Assembly (NCBI GenBank): GCA_951406725.2
Contig: OX597816.1
Span: 80,910,001 to 80,974,000 of the forward strand
Source of the DNA: Octopus vulgaris
Taxonomy: Eukaryota
Length of the DNA: 64,000 nt
Direction: 5' to 3'
Shown: in pieces, positions 1 through 64,000 of the stretch
Layout of the letters: each line of letters starts with the position of its first letter
Numbering within the stretch: the stretch's first letter is position 1
Made by a program: the position numbers and the translations under genes
Notes under the pieces: generated by a model
Told to the model about the DNA's origin: nothing
The model's input: the letters and a program-made list of their open reading frames with translations, nothing else
Databases searched by the model: none

Positions 1-1852
1 AAAATTTCATCGACAAACATTTACTCGCCACATAGAACGAAAAAGTAATCAGTATTTGCCCCGGTTCCGGACTCTACATGTATCAAAGACCAACTTAGAT
101 ACACCTATTCTATGTAGATGGACAGTATAAATGGAATCGATCCGTATACCAGTGTCATCTTAAGGCCCGGGCACACTGGGCAACTGTCTGGAGGCTTTAT
201 TTGTCTGAGAGCTTAATTCTGTTCCATTATGTTGTAGCTTGGTGTTAGTAAATACTATAGAACCCAGTGCATTAATTTGCCAAGGGTTTATAATGCAGCG
301 AAGACGGTCCTGCCATATACCACATCCCTGCATTAATGAAAATCGATTTTGCGTCCATGTAAGCTACATTCTAACTTTCCTCTCGGTTCTGATAGGTTTG
401 ACTTCACATGCCCTTCAGTAGAACACTTGTAAATATTACAATGCTTCCATTGTTTTTTCTGCCTATTTAATGCTAGGTACATTGCGCCTCTGAGATACAG
501 GTGACTTGAGTAAGAGCAGAGCGTAATCTCATTGACAAACTAAACATTAATTAAGCAGAGGTAGCTTTGTTAAACTTTTCATTTATCTGTCAATATTTTC
601 ATTTATTTCGTCAATTTATATTAGGGAATTGATAAATTTTCATAGATCTGATAGTAAAGCTGTCTAGTCACATTGGTTTCACCTATATGTGCAAATGCAC
701 TTATAGCAAGCATATTCCAGCTTCAAATGTGAGGCTATGTGTTTCTCAATAAAATATCTAACACACGTAATTCAATCAATTTTTTTATATCGTTCTTTTT
801 CTCTATGTGTGTGTGATAGAGGTAATTGATTTTTAAACTTTTGTTATTGCTTAAGCATGTCAGGTGAGTCGAGTGACATATATTCTTAATTCCAGTTACT
901 TTGTGACACATTGCTCTTGTTGCCAGCTACTACAACTTCGCAAAATCACCAACGACTACTATACAGTCACCAGAACTGCTATCACCATTACATTTAGCGC
1001 TGCCATTAAAAACCATGAGGCCAACATCAACATTGCTATTACATCTACCACTTGTATTACTTACACACATCAGTTACACTATGAGTATTACAATCGATGC
1101 AACTACCTGTGCTGATATTACACGCGCGCGCGCTTACACACACACATACACATTACATCTTTTAACACTACCGTTATAAACATTCGTCACTACAATTACC
1201 ACTATAGCATAAAATATCAACACTATTTCCATAGCCAACATCACCAGCGTTGCCACATGTAATGATCACATATATCTCTTGCATACGCTCAAATGCATCT
1301 ATCACCGCCAACGCCAACATCACTGTCTCCGCTATCGACACCGTCGCTTTTAAACACGTATACCTCTACAACTATGACTCCGACACTTCCACTACAAATC
1401 TACCACCAAAATTACCATCACCGCCGCATCTACAACCAACATCATCATCATCATCACAATCAACAACATCACGTAAATATATTAGATATTGTGTTAGTTT
1501 TACTTCAATTTATTCTATATGACAGTCTATTTTCAAAGATTTCTTCGGTTACATTTTTGACTGACATTTAAATATGAACATTCCACGGAAATATTTTCAC
1601 CAAATTCCTTATACTTAGGAATTATTTATAACACTATATATCCAGAAATATGTATTTATTTTATACGCGAACATATGAATATTTGTGAAATAGATTGACA
1701 GAAAGGGAAAGAGAGAAAGAGAGACAGAGAGAAAGAGAGACAGGGAGAGAAAGAGAGACAGAGATATAGAGGTGAGACAGGTGTATTTGTCCATATGATT
1801 TTATTGATACATGCATAAATACATACACACACACACACACACACACAATTTA

Positions 1853-2040
1853 TCTTTTTGTTCCAGTCACTGGGCTGTGCCATGCTGTCGCACCATTTTT
1901 CAGGGGTTTTAGACTAAGAGATCGACACCAGTTCATTATTTTATGCATGTTACTTATTCTACCGGCCACCATTTGCGGTACCGCTAACCAAACCATCGCC
2001 AGTAGTCAAGAGGTGGGGCGGGGGACAAACACACACACAT
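1853..2040 (-). mobile_element. Degenerate 3' part of tRNA-derived SINE family A
   Basis: Aligns by eye with the 3' half of the near-complete copy at 43522-43929 (ccagtca..gccatgct..atcgac.ccag..tacttattcta..ggggacaaacac). Confidence 0.7.
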
Positions 2041-2282
2041 AGAAGGGCAATGGATTCGGACAAACGGAGATTCGTTGTGATATTAAGTTCTAAGTTCAAC
2101 TCGAACCAAGTCGAAGGTACAAATAGAAATTAACTATTCCATACCGCATTAAATATGTTGTTTTATGCCAATGTTTCTAAAATTTTATTTTGTAGATTAT
2201 TTGCAATCATATATTACAGAATGCAGATATACACACCCAGGTAAATTTATATACACATATATCGTAATGTGTTGTTATTATC

Positions 2283-2769
2283 ATCAGTGAGTGAGAGAGC
2301 AGCGCATTCCACCTAAGTAGCACTGGGGTACAAATATACGAAGCCCAATATGCCCATCATGGCTACCATATGTTAGCGACATATCAAGATAAGCATCACA
2401 TGATCTCGCAGGATGGCCCAGTTAGAAGTACCTTCAGGTCGAGTAGCCCATCAAGCTCAAAAGGTCCTTGAATATGGTTTGTTTAAGGCTGATGAACAAA
2501 ACACCCATGTTTCCAGAAGTGAATTATTCAAACCTCAAAGAATTCCTCTCAACATATGGCTATGATGCTCCCCCCACAACTACTTCTCGTGATCAGAGAT
2601 GCACATATCGTCAATCATTAAGTGACATGGTCACCTGCTTAAGGTCAAGCAACTGAGAAACGAATCTCTGGTATTGAGCAAAATATGCGCTGTAGCTCAT
2701 CTTTTATATCAAGGCAAAACATATACATGATAACACGTCTGATCATTTAAGATCAAAAGCCATGAAAGT

Positions 2770-2770
<1 letters not shown>
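2283..2770 (-). mobile_element. Unclassified interspersed repeat ending in an AAT/AAC tail (probable long 3' end of a non-LTR element)
   Basis: Reverse-complement similarity to 45197-45546 (gggggagcatcata.ccat.tgttgagaggaa; gaataattc.c.tctggaaacatgggtg; gctgctct.tcactca). Both end in AAT-like repeats. Confidence 0.7.
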
Positions 2771-2830
<60 letters not shown>

Positions 2831-2854
2831 ACTACTACTACTACTACTACTACT
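2771..2854. repeat. Compound microsatellite (ACT)n-(GCT)n-(ACT)n
   Basis: Direct reading. Confidence 0.95.
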
Positions 2855-2855
2855 A

Positions 2856-3167
2856 AAGCGATTGGGAAATACAAGCCAATAAAAGATGAGGTTGCACGAA
2901 TGTGGGCAATATAGCACGTAGTATAGGGGAGTTGGGTGCATGAAATAACCGGGTTTGAGAAATTTGTTGGAGAAATTGAGATTGACAAGAGGGTAGAACA
3001 TGCTCAGAAAACTGCTTTATTGGGGGGCAGCGAGGACTTTGAGATTGGTATTATATATTAAGTATCGTGGATGAAATCCTTGTGAGACCCTTGACAGCAG
3101 GTCGGTGTTCAATCTTACAAAATTAGCTAGAGCAAGTGAAATCTAGAGCTCTGAGAAATGAAACGAC
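2856..3167 (+). mobile_element. 3' fragment of R4/Dong-like non-LTR retrotransposon (end of RLE domain + 3' UTR)
   Basis: Manual translation across frameshifts gives KYKPIKDEVARMW..IGELG..GFEKFVGEIEIDKRVEHAQKTALLG..RTLRLVL, homologous to the C-terminus of ORF 13908-15434. Followed directly by (AAT)n. Confidence 0.8.
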
Positions 3168-3220
<53 letters not shown>

Positions 3221-3221
<1 letters not shown>

Positions 3222-3717
3222 CTTTTCTACTGTAGGCACAACGCCTGAAATTTGGGGCCAAGGATTATGTCGATTACATCGACCCCGAAACGATGAAACT
3301 CAGAACGTAACGATGGAAGATATGCAGATAATTATTTTCAGGATCTGAAAATATGGGAGTGGAGATAAGGCGATTACATCGACCTCAGTACTCAACTGGT
3401 ACTTATATTATCGATTCCGAAAGGATGAAAGGCAAAGTCGCCCTCGGCAGAATTTGAATTCAGAACATAGCGGCAGACGAAATACCTATTTCTTTACTAC
3501 CCACAAGGGGCTAAGCACAGAGAGGACAAACAAGGTCAGATAAACGGATTCAGCTGATTATATCGACCCCAGTGCGTAACTGGTACTTATTTAATCGACC
3601 TCGAAAGGATGAAAGGCAAAGTCGACCACGGCGGAATTTGAACTCAGAACATAGTGGCAGACGAAATACCACTTGGCATTTTGCCCGGCGTGCTAACGAT
3701 TCAGCCAGTTCGTCGGT
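3221..3717 (-). mobile_element. Tandem/nested fragments of tRNA-derived SINE family B (Meta-SINE-like core)
   Basis: Repeated atcgacccc..actggtactta..atcgac..gaaaggatgaaaggcaaagtcg..ggaatttgaactcagaac. Minus strand shows a B-box-like gagttcaaattcc. Flanked by (AAT)n on both sides. Confidence 0.85.
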
Positions 3718-3733
3718 TTACATAATAATGATG

Positions 3734-3799
<66 letters not shown>

Positions 3800-3810
3800 T
3801 CAGTTCAATA

Positions 3811-4122
3811 ATACAACCCAAACATAAAAACATTATCTATATAGTAAATATCCAATAAAATAAACAATCACCACAACATATACTCCTCAGGTCGGATGAA
3901 CAGCAGAAGAACACAATTCGCATTATACACACAACACAGAATACAAACACTAATACAAGAGAAGACTGCGAACAGACCCCATAAAAGAAGCAAAATGACG
4001 CAATACAACATGGGGAAGAGTTTGCACTCCCCCAACGAAGACTGAATGCTGCACACACCCCAGCAACACGAAGGTGCAGCAAGTGATGCAATAGAAATTT
4101 GCCTGAAACTACCAAATGTTGA
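3811..4122 (+). mobile_element. Probable 3' end remnant of an AAT-tailed retroelement
   Basis: About 310 bp of unique sequence bounded by (AAT)n on both sides, ending ..ccaaatgttg-aataataat. No clear protein motif. Confidence 0.4.
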
Positions 4123-4429
4123 ATAATAATAATAATAATAATGATAATAATAAATTCTGTCATCGGCAGAAGGTGAAACCGGATATAGTCGATTAGATTT
4201 ACTCTATTTTTTTACTGGTATTGAAGAAAAAGATAATCAAGACGAGATTGAGTCTAGATGATTGGAATGCAGTTACGCACTAAATAACACAAACCATTCA
4301 TCCTTGTTCTCGACCGTTTTTAACCAATCAGATTTAAAGAATCATTGATTTCATATTAAATTTACAATTTTGATAGCTAGATAGATAAATAGATTATTGA
4401 AAGATAGGTAGATATATAAATATATATAT

Positions 4430-4590
<161 letters not shown>

Positions 4591-5262
4591 AATTAATTAC
4601 TTTCATCGGTTTTACTGTTTAGTTTCTTTTATATTTATATTTCGCGAGCGAATATGAAGAATTCAGAAAATTCCTAAAATCCAAGGAATTAGAAGCTTAT
4701 CGGAATTATACACAACTTACATTTATTGATGTTTTACTATTACTTTATTTTTATTCTTTAATGAAAGCACTAATCCTATTTTGAACTAATATATTTGTTC
4801 AACTTCATTGCAACGATGAGAAGGGTGTAAATAGATAGTGAAGAAATCACTGCAGCGCAGTGAGTGGTTTTTAATATTTGAAGACGTGGAAGAATTGACT
4901 TGTCAAATACAAGTAGAAAATGATTATGCAGATGGAATTGTATTCGACGCTAAAGCTGATAGTGTTTTTACCGAAAGAGTTCATGACTATCCATTGGAAA
5001 CTCATAATCAGGATTGTAGGTGTATACGTAATGGTAACCTGTGAAAAACTTAATTGACTTTCTGAAAGACATAACACAACATTGTGTGTGTTTTATCAGC
5101 CACCTTTCACATTATTAAAATATAACCTATAAAACACTTATAAAGTAATAGCGTACTATTTATCTAAATACTAAAATTATGTGACCGTTTGTGTGGAGCG
5201 TGCGTATGTGTGTAAGTGTGTAGATATGTATGTACAGAGAGATGTGAGTGTGAATACATAAT

Positions 5263-5265
<3 letters not shown>

Positions 5266-5305
<40 letters not shown>

Positions 5306-5414
5306 ATATACATATATATATATATGTATATATACATACATATATATATATAATATATAACATATATATATATATATATATACATACATATATATTATAT
5401 AATACATATATATT

Positions 5415-5462
<48 letters not shown>

Positions 5463-5561
5463 CATATATATATACATATATACATACATACATATATACA
5501 TATATATTATATATATATATACATATATACATATATATTATATATACATATATATACATAT

Positions 5562-5592
<31 letters not shown>
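5266..5592. repeat. Imperfect (TA)n/(TACA)n microsatellite
   Basis: Direct reading. Confidence 0.95.
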
Positions 5593-7631
5593 CACGCTCA
5601 AAAACGCACACATGGGTGCACATAATATGTATATGCATACATTTGTTGTTTGCACACATATATGAATAAACATATGCTTATTTATATGTCTATACGTACA
5701 CAGAGACATACGCGCGCGCACATACACACACACACAGCATATTGTATTTCCCGCGTGTATGTGTGCGTGAGGAATAGAATATTTAATTATAATTTTCCTT
5801 TAATCTGCTGGCTTATAGTTCTGGAAGCCAATTGTGTCTAGAGGGATATTTCTCTGATATTTCAAGGTAAACAAAATAACATTGAAAATCTAGAAGGTCA
5901 ATCGAAATCTTCCGCAACCATAAATCCTGTGTTTGTTGACACGAAAAATGGACCAGTAATCCTTAAGCTCAAATCTCTAAGTAGCAATTAAACAAATAAC
6001 AAAAAGTTCAAAGCTAACCGCCAAGGATAGAAGATTGCGACTACGCTTTAGTATCTATATTTCCTGAATACTTTAAGCGTGGCCGAGTCATGAGAGGAGT
6101 CCTTACTCCATAACTCGATGTTGTAAGAACTAGCAGTAAAATTGCTTTCCAGCTGACTTCACCGCCTTCAAAAAATACATTCTATACCGTAAATCTAGAT
6201 ACTCTGCCTCAGAAACAGACGTGGTGGACGTTTTTCAAACACCTTTGCTTCATGAAACAACTACCAGGCAAGTGATAGATGAAATGCCGACATTAAAGTA
6301 GAAAAAGACTCCCGTCAAATAGTAAGTAGTTACATGCACCTTAGTCTATTAAATGTATTTCAAAACAAACATATGATATAAGCTATATATATATACATAA
6401 ACAAACTCACAAACACATATGAAATTGAAATCCTTTGTCATGACTCAACTTTCACACATCAGCGATCTTTAGGCGAAAACTCTACAATAATTATTGAGTA
6501 CTTTTTACATCGTTCATCGAGGAAGTATAAAGTTTGAACTTATATGTGAGAAAGAGAGAGAGAGAGAGAGTGAGGGCGAGAGTGTGTGTGAGAGAGAGAG
6601 AGAGTGTGTATGAGAGAGAGTGTGTGTGTGAGAGAGAAATGTGTGAGAGAGAGAGAGTGTGTGTGTGAGAGAGAGGGAGTGTGTGTGAGAAAGCGAGATA
6701 AAGAAAGAGGAGTGTGTGTGTGTGTGTGTGTGTGAAAAGAAGTGTATGCGTGCGTGTATGTTGTACATTTTAAAGAGAGAGACAGAAAAAGACACAAAGC
6801 AATAGGGTAAGATAACAGCTGAACTAAGAACATGTATGTTTGTGTGTATATGTGTGTGTGCGTTTCCGCATGTATGTGTGTGTGTGTGTTTGTATAAAAG
6901 GGGAGGAGAGAGAAAGTCAAATATATATGTTTGCGTGTATTTATGCATATATGTATTATGTATGCATGTATGTACATGCACGTCGCATGCCGATGTATCT
7001 GCAGCACAAGTTATCTCGATTCATCAGAATGATGCAAGGGCGTAAAGTGGGTTTCCGTCGTACGATGATAGCATTTATTTACCTTATACCATATGCGTCA
7101 ATAGAATAATCGGTGACAATTGCAGGCAGAAATCAAACCGATCATTCGGGTGAGATAATAGCCGTATCAATATATTCTATCCAGCTCAGGCTTTTTTCTC
7201 ACATGAAAGATTCCGATGAAAAATCCTGTAATGTAGAGAACAGTACTAGCCGCTTTCTTTTTTTCTTTTTTTTTTTTTTCCTTTTAACGAGCTCCGTTGA
7301 ACATCGTTTCGGGATGGGTTGGGTTGTGTTGCGTTGGGTGGAAGTCTTCGTTGGGTTTGCTTACTGGCGGGTTGGAAGGTTCGATAGTAATGGAGATAAG
7401 AAGGGAAGTCGATGTTATTGCCTTCGATGAATAAACGAACGAACGTGCGAATTAAGGAACGAAAGAATAAATGAATGTAAGGTGGTAAAAATTCTTTTTA
7501 TATACGTGATATGTAAGACGGGAAGGATGTAAATCTTTAAAAGTAAAAAACCAACATATCTATATTTCTGTGTGCGTGTTTTGTGTGTGTGCGTGCGTTT
7601 ATATACATACACGCACAGATATATATTATAT

Positions 7632-7751
<120 letters not shown>

Positions 7752-10386
7752 GCGATTGTGGATCCGAGTTTATGTATATAAATGGGTCTGTGTGTATGAA
7801 CGTAAATATGTAGAAATACTTGTACTCACATATGTACAAGCATTGAATCTTGCTCTGGAAATCAATACAAAACGGCATTACGACTACTTAAATACACAAA
7901 TACACACGTCGGAACATTCCAATATTACGCTATGTTCGAATACACATCCATGCACACACACACACACGCACACGCTCACATATACGCACACACACGCGCA
8001 CACACACTCACATATTTGTATATGCGTGTGTATATTTTTGAGTATCTGTGTGTGTTTTTATGTGTTTATATGTCTTCTTTTTTTCCCTTTATATTATATC
8101 AATTTTAAATATGGAAATGTTTTTTTTTTCTTCTCCCTTTTTGCAATTTTTACCATTAGTCAACAAATATGTTTTTCTTGAATATATTCTTCGTATTTCT
8201 TCAGCAAAATAGCAATTACGAAATAAAGATATCTTCTTTAAAAGGCAAGAACACATCTTATCATCAATCCTATTTATTCATTTCCAATTGAAAGCCTGGC
8301 AATTCAGCTTATACCATTAAATTACTATTGCATTTTATTAGAACGTAAATGTCAATATCGTGAAGAACGGCCGCTGTTATTCATACAGCTTTCGTCATTT
8401 ATGAATATCCCAGATATATAGAATACCTTATAATGCTAAACGGACGATTCCGTTGTCAAAGTTCCCACGAACAAACACTTCAACATGAAATGCTAAATAT
8501 GATTTGAAATATGTTTTACTTTTCTGACCAAGCTATGAATAGCAAATAATGATAAATCAATAAAAATATAAATAACAAAATGAACTTTTTTTTCAATGAA
8601 AAATTTCCTTAATCGATGTCTGTATGCATAGGTGGGTGCGTGTGATGGTATATATATAAATATACACATATACATATGTATGTGTGTATATATATTTATA
8701 TATATGTACACATACATACATACATACACGCACACTCATATATATATATATACAGACATACCTATATACACCCTCTAGTTGAAATCAATAAGAGAAACAG
8801 AATAAAAGAATATATAGGTATACACATATATGTATACATATATGCATATATATATATGTATATATATGTACATATACGTATATATACATACATACACACA
8901 GACTCACTCACACACACAAATATATATACATAACCACACCTCCTGGCCGCAAGCAGCGAGAGAATAAATGAATAAATCTTATATATATATACGCATACAT
9001 GTATTGTACACATATAGTGATATATATTTGCACCACATACACACATGTGTGTGTCTGTGTATATTTATGGCGTTCTATGTGTAATGCATTATGCAAATAT
9101 GATTTATGAATATCATACATTTTACAATATATACTATGTATGTGAATTTGTGAATAAGGGGTGTGTTATTGTTGTAATTGTTCTTGTTGTCCTGATTCTT
9201 GTTGTTCAACCTCATTTCAGCCTTGATTAAGAAGTCCTATATCCCTAAAGTAATCTTAGTTGTCATTTTTCCGTTCTTCTATAGCTACGTATGACCACAT
9301 TGGCGAATATTTGCAGTCATCTTAAGGTTGTACAGTTATTTGCGAACGGTATTTTGTAGCTATTTCTTGTAGGACGAGTATTTTCGAAAAGTGTCTGTCT
9401 TTACGAGAGCTGTGGAAAACCAAATCCAGAGCACATAATCCCCTTTGCTCTATGCCTCTTTAAAATACTTTCTGAAAAGGTCATGGAGAAAAATCCCTTT
9501 TATAACTTCAATATATAATGCCAAATTTCATATGGATTTATAATTTCTTGCTCATTCTGCTTTACATTGGACAAGAAATAATTACATCGAGAGAATAAAA
9601 AAAATAGTCCATTCTACCAACTGAAAAATCAATAGAAGAGAAAGTGACGTGTCAGAATGAACGATATGAAACACTTTTTATTACTAACAGGAAAAATTAG
9701 TTATTCACAATCGGGAATTAAATGTACGAAGATGTTTATCATATCTGCCCATAAACAGCCAAAGGCTACTTCCAGTCAGAAATTGTGACAGATGGGACAT
9801 GTCTACGTTTTAGAATAATTTTATTGCAAAATAGATGCTGGTTTCGTTTTTATCAAGTAAAACCATTACAATCTGAAACAACTTGCCTAGTAAAAGGAAA
9901 ACACACACACTCGCACACATACAGAAACACACACTCTCACACACACACAAATACACACACGCATGCACACACAAACACACAATTAAGTGATTCTAAACTT
10001 ATTCCTCCTTTTAGCTCCTTTTTTACCTTCTTTCTGCAAAGCTATGGATTATAAATAACTTACAACTTAATTTTGACTTAAATTCGCTTATAGCATACGA
10101 TTCTTTGAACTGTAGCGATGAGTTATACATGTCTCGAAACCTACCTGAAGAGATGTTGGCAAAAAGAAACATAAATACGGATTAACAAATTCGAATTATT
10201 TTGAACATTAACCTCATAATAAATATAGAAATATAGTACAGATGATGGGGCGAGTGCAGCATTTCATAAGAACAATACAAGATACTAAATTTTGTGTGTG
10301 TGTGCGTGTGTTTTGTATGTGTTTTATTCAATCACATTTCCGTCTAAACGAGAAAAAGATTTTTTTTTTACCACATATTGCGTGTG

Positions 10387-10606
10387 GGAGTAAAGATTGT
10401 TTGCCAACATAAAATGGCAGTCCTGATTTAGGACGAATGTTGCTTTTCAAACAAGGGAATCTAACACCCCCACCCTTGTTCGAAACTATAAGGACACAAA
10501 CCGTGCCGTATAGCCAGCTGAAGACGATGTCTCCTGGGGCTAAATTACAGCAACATTCGTCCTAAACCAGGACTGCCATGTTATGCTGGCAAACAATCTT
10601 TACTCC
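10387..10606. mobile_element. MITE-like fold-back element with 58-bp inverted arms
   Basis: 10387-10444 is the reverse complement of 10549-10606 with 3 mismatches. The 104-bp interior contains further hairpins. No obvious TSD. Confidence 0.75.
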
Positions 10607-10879
10607 AAAGTACTGTTGCTGAATATCTAGTTGTGAGATTTAAAAATAGTAATTTTTTAATATTGTGTGTTTTATGAATTTTATCGCTGGCTTCAAGTCT
10701 CCCGGATATGTTTATCAAAATTTCATGTTTAATAGTGTTATCTTGTGAAAAGTGTTTCCTTCAGATGCTCTCCAATTTATTATAAACATGCATAGATGCA
10801 TATATAATACATACATACATACATACATACATACATACATACATACATACATACATACATACATACATACATACATACA

Positions 10880-10911
<32 letters not shown>

Positions 10912-12323
10912 GATGTAAACACTTCCTTTGTTACAAGTCATGGGCGATAATGTTACGAATCACATGTGTCTGATATACGTTCCTCGCTGGAATCAACAAA
11001 GCCAATAGCACATTTATGTATAACGCGTAATATGAGTGGCGAAAGATTAAGTGTCTGATTCTAGTTTTCCTCTGAATGGAAATAATCAGAGCCTTTTATC
11101 AGTTTACCATTGTCTGAGCTAATTACCCGTGTAAACGGTCAAAGCCTCTATAAAGGAAATGAACCGTGCAAGATATATCTGTAACATTCGAAATCAGCTG
11201 ATAAACGATTACGAAACTGGATTAGGACGACTGAGAAATGCATTTGTCTTTGAATTACGGATTAATGAAATTCGAAAAGGTGTTTGATGAATATGTTCAG
11301 AATCTGTTAGAAAACATGTTATAATCCTGGATGAGTAGATCAAATGGAAAACAAACTGATCGATAATACATTATTTAGGAAATAGATACATTTCTAGTAG
11401 AAAAATTAATTGATGAATGGTAGATAAATAAAGATAAGAAACGGTTATGTCTAGGCGATAGAAACCCATGGATTTTGCGTGTAAAGATAAAGTGACTCGC
11501 CTCCAAAATTGATTGACAAAACTAGACAGAGACTGAGATATTTAGTTTAGTAGAAATCATAGATAATCAAGGTAAAATGATTTCTAAATGAAAGTAACAA
11601 CACCCATAAAAGAAAGGAAATTCGTTATCAGTAAAAGAACATGCGTTCCCTCTGCAATCACAAACGAGTTGCCTTTTCGCTTTGCTTTTTCTACTGTATT
11701 ACAACGGTTTCTACTGTCCTGAGCTGTTTGGTTGGCATAAGTTCCACCACGTTATCCCACTGCTTCACATCCAACAATCATCCTTATTGTCCATAACTTT
11801 CTCTCTATAAATGAAACTCTCCGGAATTCCTTCCACGCCCACGTTTCTCATATACACGTGGACTTACAAAAGTTCAAACTAAACAGCGGCTGTATTGAGC
11901 TTAGTAATTTTGAAGAGCTTACGTGTTCTTAGAGCACGCTCTTTCCGCCTTCTTCACCAACAGATAAATAAATCAGTCAGATTGCTTTAACAAGCGTTTA
12001 AGTAACTAATGTTGTTTTCTTTATTCTTCTTTGTTTGTTGTTGCTGTTATATGGAAGCAACAAAGTGTCATATTACATCACATTCCACTGTGAGCAAGCA
12101 ATACTGCAATGAAGTGTGAATAAATAGAAACCGAAAAACATGCCCCAATAAAACAATTTGAAGATACAAATAATAATAATAATGGCAAATAACAGAAATA
12201 AACAACAATAATTCAGTTTTTCTAAATAATGATTAAGATGATGATAATGATGGTGGTGGTGGTGGTGGTGGTGGTGGTGGTGGTGGTGGTACTGATGATG
12301 ATTATAACAGCAACAACAACAGC

Positions 12324-12394
<71 letters not shown>

Positions 12395-13170
12395 TAATAT
12401 TTTACTTCTAACAACTTCTGTTCTTCGACACCTACACTAAATTTCTGAACCATTTCCAAGAATATTGGATTCTACAATCAATAATTTCGTTGCAAGGCTC
12501 TTTCTCTTTCTTTTCCTCTCTCTTTCTCTCTCTTTCTCTCCCTTCCACACTCTCTCTCCCCATCTTCTTTCTTTCTGTCTCTCTCTCTCTCTCTAGGAAC
12601 AAATAAAATAAAATTCATATAAAATAATACTTGTTTTGTTATCTTTTTTTTTAAGAGAAGGATTTCTCTACACCACCCCTCATTTTCCTCCTCTTTTTTT
12701 ATGATTTAAGATCCAATATCACATTTGAATAGTATCGAAATTATATGAATTATCAATAGCAGAAGGTAGTTATTCAAAATGAAAAGAGAAATTACATATT
12801 AAGCTTTTGAATGTGTGATTTAAGTGTGATTTAGGAAGATATTTTATAGAATTGTCTCTTTTTTCCCTCCTTTTCTATAATTTATTTTGTGAGAGGATTA
12901 AATATTAAAATATTTTCTTTAAAATATTTCCAACGCATTTCAAATTTTTTTGTTTGCTTGTTGTGATTTTGCACCTCTCTTTTTTTCTGTTTTTTGTTTG
13001 TTTGTTTGTTTTTTTTTGTTTTTTTTTAAAACCTTAATTGAATCCATGGGCGATTGATTGTATGATTGTAAAAATTTAAACGTCAAGAATGTCGGGGTTG
13101 GCTGGTTCAGTCTTTGTATTTTCGCTTAGTAATAAATAAATAAATATAATATAATATAATAATAATAATA

Positions 13171-13370
13171 ATCTTTTCTAATATAGGCACAATGCCTGAA
13201 ATTTGCTGGGAGGGTGTTAGTCGACTACATTGACCCCCGGAGCTCTACTGGTATTTATTTTATTGACCCCGGATGAAAGCAAAGTCAGCATCGGTGGTAT
13301 TTTGAACTCTGAACGTTATGACAGAAGAAATGTCGCTGAAAATCTTGACTGGAAACTAGCGATTCTGCCT
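13171..13370 (-). mobile_element. SINE family B copy (diverged)
   Basis: taggcacaa.gcctgaaattt..gtcgac..gacccc..gatgaaagcaaagtc..tgaactc.gaac..gattctgcc, lying between AAT tracts. Confidence 0.8.
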
Positions 13371-13510
13371 TTACAATAGTAATAATGATGATGACGATAA
13401 TAATAATAATAATGACGATCACGATAATAATAATGATGATGATCACGAACAACAACAACAATAATAATAATAATAATAATTATAATAATAATAATAATAA
13501 TAATAATAAA

Positions 13511-15598
13511 GCTCTTACGGATGCAAAGATCAACTGCTAATCAATCGTATGATCCTTGAGAACTGTCACAAGCGCAGAAATCTCAGCACCGCATGGATTG
13601 ACTATAAAAAGGCCTTCGACAGTATACCGCATCCATGGATCTTGAGATCGCTGGACATCTTCAAAATTTCCCCTGTGATTTCAAACTTCCTGAAGCACAA
13701 TATGTCGTTGTGGAATACGAATCTCCAATTATACCACTCTAATGGAGTACTTGCCTCAGAAAATATAAACATCAACTGTGGAATTTTTCAAGGTGACTCA
13801 CTTTCACCTTTAATATTCTGCATAGCCCTAATACCCCTTACAAGTGAATTAAACAGAACAGGGTATGGGTATAAAATTGCCAATAAAAAATAAGCCATCT
13901 ATTTTATATGGATGACTTAAAACTTTATGGTAAAGACAATAATGAACTTGAAGGCCTATTGCGCACTGTGAAAGCATTCAGCGATGACATCGGGATGGAG
14001 TTTGGACTTGAGAAGTGTGCCAAGGCCACTTTCCAGAAAGGGAAAGTGAAGACCACAAATTCAGTCGTGTTAGATGTTGACACAGTCATAAGAGAGCTTG
14101 AGCAAGGGATAAATGAAGGCTCTGGTATTCAGCATGCAAGCATGAAAGAGAAGATCAGGAAGGAATGTTATAGGAGAGTTCGTGCAATCCTGAAATCTGA
14201 ACTAAATGCACGTAACAAGGTGTTAGCTATAAATTCCTTAGCAGTTCCAGTTGTTACTTATAGCTACAATGTGTTGAACTGGAATATGAGTGAAGTAAAG
14301 AATATAGATAGGAAAATACGCAAGCTGCTGAGTTGTAATAGGATGCACCACCCAAAGGCAGACGTAGATCGCCTTTACCTTCCCAGAGCCCAAGGAGGTC
14401 GAGGCCTGATCCAATTTGAACTAGCTTACAAAACAACCACAATTGGACTGGCCAAATATCTCGAAATATCGAATGACTGGATGCTAAAGCTCGTGGAAAA
14501 TCACGAGAGACGAAAGAAGCTTCATTCTATCATAAAGGAAAGCAAAAAATTTGCTATTGATCTCGTGCAGGATACCCAAACTGAACAACCCGAGGGAAGT
14601 ACGGCAACTATTGTTGCAAAGAAGGTGAAAATAATGGCAACGAAAAAAGCGCACGAGCAATTGGCTGATAGGTGGGAGGAGAAACCTCTGCACGGCAAAT
14701 ATGTTGCCCGTAGCAAACAAGCTGATGTTGACCAGAAGCAAACCCATCAGTGGCTACGGAGCTCAGGGCTAAAAGCAGAGAGCGAAGGTTTCATCCTGGC
14801 TGCTCAAGATCAAAGCCTATTAACCCGGAACTACCAGGCCAATGTGATGAAAAATGGAGCAGACCCAAAATGCCGATTCTGCAACGACATGATTGAAACA
14901 GTGGACCACCTAATCTCTGGATGTAAAGTCTTAGCACCAGTGGAGTATAAATTAAGACATGACAGAGTAGGCCAATATCTACACTGGCTAATAAGTCGGC
15001 ATTACAATATCAAAACTACCAAGTGGTATAATCACCACCCTGAGGCTGTAACTGAAGGAGAAAATGTAACCATTCTGTGGGACTTTCCAGTACATACAGA
15101 CCGAACCATCAAGGCCAATAAACCAGATATTGTTGTGAAAGACCAAAACAATAAAGTTTGCTTATTGATCGACATGAGCATCCCCTATGATCATAATATC
15201 TCAGCGAAAGAGTTTGACAAGCTCAGAAAATATAAAGACCTACTCATTGAAATTGAGAAAATGTGGCATTTCAAGGCGGTTACAATACCAGTGATCGTAG
15301 GAGCACTAGGAATGATCAAGAAGGGAACCGAAAATTATATGAGAATGATCCCTGGCTTACCATCCCTGCAAGAAGTGCAAAAGATTGTCTTAACTGGTAC
15401 ATCACACGTATTGAGAAGAGCATTGTCGATGTGAGAACTGTTACTGCTCATGTATTTTAATTTAACTTAAAAAAAAAAAATGAACGAACTATTGAGTTTG
15501 GTTTAATGGCCTACCAATGTATACTATGAGTTTCTTTGCCCTAGGAGTCGGGAAGACACTCGGCATGAAATGGAAGCAAATTTGAAAGAAGAAAAAAA

Positions 15599-15600
<2 letters not shown>
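13511..15600 (+). mobile_element. R4/Dong-clade non-LTR retrotransposon, 5'-truncated, inserted in (AAT)n
   Basis: (AAT)n on both sides (about 13461-13508 and 15601-15630). Coding sequence starts abruptly inside the RT. About 165-bp 3' UTR. Dong elements are established TAA-repeat-specific R4-clade elements. Confidence 0.93.
13513..15434 (+). pseudogene. Reverse transcriptase + CCHC zinc knuckle + restriction-like endonuclease (RLE) ORF, 5'-truncated, one frameshift
   Basis: Motifs WIDYKKAFDS, GIFQGDSLSPL, (HLF)YMDDLKLY, LYLPRAQGGRGL, CRFC..ETVDHLISGC, RHD, KPDIVV..LIDMSIP, KLRKY. The two track ORFs (13549-13893 and 13908-15434) join if one A is added in the A-run near 13885-13890. Confidence 0.93.
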
Positions 15601-15632
<32 letters not shown>

Positions 15633-15805
15633 GGAGATGTACTTGCATAGAAAGTGACCTGATCTGAGATCGTGTGCTGGATCAATTGCAGCGTGGAAGG
15701 TGTTTATAAGTCATTTAAGAAACACAAAATAACCGTTAGATTCACTTCAACATTTAAATTTAATTTGTCGAAATATTTTCGTCGCTTTGAGACCGCGACC
15801 TGTTC
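15633..15805 (-). mobile_element. Truncated copy of a small repeat carrying a hammerhead-like fold (same family as 35747-35945)
   Basis: Highly similar to 35747-35924 (ggagatgtact.gcatag..gatctgagatcgtgtgctg..aattgcagcgtggaaggtgtttataag..aaatattttcgtcgct..ccgcgacctgttc). Confidence 0.85.
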
Positions 15806-15807
15806 CC

Positions 15808-17968
15808 GTTGTGTTTGCATCCAATAAGTCCCACCCCTATTTTTCTTGGTAAATACAGTCTGTCTGTGTCCCCTCTTGGGTGGAGTGACTCATATCTAGT
15901 TAGCAATTTCCCGTTTAAGCTATTTCAGCTGTTTAGTTCGCCTACTATCCATGCGATTACCCCTTCTCCATATCTAACGAGTGAAAACGCGCAGGTGTTG
16001 ATAGCTTCGATCTTATTCCGTCAATTTAATTTCGACTTAAGGATCAGTCTCAGTCTGCGCAAGTACTCCACCTTGAATTTTTCTGTCATTTCTTTCTCCA
16101 TCAATTTATCCATTTCAAGTATCCCCAAGTACTTATAGCCCGTCTCTTCTAACTGCTTCATAACTTCCCTCGACGGTATCGTTAGCCCGTCCATTCATTT
16201 GATTTTGCCTCTCTTCAAGATTAACACACCACACTTTCTCAGTCCGAACTCCATTCTGATGTCAGCACTGAAGGTATACACCGTATCAACGAGGGAACTA
16301 ACTTAGGCTTCATCTTTCCCATAAAGTTTGAGGTCATCCATCAATAACAAAATAATTGACTTTTTGCTGGCGGCTTTTGAATACATACTTGGCTTTTGCT
16401 TTTTTTTGATGTTTTTCAGACACAGCACTGTTCAACCCAATGTCAACCACTCTGGTGTTCCTTGGTCGGCATTTAACAAGGTGTTGAGTTGCTGTTCGTG
16501 AATGACATTCACCAAATCTTTTGATCCAGTAGCCTTGAACCCCATCTGGTCCCGGAACCTTCCAGTTGCTCATTTTTTTGCTGATTTCCTTCATTTCCCT
16601 AACTGGAATGACTAGTTCTGCCTGTTTTGGACAGACTACTGTTTGTTTCAGTTCTTGCAACCATTCAGCATCCTTCTTGCGCTCCTATCGTTGCTCCAGA
16701 TGTCACTCCAAAAGCTTTGACTTTCAATGTTATCTGGTATCAACTTTTCATCTGTATATTCTCCATTTATTTCTTTATAGAATCTCTTCTGATCTACTCT
16801 GAATAACCTATTCTGGTGGTAACCCTTCATTCTTTGGTCGTATCTTACCATCTTTGCTTTCTTTGCAACGAGGCGCTGTTTCAGTTCCTCCACTACTACT
16901 TTCAGGACCTTTTTTTTTCAATATTATACTTCTTTTTCAGCGCCCTGTATTTTTGTTCGCTTTTAAGCTCCCCTTTCTCTTTTCGGTCTAACACAGAGAT
17001 TTCCTTTGAGAGCATCTAACCCTGTCTGGATTCTTCTTTTCCACCATGGATCTTTACTTTTGTCACCCCCATTATGTTTCTTTTTTCTTGACATCAACAC
17101 CCACGTTTTCTGCTACAACAATACTTGCTGCCTTGATCAAATTATTTGTTTCTGTTATGTTTGTTCTGATGTATTTCAGAATTTCATTGACATTTTTCGT
17201 TTCTTGGTTCAATTTCCATCGATCAACCTTTTAAAAGTTGCAAATAATATCGCTATCGTTCTCCTATAGTCTTGCCTTTATTCTGTCGTAGATTGCCTTT
17301 TGTTCACCTGTCATGTCACCATTAGTTTTATTGTCTTCTTTTGGATCATCTATATGTCTCTCATCAAGTAAACTACCACTGCTCCTTTCCTGTGCTATGG
17401 GATTACTCTTATTAGTAAGAACTGTATTTTCATTGTTATCTCTGCTGATATTTTCCATGACCCGTCTTTTGATAGCTTCAAGCTCTACTTCTGTGAACCA
17501 ACAATTTTTCCTTATTGCTCTAGCTTGATCACATAGTCTCTGTTTCATGAGTTGAAACAATCCCTTTTCCCTCCAATGATCATACATACGTTGTCGGTAA
17601 CCCCTAATTTAAGCACCATTTTCATCTACCGAGTTGCTCAGGTAGTAACACTCCATGACCACAACATTAATTTGCTTGCTCCATCTAAGCCGTGTGTGGT
17701 TGTCCCTTTCTGGATATCTGGAGCCGGACCAGATTCTCTGAGCCTACCGGGTGTAACGTTGTCACCAGCATTGGCTTCAGTTTCATTACCACCATTATTC
17801 ACAATATTTTGTTTTTTCATTGTCACTCATATGAGGAAGCGATTATCAGGTTCCGCAATTACCGGTGTTTTTATTGTGACACCATCACTAGATGTATCAT
17901 TAATCAGCTCATAAGGAGGAAGCTCCACCCGTTTCCTTTCAGTATAAGTGGGATTTCCCCATGATTTT
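15808..17968 (-). mobile_element. Older R4/Dong-like element: 5' end present, RT internally deleted, 3' truncated
   Basis: Minus-strand pieces read MYDHWREKGLF..QRLCDQARAIRKN.WFTEVELE (R4-type N-terminus), [68 protein letters not shown]. Many stops and frameshifts. The 5' end abuts an AAT/GAT tract at about 17970. Confidence 0.9.
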
Positions 17969-18021
17969 CATTATTATTATTATCATCATCATCATCATTA
18001 TTATATTTTATTATTAATAAA

Positions 18022-18220
18022 TGTTTTCTGATCGAAGTACCAATACCAACAGAAGACAATGTTTCTCTGAAACAAACGGAGAAACTTTCAAAATACAAAG
18101 ATCTGGAAATAGAGGTAACTCGAATGTGGAGTCTAAAAACAGAAACAATTCCTGTCATAGTATGTGCATTAGATATGATGAAACATATTCAGACAAATAC
18201 ATAACAAAACCACCAGGACT
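18022..18220 (+). mobile_element. R4/Dong RLE-domain fragment
   Basis: Manual translation CFLIEVPIPTEDNVSLKQTEKLSKYKDLEIEVTRMWSLKTETIPVIVCAL matches CLLIDMSIP..KLRKYKDLLIEIEKMW..TIPVIVGAL of the 508-aa ORF. Confidence 0.85.
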
Positions 18221-18779
18221 AATAGCTTATAAAAGAAAGACACAATCGACAATCTAGTCAAGCACATACGAAAACATAAAGTGTTATGACTGGATTATCT
18301 TCACTGACAGTTCTAAGTTGGATCTGAAGCTAGACTCTGAAGAGACAACTTATATAGTAAGTAATTACATCATACACTATCACGCCATATGCCACCATCA
18401 ACCGTTGCATAAATAGCAACTGGGTACCAATACTACTGATTCTACAAGGCACCAGACAACTAAATTTCAAGGGATTTATCTCTACTTTGTTGCAACACAG
18501 GATACATTTCATTTATGTTATATCTCAATATAGAAATATTTGATAAAGGAAACGCTGAAATCACACAGATCATTCCACTACACTCGTATACCACCTTGTA
18601 TCGCACGAGTAGAATACACGGCAGAGTAATGCATTATAACATACAAACTAGAGTGTTTCATGTATGATGCATACACACACACTTTTCTCTCAATATATAT
18701 GATTCATATAACTATATACAAATGGAAATAGACACACAATATCTCTTTCACTCTCTCTCTCTATATATATATATAGGAC

Positions 18780-18975
18780 GGACTCTTCCATCGAAGTTGA
18801 TGCATGTACTTCAGCACACATTCTCCCTCAAATCGACGTTGTCTGAACAGATGCACGGTGTACCACGCGTCAGTTGTCGAAGTGATCGCAGAACACAACG
18901 CGCCACCCGGTCTAGGAATTGAAATTACGACCTAGAGATCTTGAGTGCAACCCCACAACCATCAAGCCATGCACA
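18780..18975 (-). mobile_element. Degenerate tRNA-derived SINE fragment
   Basis: Minus strand gcatggcttgatggtt..aggtcgtaatttcaattcctagaccggg..gttgtgttc resembles the head of 39511-39844. Confidence 0.6.
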
Positions 18976-18984
18976 CTCATACCT

Positions 18985-19209
18985 CTGGCCGAAATCAGAT
19001 CGCCATGTTGATTCGTTAGCTACTGCACGCATTTTTTTCTCTCTCTCTTTCTGTGTTTTTTTTCTCTCTGTGTATCTTTCTGTTGAAGAGCGCAGGCTCG
19101 AAACGTTAAAGATTTTTTTTATTTATATTTCCTGAGCGCCATACTAATACAATTGTTCGTTTGTTTTCCACCTGCCTTCGTCTTTTGTCTGTTTTCATAA
19201 AGCTTCCCG

Positions 19210-19210
<1 letters not shown>
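18985..19210 (+). mobile_element. Small repeat with hammerhead-like fold ending at (TA)n (Penelope pLTR-like; same family as 35575-35744)
   Basis: Shares tttct.ttgaagagcg.aggct.gaa.cgt.aaag..actaatac..tgtt with 35575-35744. Ends at a TA tract. Confidence 0.7.
19074..19113 (+). ncRNA. Minimal type I hammerhead-like motif with variant core
   Basis: Stem I atcttt/aaagat, core CUGUUGAA, stem II GAGC-gcag-GCUC, GAAA, palindromic ACGU stem III, GUU triplet. A6 is replaced by U. Confidence 0.55.
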
Positions 19211-19262
<52 letters not shown>

Positions 19263-19303
19263 TACATATATATACATATAAATATATATACATATACATA
19301 TAT

Positions 19304-19376
<73 letters not shown>

Positions 19377-20685
19377 TGTATGTATATAATCTCAAAACAA
19401 CCTACATTATTGGTACTTTATTTCATCGGCTTCGTAGAAATGAAACGACGATGTCTATTGTCACCGGGGTTTGGAAACCATGTGCAGAAATGCAACTAAA
19501 TATTTACAAGGTATTTCGATCGATACTCTAAATTTTCCCCAGTTCCATTATGTTAACCTATCTCCCAATTGTAAACTTCCACTTTGTATCGTGTCAATAA
19601 TGACCTAATATTCCATTTTCTCATATGCTTACTTTTACATCTGTAAAAGCAAGCATATGAGATACATCAGAGATTTTGGTCCACGGTTAACTAAGAGCAC
19701 TAGTTACATGGTTTATTTATATTTAGTGTGAATTTGTTATCTGCTATGAACTTCTAGGTGTTCTAAGTAACGTAGACTAGAGTGTTCTGTCAAGAAACTA
19801 TACAAAGTACATAAAGCGGAGTTTGAACCGAAACGTTAAGCTGATAATCCAATAAATTATACATTTAGCTGTTTCGTCTCTATGCTCAAGTAATGCACTT
19901 GTATTGTTATAAGTATAATGATATTTATTGAAAAACAAGCGAAATTGCTTCTGGCGGCTATAAGCAAGAATAGTGAGACATGAAAGCTAAACTTCGAAGA
20001 ACAAACAGAAGACATATTATATTAATCTAAAGAGTTATGTCTAGTGGGCTATAGTACACTAAAAAGAAAGACAGTAGTTTCATCTAAATCAATAAGATTG
20101 TTGGTCTGGTGCGAGAAGGAAGTAAACAATACGATATCAAATGTATTATATGATATATATTACGAAATACTGTTGACATAAAAGCACACTTGAGTCCACA
20201 AGTCGTAAATCTAGTACATCATTATTACAGATATTTATATTGATGGCAGTTCAGCATATAGAATATACCAATGCAATAACTGGCACTGGTTTTCCAGACT
20301 TACTGCCTCAAGAACAGATTATGATACTTGTCGGCAAATGTGTGTCGGCACAGACATCTATGAAAATTATATCGCTCATAGATATTTATCTGTAATTTCT
20401 AATTTAAAGATGTTATTACCTATATAATGGTTTCTATCTGACAACTGAAATCTATTTTAAATAGTGTTTCCAATATTGGCACTAGTCCACACACTTGTTG
20501 GGTTAAGTTATAATCGCCTGAATTGACTCCATTAATATATACATATATTGATTGTTATGCTGTAGTCCCCTGAGAGATGAAAGACAGAGTTAATCCCAAA
20601 GAGATATAATTTGGCCGCAACCAAAGCATTATGTTCGTTCTTCAGTAGATTTCTCACCTCGCTACTGCCCTTTTTTTAATGTTGT

Positions 20686-20718
<33 letters not shown>

Positions 20719-21329
20719 CGATGATGATGATTTTTAATGTAGGCAAAAGTCCACAAATATGAGGCGGAGGCGTTAGTCGACTTAACTTACCCCGATTGTT
20801 AACTAATAAAAATCGGTTTAACAAATACTGGTTTAATTATTCGCAAACTAAAGATAAAACATGTATATTATTCATTACATCTATCTTGAAAACAATTATT
20901 TCTTCGGGGACTCAAAATATTTGGGGTCAGCACTAGAAAACAAAAAACATGAAACAGTGGTGGAATTACATTAAACATGGTGATATAAACAGCAATTATA
21001 AAGGCACGTTAAAATATCAATAATATGAAAGAGAGAGCATAATAATAAATATTCCTTAAGGTATTTGGAGAGCCATAAAAACAATTTTTGATTGCTGTGA
21101 CGCACCTAAACAAAAAAAATGGTGATATATATTCTATTTCGATGACAAACAGTAGCCGCATAGAGTAATATTATTTCGTCACAACTTCGCCACTCCCCCC
21201 ACATTCACTGACGAGAAGGATATCCTTCTCTCACCTTTCTCTTAAAGCCATAGTTGAATGTATTAATGAGGCTGAGGTTAGTAGTAGTAGTAGTTGATGA
21301 CTTTAGAGGAAATCACTACAAAACCAATT

Positions 21330-21537
21330 TTTCAAATTATAGCACAAGGTCAGCACTTTTGGCGGAGTGAATAAATCGATTACATCTACCCCAGTGCTCA
21401 GTTGCTGCTTATTTTATCGACCGTGAAAGGCTGAAAGGCAAAGTCGACATCACTGGATTTGAACTGAGAACGTAAAACGGGCAAAATACCTCTAGGCATT
21501 TTGCACGGTGCTCTAACGATTCAGCCATCTCGCCACG
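21330..21537 (-). mobile_element. SINE family B copy
   Basis: gcacaagg.cagca..tcgattacatc.accccagtgctca..tttatcgacc..gaaaggc.gaaaggcaaagtcgac..ttgaactgagaacg..ctaacgattc.gcca.ctcgcc. Confidence 0.85.
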
Positions 21538-23520
21538 TTCATTTTGGAAGATAATATTGTCATTGAGCGATATTTAGTTGATATCTAGCAATATCTAATC
21601 TATCCGAGATAGTCTTCGAAGTAGCATGCTTGTAAAAATCTGTAAAACATTGAAAATTAAATGAATCGAGCCATAAATGAACTAGACACTGTTATTCCCA
21701 GCCGTCAAAACATAATGAATAGGAAACAACACGAGATCCAAATATTTAAATATTCAACGAAATACTAAAATGAAACATGCAAACTTTAGATTAACATCAC
21801 CCAATAGCTGACATACAATGAATTTTCATACGCAGACAAAAGGAAAGAAATCGAGATCAGCTGGAAACGACTTATATAAGCTCTCCGAATATTTTAAACA
21901 CTTACATTTCAAAAACATATACGAAACTTTCTTAAAAGAAATTGTAAGTGTAACATGATCAATCAAATGCTAAAAACTATACATTATAGCAAATGTAGTA
22001 CAATATCAAATCGTACACAAAAGCACAAGCAACAACAAGGATTATTATTGTTATTTAACCCTAGGTTATCCAGCATCGCGTATAACTATGATCGAAGGCA
22101 ATGTCCGTTATCGTTGGTTTTTTTATGTATCGGAGAGTACGTCATCCACTGTGTTCTTTCTTGGCTGATTGGTTGAATCCACTCCGATACTTGTCAGAGG
22201 TTTCTTTTATATATTTATCGATAACGATAGTCAAATTTGATTTCTGCGAAAATTTCAAAGCCAATATAGAAGGACTCAAGTAACTATCTCATGTTAGCCA
22301 AGTAATTTGACGGTTCATTTCCTAACCGCAACCATGCCAGAGTCGACTTCATTTTCAGAGTTTGACGGTCAATAAACTAAAGTGGGTCAAAGCCACTGGC
22401 TATAAGCTCCTCCCCAGCACGTCTAACCCTCACTTATATTACAAATCATTAGTACATTTAACAGGAAAGAAAACTGCTCAACGTATCGATTTCTACTATA
22501 CATTATAGGTAGACGGAAAGGGCACAGATATATGTTGGGTAGAGTGTAGCTGTAATATAAAACTTCTCGCACGCTGTGTCACGCTGATTCTGAGTGTGAA
22601 TCACTTTAAGGGTTCAATACTTAGCTATGGAAAGCTCAACTGTTTGTACCTTAATTCAAGAATATACCTTTCGGTTGATGGAACAACTGAACCCTCATTG
22701 TCGAACGACGAAGATCCCCTACCATTGTATTATCAGTCAAGGAATGAAAGGCAGCACTTATGAATTATTTTATTTCAGAACCTCCTAGATCGCTGGTAGA
22801 AAGAAAAGCGTTCTTCCTTTAACCAGAGACCAGGATCAAATGCTTACAAACTATGGAGCTCTGCTAAAGATGCTTAAGAACGAGGTAGTAGTTTAAAACA
22901 TATCGGCAAATTAAGTTTGCCATCTTAGAATTCAGAACGCAAACATCTGAAATATTTATTGCATTTCATCCGACTCTAATATTTCTGTCAATCCACCAAA
23001 TCTGTTAATATATTTGACCGATTATGAAAGGATGACAGGGAAATATGAGCAAGGCATGATTTGAACTCAACGCATAAAGAACCGGAACAGGTACTGAAGG
23101 CATTTTGTCCTAATTTCTAACAATACTGGCAAATCGCTTTTGTCCTCATAGATACTCATAGACTCACTCTGCCGCACAAACGCATGTTTGGAGAGTGTAT
23201 GAATGTCACACAAACGCATGTTTGGAAAGTGTATGAATATGTGTGTATATGAATCTGTGTGTGAGTGGCGGAATGTTTACTGTCATTGCTGTTGTTAACT
23301 TCTTCAACAGTATGATAGGAAGAAGCCTCCCTGAGATGAAATAAATATGTTGAAAAAGAAAGAAAAAGGGAAAGAAAACAAAAGAAAGAAAGAAAGAAAG
23401 AAGGAAGGAAGGAAGGCATGTGAAACTACAGTATGCATTAACTTACATTTCAATACCTGTAGATATTGATTAGAAAAAGGATTGGCAAATGAGCATGCAC
23501 AAATATTCAATAATAGTAAG

Positions 23521-23707
23521 AGCAGCAGCAGCAACAGTGGCAGCGGCAGCAGCGGCAGCAGCAGCAGCAGCAGCAGCGGTAGCAGCGGTAGCAGCGGTAG
23601 CAGCGGTAGCAGCGGTAGCAGCGGTAGCAGCGGTAGCAGCGGTAGCAGCGGTAGCAGCGGTAGCAGCGGTAGCAGCGGTAGCAGCGGTAGCAGCGGTAGC
23701 AGCAGCA

Positions 23708-23758
<51 letters not shown>

Positions 23759-23780
23759 ACGGCAGCAGCTGCAGCAGCAG
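23521..23780. repeat. Compound microsatellite (AGC)n - (AGCAGCGGT)n - (AGT)n
   Basis: Direct reading; a 9-bp higher-order unit runs from about 23572 to 23700. Confidence 0.95.
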
Positions 23781-26700
23781 AGGTGGCAATAACAACAGCA
23801 ACAATAAAAATAATGCGAAACAACGCGATTTTTACATCATCGACTTCTAACCTAAGGCAATCCGGCAACCTTGTGTTCTTTAACGACTTAAAACAAGTTT
23901 TCACTAGTTTTCACAATGCGCATGTAGCCTTTTCTATTTTAGGTATAATTTGATTGCTTCCACTTTTACATTATATTTGTATCCCACAAATCTAATTATT
24001 TCTTTACTGAATTACTCATATGAACTTTGGGATATTTGTTGCTCGGTTTTGATAAATAACAACAAAGAAAAAAATATATAATGTAACTAAAATCCAGTAC
24101 TAAAATGTTATTGTTCTATTATTATGTTGTTTATAGAGGTTGGTTTTAGAAGGTCAACATAGTAAGGCACAATACTAAATACATTACAGCATTTCCTTCT
24201 CTTCTAATCGTTAATAAATTCAAACCCCGGTTGCAAGAGAAAGAGTATGAACAATGCTTCATTTCATTTTTCGACTCGACTTAAGACACCGGTAAGCACC
24301 TGTTAATAATCAAGGGTCAATGTAATTGACCAAAGTCAACTGTTATTGATTATTGTGCAGTGTTGCAAAACCGTTTAGAGCGGAAACAGCCGGGTTATTA
24401 TATAGTGGATAACCACCCTTATATTTGAAGGTTGATATCCGATTCTCGATATTGCATTGTCTGCTATGGGTGCACTTAACTTTCGAATGGCTGTGCCACA
24501 TAGTTGTACATAGGAACCATAAGTACATTTTTTCAATGATCGAGGCTATTTTACAATTCTAGATTTAATCATGAAATCAAACGTTGTACAATGACAAGAC
24601 AACATTCTATTCTTTTTCTTAGATATTATTAACATAGCTGTTAAAGAAAATAACAAAATACTCAACAGAATTTGCTATGGTTTTCAAGTCTTTGAATGAA
24701 AATCCTACCGAGATTAACTCTGCCTTTCGTCCCTTCGCAAGCGATAAAAGAAAGCACCAGCTTAGCTTGTGGTATTTGTTCTGCCTTTTTACTTTCTGGA
24801 ATTTTGGCTGGTAGATTTTAAACGTTGCCCAGTTGAATAACACATGTATGAGGACTCCCTTTAGCAGGGTTAACTTTTTGGCAAGCATTCGGATTAAGGA
24901 TAACTTCGTCTATTTGTCTTGGAGTACATGAAATTTACAGTCATAGGTCACTACTTATACATACATACGTACATATATACGTGTGTGTGTGTGTGTGTGT
25001 GCATCAAGTCTTGTGACTGATAGTTAAAGTGATCATGGTTATATAAAAATATTAGAACTCTAGAAGTTTGGTGAACCATAATCTAAGTAGGAACTATATA
25101 TATTGTTGAATAATATTCCTACAATTCAGAGGTTGCTTATCTGAAAAACAAAGTATTTTGCCGAGCTCGATTGCATGATAAATATATATTATTTGGCAGC
25201 AAAATTCACTCGGCACCACACATATATATCATCTACGCTTCTTAGGTATGGCGTATCAAATACATCGCAGCTATCACACCAGTGACATGCAATGATACGT
25301 TGTTCAATATACGAGAATGTTATAACTGTAATTATTCTAGACCAATCATCACTTGTTCGAGCTATACGTGATGGTGACGATGGTGATGAAATCAGCTACG
25401 AGTCTTCTTCAAAAGATGGAGTTTCCAAGAAGAAATAATCACGCCGCATCTAACTCTTATTGGGTATAGCACTCCATCATTTATAACCTTCAATTCCTGA
25501 CATTTATTGGAACTATTCACCTGTTCATCTTCGGAAATACTAATTTGTTTTATTACATATGTTACGATGATACGCATGAGAGGTAATTCCATATTATACC
25601 ATATATATAGTATAAATTAGAAACACAAACCCCGAAGCAAATTGTGCTGCATATTACATTATATGATATGATATTATATTATATTGTTATTCTCTTTTTG
25701 TTAGGCACAAGGAATTTAGTGTATAAGGCACTATATTTACTCCGCTATGTTCCAGAATCTACCAACTTACTGCTTCAGTAGCCGCAAAATTGTTATATTA
25801 TGTAATATTATATCTTATTAAACTATTAATTATCAAAGTATTCAAAATAGATTACTTATTACCTGGTGAAATTTATTCAAATATATGTATATATGTATGT
25901 GAATATATACATGAATATATATAAATATACGAATATATATGTGTGAGCGCGAGCGTGCGTGTGTATGTATGGAATAATAATCAAATTCTTTACTGATTCT
26001 ATTACCAATATAGAACACCTTTAATTAAGAACTAAGGGTTATTAATCGATAAAAACCTAAATATTAATAATATGAAACTTATTTGAATTCACAAAAGCCC
26101 ATAGGAAATACGACTTACCTACGAATTATTATATAAGAAACAGTATCACTATGATGCAGATTTAATTAAATTTAATTAATATACATTCAAATACAGACTT
26201 AATAAGATTCATTCTCGAATTTTCTCTACACGCAAATATATTCTTTTGTTTTCATGTAGCACAGAATGAATACAGTCTTGGTAATCTTCTTCAATTGTTT
26301 CGGCATGTTTTGAAGAATAGCATTATGTATCATGGATCTATTCTTTCTCTCTCCTTCTCTCTCTCTTTCTCTCTCTCCATCTCTCTCTTCCTCTCTATCT
26401 TTCTCTCTCCCTTTCTTTTATCACATACGCGAGACACCCCGCGCACAAAGACGCGTGCGTGCGCTGTTTCTGTCTAATTACTTATGTACATATTAATTAC
26501 CTCCCCCCATATTCTTATCTATGTCATATATGCTATGTATGTTTAAATATATGTGTGTGTGTTTATACACACATACACGTACACATACACACGCACACAC
26601 ACGCGTTTGAATGCTTGTGCATGTGTGTATGTGTATGCATTGCTCCCTGATTATTATTGACGAAACTGGAATGTCAAATGCTGGGAACTATTAAATTCAC

Positions 26701-27257
26701 TAATCTTCCCTAAAAAATGTTAGATTTCATGATTATTTCAAGAAATAGGTCGGTAAAATGTCATAACGTTCAGTTTAGTTCCTCTAATTTGTGGGTTCAC
26801 AATTTCTGCACGTTCTACTTTCACTTTTATCTCAGAAAAGTAAAAACAAAAAAAAAAGAAAGAAAACGAATGTCTATAATATTCTGGGGTTTGGAAATCG
26901 ACTTTGCTCAAGTGTCCAAATATTAGCGACTGATAATCGCCCCTTTACAATTTACCTAATGCCTCGTCTAAAGAAATTTCAAACTGAAATTTACCAAGAT
27001 ATTGATTTATGTCTTGTTTTCAAGACATAGAATTTCTTACCCCACTTAATTTGGAAACTGAATAAGAATAATTTTTTTTTTAAAAAAAAGGAGACAAAAG
27101 TAAAAAGAAAAAAAGAAGAGAAAACAAAAATATAAATATGTGTGCAAAGAAAGTTATTAAAAAAATTTTTTGTTTTTTTTGAAGAGCGGCTACTGAGAAG
27201 ATATTTGTGAAGAGGAATATCATAAGTTTACAACACTTTTCGCGTGTGAGCAAGTCA

Positions 27258-27316
<59 letters not shown>

Positions 27317-27332
27317 CATGCGTGTGTGTGCA

Positions 27333-27364
<32 letters not shown>

Positions 27365-28794
27365 CACATTTATACTGTTACAACTTTTTTAGTTCCTATC
27401 GATAATCATAACAAATTAGCTTCGCTTAGGAAAGTGATAAATCCCGTAGGAAAATATTATTATCGTTGGTTACGCATAAAAAGAGCGCCTCCACACTGCC
27501 ACCTTGCTTTATTGTAGTAGGTTACACACACAATTAAGTATTACATACATATTTAAAGAAGATAATTCCTTACACCATAAATTTATAGAAATAGTTCAGC
27601 CGAAACTTGATTCTCTGAAGACACAGCTAACAGTGTCAACTTGTCAGTGAAGAGAAAGAGATTTTCTTGTTTTTGCTTATCGAGATGTCATCAGAGGAAG
27701 TATAAGTGCCTTTGAGAATTTTTACTTAATCTTGCCATAGACTACGTATTGTTCATTCTACAGTGGCACAGTTAACAGGATATTACTTCTTAACGTTCAG
27801 TGACAAATTTATGTCAACGTTAACGCTATTTAGCATTTTACATTTTACTAGGCCTATCAGAAAAATCTCTAGAATTGACATTAATTCAAAATTTCTTTAA
27901 TAATAAACCCGAGAACGGTTGTAGACATCTTGATGTAAAATTAATTTATACACAACAAAGAACATCGATTTTAAATGAAATTAAGAATATAGAATATAAT
28001 CTATGTGTAGTCATAAGAATTGGAATTTCTAAATATCTGAATCGGCTAAAGACAGTTCAAGAAAAGTATGCTGAGGAGAAATATTGATTTTCGAAATGAC
28101 ATTTTGGGAGATGTTATAGTCAATTGTATCAGTTCCAGTACTTGACTTGTGCTTATTACTTATTTTATTGACACCAGAAAGTTGAAAGGCTAACAGGACA
28201 TCCGAGATTTAAAGAAGAAATAACTATATAGTTCGTTCGTTATTGTCGACAATGGCCAAAGGACATCACATCGCAAGGAAAAAGAAGAAGAAATAGCTAA
28301 AAAAAACAGCAAGACGGTTGTTATGATGCTCTGTTGCTTATGTGATATTACAACCTACACCTATAATTCTTTATTCTTTTGAATTGCTTCTGTTCATTAT
28401 AAACTATAGCCTCGGAACTGGCCGCAGTGGACTACGTTATCTGCTATCATCAACGCATTGTTAATAGTGTAGACAACGTAGCTGTTAACAGCTATCAGAG
28501 AATAGATACAGACAGCTCGCTGCAGCTAGCAGCAGAACTGTGAAATTGGTCTATAGTTTTGTTAGCTTTCATTTCAGAATTTACATATGGTAACATGTCA
28601 GGAAAGAATGTATGTGAGCACGCTGAATTAAATAGATAAACCACCCAACGAGACTCGCTAAGAGCCCTACTATGACTCAGGGTTTTGGAAACTCCAACAT
28701 ATAGTATAGCTGATACAGAAGTGGGATTCGCACAAACTCATACACAAAAAGATAAGACTACATGAGTGTAACCATGACAGTGAGGTTATGAAAG

Positions 28795-28825
<31 letters not shown>

Positions 28826-29174
28826 CATACATACATACATACATACATACATACATACATACATACATACATGCATACATACATACAAGAGCCTTGCATC
28901 AAACTCAAAAGGAACAAACAATGATGATAAACTATTGCAGAAATAAAAAAGGTGTTTTTCACAAGTATATTTCTATGGAATTCATTATTTGAAATACTAG
29001 CTATGAGAGAGAGAGGGGGAGGGAGGGAGAGAGAGGGAGAAAGAGAAAAACCACCATGTCCCCCAGAAACAGCAGTTAGACTCGTAAAATTCCTACTCAG
29101 CCCCCTTAATTCAAGTATTAAATGTATTTAATGTTTTTTTTTATATTGACTCGCCTACTAATTTGACTGTCCTT

Positions 29175-29226
<52 letters not shown>

Positions 29227-29317
29227 TGTGTGTGTGCACGTGTGTGGTGTGCATGTGTGTGTGTGTGAGAGAGAGAGGAAGAGAGAGAGAGAGAGAGTGT
29301 GTGTGTGTGTGTGTATG

Positions 29318-29349
<32 letters not shown>

Positions 29350-29540
29350 GAACTACCTGCGATGCCAGTTGTTTTCTTTCCATCGGTGGTACCAACTTTT
29401 TCGGGTTTGTCATCAGACTTACGACAGCTGAATAAGTCTGATGATCAGCGTATCGTTACCAAGAGACTTGAAGCCCTGTATGCGAGTCTCCATGACTGTA
29501 TCATTCTATCTCTCTCTCTCTCTCTCTCTCTAGCTATCTA

Positions 29541-29600
<60 letters not shown>

Positions 29601-30132
29601 CATACGAAAGTGTTGGAAACAATACCTCGCGGCATTTGTTCCGACTCTTTCCACTCTTAGTCCAAATCCTACCAAGATCAACTTTGTCTCTCATGCTTTC
29701 GGGGGTTGATAACGTATCATTCCAGGGCAGTGGATCAGCAGAGCTGTTCGAGTGTGGGAAAAGATGCCTAGCCTTATTTCATGCAACTCTTTGCGTCCTG
29801 ACTGCAACGGCAGTTAAAAGCTGTGTCGGCTTTAGATAAGCATCGGTGACTTGGAGAGGGAAGACTGAATGCATTTATTAAAAAACTATCTAATATTGTG
29901 CTTAAGTGATCAACCTTGACTGATATAGGCTCTCTCTCTCACTCTCTCTACTCTCCACCTTTACGTATATACATAGACACACACGCACACACACACTCAC
30001 AAACACACACACACATATATATGTGAATGTATAATATATATATATATACACATACATATATATATAATACATTTGTAAATGCATATATATATATTTGTAT
30101 ATATGTGTTTCATCAACTACAAATAGATGACT

Positions 30133-30225
<93 letters not shown>

Positions 30226-31957
30226 AACACACACATACATTCATATAACCTCCCCATACACACACACATACGTTTATATGATACAATACTTTGTACAATT
30301 TCTCATCAGTTACTTGGATATTCACTTTAGCTTTCAATTTTTCACTTCCTCTTTAATATCCTCATTTCTGTGGACTCTCTTCTCTTGCTATCTGTTTTGT
30401 GTGAGTATGCATATATAGTTACGACATACATACATGTGTGTGTATGTGTGTGTGTGTGTGTTTGTTCACGTACGCGTATGTGTGTTTGTGTTTACGTGTG
30501 TGTACAATGTATGTGAGTAAACGTGCACATGAGATTACGTTTTAATTGGCATTGAGACTATGGCACAGGAACAAAACCGACAGCGGTTATACGCTCTACG
30601 AATGATTTTGAAGGAAACATTGTGTTCATTTTGGTTTAATTTTTTCTGTTTTTGTTTATTTGGTTTTTAATTTTAGATTTTTAATTTTAGTTTTTGCCAA
30701 TGGCCTTACTAAGCGATTCCGTTAATTTAATCAGAAAAGTTATATCACGAGTTTAATGTCACGGAGCTGCTATAGCTTATGAAACGGAAATCTACTGGTT
30801 GTTCAGCGGCAATCTGATACATAGAAGCAGAATACATGAGACGATTAAGTGTGCACTTGAGCTTGTTGTTAGCTGGAAACTGAGCGCAACCCGGAACGGT
30901 CAGAGTTAATATGCCGTATTTCGATGTGTTAAAAATGATGTTCTAGTAAGGATTTGAGAATAATTTAAAACGACTTCGAATTATTGACTTAACTTGCTGC
31001 TTCGGTGAATGTAATTGTTGGGTAGGTCATTGAGCAACACAATAGAGGAGACGGAGACATGTCTGGAATAAACTATTGTCTGCTTCAGACAAATAAATGA
31101 TGGCTTCATTGTCATAGCAGAAGCAAAGGCTATGCTTAATATGAATGATATGAAAAATTCACTTGAAGTTGATAAATAGCAATTTTAGTCAATTAGAAGC
31201 GAAACTTAATAAGATATTTAAGTGCTGTTTAAAGCCAACTCATTGACAGCGGCTTTGCGGCTTGATCATAAGCAATGATTGAAACAGCTAACCAGCTGCT
31301 TGTCTGTAATAACTCGAATCTCATACATCGACTTTCACACACATTCCTTTAATAACATTATGCACACATACACACACACATATATATATATATGATTTCA
31401 CGCAATCATATAATATTATAATATTACATTCTGCCAGTGTCTATAAATATATATATATATATATAAACCCATAGTCATTGAGACAAACTAGCACATATGA
31501 TTGCATGCAAAATTATTAAACAATACCAGTTAGTTATATATATTTTCTCAATTAACATTTTGCGAGGAAGTGCTTGCCGCTTATTATGTTCAGTCTGTGC
31601 AACCATATTTTTAGTCAATCTACTCGTCACCAAGCTATAATTAGCTTCGTTCCTCAACAATTTTGAATTTCAATACTGCTTTGTATTACTTTCGTAATAA
31701 TTTACATTTTACACGAGTGTAAAAAAAAAAAGATTTGAAATTTCAGAATAGAAAACGATTAAGCATCCGACATTTCATTATTACGACACAGTTCCATTCT
31801 CCCAGAGAACTATTACACTTCTGTCTGCGTTACAAAATTTATCAATACCCTAAGTTCCAGTTGCTTTTAATATCAAAACTTGCGTCTCTCTCTCGCTCTT
31901 CCTCCTTTACTACACAAACACACACACACATACATATATAAACATATGTACATATAC

Positions 31958-32013
<56 letters not shown>

Positions 32014-32073
32014 ATATTTCGGAATGGTCATATTGCCAGTTTAGCCAATAAAATATTTAAACGTATATATATA

Positions 32074-32116
<43 letters not shown>

Positions 32117-32429
32117 ATATATATAATTGTGGTGTACGTGTTAGTATGTTAGAGAATGAGGTGCAATTCCACCATGAACTGGATTCGATAATCTGTAGCA
32201 ATAATTTCTCATTAATCAAACTAGTAATGTCATATGGAATGCCATATATCACATACCTCAATGTATTCTAAGGGAGGAAATCGTAAAGCACAGCACTAAA
32301 TACCTGACAGTTTAAAGCCTGTCAGTCGTGCATGACCTGTATATGTAAATATGCCTCGATATGTATGTGGATATCGGTGTATGCACATATTATGTGTGCG
32401 TAGATATGCACATATATGCACAGGACTAC

Positions 32430-32545
32430 GAAGGTGCGTGGTTTTGTGGATAAGGTATTCGGCTGACGATCATAAGGTCGTGAGTTCGATTCTCGACCGC
32501 GTGCTGTGACTTTGAGCAAGATGCTTTATTTCTCGTTGAGTTTTA
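32430..32545 (+). mobile_element. tRNA-derived SINE head (CORE-like) fragment
   Basis: A-box-like tggttttgtgg, B-box gagttcgattc, then gtgactttgagcaagatgctttatttc as in 39511-39844. Confidence 0.75.
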
Positions 32546-32630
32546 CCTGTTGTTCAAAGGGACAGCTTTTCCCATTCTCATTCTCACAGAGAACTATATT
32601 AAGGGTACGCGTGTCTTTGGTGAGAGCCAA

Positions 32631-32679
<49 letters not shown>

Positions 32680-35574
32680 CCTTTAAAACTGTCCTCTCTC
32701 TTCATGCCTTCAAAATAAATCAGTACCCACAAATTTTTAGCACTCAACAAAACACAAATAGCATTGCTACCTCAATATTGTTATTTCTATCTACAAAGCC
32801 ATCCAAGGCTGTATCCACAGAAAGTATAAGTGACTGTTGGCATAAAACCAACACGCTCAAGGCTCCATTCCGCACACGTTTTGCATCCTTTCTGCATTTC
32901 CTATTCCTACTCTAACGCTTAATAGTTTCTGCTTGCCATCTTCAGACAGGCACTCCCGAATCACCCATTCACCCTCTCTCATCACTCATGTTGTATCCTC
33001 ATACAAATTAGTACACCTAGCCTTGCTTCCCCAACAACGCCGATTTTGGAGATGTATGTGCTTTCCATGCAGCTATCGACTTGCAACAGTTGAAGTAAAC
33101 TTTTAACATAAATAGTTTGGCCTCACAAAATCTGTGTCCCCTTAATCCAGATCCGGGAAGTCATTATTACATGTATGTGCGCTCATATTAAGGGTGTTGT
33201 TATAACGAACAGGAGTTCAAAGTATGAGGTGTATAGGAGGTAAGGAGAATAAATTATATTTATTCGGCTGACGTCTTATGCTGCTAATTGGAGTTACGGT
33301 TTCTTGTGCAGTTTATGAGAAATAGGGATCTATTAAATAAAAACTTAAAAAAAAAAAACATTTGCCCAAATTGTCATACAATGGGATCCAACCCAGGATC
33401 TCGTGAGGGCAAATCAAACAATAACATGTGTGAGTCGGTGCGCTCGCACAAACACATACACACACACAAAGAGTATAAACACACAGCTTATATATGTGTG
33501 TGTTTGAGTTCGCACATATATATTAATGTATATAAATACATAAGCACCCTCCATATATGTGTGCATGTGTATATGTACATATATGCATGCAAAGAATATG
33601 TGCATGAGGCACACTTATTTTTGCTTGTATATACGAATGTAATTTAACAGAGTGCATGTGATTATACCGAACGTACGGCATACGTTTATGTTCATATTAT
33701 TGTATATATTCACAAATACACACACACACATACACACCTCTCAGGAGCAATCATACAATTGTCTATACATCTCTTTATGTATGAAAGCGTGTTTATTTGT
33801 CATAAGATATTTTCTGCCATTTTCTATTTCAAGTGAATAAAATGCTCCCATCTGAGCTAAGCTGAGCTTTAAAATTTAGAGTGAAAGAAAATATTTGACT
33901 GAATAGCAGAAGATTAAATTTCTTCAACAGAAGATATAAGAATTAATCCAACATCGAGCAGCAGCTTTTTGATTTTCTTCAAATTCTCTATTGATTTGAT
34001 CAAATTACTCCCTCACTATCAAATCCATTCGATCTCACTGTGAAAAAAAAATTCTGCCTTTCTCCCTCTCCTTTGCCTAAAACTGAAAGTAATCCAAATT
34101 TTGATACATTTATTTTTGTAGTGCGTATTCTCGTTCCGTTTGTTAGTTTGGGGAAAAAATTTAACTATTTTATTCTATTTTATTTCATTATATTTTTATT
34201 CTATTTGTTTTACGATTTTAATTTTCACAATTTTTTTTAAAATGAAAACTGCCAAATCGTGCTTGTATCTTGGTGCCGATATTTTTTCTCCGTCTTTAAT
34301 CTAATTTTTTAAATCTGTGTTTTATGTACATTTCCTTTGATTTGTTTTTCTTAATTTTTTTTTTTCCAGTGGGGTTGAGTTTAAGTGAAATGAGTAGTGG
34401 AAAACCACTGTTCGGCAACTTAGAAAATAATTATTGTGTCTCTCCGTTTCAAATTTTCTCTTAATAAGTTCGTAAGTCCTCCGTTACAGCATAAATACAA
34501 CCGAGGGAGGAGGAGAGAAATGAAATAACAAAAATAGAAGGTAACTAGGAACGGAAAAAATGTAAAAAGGAAGAGTGAACGTAAACGAGAAAAAGAAAGA
34601 AAGGAAAGAGAAAGGAATAAAAATATATTAGAAAGAAAGAAGGAAAAAGAAAGTGAAAAAAAAAAGAGAAGAAAATGATATAGCGTAATCTTGGGCTTAT
34701 CACTGAGATTAAGCAGATATTTCTACGATGTCAGTGCAGAAAAATCTGGTGTTATAGCTTGTCATAGTATCGTTCTGATGTGAGATTTGGTAATCGAGCG
34801 AAAAATAGTTAGACTAAACAGAAGGCGAACGATGAAGGGCTAGAGGGGTGATGGTGGTGGTGGTGGAAGATGAGGAGGAGGAGGAGGAAATATAATACTG
34901 CAACAATAACGATAACATCAAAAACAATAACAGCAAACAAGAGAAAAAAGAACAGCAGGGAACAGGGGGATTCTATTAGCTGCAAGTAATAAAAGTCATT
35001 AAACTATTCCCCTCATTAAAGGTTCCGCTACCATATAATGCTATAAGACATATTTGTCCTCCACCTAAGCCTATACAATGTGACTACGATATAATTATCT
35101 TTCACTTTCGTTCCGTTCACTCTTACTTCTCCCTATATCAACTCTTTCTTTTCCCTTCTAAGTCTTTCTTTTCTTTTTAATTAATCATCTTCTCCCATCT
35201 CCCTACTCTTCCGCTTCTTTTTTCTTCTTTTACTGCCTCCGTCTTCTATCTGAAGATCACTGCTTAATATCAGTTTCCGTGAAACACCGATATACATACA
35301 CGCAAGCAGGCGCACGTGCACACTCACACACACACACACGCACAAATATAAATATATTTATATTGTACGCACGATGGTGTGTGTGTGTATAATTCATAAT
35401 CGTTCAATCTTATTTTCTAAGTACTTGGCCATGGCTTTTTCATGAACTTATTATTGCCTGGAATGTGTGTGAGTGTGTGTGTGTATGTGTGTGTGTAAGC
35501 TCGTAAGTTGATATATGTGTGTGTCTGTGTGCGTGTATCGCCATGATTGACCTCTAATTCCACAAGTTTGTTTT

Positions 35575-35744
35575 TTATTATTTTCTCTCTGTTTATTTCT
35601 TCGTGTTCCTTTCTATTGAAGAGCGTAGGCTGGAAGCGTAAAAGTCTTTCTCACCTTCCCGAGTGTCGAACTAATACACCTGCTTGTTGTTTATATACCT
35701 CTCTCCTGTCTACATCTCTGGTTTTTCTGTAAATTTCAAATATA
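35575..35744 (+). mobile_element. Degenerate second copy of the 18985-19210 repeat
   Basis: ctttctattgaagagcgtaggctggaagcgtaaaag (35609-35644) plus downstream similarity. Confidence 0.7.
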
Positions 35745-35746
35745 TA

Positions 35747-35941
35747 GGAGATGTACTCGCATAGCAAGTAATTTGATCTGAGATCGTGTGCTGAAACGAA
35801 AACAATTGCAGCGTGGAAGGTGTTTATAAGCCATTTAAGAAACACACAAAAGCCGTTCGATTCACTCCAACATTTAAGTTTAATTTGTCAAAATATTTTC
35901 GTCGCTAAAATCCGCGACCTGTTCACTGACAAAGTCCGTGC

Positions 35942-35945
<4 letters not shown>
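35747..35945 (-). mobile_element. Small TA-flanked repeat with hammerhead-like fold at 35884-35933
   Basis: Second copy at 15633-15805. Minus strand reads tttgtca-GTGAACAG-gtcgc..gcgac-GAAA-atattt-tgacaaa. Confidence 0.75.
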
Positions 35946-35976
<31 letters not shown>

Positions 35977-36301
35977 ACGCCCATATATGTATATGTATAT
36001 ATATATATATATGTATATATATATACACACACATATACACACATACATATATCATTTATTCTTCTATTTGTTTCAGTCATTTGACTGCGGCCATTCTGGA
36101 GTACCGGATTTTAGTCGAACAAATCGACCCTAGAACTTATTCCTTGTAAGCCTAGTACTTATTCTATCGGATATCTTTTGCCGAACTGCTAAATTACGGG
36201 GACGTAAACACACCAACATCTGTTGTCGAGCGATGCTTGCGGACAAACACAGAAACACACAAATTTACACACACGCACACACATACATATTATATATATA
36301 T

Positions 36302-36754
36302 ATCAGAAATATTAAACTTCTAAATGTCTCAAAGAGACATGAGCGGTGGTGGGGCGATAGAGTGGTTGTATACTGTCACGTTAAGTTGACAGTATACAAC
36401 CACTCTATCGCTCCACCACCGCTCATGCCTCTTTGAGACATTTAGAAATTTAACATTTCTGATTACGGTAACCAGTGAATAGATTTCACTATAAATATAT
36501 ATATTTGTGAAGGCTGGACATGCACCTCAATCAGCAGATCTCACTATCCTGGGCTGATGACGGGATAAGCCCCAGAAACATGCATGTCCTGAGGTGTGAA
36601 TCTTGGCTGGTAGGGATGCTTGCCTCCCCTTCACAAATATAAGGACACAGAAAATGTGTCAAAGCCGACAAGAAGCGTTCGATGCTTCCTAGGGCTAAAC
36701 AGCGGTGGTGTAATTCCCATACGGGACTGTCACGTTAAGTTGACAGTATACAAC

Positions 36755-36758
<4 letters not shown>
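36302..36758 (+). mobile_element. Retrozyme-like / non-autonomous Penelope-like element: 354-bp unit with 33-bp terminal direct repeat and 77-bp inverted 5' extension
   Basis: 36372-36404 is identical to 36726-36758. 36302-36378 is the reverse complement of 36387-36463 (4 mismatches). Internal hammerhead. (TA)n on both sides. Confidence 0.8.
36545..36597 (+). ncRNA. Type I hammerhead ribozyme
   Basis: CUGAUGA 36554-36560, stem II GGG/CCC, GAAA 36575-36578, palindromic stem III ACAUGCAUGU, GUC triplet (predicted cleavage after 36588), stem I ccuggg/cugagg with one mismatch. Confidence 0.8.
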
Positions 36759-36790
<32 letters not shown>

Positions 36791-36822
36791 TTTATTTTAA
36801 GCAGCAGAAAATTCAACAAAAT

Positions 36823-36860
36823 CTGTTACTCTGAGTTTCTCGTTGCCGTTCATCAGACAG
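36823..36860 (-). ncRNA. Minimal type I hammerhead ribozyme (mirror copy)
   Basis: Exact reverse complement of 36885-36922. Confidence 0.72.
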
Positions 36861-36884
36861 TTTTTGCTAGAATTCTAGCAAAAA

Positions 36885-36922
36885 CTGTCTGATGAACGGC
36901 AACGAGAAACTCAGAGTAACAG
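36885..36922 (+). ncRNA. Minimal type I hammerhead ribozyme
   Basis: Stem I cugu/acag, CUGAUGA 36889-36895, stem II CG-GCAA-CG, GAAA 36906-36909, stem III ACUC-a-GAGU, GUA triplet. Confidence 0.75.
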
Positions 36923-37024
36923 ATTTTGTTGAATTTTCTGCTGCTTAAAATAAAGCATATTACTCTACCACTGGTATTTGAGTACTCTTTTTTCCACCTT
37001 GTTTCACATTTATGTGTTTACTCC

Positions 37025-37059
<35 letters not shown>

Positions 37060-37499
37060 GGCGAGCTTCTTTCAGTTTCTGTCTACCAAATCGACTCACA
37101 AGCCTTTGGTCAGCCAGAGGCTATAGTAGAAGATACGTGCCCGGAACCATGTGGTTGCTAAGCAAGCTACTTACCACACAGCCACGCCGAATATGACGGA
37201 TTTAGTTCACTTGTGATCTAATCGAATAAGCAAGCTGAGTGCTATAGTTTGTCGACCGTTAGGTTCCAAGAACACAGCTAAGGTTGGATCTAGGGATCCG
37301 TATTAGGATATATAACTCAATGTCATGAAAAGAGGATATATTGTGCTAGGCACACAGTATTGGGAGAAGATAAATAGAATAGATACGGTAGCAATGCTCG
37401 TCTGCGATCATTTGTCTCCTAGATCAGAACTAAACTGGCTCTAAACATTAACTACAACAACAGTAACATAAATTATGGAATGAAGGAATGATAAATGAT

Positions 37500-37636
37500 A
37501 ACCACATGGTTCCAGGTTCAGTCCCACTGCGTGGCACCTTGGGCAAATGTCTTCTACTATAGCCACGGGCCGACCAAAGCCTTGTACGTGGATTTGGTAG
37601 ACGGAAACTGAAAGAAGCCCGTCGTATATATATATG

Positions 37637-37670
<34 letters not shown>

Positions 37671-37779
37671 TGTATGTATGTATGTATGTGTGTGTATATG
37701 TTTGTGTGTCTGTGTTTGCCCCCCACCCCACCCCCACATCGCTTGACAACCGATGCTGGTGTGTTTACGTCCCCGTAAC
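37500..37779 (+). mobile_element. SINE family A, partial
   Basis: B-box ggttcagtccc, ccttgggcaa CORE-like motif, gtagacggaaactgaaagaagcccgtcg, internal TA/TATG tract. Confidence 0.9.
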
Positions 37780-38197
37780 AGTGTAAAAGAGTAAAAGAGT
37801 AAAGAGTATATGTCAAAGCGGAATGACGACAGAAATGAAAGAGCGGTACACTAAATGTTGTAACGATATTTGGGTGGCTTTCACTACTCTCTGATTTCAA
37901 GATCGAATCCCACAATCATCAAATTTACTATCCAATGTTTTGAAGAACAATTAATGCACTGACGTCAATACACAAGACTACACTTCCTCTATAAACATGC
38001 AGCTCTCTGGGCCAATGGGGGAACCTTCTAAAAATAATAACTACATCTCCCGCAACTCACACCGAACTTTCTTTAATAGTAGTCTTAAATAGAGTATATG
38101 ACGGTTTGGCACAGCCGTTTCGGCGCCGCCTATTTGGCTTTGCTGATTCGACACAATCTATTTGACATCAAGTACTCCAGTATTTCTCTCGTTCGCT

Positions 38198-38305
<108 letters not shown>

Positions 38306-39441
38306 CGCTCTCTCTCATACACACCCACTCTCTCTCTCTCTCTTTCCTTCTTTCTTTCTCTGTCTCTGGTCACGTCAATAATCAACTAGTTGGGTTTGTA
38401 GCTATGCATAAAGTGAGACACTCCTTCTATCTCTCCCTCTCAGTCTATCTGTCTATCTCTCCCTCCTCTCTCTCTCTCTCTCTTTCTCTCTCAGTCTCTC
38501 AAACTCTACGTGTATATCCTTGCGCGTGCGGTCAAGTGTGTATTGCCTCCAGTGTTAAAACGTACAGTCACCAAATAGGTTGAATGCTCACTCAACCGTG
38601 CGAAATCGTCACCGTCCAAACAGCCACGCCCAACTGCCTCATTCCGTCTAGACACACTGCGTCTACAAAGGAAAACTTGTTTTAATCAAGGATGAAATAA
38701 CGATTTAACAAAGCAATTTGCAACCAAATGTAAGATCTTAACAGTGAAAAGTGAAATAGATTTTCATTTACCATGACATGAAATTAAGCATTTAGAAAGT
38801 ACAGGGGGGAAATTGAGTGTTTCTGTCATTGGCGTCTCTTATTAAATTCATTAAAAACCTTAGTGGAGTGAAACGGCTACAAGTTGGAATCTACAATTAT
38901 ATCTTGATTTATTGGCAACATATCTTTACTCGAACAATTACAATCAATAATTACGAAGTTTTTTGATTCAAACTAACCCATTTTACGATCAATACATATT
39001 CTTTGATTCAGAGTTACTACACATATTCTACACACTAGTGTTCACATATCAACTTGTTTTCTAATAATAATGGTCCTTGTGGTTCGAACAAAAACACAAG
39101 GGGATAAGACTAAATACTAAATAGCAATTAATCCGGTGTCCTATTGACTTACTACACAAACTACCGCATTCTGGCTACTTTACATTCACAATTTACCCGG
39201 GTGCTGAAATGTTCTATGCTTTGGGAAAAAGAAAATACAAGAGGATCAGTTAATTATGGTTTTGTTCAACATATTCCCCTCTCAGATTCACACAGCGGCA
39301 CTTCAGTTCTTCTAAACCATGTAAAAGAATTCGTAAGTTTGGGTCTCCGACCAAGTTTTTTGCGACACTCTTAATGTTAGGAGCCTTTCAGCACTCTCTC
39401 GAATACGTGTGTGTGTGTGTGTGTTGTGCGCGCGCTCACGT

Positions 39442-39493
<52 letters not shown>

Positions 39494-39510
39494 CTGCTAT
39501 GTGCAACGTG

Positions 39511-39844
39511 TGGAGGCGCATGGTTCAGTGGTTAGATCGTCGAGCTTACGATCGTGAGGTTGTGAGTTCGAATCCCGGACCGGGCTCCGTGTTGTATTCT
39601 TGAGCAAGATACTTTATTTCAGGTTGCTCCAATTCACTCAGCTGTAGAAATGAGTTGCGACTTCACAGTTGCCAAGCTGTCTTGGCCTTTGCCTTTCCTT
39701 TGGATAACATCGGTGGCGTGGAAAGGGGAGGCTGGTATGCATGGGCGACTGCTGGTGTTCCATAAACAACCTTGCCCGGACTTGTGCCTGGGAGGGTAAC
39801 TTTCTAGGAGCAATCACATGGTCAGTCATGACCGAAGGGGGTCT
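39511..39844 (+). mobile_element. Near full-length tRNA-derived SINE (family C, CORE-like centre)
   Basis: A-box tggttcagtgg, B-box gagttcgaatccc, tcttgagcaagatacttta, cactcagctgtagaaatgag. Confidence 0.85.
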
Positions 39845-40199
39845 GTCTCAGCATGTGCAATGTAATGAACTAAGTTTGAAAAATAGTACTTCAGTTGGTT
39901 ATGGCAATTGTTAACAACGCTGGAACTTGAGACCAGCTGTCAGAAAAGCTCTAGTTCATTGTATTCGTGGTACTAAATGATACCTTTAGGGTAGCATAGT
40001 GCAAGGTTATGGCGGGGGTGGGGGCGGCGTTGTATAAACGAAGCGTGTAGCTATAAGGGCAACTATAACACGCATATCTAGAAGGAACAACAGACTGTCA
40101 CATGCAGTCAGAAAATGGCATGCAGAGGGGGTGCATGTGTGTATGATACATACATACATATACACATACATATATGTATGTGTGTATGCGTACATATAC

Positions 40200-40244
<45 letters not shown>

Positions 40245-40902
40245 TGTATGTATGAATGTATATGTATATGCTTATGCACATACATATGTATGTAGTATGC
40301 AGGAATGGAAAGAGAAATAAGGAAAGATAGGGAGAGAGTGCAATTTCAACTGTGACGATTGTTTTTGAGATGCTATATCTCGAAAGTACCCTTGGGACTA
40401 ATATAAAATGAAGCATGCAATATAATATATTACAAATGTATAGCTTCTTTATTGAGTATCTATATAGTTATGGCAACAACTTCATCAGGGGATTTTCCTT
40501 CAACAGAATTCCAAATGCAGTCAACGTTGCCATTGTTTCCGAATGTTTAATCACTACAGAACACCTACTTAGTTTACGGCATGAGTCAACATTTCCCTAA
40601 GCAAAAATATTAACAGTTTCCTATGCTGCACAGTGTTAATGCGTATTAACTGAATTCCCAAATTGAATATACTTGAACGAATATGTTATTAACATTCCAA
40701 AATATTCGACGATATTATTCGAAGCTTCTTCACTATACCTAACACATGGAACAATTTCACCAGTAAGTAGTACTGGGAAAGTTGACAGATTCGAAAAAGT
40801 AGTAAAAATAAAACAAAAAAAATCAGTTCGATTACTTATAGATATATTCAGAAGCAAATCAATTTTCCTATAAGTTTCCCTCTGACTCCCCCTCTCCCTC
40901 TA

Positions 40903-40943
<41 letters not shown>

Positions 40944-41067
40944 CTTTCTCTATCACCCCCTTTTTTTCCTCTTTCTATCTCTCTCAAGAGTAATTTCAAA
41001 GTAACATCAACTGATGAGGCATGGAAGTAGAAAACTAAGATGAAAATATGTGTGGTGGGGGGCCGAA

Positions 41068-41105
<38 letters not shown>

Positions 41106-41281
41106 TGTGTGTATGTGTGTGTGTGTATGTGTGTGTGTGTGTGTATGTGTGTGTGCGTGCGTGCGTGTATGTACGTGTGCACACTTACACACACGTAGGG
41201 TTGAAACACACAGATAATATGAGACAGAATGTGATAGATGTGCATTTATATCCGAGTGTACATTTGCATCAAAGCACAAAG

Positions 41282-41345
<64 letters not shown>

Positions 41346-41702
41346 GCGTGCGTACACATACATACACACGCGCACGCATGTATTGTAAAACTACGAAAGG
41401 AATAATCAAAAACTCAATGAACGCAACTTACTAGGCCCTGTAGTAAGACCACACACACATACACACAAACACACATGCGTGTACTTATGTTGAATTGTTT
41501 TATTAAAAGATATTGATAGTGACTTCGAAGTTTTGCTGCTTATGATGCTTTTACCAACGAACAATTGAGAAATCATTATCAATAAAATTCTACATATACA
41601 TATGTGTATCAAAAGTGGGCGAGAGGAAGAGAGAGAGGAATGGGTGAAATACACACACACACACATACTTTCATACATACATAAATACATACATACATAC
41701 AT

Positions 41703-41736
<34 letters not shown>

Positions 41737-42654
41737 GTATGTATGTATTTTACGAGCGAATTTATTTATGCGCGACATGTAGTAATGTAAAATTATTCAA
41801 GTTATAATTGTATTTAACGGATATGATTTCTAATTACATTCTTCCTAAGACGAAATCCGATATCAAATGCTAGTACTGTCGATGTTCTCCTTAGAATAAT
41901 CAACCACGTATATGCTAAGTGAAAAAAAGGAGAAACATCACTTGATCGATTTAACTGAATAATCATCCCCGATATGGACGGAGACCCCTTTACTTTATGC
42001 ATGTATGTATATGCGTGAAGTCCTAATCTAAGAAGAGAATCGATGTGTGACGTATCACAAGAAAATATGGACAATGTTATTTTTACGAGCATCGGTATGC
42101 ATGTTGGCTGGTTTTCAGAAATAGTAAAGTGGTTTAGTTGTTTTACAGGCGTTGGTTTTATAGGGATAAGTTATGAATTTATGCCTCAAAATAAGGTATG
42201 TTCTTTAGTTCTTTATATTCTTTTAACCATCAGGACTAATGGTATGCTGGAACACCGCATTACAGCGTGTGTGTGAAATCTAAAAGATGTCCAATATGAC
42301 ATTTAAAAGATAATTGGTTCGGTTTATTTTTATCATTACTACGACTAAGAGAAAGCATCTTCAAATATTTTGCTTAATTTTAATAATGTTGATTTTTTTT
42401 CTTCTTTTATCTCTATTTTATCATCTAAATATATTTCGTTCGTTGAATATGTTGTGTTATTTTCGACTACAAGTGACATTTATTTGATTTTGTTGGTTTT
42501 AGTTTCTAATTTGAAAGTCTATTTGCTGAAACGACTTCAGTTTCGTTCTTGGTATGTAGGCATGGCCATGTGATATTTTCTCTTTCCCTGAGCCAAGGAA
42601 CGGTTCTTTGTGTCACATGAGCGCGACTCAAAGTTCGAATGAATTGAGTAACAA

Positions 42655-42770
42655 CTTGAGCAGTTCAGTCCCATTGCGTGAAACCTTGGGCAAGTATCCT
42701 CTACTCAGGCCTTGGGCAGACCAAGTCCTTGAGAGCGGATTTCGTAGACGGAAACTGAAAGAGACCCGAC

Positions 42771-42771
<1 letters not shown>
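42655..42771 (+). mobile_element. SINE family A fragment
   Basis: gttcagtccca.tgcgtg..accttgggcaagt..gtagacggaaactgaaaga. Confidence 0.8.
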
Positions 42772-42804
<33 letters not shown>

Positions 42805-42870
42805 ACAATTGAGGGTAAAATTAATTAATTAATCAATTTCACAAAGTGTTCAGTATGTTTTACTAAGCCC

Positions 42871-42926
<56 letters not shown>

Positions 42927-43223
42927 GAGAGAGAGGGAGGGAGAGAGAAGGGGGAAGAGATAAAATACAAAAGGTTCAAATCAGGCACACACATATATAT
43001 ACGGGTTCAATTAGGATAACATATGTATTGCCAATCTGAAACATATATTCATACATTAGAAATATAAACATATATGAATACGAAAAATATACATGGACAT
43101 CTAGATTATAGATATGTTAACATAATAATAGAAGATAGATAAAAAATAATGAAACATCGAAAAAAGATGTTTTTATATTTCATTATTTTTGTCTATTTTC
43201 TATTAATATGTTTTTATGCCTGT

Positions 43224-43273
<50 letters not shown>

Positions 43274-43521
43274 ATGTATACTTTTAGAATTCATATACTT
43301 TTGTTTCTATATTTCTATATTTCTAATATATCAATATATGTTACAGATTGGACAATTCATATTTTCTTAAACCCGTATGTGTATGTGTTAATCGTAGTCT
43401 GCCTAATTTGAACCTTTCCTATTGTGTCTATTACACTTGCTTAGTGCTTCAGGTGCGACTTGAGTACTTCTACGCTATGTTTTTCGAAAGAAAATTATAA
43501 TCATATATATATATATATATA

Positions 43522-43929
43522 TTCTTTTTATTCTTTTATTTGTTTCAGTCATTTGACTGTAGCCATGCTGGAACACCGCTTTTAGTCGAGCCAATCGACC
43601 CCAGGAATTATTCTTTGTAAGCCTAGTACTTATTCTATCGGTCTCTTTTGCCAATCCGCTAAGTTACGGGGACGTAAACAAACCAGTATCGGTTGTGAAG
43701 CGATGTTGGGGGAACAAACACAGACACACAAGCATATACATATATATACATATATACATATATACGACGGGCTTCTTTCAGTTTCCGTCTACCAAATCCA
43801 CTCACAAGGCTTTGGTCGGCCCGAGGCTATAGTAGAAGACACTTGCCCAAGGTGCCACGCAGTGGGACTGAACCTGGAACCATGTGGTTCGTAAGCAAGC
43901 TACTTACCACACAGCCACTCTTACGCCTA
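43522..43929 (-). mobile_element. Near full-length tRNA-derived SINE family A
   Basis: Minus strand has A-box tggctgtgtgg, B-box ggttcagtccc, ccttgggcaagtg, an internal TA/CA tract, and a 3' end actgaaacaaataaaagaataaaaagaa. Confidence 0.92.
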
Positions 43930-44412
43930 TGTATATAAAATTTATATATCCTGTTGATATAATATATGTAAGAAGTACTTGCCTGTGGTGTGTAGTCTTA
44001 CACCTTTTAAACAAATTATAACTACAGACATACACGCATATATTCATATGTATTTATAAATGGATAGATGTATGGCTAAGTATATATACACAAACAGACA
44101 CAAACACACACACACACACACACACCATGTATTCGTCATAGTTATGAATCTTCTTCCTTCGAAATTTGTTCGAATCGTTGGTTCATTCATCATAGCAAAG
44201 ACATGATAAATTGGTTGGCGTACACGAAGATTCTTTCAGAATTTGACTGTTTAAATTTTCCCGATTTGGCTGGTTTTCTCATGCACGATACCGATTTTCA
44301 TTGGAAGCTTCTCATTAGCTAAAATAGCTAGTTGTGAAGGAAGCACACATACAAAGGGAAATATTATAAGCCGCCTTCTTCACATTCACATAACAGAAAC
44401 ATACCGGGACAA

Positions 44413-44618
44413 AAGAAGAAGAAGAAAGTGATGATGAAGAAGAAGAAGAAGAAGAAGAAGAAGAAGAAGAAGAAGAAGAAGAAGAAGGAGGTGGTGATGA
44501 TGATGATGAAGAAGAAGAAGGTGATGATGATGATGAAGAAGAAGAAGAAGAAGAAGAAGAAGAAGAAGAAGAAGAAGGTGGTGGTGATGAAAGAGAAGAA
44601 GGTGGTGGTGAAGAAGAA

Positions 44619-44669
<51 letters not shown>

Positions 44670-44733
44670 GATGATGATGATGATGATGATGATGATAAAG
44701 ATGATGATGATGACGATGAAGAAGAAGATGAGG
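44413..44733. repeat. Compound (GAA)n/(GAT)n/(GGT)n microsatellite
   Basis: Direct reading. Confidence 0.95.
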
Positions 44734-44736
44734 AGC

Positions 44737-45190
44737 CTAGTCGATTGCATCGACCCCAGTGTTTCACTGGAACCTAATTTATCGACCCCGAAAGTATGAA
44801 AAGCAAAGCCCTCGGCGGAATTTGTACTCAGAACGTAGCGACAGGCGAAATACCGCTAAGCATTTCGTCCGGCGTGCAAACGATTCTGCCAGCTCGACGC
44901 CTTGAAGATGATGATGATGATGATAATGGTTTCAAATTTTGACACAAGGCCAGCAATTTCGGTGGAACGGGTAAGTCAATTACATCGACCTCAGTGCTCA
45001 AATGGCAGTAATAAAATAAATACCATTTACTGACCGCGAATGGCATTAACAAAATAGATGCCATTAAATGACCTCGAAATGTCGAAAGCAAAGACAACTT
45101 CGTAGGAGTTTGAACTCAGAAAGTAAAGTCGGGCGAAACGCCGCTAACCATTTTAAACGGCTAGCTAACGATTCTCCTAGCTTGTCGCCT
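44737..45190 (-). mobile_element. Two adjacent SINE family B copies (about 44737-44902 and 44930-45190)
   Basis: Each has atcgacc.cagtg..gaaagcaaag..actcagaa.gt..ccgctaa.cattt..aacgattct...agct.g.cgcc. Confidence 0.85.
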
Positions 45191-45196
45191 GCGTAG

Positions 45197-45546
45197 AAGT
45201 AGTGGGGGAGCATCATACCCATGTGTTGAGAGGAACATTTTGGCGTTTGAATAATTCGCCTCTGGAAACATGGGTGCTTTGTTCAATATCCTTAACGACC
45301 CTCATTCATAGACCTTTCGAGCGCGATGCGCTACTCGATCTAAAGAAACTTCTAAATGGGCCCCACCTGCAAGGTCAAAAGGTCATACGCTGTTTAGCTT
45401 GGTATGAAATCACCATGTTGCCCACACATGGCTGTGGTGTATGTGCCTGGTGTACCATTATCAGACGGTAGTCATGATGGGTATACTGGGCTTCATATAT
45501 TTGAACCCTAGTGTCACTTTGATGGCATGTGCTGCTCTTTCACTCA
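45197..45546 (+). mobile_element. Second copy of the unclassified AAT-tailed repeat (see 2283-2770)
   Basis: Mutual similarity with 2283-2770; ends cactc-aacaacaataataat. Confidence 0.7.
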
Positions 45547-45579
45547 ACAACAATAATAATAATAATAATTGCATATGCA

Positions 45580-45884
45580 ATCCTCTTAAGTACGAAATAT
45601 TCCAGCTATGAGAAAAATCAAGAATGTGAAGATAATGCTGATTATTACTGGATTCTTGGGGATAGTATCAGAAGGCATCAAAAGGAATATATAGGAAATC
45701 GGAACGGAGTGCCCAGTGGAGTTGTTACTGAAGATGTGACTCCTTGTTACGACCAGAATAATCAAGAATGTATTACATAGTTGAAAAGAACAGATAACAT
45801 GATACCGTAGGAGGCAGGTAGCAAGCAATTACGCATGCAAGACTTCAAGAGTTCCAACAAATTTGAGTTAAAAGAAAACATTAG
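45580..45884 (+). mobile_element. Degenerate R4/Dong 3' fragment
   Basis: Manual translation across frameshifts gives LKYEI..KIKNVKIMLIITGFLGIVSEGIKRNI.EIGTECPVELLLKM.LLVTTRIIKNVL. Followed by a UTR and (AAC/AAT)n. Confidence 0.7.
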
Positions 45885-46590
<706 letters not shown>

Positions 46591-46607
46591 AATATAAGAG
46601 AACATAT

Positions 46608-46798
46608 TTTTATTATAGCCACCATGCCTGAAATTTGGGGGTGTGGGTGGTTAGTTGATTACATTGACCCCAGTGTTCAAACTACTTATGTCATCGACCC
46701 CGAAATGATGAAACAAGGTCGATCTCGGCGACATTTGAACTCAGAACGTAGAGACAGATGAAATGCTGTTTAGCGTTTTGTTCGGCGCGCTAACGATT
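46608..46798 (-). mobile_element. SINE family B copy
   Basis: gcctgaaatttgggg..gattaca.tgaccccagtg..atcgaccccgaaa.gatgaaa..tttgaactcagaacg..gctaacgatt. Confidence 0.85.
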
Positions 46799-46849
46799 GG
46801 CATACACTGGTCAATATGCTGCACATACAATCTCTCCTAAAAGATAATT

Positions 46850-47250
46850 GCTGGGAATACAAACCACCACAAGTTGCTCAGAATGCTGCAGTTACCGTCT
46901 TTTGGAATGTCAGAGGTTAGGTGATCGGGAAATGCAGGTTAACCGACTACTTATCATTGTAACAAGTTAATTTCGAAAAAATATATATTTTGACTGATGT
47001 TGTAGCAATATCTGAAAAAAAAACATCCCAGTAAACACTTGAGAAACTGAGCAAATATAAGGACTTGAAGAAAGAAATCAGAGGATTTTGCTATTCAAAG
47101 TAACATCATCTATAGCAATTGGAGCACTTGTAATGTTATCAAATGGTGCAAACAAAAATGTAAACCAATTTCCTGGCAACCCCAAAATAAGTAAATTGCA
47201 AAAGATCATACTTAAGAGGTATCTCACGTATTTTACGTAAATTCCTCTCC
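46850..47250 (+). mobile_element. Degenerate R4/Dong RLE fragment
   Basis: WEYKPPQVAQNAAVTVFW, EKLSKYKDLKKEI, IGAL, QFPGNPKISKLQKIIL. Confidence 0.75.
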
Positions 47251-50200
47251 AGGTAAATGCAATCGTATTCATTCAAACCTCATTATAAATTTTATAAAGA
47301 TGTTTTATACATATATATATATATAAACACAGGCATCAGGTTAGTTTTTGGTTGCAAAACACCATCTGTTAGCATCATTTAATGCAAAAATTTGATGTCC
47401 CTCGAAGTTTGTGGTGGAGACATGGGTGCAGATTGTATAAATGGAATCAGAGACAAAGAAGAAGTAGTAGTAGTAGTAAAAGGCGGTTTTACTTACGAAG
47501 CCACCCGCATAAAAAGTGCTACAATCTATCTAGCAGTTTATTTCTCCATCTTTAAATGTAAGATATTTTTTTTTAATCTATGTAACCCGACCATGTTCAG
47601 TGGTCGATATACTTTACGAAAAACAAACAAAAAGATCGCAAATACGAGTCTTAGCGTGTCTTGGCACTCATTATATCGAAGATGGAATTTGTCGAGTAAA
47701 GATATTTAAACCAGTGAAAATTACTGAAACACATATACATAAATAAATATATGTGAGTGTATACACATATGCACTTACACACACACATACACACACACAA
47801 TAGATTCTATACAGTATGAAATTTTATTTTCAAGCAACGTATTTAGTACAAGGAAAAAGTAACGTGCAGTGGGACCGAACTTCTAACCAAATCATTTACA
47901 AGCAAAATTCCTAACCATATAACAATACCTATGTATATGTGAAAAGTATAAATTCATTTCCCTGCTTTTTACCGTTCAAGATCCGCGTCTGTGGGTGTAT
48001 ACGTAGTCATGTTGCGCGTGTGTGTATTTATATCAATGTTTACATTCTGCGCTGAACGGAACTTGTTGACATTACTCTGTCAACAATCGTCCCATAGTTA
48101 TGTGGTTTGGAAGATGAGTGGAAAGAAAATTCCTTTACTTCAAATATACTTAGATATATGTGTACATACGTAAGTGTAAAATATCATTAGTAAAGATACT
48201 TTGAATTCCTGTGTTATTTATTTTCTTCAACATATAATCGACGGAAACTTTTCTAAAGAGCACACGTATGACTTCCAATAAAGACAGGGACGGCCATAGT
48301 ATTAGATATATTTCTATCATGAAGAAATCTAATTGAAAGACTCTCAATGTGAGACATATCCATAAGAATATAAAAATGTGTGTATGGTATAAATTATATA
48401 TATATATATAATATTCTTGTGCAGGCTGAGTATGTTCAATAAATTTCAGCGTTATAGCCGGAGAAAATTTGAAAAGTAAAATGTCTGAGAGTAAATATAT
48501 TAAAATAAATTATTATTAATAAAATTAAAGAACAGTTTTTATTTCTAAACCAGTAGTTTATTTCCTTTTCTTCTATCCTAAATCCATTTAAACGCTTTCT
48601 TTCTTATTCTCCGGAGAATTGTTGGTGTTAAAAACGAATGAATACGTCTGCATCAACCTACTTCTCACTGTTAGGATTGCATCATCTACTTCTTCTACTG
48701 ATCATTGAGAAAATACACTTAACTTATTGAATCTGCAGAGAATTTTTCTCCCTTTAGTAGTTTTTACATTAAGAAAATTTCTCGAAGATTAGATAGCATA
48801 ATGGGAATTCATTTCTAATCTTTTCCAGCAGAACGGTGGATAATTTAACTCCATATTAAAATTATATTTTCTACACATGAAGAAAAAATTTCTAAAAAAA
48901 AAATTAAATTATTCGTTTTAATTTATTAAAGATTTAAACGATTTTTATTAAATATTTTCCCTAAAGATTAAAAATATTGTTAATTTACAGCACTTTTCCA
49001 TAGAATATTTTTTCTAAAACAGTTGTATATATTTTCTGATAAAATTTACAGAAAGGAACATGCCAGACGTGCTGTAGAGTGGCTGTTCATGAGTAGTATC
49101 CAAATATTAAAATCCACAGTCTGACCAATCTACCGATCAATTCTTCAGAACATATCTTGGGGGAAATCCTTTTCAATTGATTATGGAAAATATTTTTACT
49201 TTTATTAATTTCAGTGTTTGCTTTCGAGTAATCCTAATTTGTCACATATGAAGAAAAAGCTCTGAGACAATTCCTGAAGCGAATGCTATAAAATATTCTA
49301 TGAATACATTAGAAACTAGTCGTAGATAACTGGCTTTGCTTGTGTGAGTAATAAAATTGTAAATGAATATAAACCCAATCCATTGTATAATATCTTAACT
49401 GTGGATGCTTCATGACGGATATATAAATTTTAGATGACAAAAATCAAAATGCAATGTGTTATGCTGCTTATCGAAGTTAGTAGAAAAATATAAAAGGCTG
49501 AAGTGATAATAAATATTATGGAGAAGACTTCAAACGAAATATAATATTGCGACAATGCTTATTTTATGTAAATAATCTTTTATTGATAAATCACACTACG
49601 CTAGCGATAAATAGGTACAAGCAGCATTAGTTAGCTCACTTCTATTCGTTTCACTACTGGATGGTATAGTAATAGACTTATATTACTGTCGTCGTCATCG
49701 TCCTCGTTGTTGTTGTTGTTCTTGCTGGTGGTGGTGGTAGTATTTATCGCCAGGTTAACTGTGAACGAACCTATGATCAGAGATTTTCCAGCTATTATCA
49801 TTAGTTTTCTATTTTATTCAGACATTGTGTATTTAGGACTACAGCATTTCATCAGTCCTTCGTAACTTGAAGACATTAAGCCTGATATATGAAAGAGGTG
49901 CTCTCGTTATTTCATGCAAGTCTAGTGATTAAATTAAATACCACTTCATTGGCCTGATTAGAAATTATATTAGCGACACCAGATAATTGTTATGAAGTAT
50001 GCCGCTGTCTTCTTCTTCCAATCAGGAATCATGCCATTAGCCACAAAGAATAACCTCTAATTCGAGGCTACTCTAAGCTACTAAGAATGCGTGTGTCAAC
50101 TTGAAGATCCACCCACCACACGCTATAGACTGGCGGTTGCACGGGCGCGAAAGCTACATTGTTATCCTCATTCCGTAAACGGTAGCTTTTAACGTATGGA

Positions 50201-50299
50201 GGGCTGAACCATCCTGGGTTACAGAGGATTCGCAATCTAGACTAGGGTCTGAAAGTTTACCACACCATAGTGGGTTACATCATGGTTCCTCTGCTTTGT

Positions 50300-50497
50300 T
50301 GCAGAAGTAGGAAGAAAGAATGAGAGAAAGTTGTGGTGAAAGAGTACAGCGGGGTTCACCACCCCACACCGCCGGAGCCTCGTGGAGCTTAGGTGTTTTT
50401 GCTCAATAAACACTCACAATGCCCAGTCTGGGAATCGAAACCGCATTCTTACGATCGCGAGTCCGCTGCCCTAACCACTGGGCCATTGCGCCTCCAC
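50300..50497 (-). mobile_element. tRNA-derived SINE 5' portion
   Basis: Minus strand tggcccagtggttaggg (A-box), ggtttcgattccc (B-box), tttattgagcaaaaacacct (CORE-like). Confidence 0.8.
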
Positions 50498-51691
50498 GTA
50501 TGCTGCTGTTGTCATTGTTGCTGTTGCTTTTGTAAGGTTAACATTTGCACCAGCATTTATGTTGGAAACGTTGTGATCCGTCTACTTTATGATGATTGTC
50601 TCTTTTCTGGATGTGTTAACCTGTTTCCTATGTCAGCAGCAAATTTCAGTATAATCGTAATGAGAAGTTGTAACCATTAATTTTTAAAAATACTTTCAAA
50701 GCAGACAAAGGAGAAACTCAAAAGGAGATACAAGTAGATGATTTTATATTTATTGATTCTTTATGAAGTAAGATTTGTTTCAGGTTATAACAAATTCGAC
50801 ACACATCATGGGTTTCAATAGAACTGAAGAATATTGCTCTTCAAAATTACTTCTTTAGTATAGCAACATATTATGAAAGTGAAGATGACCAAATGGAGAG
50901 AATATCGAAAAAGAATTAGAGTTTGAATGGTCACGTCAAACACACAGAGTTTTGTATCTTCAGGATGCAGTTCACACCCAAGTATCTACCAAGAGTGGTA
51001 TTATTTACTGTCATAAACAACAACTCAACTCTTGAGCAATGGAAGTACTACTAGGAGATTGCTCCATTTACTAAAAATAAAAGCTAAATCATACTCAAAT
51101 AACCCACTACCGTTTTAAAAATAGGAAGGATACATAGGAATCGTAGTATTAAATATACTATACCTGAAATAAAAACAGACGGTCATGGCTGCATGACATG
51201 AAGCGCAGGACCGCTGGATCAAATTGACTCGAAATAAACACTACTCTTATGATTAAGAAAAAAAAGACTAGTTATGTTTTAGCAGGGTCTCGCATATGTT
51301 CAACAGCAAATATATAGTCTAAAGTTATGTACTTATTTTATCTATGATATATTTGTTTATGATTATACAGTCATCTACATGCATATTCCAAGAAACATAA
51401 ACACAGAAACCTATAAAATCGAATCATAAATAATGACATATATATCAGCTTTTGCATCTTGCCTCACATAGCAGCATTTCAAACAGTAGCCTTGTTTTCA
51501 TTACCCCTTGCAGATTCGAAATTAAATATTCAAACATTTTATGGAATTGCGATGAATATTTATACTTAAAATCTATTTATTCCTAATTTATGAATCTTCT
51601 GAATTACGGGATTTACAACATTGATTTATTTACGTTTCTCTTTTTCAATAAATATTCATATTTAACACGTTAGCAATCATATTTCATCAAT

Positions 51692-52916
<1,225 letters not shown>

Positions 52917-52965
52917 TATATCCCAATTATCAATGTAAGCACACAGACGCACATGTTCATATATA

Positions 52966-53206
52966 CAGGGTCCGGTGAATAAGCTGTCGTCTAAATTACG
53001 CAAAAATGAAAGTAACACTGACATCTGATTTTAACAGATATATTTACCAAGATTACATAAAAATATCTTGAAATAGTAGAGAGTAAATTCATTCAATAAA
53101 ATCGTCATGGGCTTCAACCACAGCCTCCAGACGACTTCGGAATCTCCTGCAACTATTCTGGGCAGTCTCCTTGTTTAAGTTGGTGAATGCTGCCGTAATC
53201 CTTGCC

Positions 53207-53288
<82 letters not shown>

Positions 53289-53670
53289 TATATATATCGC
53301 AGAAATTGTCTGATAGCCATGGCTGGGTTCTCCTGCTTGTTTGGCATGGTGCAGAGTCCTGCTGCCAGACATAGGATCTTCCAGGAACCTCCCTCTTGAC
53401 CCAGGGCAGTACTAGCTCCCCTAGGCACTTAATATCGGCCTCCGTGTTGAGTTTGAGGCTATGTGGGAACATGAATGGAGGCATAACGCTGCCATCACTA
53501 GTGAACACTCCAAACACCATGATGATTGGATGTTTGATTTTTATAACTCTCACTGCATGTCCTCAAATTGCACTTTCCTCAGATTGATACCCAACCACTC
53601 TGAAAAGTTCGTATTGGAGCTTCCGGTGCGATTGCCAAGCAGTACAGCATATCGTTTCCAAGTTATATAA

Positions 53671-53715
<45 letters not shown>

Positions 53716-53813
53716 TATATATATATAATAGTCGACAAAATCAAAAACAAACAATACGCATGTTATATGAAATTGAAAACATAAAACTGCGACAATTTAC
53801 CCATCACACTCCG
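52966..53813 (-). mobile_element. Internally deleted Tc1/mariner-superfamily (maT/DD37D-like) transposon remnant
   Basis: MVFGVFTSDG..MPPFMF..WQQDSAPC, C-terminal CRRFRSRLEAVVEA..DFIE, and an N-terminal HTH-like KRYAVLLG..LGINLRKVQ. Decayed TIRs ta-cagggt..ataagctgtcg and cgacaatttaccc..actccg (15/24 match). Confidence 0.82.
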
Positions 53814-53856
53814 TCTATAAATATATAAGCTTCTGTCGATTATATATATGCATATA

Positions 53857-54698
53857 CGAGGTTCGATCAATAAGTATCCGGATCGTTGTCATAGTGACGA
53901 TACTAAAGCACACATAATAAAGCTGCTTGACACAGATTGACCTTGAAATCTGTTGTGCATGCGCACTAAGTTTTAACGCTCTAGTTTACTTCCGCTATTT
54001 ACAGCTGTGCTTGGAGGTAGGTGTGTAGCATGTGATCGTCGTATCGACCATGTGAAAGTTTTCATGGTGATACCTGCTCAGAGGCCAACGCAGAGTTGTA
54101 GAAAGTGTATGGAGAGGAGTGTATGCGTCGCATACAAGTGCACGAGTGGTTCAAACGTTTTCAAGATGGCCGAAAAAAATGACGAAATTGACGAACGTTC
54201 TGCGAGACCTGCAATCAACAGAACTTAGAAAAACATCGCAGATGTGCGTGCAGATATGAAGGGAAATCGTCGAATCATGATCCGTGAGTTATCAGATGTG
54301 AAGATTAGCTACTGTACAGTTCAGTCTATCATCACTGAAAATTTGAGTATGAGTCGCGTGTCTGCCAAGTTTGTGCCAAAGCTGCTTTCAGCTGACGAAA
54401 ATGACACTCGGGTTTCAGTTGCACAAGATCTCCCTGATTGTGTCAAGAATGATGAAAACTTTTTACAAATTCTGCGTAGGCCTCTGAGCAGGTATCACCA
54501 AGCTTTTAGCAAAATTTGATGCCGATTCTCTGCTCAACTTTCTCTGTCATTGTCAATGCGACGTTCACACGCAGAAGTGAGCTAGAACGTTAAAACTTAG
54601 TGCGTATGCACAAGAGAGTTCACGGTCAATCTGTACCTAGTGACTTCACTCTGTGTGGTTTAGCTTCGTCACTATGGCAACTTATTAATCAGACCACG
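53857..54698 (+). mobile_element. Non-autonomous mariner element with long (about 140 bp) imperfect inverted ends
   Basis: TA-cgaggttcgatcaataagt.. matches ..acttattaatcagaccacg, and gcactaagttttaacg matches cgttaaaacttagtgc. The interior encodes VHEWFKRF.DGR, DERSARP, NRRIMIREL and RVSAKFVPKLL (WVPHEL-type linker). Catalytic domain absent. Confidence 0.88.
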
Positions 54699-54725
54699 TG
54701 TGTATATATAATGGGATAGATAAAC

Positions 54726-54812
<87 letters not shown>

Positions 54813-55391
54813 GTGTGCGTTGGCACATGTGTGTGGTTGTGTATGTGTGCGGTGTAGTGGTGTGTGTGAGTGAGTGTGTGTGTGTGTTTGTGGGTGCGGG
54901 TGTGTGTATGTGTGCGCGTGTGTATGTGTGCGTCAGCGTGTGTGTCAGCGTGTAACTTTGGTAACAGTCGACACGCATATCACTTAGATGTTTACATGAT
55001 TTAATATGTCTAATTACTTAAGTGATATTTATTTTATTTTTCCTTGAATGATGAAAGGTAAATTCGGCACCCGTGGAATTTTAACTCAGAACGTAAAGGT
55101 ATTTAACTAAGTTCCTCCATTGTACCTATTCTACATCCATTCAGTTCCCTCAAGATTAGTAAAGGTTATTTCTAACACAGAAAACTGGGGCAGAAATTTA
55201 TGGAGAGAGATTGTCCATTAATTCTACCCTACTAGAATTGTACTTTTATTGGCCCGGGCATAATGAAAAAGTAATTAGGTGTTAGCAAGACTAGAGCGTT
55301 AAAATCCGTAAGAAATACAAAAAGCATTTTCATTCGACGCTCCTACTATTCTGCTAATCTACAACAGATATTTCTAATACAGCCATACAAG

Positions 55392-55575
55392 TCGCCGGGC
55401 GAAACGTTTCACGACATTTCGTCCATCCTAATGTTCTGAGTTTAAATGCTGCCCAGGCCGGCTTTGCCCTACATCGTTTCGAGGTCAATAAAATAATAAC
55501 TAGTTGAGCACTGCGGTCGATGTAATCGACTTATCCCCTTCCCGGAACATGCTGGCCTTGTACCAAATTTTGAAG
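55392..55575 (+). mobile_element. SINE family B copy
   Basis: cgccgggcgaaa..gttctgagtttaaat..ctttgcc.t.catc.tttcg.ggtc.ataaa..ggtcgatgtaatcgact..ggccttgt.ccaaa.tttgaa. Confidence 0.8.
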
Positions 55576-56359
55576 TCAACATAGATATAAAGGCACAAGG
55601 CCGCATATGTGAAGAAGGGAAAAGAGTTGACTATAGAGGCATCTGTATGTAACTGGTACTTGTTTTTATCAACTTCAGAAAGATGAACAGTTAAATCGAA
55701 ATCACTTGAATTTAGAATATAAACAAACAGAACTAATTACCACATGGCCCCTGATCGAATCGAAATATACTTTCATCGCATATTATAACTTGAAGCAAAT
55801 AGGAGATAAATCTACATCGTCGTTAGCCAATCCCAAAGGATAGATCGCGAAAATCTTGCGTTAATCCACTGTAACAAGAGGTGAACTGAAGCAATAGAGA
55901 AAAAATAATGCAATCGCAAATATAAACAAGCGCTGGCGGTGCAGTTGAACTGATAATCGATGATAACTTACCCACCTGGATATACAACACCTACAGAAGA
56001 GGAAAAGAGACTAGACATTGCACGATGAGAAAATAACAAAGTGTGAAAGCCTCATAGCTCATTGACTCGAATTCTTATCTGTTTCGTCCTTACAGTTTAT
56101 AATTAATTACTCTGTCCTCCTGTTTCTGTTTCTTCACTTCTGTGAATTCCTTTCGGATATAATTATCATGACTCAGATCTTACCTGGGGATTACATTGGA
56201 GAGAATCGATATTATTAACATGACATGTGAAGACGATCATTTAAAAATTTGCTTTTCAACTGTTTAGCAGTACTTAGCCAGGAGTTATTTCATGCAGTTG
56301 GGAGGGTGAATTGGGAATAGACTTGGAATTAGAACAACCAGAGACACAAACAGAAACTC

Positions 56360-56469
<110 letters not shown>

Positions 56470-56472
56470 TTA

Positions 56473-56612
56473 CACGAGGTGGTGCTGAAAAGTTCCTGAC
56501 CAAATGAGTCTCGCGAAAGGCCTTGTTGGAGACCCAGACTTCCTACTTCTTTTACAGGGCTTAGAAAAACTGAAGGACCGTTGCTGCACGTGTGTGACTT
56601 TAAGAGGAGTAA
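56473..56612 (+). mobile_element. Mariner remnant (TIR fused to transposase C-terminus)
   Basis: cacgagg.ggtgctgaaaagttcctg after a TA tract. FFTGLEKLKDRCCTCVTLRG resembles the mariner C-terminal GI.KL..RW.KC...G motif. Confidence 0.6.
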
Positions 56613-57136
56613 AAGCCGGAGCAAACACTGCAAGCTATTTTGTACGACGCGCGAGCAATTATATCAGATTGCACCAAGTCTTCATCTACTTAGTGGCTAT
56701 GGAGAAAGTGGTTACGTGGCGGACTTGTCTAAAAGTTTGAAGACAGAGATTCTCGTGTTTAGCCAAGTTCTCATCAACTTCAAGTATCACTTGAAGATGA
56801 AAATAGACGAAGAAATGTTGTCCTCTACTGAGTTTAACGAATGGTAGCTGAAAGTAGGAAGACTGATGCGATTGAATGCATTTATTCTGAACACACAGAG
56901 AGACATCAATTTTTTCCTGAAACTGAGGGACATCAATTTTGATACCACGATTGTAATAGAATGATACGGGCTTTTATTTAAAGTTTTTACTCCGAATTAC
57001 CGAAGGTGGTGTTGTGATACTTTTCTTATTGACATTTTCATGTTTATATCTTTTGATTTTGTTGACTTCTTTTTTGTGTGGGTACTTCATCCTTGTATTT
57101 TTTTCAAATGTCTTGAGCTCTTGTGGCCAATAAAAT

Positions 57137-57264
57137 GAAGAAGAAGAAGAAGAAAAAAAAAGAAGAAAAAGAAGAAGAAAAAAGAAGAAAAAGAAGAAGA
57201 AAAAGAAGAAAAAGAAGAAGAAGAAGAAGAAAAAGAAGAAAAAGAAAAAGAAGAAGAAGGAGAA

Positions 57265-57295
<31 letters not shown>

Positions 57296-57365
57296 AAGAA
57301 GAAGAAGAAAAGAAGAAGAAGAAGAAAAAGAAAAAGAAGAAGAAGGAGAAGAAGAAGAAGAAGAA
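57137..57365. repeat. Imperfect (GAA)n polypurine tract
   Basis: Direct reading. Confidence 0.95.
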
Positions 57366-57964
57366 CTTGGTAAATGAAACTAATGAAAAACGATTCGAGA
57401 ATATTTTTCCGGTAGTTCAGCAATAAAATCAGTTTAAATTTCAGATTAATATCACTGGTTAAAAATCAGTTGCAGTCTCAGACATGATTGGAAGTTGTTT
57501 ATTGTAAATAGATCGATAAACGGGATGTAATATGTGACCAGTTTGGGAAAAACTAATTACAGGATTATATCGATTACAGGAACCAATCTCCTGCCACAGA
57601 TATCAAAAGAAAACATTTGTTTTTTATGCTATTTTATTGTTATTAATATTTTTTTCTATTACTCAACTAAAAATGAAATGTTTGCAAGTATCAAGCAATT
57701 GTATTGAGTAAAAGAAAAATGCATATCTACCAAGATATCTTATTCAACTTAATATTAGTTTCCTTTGAATCAGTACAAATACCTTATATTTTAGGAGGGA
57801 TAACGAAAAGAGTTGTGACATGCATGCCTTTCTCTTAGTGGCATATGTAAAGTGAAATCACTTCAACATGGAAATTTATCCACTTTGAAAGTACTCGTCA
57901 GTTTCACATTTCTAATGTTTAAAGCATGCAATTTACTTACAAATAAATGCGAGGCAATATTGCT

Positions 57965-58160
57965 TTCAAATTTTTGCACAAGGCTAGCAAGTTCTGGGGA
58001 AGGTTTAAATCAATTACATCGACCCCTGATCTCAACTGGTACTCATTTTATCGACCCCGAAAGAATGAAAGGTGAACTTTGAATTCAGAACGTATAGACG
58101 AGTGAAACGATGCGAAACATTTTACCCGGCGTGCTAACAATTCTGCCAGCCTACGGCCTT
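57965..58160 (-). mobile_element. SINE family B copy
   Basis: gcacaaggc.agcaa..attacatcgacccc..caactggtactcattttatcgaccccgaaagaatgaaagg..cccggcgtgctaac.attctgccagc. Confidence 0.85.
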
Positions 58161-59781
58161 ATGCAATAATAAAATATTAAAATTCAGTTCGTAAATATTC
58201 CGTCGTAGGAAAAATTCAGCTGTTCAACATCGAAACTGACAGAGAGAGTAAGAGAAGACCGTTCATTAGCTTTATTTCATATTTAGTATTTCATTAGTAA
58301 GCTTCTTTCTCTATCTTTATTCTTTGTCTATCTCTCATACAGCATTGATCGTCGTGGTCAATGGTGTTCTAGTTGTTACTGCAGCTGACGTTGTTTTTAT
58401 GGTTATATTTTAATGGTGTGTCCAGATATAGAAGTGTTAAATACTCAGTCTTACAACCTAATTTATGGCTGTTATATTTTTTTATGTAATGCTTTACATA
58501 GTATTCGAAAATACAAAAAAAAAGCGCAAAACAAAATATGATATTGGACAGAGATTTAGATTTACCACCACATTAAATATTTATGAACAATTTTAATATA
58601 TCTTCAGTGTGGTATTTTGTTTCATTGCTCTCTAGATTTCTGTTTAGTTGTGTATGTGTATACGTGTATGTATATACGTGTATGCGTGCATTTTTTTATT
58701 ATTTAATATTATTCTGTTTAATACGATTTAAATACACATACAATAATACATATAAAAAAATAGGAAATACTTGTCTCCTTTTGTTTTTATTAAGTGTTTA
58801 TAGCATAATACAGACAGTGATGCTATTACTATAATATGAGAGATGGAGTTTATATCATAATAGGGATGATGGCGTTTATAGCATAATAAAATTATAGGCT
58901 ATGTTGTTCTAGTCTAACCAGTAGTCAAGTGAAACGAGTAAGAAACACGGGAGATTTGTAATTTCTTCAACACTGTACATAGTCAATATGGCGAGTTTTG
59001 TTTCAATTTGCTCTTCTGTCCCTCTGTGTCTGTATTTGGTCTGCTTTTGTTATATCTATTATTTTTCCCAAGTCGATGTGTATTGTGTATAGAAGTGAAG
59101 TAACAGTTTATTGTTCATCGTATTTAAGTGGACTGAATAAACAACGAGATTCACCATGCATAAACAACAAGTATGGTTACTTAGTTCATATAACGACTGG
59201 TATTCATTCACATTTCTGAATTTCAAGTTCACTGATTTCTCGTTAGTTAACTCACAAACGGGGTACAAAATATCTCACCTTGCATGAACGCAGCGTAGCA
59301 ATTTGCCATAAATCGCCGCAGGTTTCAATACTTGCTTTAGTAAAACAGACGCTCTCATATATTGGATAATATTCTTGTCTTCAGGTTAGTTCCTGTTTGT
59401 CCCACTCGATGCAATATGGGTAGTAAATAATAAGAAACTTTAAATTGAGCTTCATTTCGCTACTAAATATCTCATTCTCAGGAGAAGCATCTAATTATCC
59501 ATTTTGTGTTTCCACACTCAGTCGGTTTGAAGCCCAGATAACCCTTTAACATTAATTAGAATTAAACAGGGTCGCTTGCAATTTCATACAGCAATTAAAA
59601 TGGCAATTCGACCTTGCACAACCACACTTTAAACTATTTAAGCTAGTAAGTCTTATACAGAATTGTTTGTATAACATATATATGCGTTACTGACGCGTTA
59701 TCTCTATTTGGAATTTTTTAAATGTTACCTCATATATATAGGAATATGTTCGCTTGCGTATATGTATTATGTATGAGCGTA

Positions 59782-59832
<51 letters not shown>

Positions 59833-59971
59833 ATGAGTAAAAAATTTACCATTTAACATTAACGTTTAAGTGTCCTCAAACTTATGGTAAATTTCATTTA
59901 AATGTTTGTTTTTGTATGTAGGGACATACACATTTAAGTGCGAAAATACACACATACACTATCACATACAA

Positions 59972-60009
<38 letters not shown>

Positions 60010-61229
60010 GTGTGTATATATGTATGTACGTATATATGAGTGGGGGTCAGATTTGAAATATAAGACAAATATTAGCATGTGTTTTTAGTAGACAAGCAAT
60101 TTAACCTCGATGTGAAAAGTAAGCAAGGTGGTTGAAACATAATTTTTTGATAGTTTATTTACTTGCAAAAAAGGAACAAAGAGCAATCTTTCTCTGATGA
60201 GACATTAATAAATATCGAATCTAGTTAAGTCGATCTCCGTTTTTTTTTTAACCACAAAAACAAAAATATGGTTTAACCACTTTGTTGATCTTTCACAGCG
60301 ATACTAAAATGAATGTTTACTAAAAAACACGTTCTTAAGGTTTTCCTTTCATTTCAAATTATCCTGAACTACTGCATAATGTCTCTATTAATATACCTAT
60401 GTGCATGCATGCGTATGTGCGCATGTGTATATTGACATACATTTATATATATGTACATACACATAGATACATATAAGTATACACAGATGCTTCTATGTAT
60501 GTGTATGTATTTTTTCAGCTATGTATATGTGCGTGTGTTTGCATTTGTGGAAGGGGCGTTTTCACGTTGAAAAGAATTTCATGCGCAAAAACCCACTGCA
60601 TCTATTTCTGCAGTACAACGTAACGCCACCCTCCCACCTGCACCAGCATCATTCTCCCACAATATTAATAAGGCGAAGATGTGCAATTTAATTAACTCAT
60701 CACATACCGTCCTCATCTCCTCAACTCCACTGCTTTAATGCAAGAAGGTTTTACTAAACACTTTTGAGAGATTAAACATATATTTCTGTTGATTTCCCCC
60801 GAGGTTCGGAAACTTCATATTCACTCACTCACTCACTCACTCAGTCAACTGTCATCTTCATCTCCTCCTTCTCTATTTCTTGATTTTATGTTTGGTGCTT
60901 GAAATCATAAAATCCACTTCTACCATCTTATCCTGTCATCTGCTTACTACGCTTTCAGTTAGTTTCTTTTCTTCTTATTTTTTTTTTTCGGAGGGGAGCG
61001 CGGTTGTCGTTTAACTGTTAGTTCGTACATCACTTTTTATAGTCCTTGGTTTCGTTTTTCTGCAAGAAACATGTTGTGGTTGTTTTCTCTATACTAGATT
61101 GATGCAAATACTCACACAAACACACACACACACTCTCTCTCTCTCTCTCTCTCCACTCTCTCTCTCTCTCACACACATGCACACACTTACAGACAAACAC
61201 ACACAGATATATGTGTATATGTATGTATG

Positions 61230-61284
<55 letters not shown>

Positions 61285-61407
61285 GTTCATATACGTGTAT
61301 ATATATATATGCATGTATGTATGTGTTCATATATGTGTATATATATATATGTATGTGTTCATATATGTGTGTACATATATATATATATATAAGTATGTAT
61401 GTGTTCA

Positions 61408-61506
<99 letters not shown>

Positions 61507-62641
61507 ATGTATGTATGTATGTATGTATGTATGTATGTATGTATATTCGAGTACCAACGTATGAAATTCTCGGTCCTTGAGTTACTCCATTCTGCTAAAT
61601 TTTTATAAAAGTATACATGAACTCATATTTAGAGTTCTATATGTTTTGTTTGCATCATCAAGCGTGTGTATACTTAGTAGGATTTTGGATGACATATCTA
61701 GAAAACATCAATGTAAGAGAACCGAAATATATTTTATAAAATTATTATAATGCGCTCGATTGAGATATCTCTTTACAAACAAGAAAACGATGAAGATAAT
61801 GACTAAGAGAGGCAGAACAATTACTTCATTTAGGAAGCAAGTACTGTGACGACAGAGAAAAATCTGAAAAAATTACATGCTCTAGATCTTTTGTGTGCCT
61901 TAATCCCAAGCGTTAACATTTATCCAATATATAAAATTGCCAAAACGAAAGAGAAAAAAACTTAAACGAATTGACTTGTAACATAATCTGGGAATCGCTT
62001 TAGATTCTTGGATAAGTAAATAGATTTCGTTCATCCTACTAATAAACTTACACATAAAATCAGTATTAAATTTGTAGCCTTGAGTCTAAATAAGAAAATT
62101 TGTTCACAACAGTAATGATCGAGAGACAGATAATTGTTAGATTTACTAACGACCTTACAGCAAGAATAGGAGTATCATACAATCCCATCGGTTTCGGCAC
62201 TTTGCAAATTATAACTTGAAGCTAAACTAAGAATCCAATACTATAATTCTCGACTTTGGTAATTCTAATGGAATCATGAATACTCAAATTATCGGTTAGG
62301 TTACACTATTCCAAATTGTCACAGTGTGACGCTCGGCAAAATGTCATTAAATGGTTGAGTACAGAAACATAGGTAAAATCATTCGAGCGTAATTTGACGA
62401 TTGTAATCTTATTCCTCAGATTGATTGCTGTCCAAATACACACACATATACATTATTATAACTTATACATTATTATAACATTATTATAACTATATATATA
62501 TATATATACACATTACATATAAATACATTATTATTATATTCCATATGTATATTATATATATATATATATATATACATACATTATTATTATATTCCATATA
62601 TATTATATATATACACATACATTATTATTATATTCCATATG

Positions 62642-62688
<47 letters not shown>

Positions 62689-63736
62689 AAAATAGTAAAG
62701 TGTGAAAAAACGACAGAAGGCTTAAATTTAAAAAATATATATATTTGTGTCAAAATGTCTGGAGAATATTGGAAAAATTTTTTCCTTTCCTTAAAATGAC
62801 ATAATTTTAAAATTTTTAAAGAAATTACGGTTTCGCGTGTAGCTTTTCAAATGACATTATGTTTATATTGCATGGAATTATCGTTGTTTTTATTTCAGGA
62901 GATTTCTAAATAAGGGGAGGTAGTGAGTGATTTTTTCCGGTGTAGGGGAGATAATCGCTTAAAAATTTTCCATTTCCTTGTTAATTTCTCTGTGTCATAT
63001 GTTCGGATGGTTGAGTCTGGGTTTGTACTTTTCAATGAAGAATGTTTCCTTGTTCAGTCTCATTTGTGTTGATGATCCGAAAGCACATTGGTAAATATTA
63101 TGTATATTGCGCATTTCTCAATGTGCTCACTGTATCATTCTATATTCTATATCTGTTGTCGATGCAGTGTGCATATATATACGTAGTCTTGTGAGCCGAG
63201 CATAATAACATATATATATATATATATATACATTTACATGTGTGTGCGCACGTGATATGTAAATTAAAATTACATTAATATTCTGTACCTGGAGCACTCG
63301 TTATCGGAAGTATCTATGAAGATATATACATATATATTTGAGCGTGAATGTGTGTGTGGGTGAGGGTGAGTGCGTGTGTGTATGTGGGTGTGGGGGGAGT
63401 AGATTATTGGAAGTGGCGTAGAGATATTATATATTAAGAAAAAGGTGTTCAGGGTTTAGATAAAAATTATTTATCGCTATCATCCCTTTGGGAGATTCAT
63501 CATGAATATTTTTTTATAAAAAATCCATACCTTTTACATATATGTGAGTTAATTGAAAAATCTCTGGTTGCTTTTGTTTTCTTGGGTTTTGAAAAGAGGA
63601 TGTTTTGAGAGGAGTTGAGATTTTCAGTGTTACTTTGAATTTATACGTGTGTATATAAATATGTATGTGTATGGTTGTGTATGTATGCTTGTGCGAGTAT
63701 ATAGTGAATTTTTGGAGGCCTGGTTAGAGAGAGAAA

Positions 63737-63792
<56 letters not shown>

Positions 63793-64000
63793 ACAAGAAA
63801 GAAAGGGACATTTTGTGGGATGCTTGAAATTGATGACAGGTCAAGAAGGTCAATATTTTTTATCAATTGCAATAAATTTCTTTCAGTCATTGTGTGACTG
63901 ACAGTATTTTTGGTTAGTTGTCATGTTACCCACCTGTAGAAAATAGAATCTATCAAACTGTTTCAACCAGATTACATGTATTATTATTAACAGTGTTTTC

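Follow-up and report, generated by a model that had tools for sequence, protein, structure and literature searches.

A cluster of hammerhead-bearing, probably Penelope-like insertions at TA-rich DNA of Octopus vulgaris, with a candidate retrozyme and a G3-C8 hammerhead variant

The stretch of Octopus vulgaris DNA analysed here (contig OX597816.1, 64,000 nucleotides; hereafter the window) is microsatellite-rich animal DNA with 131 tandem-repeat rows and a GC content of 0.20-0.41. Four of its six hammerhead-bearing insertions lie within 1.5 kb (P = 7e-4 under uniform placement, a post hoc value). The following features make up this hotspot, its surroundings and the two second copies found elsewhere in the window (PLE, Penelope-like element).

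15633..15810, minus strand: second copy of element B, 85% identical (over 15633-15805), truncated inside the core
18998..19210, plus strand: second copy of element A, 78% identical over the core, motif better kept (19075-19112), ending at a long TA tract
35539..35740, plus strand: element A, a repeat of about 200 nt with a PLE-type 3' end at a 7-nt TA run
35609..35644, plus strand: motif 1, a decayed minimal type I hammerhead, predicted cut after 35640
35748..35944, minus strand: element B, a repeat of about 200 nt with a PLE-type 3' end and TA runs at both ends
35884..35933, minus strand: motif 2, a type I hammerhead, predicted cut between 35891 and 35890
35945..36052, no strand: TA-rich microsatellite separating element B from the SINE 3' end
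36032..36290, minus strand: 3' half of an abundant SINE that hosts nested insertions, 81% identical to 43502-43761
36302..36378, minus strand: inverted arm of unit U, 5'-truncated and folded back at a native 7-bp hairpin
36372..36725, plus strand: unit U, a 354-nt head-to-tail monomer, 45% GC, highly base-paired, with one hammerhead
36548..36594, plus strand: motif 3, a type I hammerhead in unit U, predicted cut after 36588
36726..36762, plus strand: start of a second copy of U, 37 nt, 97% identical to 36372-36408, ending at (TA)16
36758..36789, no strand: (TA)16 between insertions U and E
36785..36872, minus strand: inverted arm of element E with motif 4 at 36823-36860, shorter than the other arm by its final 67 nt
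36873..37026, plus strand: element E, resembling the 3' end of a Hydra-clade PLE, with a 67-nt one-sided tail ending at (TA)15
36885..36922, plus strand: motif 5, in element E, predicted cut after 36918
37027..37057, no strand: (TA)15, what is left of the internal tract of the SINE
37028..37190, minus strand: 5' half of the SINE, tRNA-like head partly deleted in this copy, 77-84% identical to three other copies

A preliminary description of the locus had reported five hammerhead or hammerhead-like motifs, and all five were present at the coordinates and on the strands it gave; motifs 4 and 5 are, however, the mirror arms of one palindrome, so that four motifs are independent. A relaxed type I hammerhead descriptor, written after the motifs had been seen and applied to the 64-kb window, gave 15 hits. 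Five of these scored 13 or more, compared to a mean of 0.35 and a maximum of 1 in 20 local dinucleotide shuffles. Four of the five belong to the hotspot (35926 and 36856 on the minus strand, 36554 and 36889 on the plus strand), motif 2 being the top hit; the remaining one, at 19080, lies in the other copy of element A. On the minus strand, a string resembling the motif at 32945 failed the descriptor and was taken as chance. The canonical type I core (C3 U G A N G8 A ... GAAA ... UH with stems I-III) was found in motifs 3, 4 and 5 and, if a compensated 3-8 swap is allowed, in motif 2; it is absent from motif 1 and element A, where position 6 is U in both window copies. When folded alone in this copy, motifs 1, 3 and 5 do not form hammerheads, and motif 2 is the best formed, with stems I and II folding unaided (z -3.2). 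Two hammerhead architectures are present, a minimal type in A and B and a Hydra-like type in U and E. At the Rfam gathering score none of the motifs gave a match, and at E <= 10 the 133 matches between 28 and 40 kb were to hairpins and microsatellites, with no hammerhead family among them. We would expect Rfam models to miss minimal PLE hammerhead motifs.

Evidence at the level of families came from the second copies within the window and from contigs of four public runs mapped to 35450-37350, from which 40 of 168 differences, 15 of 489 joints and 32 of about 418,600 pieces were used. Summed contig depth over the carriers ranged from about 1e4 to 2.6e6, compared to about 200 on the unique flank (run X1). 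All carriers are high-copy repeats, with the summed depth giving no copy number.

Elements A (plus strand) and B (minus strand, 35944-35748) meet tail to tail at a common 7-nt TA run. Summed depth over A was high in four runs, and its two copies, which both extend to the 5' motif, are alike there. Motif 1 has an extra nucleotide after A9 and no loop III; it had been described as decayed and indeed fails the relaxed descriptor, while the majority bases in four runs (35615 A>G, 35632 G>C and 35636 G>A) restore its stem II and the GAAA. Both window copies of A have U6 (A6U), and the A-family core appears to carry U at this position, a change that, judging from A6C, probably weakens or kills the A ribozyme. 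The far end of element B adjoins the microsatellite at the SINE 3' end, and the second copy of B ends on its 3' side not in (TA)n but in a (TAA)n stretch, the tail of a non-LTR retrotransposon. Motif 2 consists of a 5-bp stem II, a 7-8-bp stem I and a palindromic stem III, and it carries a G3-C8 core swap and an extra nucleotide.

Insertion E spans 36790-37026, with the 154-nt stretch preceded by a shorter inverted copy; the resulting palindrome has 88-nt arms with one mismatch and no spacer. An inverted 5'-truncated copy with a one-sided tail is present in both E and U and was not seen in A or B. Together, U and E interrupt the internal TA tract of a SINE (minus strand, 37190-36032) whose halves are 81% and 77% identical to an uninterrupted copy at 43502-43918, which confirms the proposal that two carriers are nested in this tract. 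ARAGORN found no tRNA gene in the SINE head, and we take this abundant SINE to be of the octopus type. Its loose ends in the run contigs lie at 37140 and 37185, and at the latter the head abuts (TA)n in other loci. A special role of SINE microsatellites as landing pads, as had been suggested, was not borne out, with two of six insertions in a SINE tract, both in the same copy, and inserts in one of the four SINE copies that have a visible internal tract. Since the SINE head itself abuts (TA)n elsewhere, the SINE and the hammerhead elements may simply share TA targets.

The carriers adjoin TA as claimed, at distances to (TA)3 or longer of 0 nt for A, 2 and 1 nt for B, 0 and 1 nt for U and 1 and 1 nt for E. 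The 3' end of the second copy of A lies 4 nt from TA as entered, and its alignment reaches the tract. Overall, a (TA)3 or longer run lies no more than 4 nt from the end of five of the six hammerhead insertions, four of the six having been chosen by the original finding. With 2.2% of non-tract window positions lying within 3 nt of such a run, the binomial P value is 3e-8, or 2e-5 at a generous background of 8%. None of 20 BLAST-defined ends of other repeat families lay within 3 nt of (TA)3 or longer; these control ends are rough, and six SINE ends and one LINE end were kept apart. The element ends were drawn with the TA positions known, so this comparison was not blind, and the copies outside the original finding are the second copies of A and B, one of which is at TA.

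The carrier of motif 3 had been described as a short TA-flanked piece. It is in fact a 456-nt insertion (36302-36757) composed of an inverted arm and 1.1 copies of a 354-nt unit, with the TA run at 36494-36503 being internal to the unit. The arms are 77 nt long with four mismatches and have kept an 8-nt asymmetric loop. Motif 3 has a 6-bp stem I, a 4-bp stem II and a 10-nt palindromic stem III, whose self-duplex has an energy of -13.3 kcal/mol; in this copy three changes break its pairs, and stems I and II form again when 36565, 36570 and 36591 carry the majority bases. The 354-nt period is given by a 37-nt repeat, 36372-36408 recurring at 36726-36762. A joint from 36718 to 36371/2, present in contigs of all four runs, shows that elsewhere the downstream part continues into the upstream part. 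A contig of run X11 spans 36455-36611 without gaps and with seven differences, at a depth of 44.1 compared to 4.7 on the unique flank, and carries the majority bases at 36521 and 36565. Its depth, gap-free span and majority bases point to another copy with the same junction and a short TA run of the same length, and we take the contig as evidence of such a copy, not of expression.

The fold of unit U is strong (z -6.3, linear or circular) and conserved. Seven of 60 control tiles reach z -6, six of which hold 43-326 bases of TA runs and one the fold-back palindrome; unit U holds 10 such bases. Among the differences listed, 13 majority bases fall in the unit, nine repairing a pair, one keeping a G.U pair and three being unpaired. 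They stabilise the fold by 24.5 kcal/mol, compared to +3.2 +/- 5.2 kcal/mol for 150 random sets of the same type, none of which was as good. The hammerhead conformation lies 2.7 kcal/mol above the minimum. Depth is uneven, about 1e4 over the hammerhead and 3-5e5 downstream (about 30-fold), suggesting that complete monomers are a minority or that the hammerhead part varies. No dimer with two complete hammerheads was seen among the contigs listed, and the locus itself holds 1.1 units. The region 36500-36640 had also been considered as a MITE with terminal inverted repeats and was dropped, being an RNA rod inside U with a G.U-compatible majority change.

Unit U has the properties of a retrozyme monomer, being non-coding, within about 170-400 nt, highly self-paired and equipped with one type I hammerhead. 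Mussel retrozymes are given as 350-390 nt (PMC7229834), and non-LTR retrozymes are described as derived from PLE ends (Li et al. 2026, bioRxiv 10.64898/2026.07.22.740005). Its likeness to metazoan non-LTR retrozymes covers the non-coding unit of about 350 nt, the single type I hammerhead with 6-bp and 4-bp helices, the self-pairing, the head-to-tail junctions and a ribozyme fold that is accessible in the predicted circle. However, U consists of 1.1 units with an inverted arm in (TA)n rather than a tandem array, and its 45% GC sits at the stated limit for retrozymes. We regard a non-LTR retrozyme as a reasonably probable identity for U, and its insertion with a PLE-type inverted arm fits what was found at the locus. 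In Xenopus, eight of nine predicted retrozyme dimers are reported to have failed to cleave in vitro (Li et al. 2026, bioRxiv 10.64898/2026.07.22.740005). No cephalopod retrozyme was found in the literature searched, although an example may already be present in supplements outside that search.

Elements A, B and E look like 5'-truncated 3' ends of PLEs. The distance from hammerhead to 3' end is about 100 nt in A, 105 nt in its second copy, 143 nt in B and 108 nt in E. These values fit Hydra-clade PLEs, for which the listed hammerhead positions are 87-425 nt from the consensus end, by arithmetic on the published table (PMC8557442). Hydra-clade PLEs are described as having hammerheads near the 3' end and a (TA)n insertion preference in 26 of 27 families (Craig et al. 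2021, PMC8557442), and Hydra-1_Obim from Octopus bimaculoides is among those listed with (TA)n. The same source counts among the traits of PLEs a (TA)n bias, truncation at the 5' end and an inverted 5'-truncated copy with a tail on one side. The carriers share with the Hydra clade the insertion at (TA)n, the type I hammerhead near the 3' end, the inverted 5'-truncated copy, a 3-4-bp palindromic stem III and a frequent mismatch at the base of stem II. Apart from stem II, motif 5 looks nearly identical to the hammerhead of the (TA)n-targeting Hydra-2_Amil: by eye, stem I, the core, stem III and the base at the cut site all agree. Hydra-2_Amil also appears to have a similar hairpin further 3', as in element E. 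Penelope-13_HM has the mirror-hammerhead layout of E, and the unpaired bases flanking stem II in PLE-X1_cBra are identical to those of motif 3 (PMC8557442). Opposite-strand hammerhead pairs 100-700 bp apart have been reported (Cervera and de la Pena 2014, PMC4209133); A and B follow the minimal motif of metazoan PLEs defined in that work and differ from it in their core changes, G3-C8 in B and A6U in A.

There are also differences from Hydra-clade PLEs. Stem II of E is only 2 bp in this copy, the tail of E is 67 nt compared to 30-40 nt, no RT/GIY-YIG ORF could be linked to the carriers among the window ORFs scanned, and no hotspot motif matches the hammerhead of Hydra-1_Obim. Cephalopod Naiad PLEs likewise have a (TA)n preference, inverted copies and tails, but are described as being without canonical hammerheads (PMC8557442), which makes them unlikely parents of the carriers. 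A Pfam scan of 100 window ORFs (most from the 462 listed; the 30-42 kb region was represented by 59 of its 90 ORFs) gave no PLE domain, and the PLE membership of the carriers thus rests on non-coding traits. PLE machinery is the best candidate for moving them. The O. vulgaris repeat annotation includes 31 recently active Penelope-like families, and the words "hammerhead" and "ribozyme" never occur in its main text (PMC13282606).

We consider it likely that the hotspot is a pile-up of four independent PLE-type target-primed reverse transcription insertions at AT-rich DNA, the insertion signatures and (TA)n preference on which this reading is based being taken from the literature. A GIY-YIG endonuclease/reverse transcriptase would cut at (TA)n, cDNA synthesis would be primed near the 3' end of the element RNA, and most copies would stop after 150-450 nt. 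With the hammerhead of a PLE at about 100-200 nt from its 3' end, nearly every such stub would retain it, and A, B and E may be stubs of this kind. In E and U, an inverted, shorter copy would have been added at the 5' side, either via cDNA fold-back at a native palindrome or hairpin or via both-strand priming from two offset start sites, which would explain the mirrored hammerheads and the one-sided tail. Similar machinery would have produced U from the RNA of a non-LTR retrozyme in tandem or circular form. With TA left on both sides of each insertion, the tract would stay available as a target. The motifs, boundaries, palindromes, repeat nature and TA adjacency, together with the period and conserved fold of U, are observed here; we infer which enzyme acted, in what order the insertions came, that the hammerheads cleave and that the RNA is circular. 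Purified PLE has been reported to cut both strands of AT-rich DNA, with two start sites defining the tail (Frangieh et al. 2024, PMC11167929), and hammerhead cleavage to be dispensable for PLE insertion in vitro (PMC11167929). PLEs have also been described to insert into or beside older copies (PMC6765202).

The preliminary description had instead seen a guild of non-autonomous retroelements, served by a common (TA)n-targeting enzyme and using SINE microsatellites as landing pads, which we consider unlikely for all carriers together. The carriers are indeed short, very abundant and non-coding in their visible part, both copies of A reach a similar 5' motif, E joins at the same 5' position (36873-4) at other loci (at least two contigs), U is non-coding and periodic, and non-autonomous PLE derivatives are known (PMC8557442; Li et al. 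2026). However, 5' truncation alone is described to yield such stubs (PMC8557442; Li et al. 2026), no terminal sequence is common to the carriers, and the nesting in SINEs concerns two of six insertions in a single SINE copy. A non-autonomous nature is supported for the 354-nt unit only, while A, B and E are equally well or better explained as truncated ordinary PLEs. With two hammerhead architectures and no ORF linked to the carriers among the 100 scanned, a single shared enzyme is unproven. The part of the guild that stands, retroelement-type repeats with 3' ends at (TA)n, is largely known PLE biology.

An alternative explanation for U, which we find somewhat unlikely, would make it a structured 3' end belonging to an ordinary PLE, with two insertions of that family side by side accounting for the local order. 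This would agree with a motif about 255 nt from the 3' end, inside the PLE range (PMC8557442), with the steep drop in depth toward the hammerhead part, with helices that can all form in linear order too, and with the insertion of PLEs beside their own copies (PMC6765202). It is difficult to reconcile with the X11 contig across 36455-36611, which represents another copy with the same junction and TA length, and with the majority-repaired hairpin, which runs to 36493, about 5 nt before the next helix. Very improbable, finally, is an origin of the palindromes as MITE-like DNA elements or fold-back artefacts with TA duplications, whose likeness to hammerheads would be accidental or left over from a dead ribozyme. 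Tc1/mariner MITEs typically have TA flanks and inverted repeats, both of which are present here, and none of the motifs has an Rfam hammerhead match; A6U and several private changes would in addition impair cleavage (cf. A6C, PMC3088659). Yet, in contrast to terminal inverted repeats, the two arms stop at different points of a longer family sequence, the repairs are of an RNA-like kind with a G.U pair preserved by one of the majority bases, the descriptor hits exceed those in shuffles, and motif 5 is close to a published PLE hammerhead (PMC8557442).

The G3-C8 pair of motif 2 is probably family-wide in B, as far as the available copies indicate, since a chance compensating change in a single copy is unlikely. 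C8 is present in both window copies, the 85%-identical second copy being truncated before position 3. In runs X6 and X11, the difference tally contains four G>C places, all located elsewhere than position 8, indicating that no reversion at this position reaches 10% in these runs; coverage at the base itself was not given directly, and position 3 is beyond the reach of the tally. G8C alone is reported to lower the cleavage rate about 1e5-fold, with C3G giving a partial rescue (PMC8495972; also PMC11167929). Natural core variants that have been described include U3-A8 and A6C (PMC3088659; PMC4209133), and G3-C8 occurs in the literature examined as a laboratory variant only (PMC3884650), although a natural report may exist elsewhere. 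Descriptors that fix C3-G8 would miss a G3-C8 family. A family that keeps the 3-8 pair through a double change would imply selection for catalysis, and a family with A6U would imply that catalysis can be lost. Side by side, the two would form a natural test of what PLE hammerheads do, their role being described as still open (PMC8557442; PMC11167929).

For a TA-rich genome the hotspot itself is ordinary PLE behaviour and largely known, since the literature already describes PLEs that bear hammerheads and target (TA)n, as well as the clustering of PLE insertions, and many occurrences of such insertions clustered in 1.5 kb would be expected in a gigabase genome. Added to this are a retrozyme candidate that bears the marks of PLE insertion and a hammerhead whose G3-C8 pair is probably family-wide. 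The combination of a circular-RNA 354-nt retrozyme with PLE-specific marks, a very high-copy PLE-type family with a fixed and still cleaving G3-C8 hammerhead and another family with a fixed, crippling A6U is possible, and we put it forward tentatively, as a proposition that would sooner fail than hold. The marks on U are the inverted 5' arm, the offset 3' ends and the (TA)n target, and, if the combination is true, U insertions would be a direct genomic signature of PLE enzymes mobilising animal retrozymes. So far, the case for any particular enzyme as the mover of animal retrozymes has been built on co-occurrence and homology (PMC7229834; Li et al. 2026). A retrozyme family with PLE-only insertion marks would make the mobilising enzyme testable by junction counts. 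Pattern scans of viral, metagenome and prokaryote collections gave no related DNA, and a literature search for four motifs of the window turned up no paper. A retrotransposon ORF of the window had relatives of marine-invertebrate type in the protein search.

Contigs of four public sequencing runs were compared with window positions 35450-37350 (joints are written as the two positions linked). In contigs from these runs, the SINE head, which forms a loose end at 37185, was usually adjoined by (TA)n. At joint 37185>35868, found elsewhere at a depth of 960 in run X1 and 226 in run X3, the hammerhead of element B (the repeat of about 200 nt carrying motif 2) lay immediately 5' of the SINE head, the two being connected via a short similar stretch; this arrangement is possibly a ribozyme-SINE chimera. 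Among the joints listed, 37185>36068 represented head-to-tail SINE copies and was found in 12-15 contigs from three runs.

Contig depth also rose roughly 15-fold over about 40 nt 3' of the predicted cut site of motif 3, the hammerhead of the candidate retrozyme (window 36589-36640). This points either to stalled reverse transcription where the base of the long rod lies or to copies that terminate close to the cut. In other copies of element E, the PLE-like 3' end carrying motif 5, an inverted piece was fused at the identical start (36873-4). An AG immediately precedes the extended stem I of this element (window 36873-36879), resembling the Penelope element of Drosophila virilis, where an intron end adjoins helix I (PMC4209133).

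Other repeats and TA tracts were distributed across the window as follows.

13510-15631 (+), non-LTR retrotransposon, 3' part (RT and zinc knuckle by Pfam)
10387-10606, element of 220 nt, bearing inverted arms of 58 bp (95%) and lacking TA flanks
3361-3786, 13127-13443, 21330-21532, 44738-45190, 46607-46798, 55393-55582 and 57957-58150, a further abundant short repeat family
51694-52782, nearly pure (TA)n of about 1.1 kb
53089-53562, transposase-like fragment broken by a (TA)44 tract

The retrotransposon, presumably R4/Dong-like given its C-terminal motif, terminates in (TAA)n, and this tail is the site of the second copy of element B. Several of the seven short-repeat copies adjoin trinucleotide repeats, for example (AAT)n and (GAT)n, not (TA)n. 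Inspected by eye, the inverted-arm element contained hammerhead-like words that formed no valid motif, and no recognisable insertion was found in the (TA)n stretch at 51694-52782. The transposase-like fragment, which we take to be Tc1/mariner-like, gave zero matches in the Pfam scan; because it is broken by (TA)44, it suggests that TA tracts arise within coding repeats too.

Follow-up and report, generated by a model that had tools for sequence, protein, structure and literature searches.

The window, a 64,000-nucleotide stretch of Octopus vulgaris DNA, carries at 36302–36762 what is most plausibly (probability about 0.7) a two-armed insertion of a dispersed non-coding hammerhead family, a non-LTR retrozyme, likely inserted by the enzyme of a Penelope-like element (PLE) and probably copied from a circular RNA template. 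Numbering of the 354-nt unit begins with u1 at window position 36372 and places the predicted ribozyme cut after u217 (36588). The right arm (36372–36762, + strand, as are the parts of the unit given below) comprises 1.1 laps of the unit and ends at the "short" (S) type of RT start, at unit positions 33–37, where a TA run blurs the end. The left arm (36302–36378, − strand), which the earlier note did not describe, is 77 bp long and complementary at 73 of 77 positions to 36387–36463; it runs from unit position 92 back to 16, and its outer end at 36302 is of the "long" (L) RT start type. Read from left to right, the copy is an L arm followed by an S arm; the two meet within the 7-bp stem of the u1–22 hairpin (36372–36393), inside (TA)n DNA. 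This hairpin lies directly 5' of the S site, and its stem would have provided the arm-joining microhomology in this copy. The 55-nt "tail" between the S and L sites (36409–36463) contains two hairpins, with the L site at the foot of the second. The (TA)n target spans 36759–36789 and a TA run also lies to the left of 36302; because TA runs flank both sides, the target duplication is unreadable here. The exact 33-bp direct repeat reported earlier (36372–36404 = 36726–36758) is present, but what had been taken for a terminal redundancy is merely the distance from the arm junction to the fixed S end.

The unit is non-coding and highly structured. The longest ATG ORF within 36302–36762 comprises 40 codons, in agreement with the earlier statement that no meaningful ORF exists, and the compact fold is confirmed by comparison with shuffled sequences (z = −6.4 for the linear unit and −6.2 for the circular unit, with none of 100 shuffles folding equally well in the circular form). 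Both long-range pairings proposed earlier are found. The strands 36500–36513 and 36628–36641 belong to a long rod (36500–36641, in which 36500–36553 pairs with 36589–36641) that bears the hammerhead. The 10-bp helix between 36414–36423 and 36701–36710 had been thought to join the ends of the unit; read round the unit, however, it is a local helix whose strands lie about 58 nt apart across the repeat boundary and enclose the S-site hairpin. After cleavage, the two ends of a monomer would be kept joined by the long rod around the hammerhead, and not by this helix. In two distant families the strands of the local helix are wholly replaced yet still paired.

The claimed hammerhead core (CTGATGA...GAAA...GTC, 36554–36588) is borne out. 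The type I ribozyme occupies 36548–36594, with a predicted cut after C36588, and consists of stem I (36548–36553/36589–36594), the core segment 36554–36560, stem II (36562–36564/36571–36573), GAAA at 36575–36578 and a stem III with a palindromic UGCA loop. An Rfam search with the window copy and two family copies, a check suggested by the earlier note, returned zero hammerhead matches, at the gathering thresholds and even at E ≤ 10, probably owing to the mismatch at the base of stem II. Relative to the family's commonest letters, the window copy bears three rare changes, at 36565, 36570 and 36591, which abolish the fourth stem II pair and one stem I pair. Its ribozyme is probably impaired, because the modelled active fold lies 5.6 kcal/mol above the minimum, compared with 2.7 kcal/mol in typical copies.

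Covariation supports the ribozyme in the family as a whole. In 20 copies picked by hand across the subfamilies, both sides have changed in 10 of 19 hammerhead pairs (4/6 in stem I and 1/3 in stem II), a value reached by none of 500 shuffles and far above slid controls; these counts come from related rather than independent sequences and represent a few subfamily-founding events. The core is preserved in 142 copies, and distant members of the wider clan carry a U3–A8 swap, an already known core variant. In whole-unit alignments, covariation is densest in the rod around the ribozyme. In the consensus fold of this region, the core is paired with stem III, an off state that is predicted to lie 2.7–4.9 kcal/mol below the active fold in the four copies with all stems intact. 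In the larger subfamily, a U4C change, which is reported to lower hammerhead activity, is matched by an A-to-G change in the loop, whereby the off pair is kept (104 U/A, 29 C/G, 5 U/G and 4 C/A); this compensation counts as one event. A single arm elsewhere (L101:1430–2075, − strand) contains two ribozymes whose 3' halves agree and whose 5' halves differ, which suggests that the template was switched, or the sequence converted, at the cut site or close to it.

The core, stems I–III and covariation agree with the type I hammerhead of non-LTR retrozymes, despite the lack of a match to the Rfam models, and the compact non-coding unit falls within their size range of about 150–400 nt. A close likeness exists to the retrozymes described by Cervera and de la Pena 2020 (PMC7229834), especially the 350–390-nt mussel repeats and axolotl Rtz_353, which share a highly paired non-coding unit of about 350 nt and a type I hammerhead with a short stem III and palindromic loop; the mismatch at the stem II base recurs in HHR_Amex2. 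According to the same paper, the similar-sized mussel and axolotl repeats make circles, with RtcB ligation in vitro, and PLEs are candidate mobilisers of retrozymes. Those repeats are tandem, whereas the octopus copies are mostly dispersed, 5'-truncated and two-armed. Their circles are documented at the RNA level, whereas the octopus copies described here are genomic sequences. A self-pairing block of the ribozyme, as predicted here, is attributed in PMC7229834 to plant retrozymes and some mussel circles, but not to most animal ones.

The sequence is far from single-copy: one 31-mer near the 3' end has 443 exact matches in the searched genome (2.8 Gb, 227 contigs), a first-look search yielded 2594 candidates, and the ribozyme 3' halves of two subfamilies have 73 and 419 exact matches. 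Rather than the tandem organisation anticipated earlier, the family is scattered over many contigs, and its copies differ by about 4–5% from the column majorities. Tandem states are mostly partial; arms with two ribozymes occur in L006, L101 and L258, and the window copy has one ribozyme. Contigs assembled from 4 of 24 listed runs, which are putatively RNA, also contain related sequence; they carry differing organism labels and show no start or end signal, and none of the listed sources was recorded as RNA. The start points, for which free permutation had been envisaged, are fixed at two sites, and it is the 5' ends that are scattered. Among 181 distinct insertions, a sample picked by similarity and biased to young, long copies, the 3' ends are bimodal and 55 nt apart, clustering at unit positions ~31–42 and ~86–95, with S ends at u27–42, L ends at u79–95 and three odd ends. 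Two same-strand spaced pairs turned out to be single copies split by LINEs.

In head-to-head insertions, the two ends are combined almost without exception as one S and one L. Of 84 classifiable pairs at 83 loci, 83 are S+L, one is S+S and none is L+L, an excess over independent site choice with a binomial p of ~7e-25; outside this count are 87 insertions with one classed end (some with a second arm missed by the anchor), 8 with none and 3 with an odd end. Microsatellites harbour 51 of 81 S+L insertions, and the same AT-rich word of 8–14 nt, a few letters of which overlap the element ends, is present on both flanks of 27 of the 30 two-armed insertions outside microsatellites. The arm junctions range from 24-nt overlaps to 26-nt gaps. 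The copies thus combine two fixed 3' ends with a tail, a partial tandem with an inverted 5'-truncated arm, and short duplications in AT-rich or microsatellite DNA. On anatomical grounds, this combination is best read as the signature of PLE insertion. In vitro, a PLE tail is bounded by two internal start sites, both strands are nicked and extended, the targets are AT-rich and a dimer is predicted (PMC11167929); genomic EN+ PLE copies show partial tandems, an inverted 5'-truncated copy, 8–10-bp target duplications and a tail, often at one end (PMC8557442, PMC3846280). The octopus copies share the anatomical features, namely two fixed ends bounding a tail, partial tandems, an inverted 5'-truncated arm, a tail at one end, short target duplications and AT-rich or microsatellite targets, and differ in lacking an ORF and in the length of the tail, which is 55 nt here and 30–40 bp there. 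One-end-only tails are treated qualitatively in the EN+ PLE papers, whereas they are counted here (83/84). The origin of tandem and inverted PLE insertions is still termed undefined in PMC8557442.

Several other origins fit this anatomy poorly. A DNA-level repeat, either a satellite remnant or a fold-back or MITE-type transposon with a chance hammerhead-like motif, would be compatible with the often palindromic copies, the empty Rfam search and the one tandem array found in a distant family. However, the arms are unequal and random in length, the ends are asymmetric, the 5' truncation gradient is strong, stems I and II covary, and the core is kept, including the U3–A8 swap in distant members; this alternative is largely refuted and hardly credible. 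An LTR retrozyme, with fixed LTRs, a type III hammerhead and a 4-bp duplication, was rejected in view of the type I topology, random 5' ends and 8–14-nt flank words. Classic L1 twin priming was rejected because both arms begin at fixed sites. Snap-back copying was discarded as a general explanation of the second arm, since in many pairs either arm contains sequence that its partner lacks; it may nevertheless have produced the second arm of the window copy.

The copies could also be 5'-truncated terminal-repeat stumps of an autonomous PLE, with no element of their own. PLE terminal repeats carry hammerheads and yield such stumps (PMC4209133), and the retrozymes of vertebrates are similar to these repeats (Li, Clavereau, Pollet, bioRxiv 10.64898/2026.07.22.740005). 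In octopus, however, long arms wrap from unit position 1 to 354 and not into an ORF, the longest window-copy ATG ORF is the 40-codon frame described above, and a unit of 350–368 nt is kept in several subfamilies. The retrozyme unit lacks an ORF with RT and GIY-YIG, and ORF and motif scans of the examined loci gave only unrelated neighbouring PLE fragments. We consider this origin very improbable. An autonomous partner was not found in the examined flanks, where two PLE families have no sequence in common with the unit. The first is abundant, encodes a 717-aa ORF without a Pfam match and is Hydra-like by our own reading; the second has GIY-YIG and is Neptune-like, likewise by our own reading. 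The 717-aa family (L164–L167) is very young, with an intact ORF and 12,769 first-look candidates, forms multi-kb head-to-head insertions and has no hammerhead detectable by a simple pattern. The proposal that retrozymes are non-autonomous PLE derivatives (bioRxiv 10.64898/2026.07.22.740005) agrees with our reading in invoking PLE mobilisation. Its evidence is co-occurrence and similarity to PLE terminal repeats in vertebrates, insects and coral, whereas ours is insertion anatomy; unlike in that study, a PLE terminus similar to the unit was not found in the two PLE families examined here.

A distant sister family, family F, repeats this organisation. Its unit is 358 nt, a first-look search gave 4274 candidates, and a five-way alignment of the clan has a mean column identity of 62%. 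The helix layout is that of the window family with the strands replaced, and the 3' ends, measured from the ribozyme cut site, lie at +176/+224 in family F and +174/+229 in the window family. All 8 classifiable two-armed insertions among 27 examined loci are S+L. The arms reach 886 and 816 nt (2.3–2.5 laps), and differences amount to 4.1% between laps, 4.5% between arms and 10.0% between loci. Ten units of family F form a tandem array in L384 (G000:C4:13620759–13624380), where the short 3' end is of the PLE type and the units, nearly identical, follow a higher-order pattern; the array is a dispersed insertion on its way to becoming a satellite. The conversion of a single insertion into a tandem array, seen here once, is also proposed in bioRxiv 10.64898/2026.07.22.740005. 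A two-armed copy of a further clan member lies beside a PLE (L323:10–334) and is ~72–78% like family F, which means that the clan exceeds the sampled set.

The earlier note proposed slightly more than one round of reverse transcription along a ~354-nt unit. A non-coding hammerhead retroelement and copying beyond one unit are retained, while the fixed starts and the two-armed PLE-type insertion change the rest of that account. A set of 93 arms at 58 loci, selected solely through the 3' hairpin among the first 100 of 443 matches, has a median length of 164 nt. Of these arms, 29 run past the ribozyme site and 2 stop no more than 6 nt from it; the template was therefore intact there. About 4 of the 93 reach or exceed one unit, and no pile-up of 5' ends exists at any unit position. 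The longest arms of the window family measure 642 and 618 nt (1.8 units). Non-majority letters are common to the two arms of one insertion in 93 cases, against 32 ± 7 for random pairs, and to laps in 48 cases, against 15 ± 5. These shared variants, to which gene conversion between arms could have added, indicate that both arms and all laps were copied from one template. Laps differ at 244 of 3613 sites and arms at 464 of 7609, a few spurious pairings included. Since most laps have diverged as much as the arms, they date from insertion. In L258, the laps differ at 2 of 364 sites and the arms by 6%, a pattern that marks these laps as a recent DNA-level duplication. In L044, a LINE-plus-retrozyme composite was copied on both arms; therefore, templates besides monomer circles are used. 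Like these two loci, L101 with its unlike ribozyme 5' halves speaks against a simple circle.

These data bear on whether the PLE machinery copies a circle or a line. Insertion from a linear uncleaved multimer or read-through transcript, with length gained by template jumps or DNA duplication and the ribozyme only freeing the RNA from host transcripts, is unlikely but deserves weight. In vitro, the PLE ribozyme is assisted by protein and dispensable for insertion: mutation of the ribozyme left insertion normal, and the RNA used as substrate was mainly uncleaved (PMC11167929). The composite template of L044, the lap duplications in L258 and the family F array, and the scarcity of arms of one unit or more also accord with a linear template. 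On the other hand, most laps are as diverged as the arms, end-to-end jumps would produce the 5' pile-up that is not seen, parents of more than two units are rare although arms of 2.3–2.5 laps exist, and the rod joining the cut ends covaries. Given PLE mobilisation, a circular RNA template is thus the probable one, and circles have been proposed as templates for more-than-unit copying (PMC4209133). In the circular reading, a transcript of more than one unit would be cut at successive hammerheads, and the rod would keep the cut ends adjacent for a host ligase to seal into a ~354-nt circle; the ribozyme of this circle is predicted to adopt the off fold, which is the more stable one. Two staggered nicks ~9–12 nt apart would then be introduced into AT-rich DNA by a PLE RT/endonuclease that is likely dimeric, with each nick priming at one of the two internal start sites on the same RNA. 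Both cDNAs would run the same way and stop at random, and microhomology or fill-in would link them head to head.

In several copies, a LINE that encodes endonuclease, RT and zinc-knuckle domains interrupts the sequence immediately 5' of the ribozyme; its assignment as Tx1-like is provisional. The LINE insertions carry duplications of ~17–20 bp. In several subfamilies of the retrozyme (L168, L169, L263, L128/L077), they occupy one site ~27–36 nt upstream of the hammerhead core, and at least six different subfamilies serve as targets. The approximate equivalent site in the window copy (36526–36541) is empty. For an ORF1-only LINE, whose 3' ends were picked by LINE sequence alone (30 of 31 read), 20 of 30 ends lie in the retrozyme clan (14 in the window family, 2 in a sister subfamily and 4 in distant members), 3 in a further LINE copy and 7 in other DNA; some of the junctions may be co-mobilised copies. 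For the full-length LINE, 14 of 15 lower-ranked matches lie outside the ribozyme of the window family, and the preference is therefore not exclusive. Among target-specific Tx1-clade LINEs, Tx1L inserts in Tx1D. LINEs of this kind (PMC4640811) share with the octopus element APE-RT, a zinc-knuckle ORF1, a fixed site in a multicopy repeat and a 17–20-bp duplication, whereas the octopus element inserts into retrozymes whose sequence varies across the clan, which form a hot spot rather than an exclusive target. A tentative extension, to which we assign somewhat less than even odds, is that a PLE dimer on one circular retrozyme RNA fires each start once from two nicks, and that selection maintains a ribozyme off switch in the clan, which in turn is host to the ribozyme-adjacent Tx1-like LINE as its own parasite, forming a three-tier parasite chain.

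Earlier publications cover the class of retrozymes, their link to PLEs and the tail mechanism. In the papers searched on octopus and cephalopod hammerheads, retrozymes and Penelope, neither an account of the window family nor a LINE targeting a retrozyme was found; repeat databases (Repbase, Dfam) and supplementary tables may list cephalopod examples. Apparently new, in the sense of not having been found in print, are the window family itself, the LINE hot spot and the S+L rule as counted for a non-coding element. The mover and template of animal retrozymes have so far been inferred only from co-occurrence and similarity, and the clan supplies many insertions that are short, easy to read and strictly composed of one short and one long end. 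If true, copying of a circle by a dimer would account for why all EN+ PLEs have head-to-head arms and a one-sided tail, and ribozyme-made circles would be true retrotransposition templates. The ~354-nt RNA is small enough for line, dimer and circle tests in the published PLE in vitro assay. Furthermore, compensatory change in the ribozyme of an element without an ORF argues that PLE-associated hammerheads work in vivo.

Other repeats surround the window copy. A second, unrelated palindromic element occupies the same TA run at 36785–36960 (extending to ~37026), with 88-bp arms that are 99% complementary; each arm has a minimal hammerhead-like motif, and similar copies occur in L022, L028, L089 and L157. 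At 35560–35745, a degenerate minimal hammerhead motif lies in what is, by our own reading, a probable terminal fragment of another PLE family, and L318 has a related motif downstream of its GIY-YIG ORF. Finally, 37028–37142 and 37541–37655 form an inverted pair of a common short repeat (115 nt, 84%).
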